DNA of 11,445 bases. Source: Octopus sinensis (Eukaryota). The position numbers and the translations under genes were made by a program. The notes under the pieces are model-generated. The model had not been told where the DNA came from and did no database searches. It worked only from the letters and a program-made list of their open reading frames with translations. Within the stretch, counting starts at the first letter, position 1. Each line of letters starts with the position of its first letter. Below, piece after piece: positions 1 through 11,445 of this stretch. The stretch covers positions 1-11,445 of the forward strand of contig NW_021828430.1 in NCBI RefSeq assembly GCF_006345805.1. Reading direction: 5' to 3'.

Positions 1-63
1 TGTCTTCTACTATAGCCTCGGACCGCAAAGCCTTGGTAGACGGAAACTGAAAGAAGCCCGTCG
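1..63 (+). mobile_element. 3' fragment of a SINE (head outside the window), ending in a TA-rich tail
   Basis: TGTCTTCTACTATAGCC...GGTAGACGGAAACTGAAAGAAGCCCGTCG runs directly into TATATATA. It resembles the 3' end of a common cephalopod SINE (recalled, not database-checked). Confidence 0.55.
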
Positions 64-88
64 TATATATATGTATATATGTGTGTGT

Positions 89-374
89 GAAGGCATATGG
101 CCTAGTGGTTAGAGCAGTAGACTTGCGGTCGTGGGATCGCGGGTTCATGTGTGTGTTTATGAGCGAAACACCTAAGCTCCACGCGGCTCCGACAGAAGGT
201 AATGGCGAAACTTCTGCTGAGTCTTACGCTACAACTTTCTCTCACTCTTTCCTCCTGCATCTTGCAGCTCACCTGCGACGGAAAGGCGTCCCGTCCAGGT
301 GGGGAACCTATACGCCAAGGAAACCAGGAAACCGGCCCTTACGAGCCACGTGTGACTCGAGAAGGAAGAAACAA
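89..374 (+). mobile_element. tRNA-derived SINE with a truncated B-box
   Basis: A-box TGGCCTAGTGG at 98-108, then TTAGAGC and a tRNA-like arm. The B-box starts as GGGTTC (141-146) and is cut short. GC-rich body (CCTGCGACGG...CGTCCCGTCCAGG...GGAAACC), short A-rich end, then a (TATG)n microsatellite. Confidence 0.75.
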
Positions 375-475
375 TGTGTATGTATGTATGTATGTATGTA
401 TGTATGTTTGTATGTATGTATGTGTGTGTCTATGTATACATATATAATATATATCCACGTACACACACACACACA

Positions 476-562
<87 letters not shown>

Positions 563-600
563 GATGTATGTATATATGTATTATACATATATATGTATGT
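375..600. repeat. Compound microsatellite (TATG)n-(CA)n-(TA)n
   Basis: Directly visible: (TATG)n at ~377-422, (CA)n at ~461-474, pure (TA)n at ~485-552, then a degenerate TA/TG tail. Confidence 0.97.
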
Positions 601-1003
601 TCGAGAGATAGAGGCAAACCCAGAGACAGAGGGAGAGAAGGCGATAGATCTCAGGTATACAACCAAAGACTCGATAGGATTAAATATTGAATGATCAATC
701 AAATAGTTAATAATCATTTAAATATTAAATGATCAATCAGTTATTGATTATTTCTGCATTTACAATGTAAAATAATTACATCTGAAAGCCACATAACGAT
801 AGCTATTTTTCATTCATCGAATAATCAATTTTTAAATTTCCCTGTTCTTCCGTTTAGATATCTATTTCCAGATAGTTGTGTGCGTGGTTCGATTTCTTCT
901 TGACTGGGCTGTCAGTATTGCTGTGGATTAGACCAAAAGTTGTGTCAATACACGAACTCACATAAAGAATCTTGCAAGCCAACTCCCAAAACGAAATAAA
1001 TAT

Positions 1004-1190
1004 TACAGTTCTATATTTAAGAGATGAGAAATTATGTGCATTATTTACATTATTTACATTTGTCGGATATTTGTCATCATCTTGTTACTTGCTCACACAA
1101 CGTTTCGGCTGATATACCCTCCAGCCTTCATCAGGAGTCTTGGGGAAATTTCGAACCTTGGTTCTCATTCCTAAGGTATTTTTCGATGTT
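1004..1190 (-). mobile_element. Penelope-like terminal-repeat (pLTR-like) module carrying a minimal hammerhead motif; 3' part of a composite element
   Basis: Minus strand reads AACATCGAAAAATACCTTAGG...AGACTC-CTGATGA-AGGCTG..CAGCC-GAAACGTT-GTGT...TGTAAATAATGTAAATAATG...TATAGAACTGTA. Positions 1041-1135 recur inverted at 2048-2139. Confidence 0.7.
1095..1138 (-). ncRNA. Minimal type I hammerhead ribozyme motif, palindromic stem III (dimer type), slightly degenerate
   Basis: ACTC-CTGATGA(1134-1128)-A-GGCTG-[10 nt]-CAGCC-GAAA(1106-1103)-CG-TT-GTGT. Stem II is a perfect 5 bp. The AACGTT palindrome replaces stem III. Stem I ACTC/GTGT has one mismatch. Putative cleavage triplet GUU. Confidence 0.6.
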
Positions 1191-1223
1191 GCTATTATTA
1201 TCATTATTATTATTATTATTATT
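1191..1223. repeat. (ATT)n microsatellite
   Basis: Directly visible; forms the left flank of the 1224-1785 insert. Confidence 0.9.
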
Positions 1224-1785
1224 GAGTGAGAGAGCAGTGCATGCCATCAAAGTGACACTGGGGTAAAATATACAAAGCCCAATATACCCATCATGACTAC
1301 CCGTCTGATAAAGGTACACCAGGTACATGCATCACAACCATATGTGCGCGACATGGTGATCTCATATCATGATAAACAGCACATGACCTTGCAGGTGGGG
1401 CCCAGTTAGAATTTTCTTCAGGTTGAGAGCCCATCCCGCTCAAAAGGTCCCTGAATAAGGGTTGTTTAAGGATGTTGAAAGAACCACCCATGTTTCCAGA
1501 GGTGAATTATTCAAACCCCCAACAATCCCTCTCAACACATGGCTATGATGCTCCCCCACTACTTCTGCTCGTGATCAGAGATGCACATACGTCAGCCACT
1601 AAGGGACATGCTCAACTGGTTAGGTCAAACAACTGACAAGCAAATCTGTGGTATTGAGCAGAATATTTGCTGTAGCCCATCTTTTATACCAAGACAAAAC
1701 AATGTACATGATAACACTTCCAATCAGTTAAGATCAGAAGCCATGAGAGCCACTGCCTGTACTGCATCAGGGCATTTACTGCATC
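1224..1785 (-). mobile_element. ~560-bp non-coding interspersed element inserted in an (AAT)n tract; probably a non-autonomous retroelement
   Basis: Complex-sequence block with sharp borders against (ATT)n on both sides, with no TIRs and no credible ORF. On the minus strand it ends ...CTCTCTCACTC-(AAT)n, and strand is inferred from that tail. A 9-bp duplication TACTGCATC lies at 1760-1768 and 1777-1785. Confidence 0.6.
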
Positions 1786-1896
1786 TATATTATTATTATA
1801 TATTATTATTATATTATTATTATTATTTATTATCATTATCATTATTATATCTTATCATATCATTATCATATTATCATTATATTATCATTATTTTCA

Positions 1897-1933
<37 letters not shown>

Positions 1934-1966
1934 AATATAATAATAATAATAATAATTTTTATTATT
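1786..1966. repeat. Degenerate (ATT)n/(ATC)n then (AAT)n microsatellite
   Basis: Directly visible, with a switch from ATT to AAT units at ~1930. Confidence 0.95.
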
Positions 1967-2047
1967 AGGTCACTGCCTGGAATCCTACTCGGAATCTTAG
2001 GGTTAGTAGCCCGCTCTCTTAACCACTACGCCATATGTCCGTGGGCA
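1967..2047 (-). mobile_element. tRNA-derived Pol III head; 5' part of the composite element
   Basis: Minus strand TGCCCACGGACATA-TGGCGTAGTGG-TTAAGAGAGCGGGCTACTAACCCTAAGATTCC-GAGTAGGATTCC-AGGCAGTGACCT. A-box at 2033-2023, degenerate B-box at 1990-1979, anticodon-like loop CT-ACT-AA. The acceptor stem does not pair, so it is not a tRNA gene. Confidence 0.8.
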
Positions 2048-2139
2048 CCTGATGAAGGCTGGAGGGTATATCAACCGAAACGTGTTAACAACAAACAATA
2101 TCAGAATACATATCCGTCAAATGTAAATAATGTAAATAA
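2046..2139 (+). repeat. Inverted partial copy of the hammerhead-bearing module (inverted repeat of 1041-1135)
   Basis: CAC-CTGATGA-AGGCTGGAGGGTATATCAACC-GAAACGTGTT...ATATCCGTCAAATGTAAATAATGTAAATAA matches the reverse complement of 1041-1135 with several substitutions and small indels. Confidence 0.9.
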
Positions 2140-2997
2140 ATATTTTTTATTTTACTAATTCATCCTATGAATCATTTGATATTTAATATAATATTATATA
2201 ATTTGTATACAATACTATAATAATTCCCCTAATTCACTGCCTTCCTCCCATTTCTACTACTCCCCAGCGTCTACCCGGACCGTCTCAACGTCCACGGGGG
2301 CTGGTAGCGCCCACATTGTGAACCTATGGATTAGACCTTCAGAAGTCCGCTTCGCCTGAAGTTTATTTATATCAATAATTTCTAAACAAACAGTGATGAT
2401 TATTAACGGTTGTTCCTACCTTACCTGTTTCAAAATTCTGGGACACGCATCTTTTCTCCTCTCACCCCACACCTCGCAGAACAAGTCTTATTGCCGGTGG
2501 GGGCCGCAATATATGTTTTGAACGGTCTCCTTTACCTAAAGTGCGAACGCTTCCCATGTTAATCCATGCAATGGACGATGTGGTAGAGTTACTTTCTCGA
2601 GCTCTTTTCATAATGCAATGTTTGGTGGTCGTATTCGGACCAGGCACCAGGTTGGTATTTGTATTGACCCCAACCGGAAAGTGTGATGACTTGATTCTGA
2701 TAGGATCCTATGGAGGAGGTGCCTGGGAGTTTTACACCCAGAACCAACCCAGAAATAGGGGGCGGAGAAAATGAATTGATGGACCCCAAGGATGACAAAA
2801 GTAAATTCTGTTACTGGAAATTATATAAACGTTGAAAATGTTTCTGATACACTGATTAAATTAAGATTCTCCTTTCAAAAACTTTTGGCCGAAGGGAAAG
2901 AAGACAGAAACGAGGAATATGGTGAATTTTGTCAGGTATAAAGGTTCACGGAATTGATTTAGAGAAATATAGAAACCATTGCAAAGCCGAGGATGTA

Positions 2998-4285
2998 TTA
3001 GGTTGGCAACTAAGTTCTCACCGTTTTTTAAATTTTAATTTTTTAAAAACGTTTAATAAAAAATAGCAACTAATTAATCAACGATGTATTCACCCTTGTT
3101 GATTACAACTTCTTCCCAACGTTCAACAAGATTTTCAATACCTCGTTGGTAGAAATCACCAGATTTCGACTCGAAAAATTCATCCAACCAAACTCTCAAT
3201 TCTGCATCAGTATTGAACGAAACTCCGCCCATAGCATTTGAAAGAGATCGAGAGAGGCGAAAATCCGTTGGTACCAAATCAGGAGAGTACGGTGGGTGTG
3301 GCAGCACTTCCCAGCATGCGTTTGAATGGCTTCCTTGGTCATATTGGCGATATGAGGGCGGGCGTTGTCGTGCAGCAGAAGAACTCCATGCTGACGATTA
3401 GGTCTTTTCTCTTGAATAGCCGTGTTGAGCCGTTCCATCTGTTGAACATAGAGTTCCGCGTTGACCGTTTGGTTCCGTTCAAGCAATTCGTAATGGATAA
3501 TCTCTTCCCAGTCCCACCATACGCACAACATCGTTTTACGCGTAAGAAGATCTTGTTTTACGCGCAGTGTCGCTTGTTTACCGGGGCTAAGCCATTCCTT
3601 ACGCTGCTTCATATTGATGTACAGGTACCATCTTTCGTCGCCAGCAACGATTCGGTAAAGAAATCGTTGTTTGTGTCCATGAGTTGAGCGGTGTCGAACA
3701 AGCAAACCAGTGGAGATTTTGGCTTATTGATTTTTGTTGTTGTCACTTAAAGCATGCGGAACCCATGCTCCATACTTCTGAACCTTTCCCATCGAGTGAA
3801 AATGCTTCTCTATAACAGTGTGGGTGCATTCCATTTTCTCTGCCAGTTCCCATGTCGCTTGACGAGAATTTTCGTGCAAAAGTTGGTTTAATTGCTCTTC
3901 ATCGAACTCAACTGGACGGCCAGAACGAGATGCGTCTTTGAGGTCAAAATTTCCATTTTTGAACTTGGCATACCAACCACGAGCGGTTCATTCAGCTATG
4001 GTACCCTCTCCATACACAGAACAAATGTCGTGAGCAGCTTTTGCGGGCTTAGAATCTTGATTAAAAGCAAAAAGGAGGTGTCGAAAATGCTCGTTTTTCT
4101 TAACTTGACATTCCATTTTAATGATCAGAAAATAAATAAAACTTAGCTAAAATTAACTAGAAAAAAAAAAGATTCCAAAATGATTCAAAAATAGATTTCT
4201 CGAAAAAGATAGATTCCAAAATTTAAAAACGCAATAAATTCCAAATTAAAAAAAAAAAAACGCGGGAGCTTAATTGCCAACCCAA
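2998..4285 (-). mobile_element. Full-length mariner (Tc1/mariner, DD34D) DNA transposon, probably mellifera subfamily, inactive
   Basis: Left TIR TTAGGTTGGCAACTAAGTTCTCACCGTTTTT starts at 2998. Right TIR (reverse complement) TTGGGTTGGCAATTAAGCTCCCGCGTTTTT ends at 4285. TA target duplications at 2996-2997 and 4286-4287. Length 1,288 bp, with an internal transposase. Confidence 0.95.
3074..4116 (-). pseudogene. Mariner transposase pseudogene
   Basis: From ATG at 4116: MECQVKKNEHFRHLLFAFN...RSGRP...WVPHAL...IVAGDERW...LHDNARPH...HPPYSPDLVPTDF...GEYIVD*. There are 34 residues between the 2nd and 3rd catalytic Asp once a 1-nt deletion at ~3314 is repaired. In-frame stops at 3990-3988 (TGA) and 3726-3724 (TAA). 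Confidence 0.95.
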
Positions 4286-4306
4286 TATATTTACTGGTAA
4301 TTATGA

Positions 4307-4334
4307 GGGCCCTGTGCCTAGAGTAGAAAAGAAT
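4307..4334 (+). mobile_element. Short 3'-end fragment of the SINE family seen at 9901-10069
   Basis: GGGCCCTGTGCCTAGAGTAGAAAAGAAT matches 10042-10069 (GGGCCTTGTGCCTAGAGTAGAAAAGAAT) at 27 of 28 positions. Confidence 0.8.
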
Positions 4335-4807
4335 TTGAACTTCGGTCTCGAGCTTTCAATGCTCTTGAATGAGGTTAGTTATCTTTGCCCTCTTTCGGAC
4401 AGAGTTCTTAACTAGAGTTAATTACTCCTGTTCCATTTTGGGCAGGGTTTTTTTTTAACAGAAATTCATTATCCTTAGTCTAAAGTCTATGTTCTCATCT
4501 TGTTTGGATTAATGCTTTTGTTAATATCTCGAATATCAAAGAAACAAACACCTGAAATATCTTGTAGTTGATGGAACTAATTATGTTTCCTTTGTCAGTG
4601 TTTATAGAATATTAGATTTGCAGTCGAAACATTATTAGTCAATGTTCCATAAGCAATGCTACAAACGACCGAACATCTAACATGGCGCTGCTGTGATTGT
4701 ATGGAGGTAGAGAAGCGATGGATGAAGTGCAGTAAAATTAGAAAAATGGTTTAACATCTGATGTTAAGGTTTTACTTGATTTACAAATAAGTATTTATGT
4801 ATTATAT

Positions 4808-4873
4808 AAGGGGTTCCCAAACCTTTTATTTAAATGAGTTTACCCACCAATCCATTTTAATATGCTTATCCTT
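4808..4873 (+). mobile_element. Putative left end of a hAT/Charlie-type MITE
   Basis: AAGGGGTTCCCAAACCTTTT resembles the Charlie-type terminus CAGGGGTTCCCAAAC with the first base changed. Confidence 0.45.
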
Positions 4874-4878
4874 ATATA

Positions 4879-4942
<64 letters not shown>
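4874..4942. repeat. (TA)n microsatellite
   Basis: Directly visible. Confidence 0.97.
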
Positions 4943-4947
<5 letters not shown>

Positions 4948-5119
4948 TAAATATTAGGGAATAAATCCAAATTTACAGGGAAAAATCAGATTTATGATTA
5001 AATCGATTTTATAGTAAAATATTATAAAATATTATTCGAGACAAAACCACTATTTTGCAAAACAAACAAGGAAAGACTTAATTAATACATAAAATTTTAA
5101 TAAATAGTCAAAAAAACCG

Positions 5120-5162
5120 CCACTACAATCGTTTCTTGTCTTGATCGACAATCTTCAGGTGG
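5120..5162 (-). ncRNA. Minimal type I hammerhead ribozyme with an intact catalytic core
   Basis: Minus strand CCAC-CTGAAGA-TTGTC-gatcaa-GACAA-GAAA-C-gatt-G-TA-GTGG. Stem I CCAC/GTGG, core CUGAAGA, stem II TTGTC/GACAA, GAAA, stem III AC/GU with a 4-nt loop. Predicted cleavage after GUA, between 5124 and 5123. Confidence 0.85.
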
Positions 5163-5329
5163 ACTTCCAATCTAAAAAATCAATATTTTAAAATATAAAA
5201 ATAATAATTTTAAAATAATTAAAGTATGAATGAAAAAATATAAGTATATAATCCATATATAACCTATCTATAATCCATATATAAACAATATATAAACAAT
5301 ATATAAACTAAAAAAACCTATCAACAATT

Positions 5330-5388
5330 AAATATAAAATATAAAATATAAAATATAAAATATAAAATATAAAATATAAAATATAAAA
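5330..5388. repeat. (TATAAAA)n heptamer tandem repeat, about 8 copies
   Basis: Directly visible. Confidence 0.9.
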
Positions 5389-5627
5389 CAAAACAAAAAA
5401 AAAAATAATAATAATAATATAATAATAAACTATATATACACCCATACGCATATACCTAATTATATATAACCATATCTAACTACATACACTAAATCACACA
5501 CCTATATATATATCCCTATACATACACATAAAAATGTCTAGGCAACTATAAATAAATAAAATAGCTAAATACTTCAACACAATACTTATTCATACTCCCA
5601 CACACACACACATACAACCCACATTCA

Positions 5628-6397
5628 CGCTCTAGAAAACGGACATCACTCAAAACTATGAACGGAGAAATGGAATAAATGGAATTAAAATTATATACAC
5701 TTTGTAAAACAAACACTACTTAAAATTATGAATGAAACAATGCAATAAAAACAACAGACATCGCATCGCACAAATTACTACAATTACAAATTACTACAAT
5801 TCCTTATCAAACCTACCATGATAACCAAATTCATAAAAACATATAATGATAAAATCTCCCTTTACTAAACTCTATAACAAACCTATATAGCAATCCCCCT
5901 AACCTAAACATTCACACACAAATACACACACGTAAACCACACACCCACGACATATACAAATACCCACACCACTTACACATACCAATACATACATATAAAC
6001 CTCAACATATACTCCAAAAACCCACTCAACCCCACACAGACAAATAAACACAAAAATTATGAATGGATTCATTTATAAAACTACCATGATAATCTAAAAC
6101 TCACAAAACAGAAATGATAAAACCTCCCTTTACTAAACACTAAAACATACTTATATAGCAATTCATTTAACCTATACATTCACACACCAAACCACTCGTA
6201 AACCACACACACATAACAAATACAAACTCCCACCCCACTCACACACACCCACAAGTACATATAAGCCTCAACATATACACCAAACAAAATTACTTTACCA
6301 AGGAACTTAACATATATATAAAAAGTATAACCGCTCTGGAAACGAACATCTCTAAATTAATGAATGGAGAAATGGAATAAATGGAATTAAAAATAAA
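5628..6397. repeat. Older diverged internal repeat units of the A/C-rich element
   Basis: CGCTCT.GAAA...GGAGAAATGGAATAAATGGAATTAAAA occurs at ~5628 and ~6332. CTCCCTTT(A/G)CTAAAC occurs at ~5857, ~6124, ~6548 and ~7377, each followed by related ACATTCACACA...CGTAAACCAC blocks. Confidence 0.85.
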
Positions 6398-7077
6398 ATT
6401 CACGTGGCAAAACGAACACCACTCAAAAATTATGAATGAAACAATATAATAAAACAACCAACATCGAAAATAGACAAATTACTACGAATTCCCTAAAAAA
6501 AAAAAAAACCATAAACCAAAACTCTTAAAAAACATATAACGATAAATCTCCCTTTGCTAAACTCTATAACAAACCTAGATAGTAATCCCCCTAACCTAAA
6601 CATTCACACACAAACACACACGTAAACCACATACCCACGACTTATACACATACCTAAACTAACTTATAAACCTCCATATACACCAAAACCCACTCCCTCC
6701 CACACAGACAAATTAACTCATACATCCCAAAACCTAAATAACAAACCCATATACACATTCACACACAAACACACACACACGCAAAACACACAAACACAAC
6801 ATATACATATACTCCCTCACATATACGCATATACATACTCACTAAACTCAATATATACAACAATATTTACACACCCACACTCATACAGATAAATAAATTA
6901 TACAACTAAAAACTCGCACACAATCTCATATACATAAACACTCCTATGAAAACAACATTAAATACATCGTAATTAACCAGAATATCAAAAATAACAATAT
7001 GACATAAAGGTAAATAAAATACATACTTACAATTCAGTGTCAAATTATGAAGTGAAATTAAATTCTTAGCCGTTAAA
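6398..7077 (+). repeat. ~680-bp direct repeat, copy 1
   Basis: ATTCACGTGGCAAAACGAACACCACTC...AAATTCTTAGCCGTTAAA, near-identical to 7231-7904. Confidence 0.95.
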
Positions 7078-7230
7078 AAATCAAATCAAAATTACGTTAC
7101 CATAGAAATAACTTATGTAAAAAAAAGACTAACAATCAACTTACAGTAACCCAAACCCATTCTCTATGCCTACCTCACTACTACACTATTCCATTCACAA
7201 TTCCAAACAACGCTAGTCCACCTCCCGGTT

Positions 7231-7904
7231 ATTCACGTGGCAAAACGAACACCACTCAAAATTATGAATGAAACAATGTAATAAAACAACCAACATCGAA
7301 AATAGACAAATTACCACGAATTCCCTAAAAAAAACCATGATAAACCAAAACTCTTAAAAAACATATAACGATAAATCTCCCTTTGCTAAACTCTATAACA
7401 ACCTATATAGCAATCTCCCTAACCTAAACATTCACACACAAATACACACACGTAAACCACATACCCACGACTTATACACATACCTAACTAACTTATAAAC
7501 CTCAATATACACCAAAACCCACTCCCTCCCACACAGACAATTAACACATACATCCAAAAACCTAAATAACAAACCCATATACACATTCACACACAAACAC
7601 ACACACACGCAAAACCACACACACAAACAATTACATATACTCCCTCACATATACGCATATACATACTCACTAAACTCGATATATACAACAATATTTACAC
7701 ACCCATACTCATACAGATAAATAAATTATACAACTAAAAACTCGCACACAATCTCATATACATAAACACTCCTATGAAAACAACATTAAATACATCGTAA
7801 TTAACCAAAATATCAAAAATAACAATATGACATAAGGATAAATAAATACATACTTACAATTCAGTGTCAAATTATGAAGTGAAATTAAATTCTTAGCCGT
7901 TAAA
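7231..7904 (+). repeat. ~680-bp direct repeat, copy 2
   Basis: Same start and end strings as 6398-7077, with scattered substitutions and homopolymer length differences. Confidence 0.95.
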
Positions 7905-8234
7905 GGGTAAAGACCCCCTTCGGCCATGAATGACCATGGGTTGCACCTAGAAAGTTACCCTCCTAGACACAAGTCTGGGCGGGGTTGTTTATGGAAGACC
8001 AGCAGTCGCCCATGCATACCAGCCTCCCCTCTCCACGCCACCAGTGTTATCGAAGGGAAAGACAAAGGTCGATACAGCTTGGCACCAGTGACGTCGCAAC
8101 TCATTTCTACAGCTGAGTGAACTGGAGCAACGGGAAATAAAGTGCCTTGCTCGAGAACACAACACGCAGCCCGGTCCGGGATTCGAGCTCACAACCTCAC
8201 GATCGTAAGCTCGACGCTCTAACCACTGAGCCAT
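7905..8234 (-). mobile_element. tRNA-derived SINE with a CORE-like central domain
   Basis: A-box TGGCTCAGTGG (8233-8223), B-box GAGCTCGAATCC (8190-8179), ACG (Arg-like) loop. These are followed by TGTGTTCTCGAGCAAGGCACTT...CAGTTCACTCAGCTGTAGAAATGAG, which resembles the MIR/CORE domain. Tail CTTTACCCTTTA. Confidence 0.88.
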
Positions 8235-8302
8235 ATATATATATATATATATAAATTTAATAAATAAAATATATGCATATATACATACATACATATATAT
8301 AT

Positions 8303-8671
8303 GTACAGGCTTAAAAAAAGCCCTCAATGTTGGTTTCATTGTCCTGTTTTTATTCTCTATGTGTGCTGTATTTTTATTTGTATTGCTTTTACGTCCTGTT
8401 CTTGTCAATTTTTTCTTTCCTTGTTTTACCCCTCTGCAAAAGAATTTTATTTAATTCTTTTGCAGGAAGGACTTCTTCGAGCGGATCGTGTTCTGCCCTT
8501 ACCTTCGAAACACGCATTGAGTCGAACGAGGGACAGCTGATGAAGGGGAATATTCCTTGTATTGTTTGTCTTGTACTCTGTTTTTTCGTTGTTAAAAAAA
8601 GTCCGTTTCCATGTTTGTTTTTACGTTTTCGTTTCTCGTTGTGTTCTACGTTTATTTGTGGTGTCCTGTAC
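8303..8671 (+). mobile_element. T-rich ~370-bp element embedded in (TA)n, with short inverted ends and a hairpin
   Basis: TA-rich microsatellite on both sides. Termini GTACAGG and CCTGTAC. Perfect 13-bp hairpin at 8434-8465. GAAA at 8507-8510 and CTGATGA at 8537-8543. Confidence 0.5.
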
Positions 8672-8673
8672 TC

Positions 8674-8700
8674 ATATATATATACATATATATATATATA

Positions 8701-8738
<38 letters not shown>

Positions 8739-8800
8739 TGTATATATACATATAGATGTAGGTACGTACATATATGTATGTATGTATGCATATATTTATT
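8674..8800. repeat. (TA)n/(TATG)n microsatellite
   Basis: Directly visible. Confidence 0.95.
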
Positions 8801-8815
8801 TATTAAATTATTATA

Positions 8816-8935
8816 TGACTGAGCGCCCTCGCGTCGTGTCTGTGGAGTGCTCAGCCACTTGCACGTTAATTTCACGAGCAGGGTGTTCCGTTGATTGGAT
8901 CAACTGGAAGCCTCGTCGTCTTACTCGAGAGAGTG

Positions 8936-8937
<2 letters not shown>
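8816..8937 (+). mobile_element. 3' fragment of a retroposon (SINE/LINE tail) followed by (TA)n
   Basis: GC-rich island GTGGAGTGCTCAGCCACTTGCACGTTAATTTCACGAGCAG...GAGTGCC between AT microsatellites. It resembles a recurrent cephalopod repeat end (recalled, unverified). Confidence 0.5.
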
Positions 8938-8991
<54 letters not shown>

Positions 8992-9020
8992 TATATGTAT
9001 GTATGTATATATATATATAT
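8938..9020. repeat. (TA)n/(TATG)n microsatellite
   Basis: Directly visible. Confidence 0.97.
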
Positions 9021-9210
9021 GTAAAAAAAATACAAACTGGGACAAGAACGCAAAACTTTTAGAAGACGATACAAAAAACACGGACGGGACATTCGAAGCC
9101 TTCAATCTTCAGTCAAGTACCGGATCGCAATTTCGGCTGATTAATCTTGAAATTGCTCCAATCTGGCCAGGAAAATGTAAGCTAAGCGCATTAGATCCCT
9201 TGGAAGAATC
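9021..9210 (-). mobile_element. ~190-bp repeat fragment embedded in (TA)n, with a T-rich 3' tail on the minus strand
   Basis: Bounded by (TA)n on both sides. Minus strand has CAGCC-GAAA...CTGAAGA-TTGAAGGCT, then a T-rich tail similar in style to 8550-8670. Confidence 0.5.
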
Positions 9211-9219
9211 TATATATAT

Positions 9220-9264
9220 GAAATTTTGAATTTAGATTACGTCCCCCCAGGTTGAGAACCACTG
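9220..9264 (+). mobile_element. Putative right end of a hAT/Charlie-type MITE
   Basis: CCCCCCAGGTTGAGAACCACTG; its reverse complement CAGTGGTTCTCAACCT is a classic Charlie-type terminus. The next 8 bp, GTTTATGT, have the central TA typical of Charlie target sites. Confidence 0.6.
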
Positions 9265-9436
9265 GTTTATGTGGTGCTCTACAGCGTATGGAAATGGAGC
9301 ACGATAAACATAACTACCATGTATGAGTTACATAATGTGTACGTGTCTGAGAAAGTTGGCAAATGTTGCCTACGTAAATCCACGAGCCCTGTTACGCAAC
9401 GCAATGCTGCAGGGTCACTTCATCAGCGTTAATGAT

Positions 9437-9506
9437 TGTATGTATGTATGTATGTATGTATGTATGTATGTATGTATGTATGTATGTATGTATATGTGTA
9501 TATATA

Positions 9507-9555
<49 letters not shown>

Positions 9556-9556
9556 G

Positions 9557-9607
<51 letters not shown>

Positions 9608-9618
9608 AGAGAGAGAGA
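9437..9618. repeat. Compound microsatellite (TATG)n-(TA)n-(TG)n-(TA)n-(AG)n
   Basis: Directly visible. Confidence 0.97.
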
Positions 9619-9694
9619 CTTCCCTTAACAGGTGTGCACTCACTTGTTGAATAGATTTCATTTTCAATATATACTGCTGAAAAGGGGGCCAGTC

Positions 9695-9900
9695 GCGCGC
9701 CGGGCGAAATATCTACCGGTATTTCGTCTGCCTCTACGTTCTGGGTTCAAATTCCGCCGAGGTCGACTTTGCCTTTCATCCTTTCGGGGTCGATTAAATA
9801 AGTACTAGTTACGCACTGGGGTCGATATAATTGACTTAATCCGTCTGTCTGTCCTTGTTTGCCCTCTCTGTGTTTAGCCTTTTGTGGGTAGTAAAAAAAT
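9695..9900 (+). mobile_element. tRNA-derived SINE, 5'-eroded, monomer 1
   Basis: B-box GGGTTCAAATTC at ~9743-9754. Central domain GAGGTCGACTTTGCCTTTCATCCTTTCGGGGTCGAT...AAGTAC. Tail ...TGTGGGTAGTAAAAAAAT. Confidence 0.85.
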
Positions 9901-10069
9901 AGGTATTCCGTCTGCCGTTACGTTCTGAGTTTAAATTCCGCCGAGGTCAACTTTGCCTTTCATCCTTTCGGGGTCGATAAATTAAGTACCAGTTGTATAC
10001 TGGTGTCGATCGAATCGACTGGCCACCTCCCCAAAAATTTCGGGCCTTGTGCCTAGAGTAGAAAAGAAT
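9901..10069 (+). mobile_element. SINE monomer 2, with the same central domain and a different tail
   Basis: GGTATTCCGTCTGCCGTTACGTTCTGAGTTTAAATTCCGCCGAGGTCAACTTTGCCTTTCATCCTTTCGGGGTCGAT repeats 9718-9794. Tail GGGCCTTGTGCCTAGAGTAGAAAAGAAT. Confidence 0.85.
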
Positions 10070-10090
10070 GTATACCACTGGCATTCCTAA

Positions 10091-10310
10091 GACGGCGTGT
10101 TGGCAGAGTGGTTAGCACGCCGGGCAACATCTGTAGCGGCATTTCGTCCGTCTGTAGGTTCTAAGTTCAAATTCTCCCTAAGTTGACTTTGCTTTTCATC
10201 GATTTTGGGATGAAAGTACCAGTTGATGGAATAAGTATCAGTTGATCGGTGGGATCGATGTAATCGGCTTACTCCGCCCCTATTATTACTGGCCCTCCGA
10301 TAAAATTTGT
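10091..10310 (+). mobile_element. Older, more diverged copy of the same SINE family with an intact A-box
   Basis: A-box TGGCAGAGTGG at 10101-10111, B-box AAGTTCAAATTC at 10163-10174, then GTTGACTTTGCTTTTCATC...AAGTACCAGTTG...TCGATGTAATCG. Confidence 0.8.
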
Positions 10311-10514
10311 CACTCATAACAATTTTATAAGTTTTCAAGAAATCGTGAAATACTTATTTTTTGAATGAATGATCTCGAAACACATATGAAGCTATTATAA
10401 TATTAAACATTGGAAAGACAAAGACCCGGGTTCACTTTCTAAAAGGGTTTTTATACTCGCTATTTACATGCAGTTATTTATAGATTTGTGTATGCTTCGA
10501 GAACATTTATTCTA

Positions 10515-10515
<1 letters not shown>

Positions 10516-10571
<56 letters not shown>
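10516..10571. repeat. (TATC)n microsatellite
   Basis: Directly visible. Confidence 0.97.
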
Positions 10572-10831
10572 ATCTAATATATCAGTTTATCTCTTCCTCT
10601 CTAAAAGAGTGGTCATTCCTCCAAAATTCTGTATAAATACTTAAATATGATTTCTGATGAAGCTTTGACTAAGCAATACACGCTTTCTCCTATCAAATAC
10701 AGTCTACAAATTCTTTCTATATACATAAATATATACAATCATAATTTTTGATGCACTTATAAATAATTATGAATTTATTTTATTACCTATTTTGAACACT
10801 TTTATGTAAACTATTTAAACACAAAGCCACA

Positions 10832-10900
10832 CTTAACATTTTCTTATCATTGTAAAAGATTCTATTTCTTAACATTTTCTCATCATTATCAAAGACTGTA
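10832..10900. repeat. Two-copy tandem duplication, period 36 bp
   Basis: CTTAACATTTTCTTATCATTGTAAAAGATTCTA versus CTTAACATTTTCTCATCATTATCAAAGACTGTA. Confidence 0.8.
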
Positions 10901-11060
10901 TAACTGTATTTTAATATGATTATGATAACCATTTTTTAACACAACAAAGCTTATACAAAGCTTTACATTCGACTTTTGATAATCTTTTGTTAAAAAAGTG
11001 AAACCGGTCAAGTCAATAAACATCTTTAAAAGACCCCTCTGCATTTCCAAATCCTCTTTC

Positions 11061-11127
<67 letters not shown>

Positions 11128-11128
11128 C

Positions 11129-11172
<44 letters not shown>

Positions 11173-11280
11173 TTCCTTTTTTTTTCCTCTCCCCCTTTTT
11201 TTTAACCCCCCTTTTTTTGTCCTCTTTCTCTCCTTTTACGATCCCTTTTGATCGAAACTCCCCCTTCCTTTTTTTTTTTT
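11061..11280. repeat. (CTAT)n microsatellite followed by a polypyrimidine low-complexity tract
   Basis: (CTAT)n at 11061-11165 and a C/T tract at 11166-11280. Confidence 0.95.
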
Positions 11281-11309
11281 AAGCCTTCAAAAGAAAAGCT
11301 CTACCTTGT

Positions 11310-11355
11310 AATTTGTTCTATCTGTGTGCAGCCCTGTGTGGGTAATAAAGAAACA
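11310..11355 (+). mobile_element. Possible SINE tail fragment related to 9858-9900
   Basis: TTTGTTCTATCTGTGTGCAGCCCTGTGTGGGTAATAAAGAAA versus TTTGCCCTCTCTGTGTTTAGCCTTTTGTGGGTAGTAAAAAAA. Confidence 0.55.
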
Positions 11356-11445
11356 TATCTATCTATCTATAACAAATAGTGAGGGATTATCAATCTGGGC
11401 AAAATACTTCATAAGCTCTCTGTTGGCACACCAGTCTAACAATTT

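What the first reader, a model, noticed from the sequence alone, without database searches (positions are those of the whole stretch)
1004..2047. Composite retroposon: tRNA-like Pol III head + (AAT)n + hammerhead-bearing Penelope-type tail
Seen: removing the 1224-1785 insert leaves a continuous minus-strand unit. It runs from an A/B-box tRNA-like head (2047-1967) through (AAT)n to a ~190-bp tail with a minimal hammerhead motif (1138-1095). Established: SINEs normally borrow the 3' end of a partner LINE, and minimal hammerheads with palindromic stem III mark the terminal repeats of Penelope-like elements. Inference: this is a SINE whose partner is a PLE rather than a LINE, i.e. a Pol III transcript carrying its own ribozyme-like module. 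I know of few or no described examples, but I cannot confirm novelty.
Basis: partly seen in the sequence, partly recalled or inferred. Interest (0 to 1): 0.82.

Follow-up and report, generated by a model that had tools for sequence, protein, structure and literature searches.

The report
Penelope retrotransposon with tRNA-type promoter
This stretch is the terminal repeat of a protein-coding Penelope-type jumping gene that has a tRNA-like promoter built into it, and that promoter likely starts both thousands of short SINE-like copies and possibly the full-length element, which would be unusual because RNA polymerase III normally makes only short non-coding RNAs.

Summary
Head, (AAT)n and hammerhead tail travel together (24 of 29 head-seeded loci; 1,208 exact matches to a 37-nt hammerhead stretch). 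The unit is not a SINE that borrowed a tail. It is the pseudo-LTR of a Penelope/Poseidon-type element in the same genome. The head lies about 30 nt after the GIY-YIG stop codon (24 of 29 endonuclease loci). The tail holds the predicted start codon and first ~54 codons of the ORF, with the hammerhead inside them. The window also has a missed inverted arm (2048-2140), short by ~36 nt, the Penelope signature seen in 26 of 33 inverted pairs. What is new: 5' ends pile up at the tRNA +1 (44 of 54), including 4 of 8 ORF-linked repeats. The A and B boxes are perfect while the cloverleaf has decayed. The 2.3-kb sense strand has no ancestral T4 run (3.7-4.0 expected; P 0.01-0.05). Likely the tRNA-type promoter starts RNAs that the element's own enzyme copies. 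Pol III transcription and ribozyme cleavage are inferred, not shown; RNA-seq was uninformative.

The parts
1005..1190 (-). 3' part of the pseudo-LTR (main arm, full length); also the N-terminal coding region of the PLE ORF (ATG 1168-1166, 54 codons, one premature stop in this copy)
1005..1041 (-). ~36-nt terminal extension ('tail' of PLEs), present on this arm and absent from the inverted arm; in ORF-linked copies it runs straight into the element body
1094..1139 (-). minimal type I hammerhead motif: stem I 1139-1135/1098-1094 (two pairs broken here), CUGAUGA 1134-1128, extra A, stem II 1126-1122/1111-1107, GAAA 1106-1103, palindromic stem III, predicted cut 1099/1098; activity untested
   Evidence: criteria from PMC4209133
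1191..1223 (-). (AAT)n spacer, downstream half
1224..1785 (-). separate ~555-nt repeat inserted into the (AAT)n tract (3' end followed by AAT in 35 of 37 hits); no ORF; not part of the unit
1786..1966 (-). (AAT)n spacer, upstream half, degenerate and partly inverted
1967..2047 (-). tRNA-like head: +1 at 2040, A box 2033-2023, B box 1988-1980 (mutated in this copy); the copy's 5' end is at -7; in ORF-bearing copies it follows the endonuclease stop codon by ~30 nt
2048..2140 (+). inverted, 5'-truncated second arm joined directly to the head; has a second hammerhead core (2049-2055, GAAA 2077-2080, 3 nt lost at the cut site) and lacks the last ~36 nt

Best explanation
The unit is a solo pseudo-LTR of a Penelope/Poseidon-type retrotransposon whose repeat carries a tRNA-like head, and it likely spreads as RNA started at that head by a predicted RNA polymerase III promoter and copied by the element's own reverse transcriptase and endonuclease. 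Shown: the complete element reads head, (AAT)n, ATG with the hammerhead inside codons ~11-26, RT, GIY-YIG, stop, then head, (AAT)n and hammerhead again. Shown: copies insert as head-to-head pairs with a ~36-nt extension on one arm and without target-site duplications. Shown: 5' ends of short and of ORF-linked copies fall at the tRNA +1. Inferred: the head came from a tRNA-derived SINE 5' end that landed between the stop codon and the hammerhead and took over as the internal promoter. Inferred: every repeat, also the downstream and solo ones, can then start a ~300-nt RNA that the PLE protein copies in trans, which gives the SINE-like majority. Inferred and less sure: the upstream repeat makes the full-length template by Pol III too. 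Inferred: the hammerhead would cut only as a dimer, as described for PLE minimal hammerheads, and is not what sets the 3' end, since copies run 58 or 94 nt past the predicted cut. The window copy is a decayed insertion later hit by another (AAT)n-seeking repeat.
For: Head directly after the endonuclease in 24 of 29 and tail downstream in 28 of 29 EN-seeded loci (four of them near-duplicates). Tail end abuts the ORF in 24 of 30 N-terminus-seeded loci. The tail frame aligns to the unnamed PLE protein P0003 at 37-44% over 139-150 aa, including the hammerhead codons. RT PF00078 E 9e-9. 26 of 33 head-to-head pairs have one full arm and one short by 25-50 nt, matching PMC8557442. 5' ends: 44 of 54 copies that reach +7 stop between +7 and -18; rate 0.065 per nt against 0.009 inside the head and 0.005 upstream. 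Only 6 of those 44 are fold-backs at the palindrome, and 18 have no adjacent inverted piece. 4 of 8 ORF-linked upstream repeats start at -7 to +3. A box 9 of 9 and B box 7 of 7 by column majority, while acceptor stem pairs are 2 of 7. No T4 run by column majority over 2,344 columns, 4.0 expected, P 0.02. 0 against 3.7 under codon-preserving shuffles of copy L173, P 0.008, with no depletion in 13 control reading frames. T4 runs in decayed copies are mostly private, at most 4 of 32 copies at one site.
Against: No transcript 5' end was seen: three RNA runs gave equal depth on both strands and no pile of starts or ends. Foreign Poseidon-type pieces are also somewhat T4-poor (121 seen, 167 expected) and 2 of 26 pieces of 1 kb or more have none, which moves the chance of zero nearer 0.05. 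The T4 test is one family, hence one ancestral observation; L143 (1 against 0.9) and L156 (0 against 0.5) are too short to tell. 4 of 8 ORF-linked repeats extend upstream of the head into the endonuclease. No subfamily markers separate short from ORF-linked copies, so independent SINE-like amplification is not proven. D. virilis Penelope has a LINE-like internal promoter at the matching place (PMC2377424), so a Pol II start at the head would give the same 5' peak. An uncapped Pol III RNA is a poor mRNA (own knowledge). Sampled anchors are not fully independent.
Confidence: 0.68

Rival explanations
1. Ordinary 5'-truncated PLE copies. The tRNA-like insert is a passenger or acts under Pol II. 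The 5' peak comes from a Pol II start at that place, from RNase P-like cutting in front of the tRNA-like fold, or from reverse transcriptase leaving the template at the small palindrome.
For: Short and ORF-linked copies are the same sequence. PLEs are known for heavy 5' truncation. A 5-bp palindrome sits at -7 to +5, and 6 of 44 copies fold back there. The Penelope promoter is internal and LINE-like. Zero T4 also occurs in 2 of 26 foreign pieces.
Against: Perfect A and B boxes with decayed stems fit a promoter better than an RNase P substrate. 38 of 44 head-start copies are not fold-backs. T4 absence is specific to T and to this family within the genome.
Confidence: 0.24
2. A separate SINE whose master gene joined a tRNA head to a PLE tail and used the PLE in trans; ORF-linked heads would be later recombinants (closest to the first reader's view).
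For: Head-start copies far outnumber ORF-linked ones: 5 of 50 hammerhead-seeded, head-bearing copies go beyond -20. They are slightly less diverged, median 5-6% against 7% (biased by how loci were seeded).
Against: The head follows the endonuclease in 24 of 29 loci and in most of the 30 best RT-EN copies; headless cases look like deletions or insertions. No diagnostic columns. No headless sister family turned up.
Confidence: 0.06
3. Chance juxtaposition in an AAT tract, or a conventional LINE-mobilised SINE.
For: The AAT tract does attract other retroposons.
Against: Co-occurrence 24 of 29. The tail is PLE coding sequence. No poly(A) or repeat 3' end. Target-site duplications of 7 nt or more in 2 of 44 against 0.7 in shuffled pairs.
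Confidence: 0.01

Closest known systems
Penelope/Poseidon clade PLEs (PMC8557442 passages; PMC4209133 parts 1-2 of 4; PMC2377424 passages)
   Same: RT plus C-terminal GIY-YIG with CCHH, no linker zinc finger, pseudo-LTR partial tandems, adjacent inverted 5'-truncated copy, 30-40-nt extension that overlaps the ORF start, minimal hammerhead with an extra base before stem II and a palindromic stem III.
   Different: A tRNA-like head with intact A and B boxes and an (AAT)n leader sits at the promoter position, where D. virilis Penelope has a LINE-like Inr/DPE promoter. 5' ends peak there and the sense strand lacks T4 runs. None of the 13 foreign pieces with a hammerhead after the ORF showed an A/B pair; 1 of 80 foreign loci matched a relaxed pattern that finds 11 of 30 loci of this family.
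Schistosoma Sm-alpha/Sj-alpha (seen only through PMC6765202, PMC2770079 and PMC8490949 passages; original papers not seen)
   Same: tRNA-derived, apparently Pol III-made, SINE-like unit with a type I hammerhead downstream of the promoter.
   Different: Those are described as tandem repeats cut from multimers, with no named autonomous parent in the passages seen. Here copies are dispersed, mostly inverted pairs, run past the cut site, and are the terminal repeat of an ORF-bearing PLE.
TRIMp3: Cassandra, Helenus, Ajax (PMC10886601 passages)
   Same: A small-RNA-derived Pol III promoter inside the terminal repeat of a retroelement, proposed to come from a SINE insertion.
   Different: Those are non-autonomous LTR elements with PBS, PPT and 4-5-bp duplications, and the paper argues that their autonomous partners must use Pol II. 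Here the repeat belongs to the protein-coding element itself.
Animal non-LTR retrozymes (10.64898/2026.07.22.740005, part 1 of 5) and non-autonomous Chlamys such as MRC1 (PMC8557442 passage)
   Same: Short non-coding derivatives of PLE terminal repeats.
   Different: Retrozymes are tandem arrays with a hammerhead in each unit; no tRNA head was mentioned in the parts read.

Membership tests
Penelope/Poseidon PLE (parent element) | Reverse transcriptase ORF | tested here: met
   PF00078 E 9e-9 in L173; 12 homologs at 27-68% carry PF28514 and PF26215, 11 of them PF00078
Penelope/Poseidon PLE (parent element) | C-terminal GIY-YIG endonuclease with CCHH motif | tested here: met
   Two Cys between the GIY- and YIG-like motifs plus two His read; 29%, E 6e-22 to the C-terminus of P0010, which carries PF01541. 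Pfam itself did not hit the decayed copies
Penelope/Poseidon PLE (parent element) | No CX2-5CxxC zinc finger in the RT-EN linker | tested here: met
   Absent by reading translations; criterion
Penelope/Poseidon PLE (parent element) | Pseudo-LTR partial tandem | tested here: met
   Tail abuts the ORF start in 24 of 30 loci; L360 is a complete head-to-head unit
Penelope/Poseidon PLE (parent element) | Inverted 5'-truncated copy and 30-40-nt extension on one end | tested here: met
   26 of 33 pairs; the window itself
Penelope/Poseidon PLE (parent element) | Minimal hammerhead in the pseudo-LTR (sequence features) | tested here: met
   Core, extra A, G-C closing pair, palindromic CG, stem I 5 bp and stem II 5-6 bp in 168 arms; the same layout with other stems in foreign relatives
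Penelope/Poseidon PLE (parent element) | Hammerhead cleavage as a dimer | not testable with these tools
   Needs an in vitro assay; the cut-site triplet is GUU, a weak one (own knowledge)
Penelope/Poseidon PLE (parent element) | Placement by RT phylogeny | not tested
   No reference clade sequences in hand; the clade label rests on motifs
tRNA-derived SINE | tRNA-derived head with A and B boxes | tested here: met
   Boxes 9 of 9 and 7 of 7; best of 20 genomic tRNAs is Arg(TCT), about 5.7 SD above shuffles, Ala(TGC) close
tRNA-derived SINE | No Pol III terminator in the body | tested here: met
   No T4 in head, spacer or tail of the window copy
tRNA-derived SINE | Transcribed by Pol III | not testable with these tools
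   RNA runs showed no strand bias and no start pile
tRNA-derived SINE | A non-autonomous family distinct from its partner | tested here: not met
   The head is part of the ORF-bearing element; no fixed differences in 81 + 185 columns
tRNA-derived SINE | A-rich or repeat 3' end and target-site duplications | tested here: not met
   Fixed 3' ends at two positions; duplications 2 of 44 against 0.7
Non-LTR retrozyme / Sm-alpha type | Head-to-tail arrays with a hammerhead in each unit | tested here: not met
   33 head-to-head pairs against 8 same-strand rows, most of them split alignments, in 58 loci

The most novel reading that the evidence does not exclude
The whole protein-coding retrotransposon is a Pol III transcription unit: a captured tRNA-type promoter makes the ~2.8-kb template RNA, selection has purged T4 terminators from its ORF, the (AAT/AAC)n tract is its leader, and the same promoter in downstream and solo repeats spawns a self-made, PLE-mobilised SINE-like family of about 10^4 copies.
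Probability: 0.4. Interest if true: 0.88.

Novelty: new variant of a known kind. Interest (0 to 1): 0.7.

Why it matters
SINEs are defined as passengers of LINEs, and autonomous retrotransposons are taken to need Pol II (stated in PMC10886601). Here a PLE appears to carry its own SINE-type promoter and to produce SINE-like copies from its terminal repeat. That would extend the Pol III promoter capture known from Cassandra and Helenus to a third retroelement class, and to an autonomous element. It offers a model for the origin of Sm-alpha-type hammerhead SINEs. It also makes two open PLE questions testable on a ~300-nt substrate: what the enzyme needs in cis, and what the hammerhead does when it lies inside the ORF's first codons. 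For annotation, such copies will be mislabelled as SINEs or MITEs.

Tried and rejected
Rfam on the window and on L017 gave no tRNA or hammerhead hit. ARAGORN gave none. Monomer folding was not better than shuffles. A partner search through Pfam GIY-YIG (30 loci) and 20 larger PLE regions found only other PLE families with other hammerheads; the parent was found through sequence upstream of the head. A pattern for compensatory stem II variants gave 19 matches, all double mutants of this family, so no covariation within the genome. The subfamily test gave one low P (0.0003) at the B-box CpG, confounded by seeding on an exact B box; I do not count it. No solved structure matched. Run search: no listed holder was on record as RNA. 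Laying three raw RNA runs of one study and one contig set showed reads over tail, head and ORF, both strands alike, with no start or end pile; it cannot tell own transcription from read-through. Metagenome search with P0003 alone and viral contigs gave nothing. DNA around the closest homologs P0001-P0004 was not seen, so whether they share the head is open. Their low Phe content (2.2-2.5% against 4-6% in 7 of the 8 more distant ones) is a lead only. Earlier scan notes: nothing in three look-ups. Literature: nine searches listed no paper describing a PLE with a tRNA-type head, judged from titles, abstract starts and the passages named. Repbase, Dfam, SINEBase and most subscription papers were not searchable, and no supplements were opened, so the family may already be deposited.

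Full report
Observation. The hammerhead core is at 1134-1128 and 1106-1103, with an extra A before stem II and a palindromic AACGUU. These are the features given for PLE minimal hammerheads in PMC4209133 (parts 1-2 of 4 read). Rfam, ARAGORN and monomer folding do not detect either module.

Family. The genome is 2.72 Gb; that it is an octopus-like animal is my guess from its repeats and is unverified. It has 1,208 exact matches to the 37-nt hammerhead stretch and 1,121 to a 29-nt head pattern, with 0 for the controls. Only 1 of 23 and 3 of 64 otherwise-seeded arms match the 37-mer exactly, so a rough estimate is 2-3 x 10^4 arms. Copies are 5-7% from the column majority. Head and tail co-occur in 24 of 29 head-seeded loci, 21 of 29 with an inverted piece upstream, and in 50 of 90 hammerhead-seeded loci (90 of the 100 listed of 1,208). 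In 58 loci there are 33 head-to-head pairs, 26 with one full arm and one 25-50 nt short. PMC8557442 (passages) names the adjacent inverted copy and the 30-40-bp one-sided extension as PLE hallmarks. Target-site duplications are not above background (2 of 44 against 0.7).

The parent. Other PLE families lacked the tail. Several heads were preceded by the end of a GIY-YIG frame. Seeding on that frame, 24 of 29 loci have the head right after the stop and 28 of 29 have the tail (L151 and L157-159 are near-duplicates). Longer loci give an N-terminal region, RT (PF00078, E 9e-9) and endonuclease. All 30 loci examined from a search with a distant homolog were this family. At the other end the tail runs directly into the ORF in 24 of 30 loci, 17 with the hammerhead and 7 with the head. 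The tail is in frame from an ATG (window 1168) and aligns to the N-terminus of homolog P0003 at 37-44%, hammerhead codons included. So the unit is the pseudo-LTR, as in D. virilis Penelope, where a 34-bp repeat marks the ORF start (PMC2377424 passages). The Penelope/Poseidon label rests on motifs, not on a tree. All copies seen are decayed; the longest stop-free stretch was 551 aa.

Is the head a working promoter? Four lines bear on it. First, of 79 head-bearing anchors (one duplicate dropped), 54 reach +7 and 44 of them end between +7 and -18, a rate 7 to 13 times that of the neighbouring stretches; only 6 of the 44 are fold-backs. Second, 4 of 8 ORF-linked upstream repeats start at -7 to +3 and 4 extend into the endonuclease. 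Third, the A and B boxes match consensus fully (box consensus recalled) while stems have decayed: acceptor 2 of 7, T 3 of 5, anticodon 3 of 5. The nearest of 20 genomic tRNAs from a partial set of isotypes is Arg(TCT), narrowly. Fourth, a prediction made before the test: a Pol III template should lack T4 runs. The body has none over 2,344 columns (4.0 expected, P 0.02) and none in L173 under codon-preserving shuffles (3.7 expected, P 0.008). Three intact ORFs of other PLE families have 9-10 each, and none of 13 control frames is T4-depleted. Twenty-seven decayed RT-EN copies have 0.46 per kb, mostly private.

Results against. Foreign Poseidon-type pieces (44 of 80 loci used, duplicates and some short pieces left out) have 121 T4 runs against 167 expected, and 2 of 26 long pieces have none, so the T4 result is nearer P 0.05. 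G4 runs are also absent by column majority, though not below expectation in L173. Short and ORF-linked copies share one sequence (39 against 100 heads, 37 against 94 tails). RNA reads cover the element on both strands equally with no start pile. A Pol II start at the same place would give the same 5' peak.

Hammerhead. Thirteen of the 44 foreign pieces, probably two families, plus L376, show the same layout after the ORF with different stems. This supports a conserved motif. Cleavage is untested, and copies extend well past the predicted cut, so cleavage does not set the inserted 3' end. None of those pieces showed an A/B pair, which suggests that the head is a lineage-specific gain; the pattern finds only 11 of 30 loci of this family, so the test is weak.

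Insert. It is a separate ~555-nt element, 80-98% identical among near-full hits, followed by AAT in 35 of 37 and preceded by it in 17 of 21 hits, with no ORF. Removing it is justified.

Known relatives and novelty. Sm-alpha/Sj-alpha are tRNA-derived SINE-like elements with hammerheads, apparently Pol III-made (PMC6765202, PMC2770079, PMC8490949 passages; originals not seen). Cassandra, Helenus and Ajax put Pol III promoters in LTRs of non-autonomous elements (PMC10886601 passages). Animal retrozymes derive from PLE repeats (preprint, part 1 of 5). A recent octopus repeat annotation lists many unclassified SINEs and 30 recently active Penelope families without such detail in the passages seen (PMC13282606). 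Nine searches listed no description of a PLE with a tRNA-type head; repeat databases could not be checked.

Verdict. That the unit is the pseudo-LTR of a Penelope-type element is close to certain (about 0.97). That short copies start at a Pol III promoter is likely (about 0.7). That the full-length template is Pol III-made is open (about 0.4). New variant of a known kind; interest 0.7.

Noticed in passing
window 5110-5165 (-), beside the (TA)n tract at 4873-4954: A second, unrelated minimal hammerhead motif (CUGAAGA core, stem II 5 bp, stem I 4 bp) at the edge of a long A/C-rich repeat with internal duplications (to ~7900); probably another PLE-derived end.
   Followed up: partly
window 8505-8575 (+) and 9085-9135 (-): Further hammerhead-core-like strings in repeats next to (TA)n; the first has GAAA before CUGAUGA, as in a permuted form. 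Not tested.
   Followed up: no
window 2993-4290 (-): Decayed mariner-like transposase (family name recalled from motifs).
   Followed up: no
window 91-150 (+), 8150-8235 (-), ~10095-10200 (+): Other tRNA-like SINE heads; the first shares its first ~20 nt with this head and may point to the donor SINE family.
   Followed up: partly
window 1224-1785 and 47 hits in fetched loci: A ~555-nt non-coding element that inserts into (AAT)n with fixed ends; partner unknown. 3' ends of Dong/R4-like LINEs (label recalled) also sit in the AAT tract in L026, L124, L137.
   Followed up: partly
L091-L095, L110: Other PLE families with intact 775-883-aa ORFs, an upstream ORF and their own hammerheads; several loci also hold a short repeat with a CUGUUGA/CUGUGGA core variant (L091, L103, L107, L109).
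   Followed up: partly
P0001-P0004, P0007: Phe content about half that of the other homologs at similar composition; could reflect T-run avoidance in the whole subclade.
   Followed up: no

What the first reader, a model, noticed from the sequence alone, without database searches (positions are those of the whole stretch)
5120..5162. Complete 43-nt hammerhead ribozyme hidden in AT-rich DNA
Seen: all conserved core nucleotides (CUGANGA, GAAA, UH) in type I order, with stem I 4 bp, stem II 5 bp, stem III 2 bp and a GUA cleavage site. The stem III segment ACGAUUGU is one change from the palindrome ACGAUCGU and still self-pairs using G-U, which fits dimeric cleavage. Base pair 10.1-11.1 is U-A rather than the usual G-C. 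Established: such minimal hammerheads mark PLE terminal repeats and retrozymes. Its stems are unrelated to the motif at 1095-1138, so it represents a second family.
Basis: partly seen in the sequence, partly recalled or inferred. Interest (0 to 1): 0.75.

Follow-up and report, generated by a model that had tools for sequence, protein, structure and literature searches.

The report
Penelope-type minimal hammerhead ribozyme remnant
The 43 bases are a complete minimal hammerhead ribozyme motif, likely the tail of a broken Penelope-like jumping gene in an animal genome and predicted to cut only weakly and only in pairs, which is a kind described in 2014 and therefore ordinary.

Summary
The minus strand 5162-5120 carries every hammerhead core nucleotide in type I order: helix I 4 bp, helix II 5 bp (U10.1-A11.1), helix III 2 bp, GUA site, predicted cut 5124/5123. 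It is the only such motif in the window. 0 of 3000 shuffles gave one (strict rule); 10 of 2000 did (relaxed rule). Rfam has no hammerhead hit. The anatomy fits the Penelope-like-element (PLE) hammerheads with a short palindromic helix III, and U-A at 10.1-11.1 is already in the published table (PMC4209133). Two bare copies are predicted to fold into the two-site dimer, but with natural flanks neither monomer nor dimer does. The motif sits 179 nt from a (TA)n run, at the end of a 2.7-kb strand-biased, internally duplicated non-coding block. No reverse-transcriptase or endonuclease remnant was found, and no paralogous copy could be aligned, so PLE origin and activity are inferred. The motif at 1095-1138 is a different, classical minimal family. 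The scan has noted this kind at least eight times on other genomes. Verdict: new member of a known kind; interest 0.2.

The parts
5120..5162 (-). Minimal type I hammerhead motif (helix I 4 bp, helix II 5 bp with U10.1-A11.1, helix III 2 bp with near-palindromic loop, GUA triplet; predicted cut between 5124 and 5123)
   Evidence: Sequence and descriptor scan; shuffles
5125..5132 (-). Self-complementary helix III segment predicted to form an 8-bp intermolecular helix in a dimer
   Evidence: Duplex and co-folding
4945..5119 (-). AU-rich tail after the motif (79% A+U) with an AUUAAA hexamer starting at 5101; no long reading frame
   Evidence: the hexamer may be chance in such AU-rich sequence
4873..4944 (.). 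(TA)n microsatellite at which the tail ends; inferred insertion site
   Evidence: Tandem Repeats Finder; (TA)n as PLE target from PMC8557442 passages
5230..7904 (-). Strand-biased non-coding block upstream of the motif (plus strand 5% G, 25% C, 48% A), with internal duplications (6398-7077 vs 7231-7904 at 95%; 5628-6052 vs 6332-6720 at 77%); inferred to belong to the same element; no hammerhead in its units
   Evidence: no protein match
7905..8232 (-). SINE-like insertion that bounds the block on the far side
   Evidence: Composition break; SINE identity is recalled from its tRNA-like head, not tool-confirmed (ARAGORN finds no tRNA)

Best explanation
The 43 bases are a complete minimal type I hammerhead motif that likely marks the 3' end (pseudo-LTR) of a truncated Penelope-like retroelement or a non-coding derivative of one, likely inserted at a (TA)n run. 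Shown: core, three helices, near-palindromic helix III, AU-rich tail, (TA)n neighbour, a 2.7-kb strand-biased block upstream, no coding remnant. Inferred mechanism: in a tandem transcript of the element two copies would pair their helix III segments (8 bp) and exchange helix I strands, forming two active sites that cut after GUA and release unit-length RNA with defined ends for reverse transcription by an element-encoded or borrowed PLE protein. This single genomic copy has no partner in the window, and its flanks are predicted to disrupt the fold, so it is likely silent or very slow in vivo.
For: Only complete motif in the window and beyond chance. All of Perreault's acceptance criteria are met: intact core and paired 10.1-11.1, 1.1-2.1, 15.1-16.1 (PMC3088659 passages). 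Short helix I without extension, U-rich 5' and AU-rich 3' flanks and a small palindromic helix III match the PLE hammerheads (PMC4209133 text and Fig. S3); rows with a palindromic insert and H17 = A (Saccoglossus 2, Marsupenaeus, D. willistoni) and with U10.1-A11.1 (S. mansoni 3) are in that table. Two bare 43-mers co-fold into the two-site dimer as minimum-energy structure, -21.4 against 2 x -6.5 kcal/mol. The window holds two damaged copies of a second, classical minimal family in inverted arrangement, so this genome carries such elements. As a positive control, the same kind of descriptor found hammerheads in 8 of 21 loci (5 of 18 contigs) with a PLE reverse-transcriptase motif; where sense to the ORF they lay 190-293 nt after its end (RVT_1 in 3 of 3 ORFs tested).
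Against: No reverse transcriptase or GIY-YIG remnant anywhere in the window (Pfam; tblastn with the ORFs of 21 motif loci; profile of 14 such ORFs, best 6.4 bits, and without composition correction a reversed control outscored every real segment). No second copy of this family in the window and no aligned paralogue, so conservation and covariation are untested. The strict published descriptor (gaaannuh) is not met, and G10.1-C11.1 is not present. With 8-20 nt of flank, helix I has probability 0.01 or less in the monomer and the two-site dimer is 5-9 kcal/mol above the minimum. The palindrome is weak evidence (27 of 256 and 50 of 256 tetramers do as well). For the one PLE tested biochemically, hammerhead cleavage was not needed for insertion in vitro and no RNA ends were seen at the site (PMC11167929 passages), so the processing role is itself unproven.
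Confidence: 0.7

Rival explanations
1. A solo monomer of a non-LTR retrozyme (short tandem, hammerhead-bearing, circular-RNA element), with the upstream block an unrelated neighbour.
For: No ORF is linked. Retrozymes carry type I hammerheads, occur in molluscs and also as solo monomers (PMC7229834 passages; bioRxiv 10.64898/2026.07.22.740005 part 1 of 5). D. willistoni has a similar motif in 450-bp tandem repeats.
Against: No tandem unit carries the motif: the duplicated units upstream lack CUGANGA on the motif's strand. Retrozyme hammerheads usually have a 6-bp helix I with loop contacts; here helix I is 4 bp with no stable extension. The preprint argues that retrozymes derive from PLE terminal repeats, so this rival differs little in origin.
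Confidence: 0.14
2. A chance look-alike in AT-rich DNA.
For: No Rfam hit; fold not better than shuffles; 10 of 2000 shuffles pass a relaxed rule, which matters in a scan of very many windows; two departures from the minimal consensus (no clear extra base after A9, U-A instead of G-C).
Against: 0 of 3000 shuffles pass the stricter rule that this motif passes; all 11 helix pairs are Watson-Crick; helix III is near-palindromic; 0 of 191 chance core matches had both stems; another hammerhead family lies in the same window.
Confidence: 0.06
3. An active, monomeric, host-adopted ribozyme that cuts a host transcript read on the minus strand.
For: The core is intact while both copies of the neighbouring family are damaged; a 2-bp helix III with tetraloop supports some monomer cleavage in axolotl HHR_Amex2; an AUUAAA follows 22 nt after the cut.
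Against: The active monomer fold has probability 0.02 even in the bare 43-mer and near zero with flanks; no loop-loop contact is evident; GUA and U10.1-A11.1 are non-optimal (GUA: general knowledge); no host gene is seen in the window; an intact core is equally explained by a younger insertion.
Confidence: 0.05
4. A real hammerhead of a different retroelement class (for example a non-PLE element with a long strand-biased body) that borrowed the motif.
For: The 2.7-kb upstream block matches no protein family or PLE profile.
Against: Nothing positive points to another class; minimal hammerheads of this anatomy are reported from PLEs, Terminons and their derivatives.
Confidence: 0.05

Closest known systems
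PLE hammerhead variants with a small palindromic helix III (Drosophila, Aedes, Marsupenaeus, Saccoglossus 2; Cervera and De la Pena 2014, PMC4209133; main text parts 1-2 of 4 and supplement file 2 parts 2-3 read)
   Same: Type I order, intact core, 4-bp helix I with no defined loop contact, 5-bp helix II, palindromic insert in helix III, U-rich 5' and AU-rich 3' flanks; H17 = A and non-G-C 10.1-11.1 pairs occur in that table.
   Different: Palindrome imperfect (one G-U type change); no clear extra base between A9 and 10.1; U10.1-A11.1 is rare (1 row seen in the part of the table read); no flanking ORF or second terminal repeat found here; no octopus row in the file searched.
Strict min-HHR of metazoan PLEs (descriptor gaaannuh, PMC4209133 Fig. 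S7)
   Same: Core, stem sizes within the descriptor's 3-7 bp, dimer-type design.
   Different: Six bases, not two, lie between GAAA and UH, so the strict descriptor does not match. The window's other family (1041-1135, 2048-2139) is of this strict type but damaged.
Non-LTR retrozymes of animals (PMC7229834 passages; bioRxiv 10.64898/2026.07.22.740005 part 1 of 5)
   Same: Type I hammerhead in non-coding, low-GC DNA; weak helix III favouring dimers.
   Different: No 170-400-nt tandem units with a hammerhead in each; no canonical helix I with loop contacts.
Poseidon PLE of Anolis (PAc) hammerhead (PMC11167929 passages)
   Same: Minimal hammerhead in a PLE terminal repeat; AT-rich target preference.
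   Different: There the ORF starts at helix II; here no start codon overlaps the motif and the frames after it close within 21 codons.

Membership tests
Type I hammerhead ribozyme | Core C3 U4 G5 A6 N7 G8 A9, G12 A13 A14 A15.1, U16.1 H17 in type I order | tested here: met
Type I hammerhead ribozyme | Paired positions next to the core (1.1-2.1, 10.1-11.1, 15.1-16.1), criteria of PMC3088659 | tested here: met
   C-G, U-A, A-U; criteria
Type I hammerhead ribozyme | Site-specific self-cleavage after H17 | not testable with these tools
   Needs an in vitro assay or RNA end data
Canonical (extended) type I hammerhead as modelled in Rfam | Covariance-model match; 6-bp helix I with loop 1-loop 2 contact | tested here: not met
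   No hammerhead family up to E 10; helix I 4 bp without stable extension
Strict min-HHR (Cervera 2014 descriptor) | GAAA-NN-UH (no helix III insert) | tested here: not met
   Six-base insert; strict descriptor finds nothing, extended one finds only this site
PLE hammerhead variants with small palindromic helix III | Short helix I (2-5 bp), larger helix II, self-complementary helix III insert | tested here: met
   4 bp, 5 bp, 8-bp self-duplex with two G-U pairs; two-site dimer is the minimum-energy fold of bare copies; 27 of 256 random tetramers do the same
PLE hammerhead consensus | Extra base between A9 and 10.1 | tested here: inconclusive
   Two registers fit: no extra base with 5 bp, or extra U and extra A with 4 bp
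PLE hammerhead consensus | G10.1-C11.1 (a greater-than-80% consensus, not invariant) | tested here: not met
   U-A here in either register; U-A, A-U and G-U exceptions are in the published table
PLE hammerhead consensus | U-rich 5' and AU-rich 3' flanks | tested here: met
   Sequence; tail 79% A+U; consensus line
Penelope-like element (the host element) | RT plus GIY-YIG ORF next to the terminal repeat | tested here: not met
   No remnant in the window; most genomic copies are reported as truncated solos, so the element is called 'likely PLE-derived', not filed as a PLE
Penelope-like element (the host element) | Direct or inverted terminal repeat containing a second hammerhead copy | tested here: not met
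   Single copy in the window
Penelope-like element (the host element) | Multi-copy family with conserved core and covarying stems | not testable with these tools
   No genome held; no paralogous copy aligned
Non-LTR retrozyme | Tandem units of about 170-450 nt, each with a hammerhead | tested here: not met

The most novel reading that the evidence does not exclude
The motif terminates a family of long (about 3 kb or more) non-coding, C-poor, internally duplicated elements in a probable cephalopod genome: a non-autonomous Penelope-dependent retroelement ten times longer than known retrozymes, with U10.1-A11.1 and GUA as its family consensus and an active dimeric ribozyme.
Probability: 0.15. Interest if true: 0.45.

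Novelty: new member of a known kind. Interest (0 to 1): 0.2.

Why it matters
If real and active it adds one more natural variant (U10.1-A11.1, GUA, imperfect palindrome) to a class of which single genomes hold thousands, whose role in Penelope transposition is still unsettled (cleavage was dispensable in the one in vitro system, PMC11167929 passages). My searches found no paper describing cephalopod PLE hammerheads in detail: the squid genome paper counts 235 Rfam hammerhead-1 loci (PMC6962438 passages), and the O. vulgaris repeat paper lists 31 recently active Penelope-like families without mentioning hammerheads in its main text (PMC13282606 passages). So it may be an unrecorded family, but not a new kind of system.

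Tried and rejected
Rfam, whole window and 5000-5260: no hammerhead match; only microsatellite-driven microRNA hits. Own genome: none held. Exact-pattern scans for the motif with its helix II: 0 in metagenome contigs, 0 in viral contigs. Looser core-plus-helix-III patterns gave 117 loci (of 121 stretches) and 74 loci; 0 of 191 had helices I and II, so all are chance. Sequencing-run index for 4945-7905: 20 of 24 rows hold part of it, 4 hold half or more, in 10 studies and 5 organism labels; no RNA holder listed; none of these runs was laid on the sequence, so they are not used as evidence of copy number or expression. Idea that the plus strand of 5530-7904 is a decayed PLE reverse transcriptase or endonuclease (short recalled motif resemblances): rejected; Pfam 0 relevant hits in 33 translations, word-index searches 0, phmmer on one frame 0 (only one of the three frames was searched this way), tblastn and a 14-ORF profile no better than controls. 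A motif scan of viral contigs for PLE proteins found 0. A 9-base match to the motif's 5' edge at 7215 on the other strand does not extend and is taken as chance. String searches for the motif and for neighbouring half-cores in the supplement of PMC8557442 gave 0, but long sequence runs are cut in that copy. File 1 of the PMC4209133 supplement was not searchable, the supplement of PMC13282606 was listed but not read, and Lunse et al. 2017 (PMC5785218) is not held (known only from its citation in PMC6765202); any of these may list this family. One hand-drawn dimer structure was invalid and its energy was discarded. Earlier scan notes by place and by sequence gave nothing related.

Full report
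Observation. The minus strand from 5162 to 5120 reads CCAC CUGAAGA UUGUC [GAUCAA] GACAA GAAA C [GAUU] G UA GUGG. Numbered on the window: helix I 5162-5159 with 5123-5120, core 5158-5152, helix II 5151-5147 with 5140-5136, GAAA 5135-5132, helix III A5132-U5125 and C5131-G5126, H17 = A5124. All 11 pairs are Watson-Crick. Of 9 CUGANGA sites in the window only this one completes a hammerhead. It passed a rule that 0 of 3000 dinucleotide shuffles passed; a relaxed rule was passed by 10 of 2000 block shuffles. As an outside control, 0 of 191 chance core-plus-helix-III matches from metagenome and viral contigs also had helices I and II. Against it: Rfam gives no hammerhead match and the folding energy is unremarkable (z -0.70). 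I take both as expected for a minimal motif (inference).

Folding. In the bare 43-mer helices I and II form (pair probabilities 0.63-0.95) but helix III hardly does (0.04); the active monomer fold has probability 0.02. Two bare copies co-fold into the textbook two-site dimer, with an 8-bp shared helix III and exchanged helix I strands, as the minimum-energy structure (-21.4 against 2 x -6.5 kcal/mol). This support is modest: 27 of 256 loop tetramers give the same dimer, and 50 of 256 give an equally stable self-duplex. With 8-20 nt of natural flank, helix I falls to 0.01 or less and the two-site dimer lies 5-9 kcal/mol above the minimum. So the design fits dimeric cleavage, but this copy is predicted to fold poorly in context.

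Surroundings. The window is animal repeat DNA: microsatellites, a broken mariner element near 2993-4290 (Pfam Transposase_1, E 1.5e-22; inverted ends) and several SINE-like repeats. From memory the SINEs resemble those of octopuses; no tool confirmed the taxon and no genome is held. On the motif's strand a 175-nt tail of 79% A+U follows, with an AUUAAA at 5101, and ends at a (TA)n run 179 nt from the cut. Upstream lies a 2.7-kb block with strong strand bias (plus strand 5% G against 18-25% in flanking segments) and internal duplications, bounded at 7904 by a SINE-like insertion. Its units carry no hammerhead, and the motif has no second copy in the window. That block and motif form one element is an inference from the shared bias and the boundaries.

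Coding remnant. Short stretches of the block's plus-strand translation reminded me of PLE reverse-transcriptase motifs (recalled). I tested this and it failed: Pfam, word-index searches, phmmer on one frame, tblastn with the ORFs of 21 loci found by an RT-motif scan and a profile of 14 of them, where the best window score was 6.4 bits and, without composition correction, a reversed control scored highest. Those loci served as a positive control: 3 of 3 ORFs tested match RVT_1, and an extended descriptor found hammerheads in 8 of 21 loci (5 of 18 contigs), 190-293 nt after the ORF where sense, and also in inverted position upstream; none had U10.1-A11.1, one had a palindromic 4-nt insert.

Second family. 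The copies at 1041-1135 (minus) and 2048-2139 (plus) are 84% identical over 95 nt and unrelated to the finding in their stems. They are of the strict minimal type (extra A after A9, G10.1-C11.1, two-base insert), each damaged at a different place.

Comparison with what is known. Cervera and De la Pena 2014 (PMC4209133; main text parts 1-2 of 4, supplement file 2 parts 2-3) describe minimal hammerheads in PLE terminal repeats, thousands per genome, mostly as solo motifs from truncated elements, inactive as monomers and slow as dimers. The strict descriptor does not match here (six bases between GAAA and UH), but the paper also describes variants with a small palindromic helix III, and its table has rows with H17 = A, with A-U or G-U at 10.1-11.1 and one with U-A. 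Perreault et al. (PMC3088659 passages) accept any pair at 10.1-11.1 and report widespread palindromic weak helices III. Craig et al. (PMC8557442 passages) give (TA)n as a PLE target and note that Naiads lack canonical hammerheads, so the parent would be a canonical PLE clade (inference). Frangieh et al. (PMC11167929 passages) found hammerhead cleavage dispensable for insertion in vitro. Retrozymes (PMC7229834 passages; bioRxiv 10.64898/2026.07.22.740005 part 1 of 5) are short tandem units, which this is not. Also seen as passages only: PMC3846280, PMC6765202, PMC13282606, PMC6962438.

What it works like versus what it is. It works like a PLE-type dimeric hammerhead, and the motif meets the sequence definition of a type I hammerhead. 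The host element cannot be filed as a PLE on this window, because neither ORF nor second terminal repeat is present; 'likely PLE-derived' is the limit. Conservation among copies, expression and cleavage remain open, since no paralogous sequence or RNA ends could be aligned.

Verdict. Real motif (about 0.94), most likely the tail of a truncated Penelope-like element or derivative (0.7). Eight earlier notes of this scan describe the same kind in other genomes (unchecked, not used as support). New member of a known kind; interest 0.2; most novel open reading (long non-coding PLE-dependent element) probability 0.15, interest 0.45 if true.

Noticed in passing
window 1041-1135 (-) and 2048-2139 (+): Two damaged copies of a classical minimal hammerhead family, 84% identical, pointing outwards about 900 nt apart with (TAT)n runs between them; resembles the inverted arrangement of PLE insertions.
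   Followed up: partly
window 8300-8670 (+), core at 8537: U-rich stretch with an isolated CUGAUGA half-core, preceded by GAAAC about 30 nt upstream and ending at a (TA)n run; may be another PLE-type end ('half core' as in PMC8557442). Does not pass the hammerhead descriptor; no string match in that supplement.
   Followed up: partly
window 9020-9170 (-), core at 9112: Second isolated CUGAAGA half-core with a small hairpin, ending at a (TA)n run; possible further PLE-type end.
   Followed up: partly
window 2993-4290: Broken mariner-type transposon on the minus strand (Pfam Transposase_1 and HTH_48) with imperfect inverted ends.
   Followed up: partly
window 5230-7904: 2.7-kb block with extreme strand bias (5% G on the plus strand) and nested duplications of two ages (95% and 77%); origin unexplained, no protein match.
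   Followed up: partly
window 94-370, 1967-2035, 7905-8232, 9695-10276: SINE-like repeats with tRNA-like heads; three related copies at 9695, 9879 and 10115. Resemblance to octopus SINEs is recalled, not tool-confirmed.
   Followed up: no
L194, L195, L196, L201 (one 12.4-kb contig); also L192, L197, L207, L208: Contigs filed under bacterial genomes hold Penelope-like elements with hammerheads, one as a tandem array at about 3.08-kb spacing with apparently open 891-aa ORFs; most likely animal host DNA left in metagenome-assembled genomes.
   Followed up: partly
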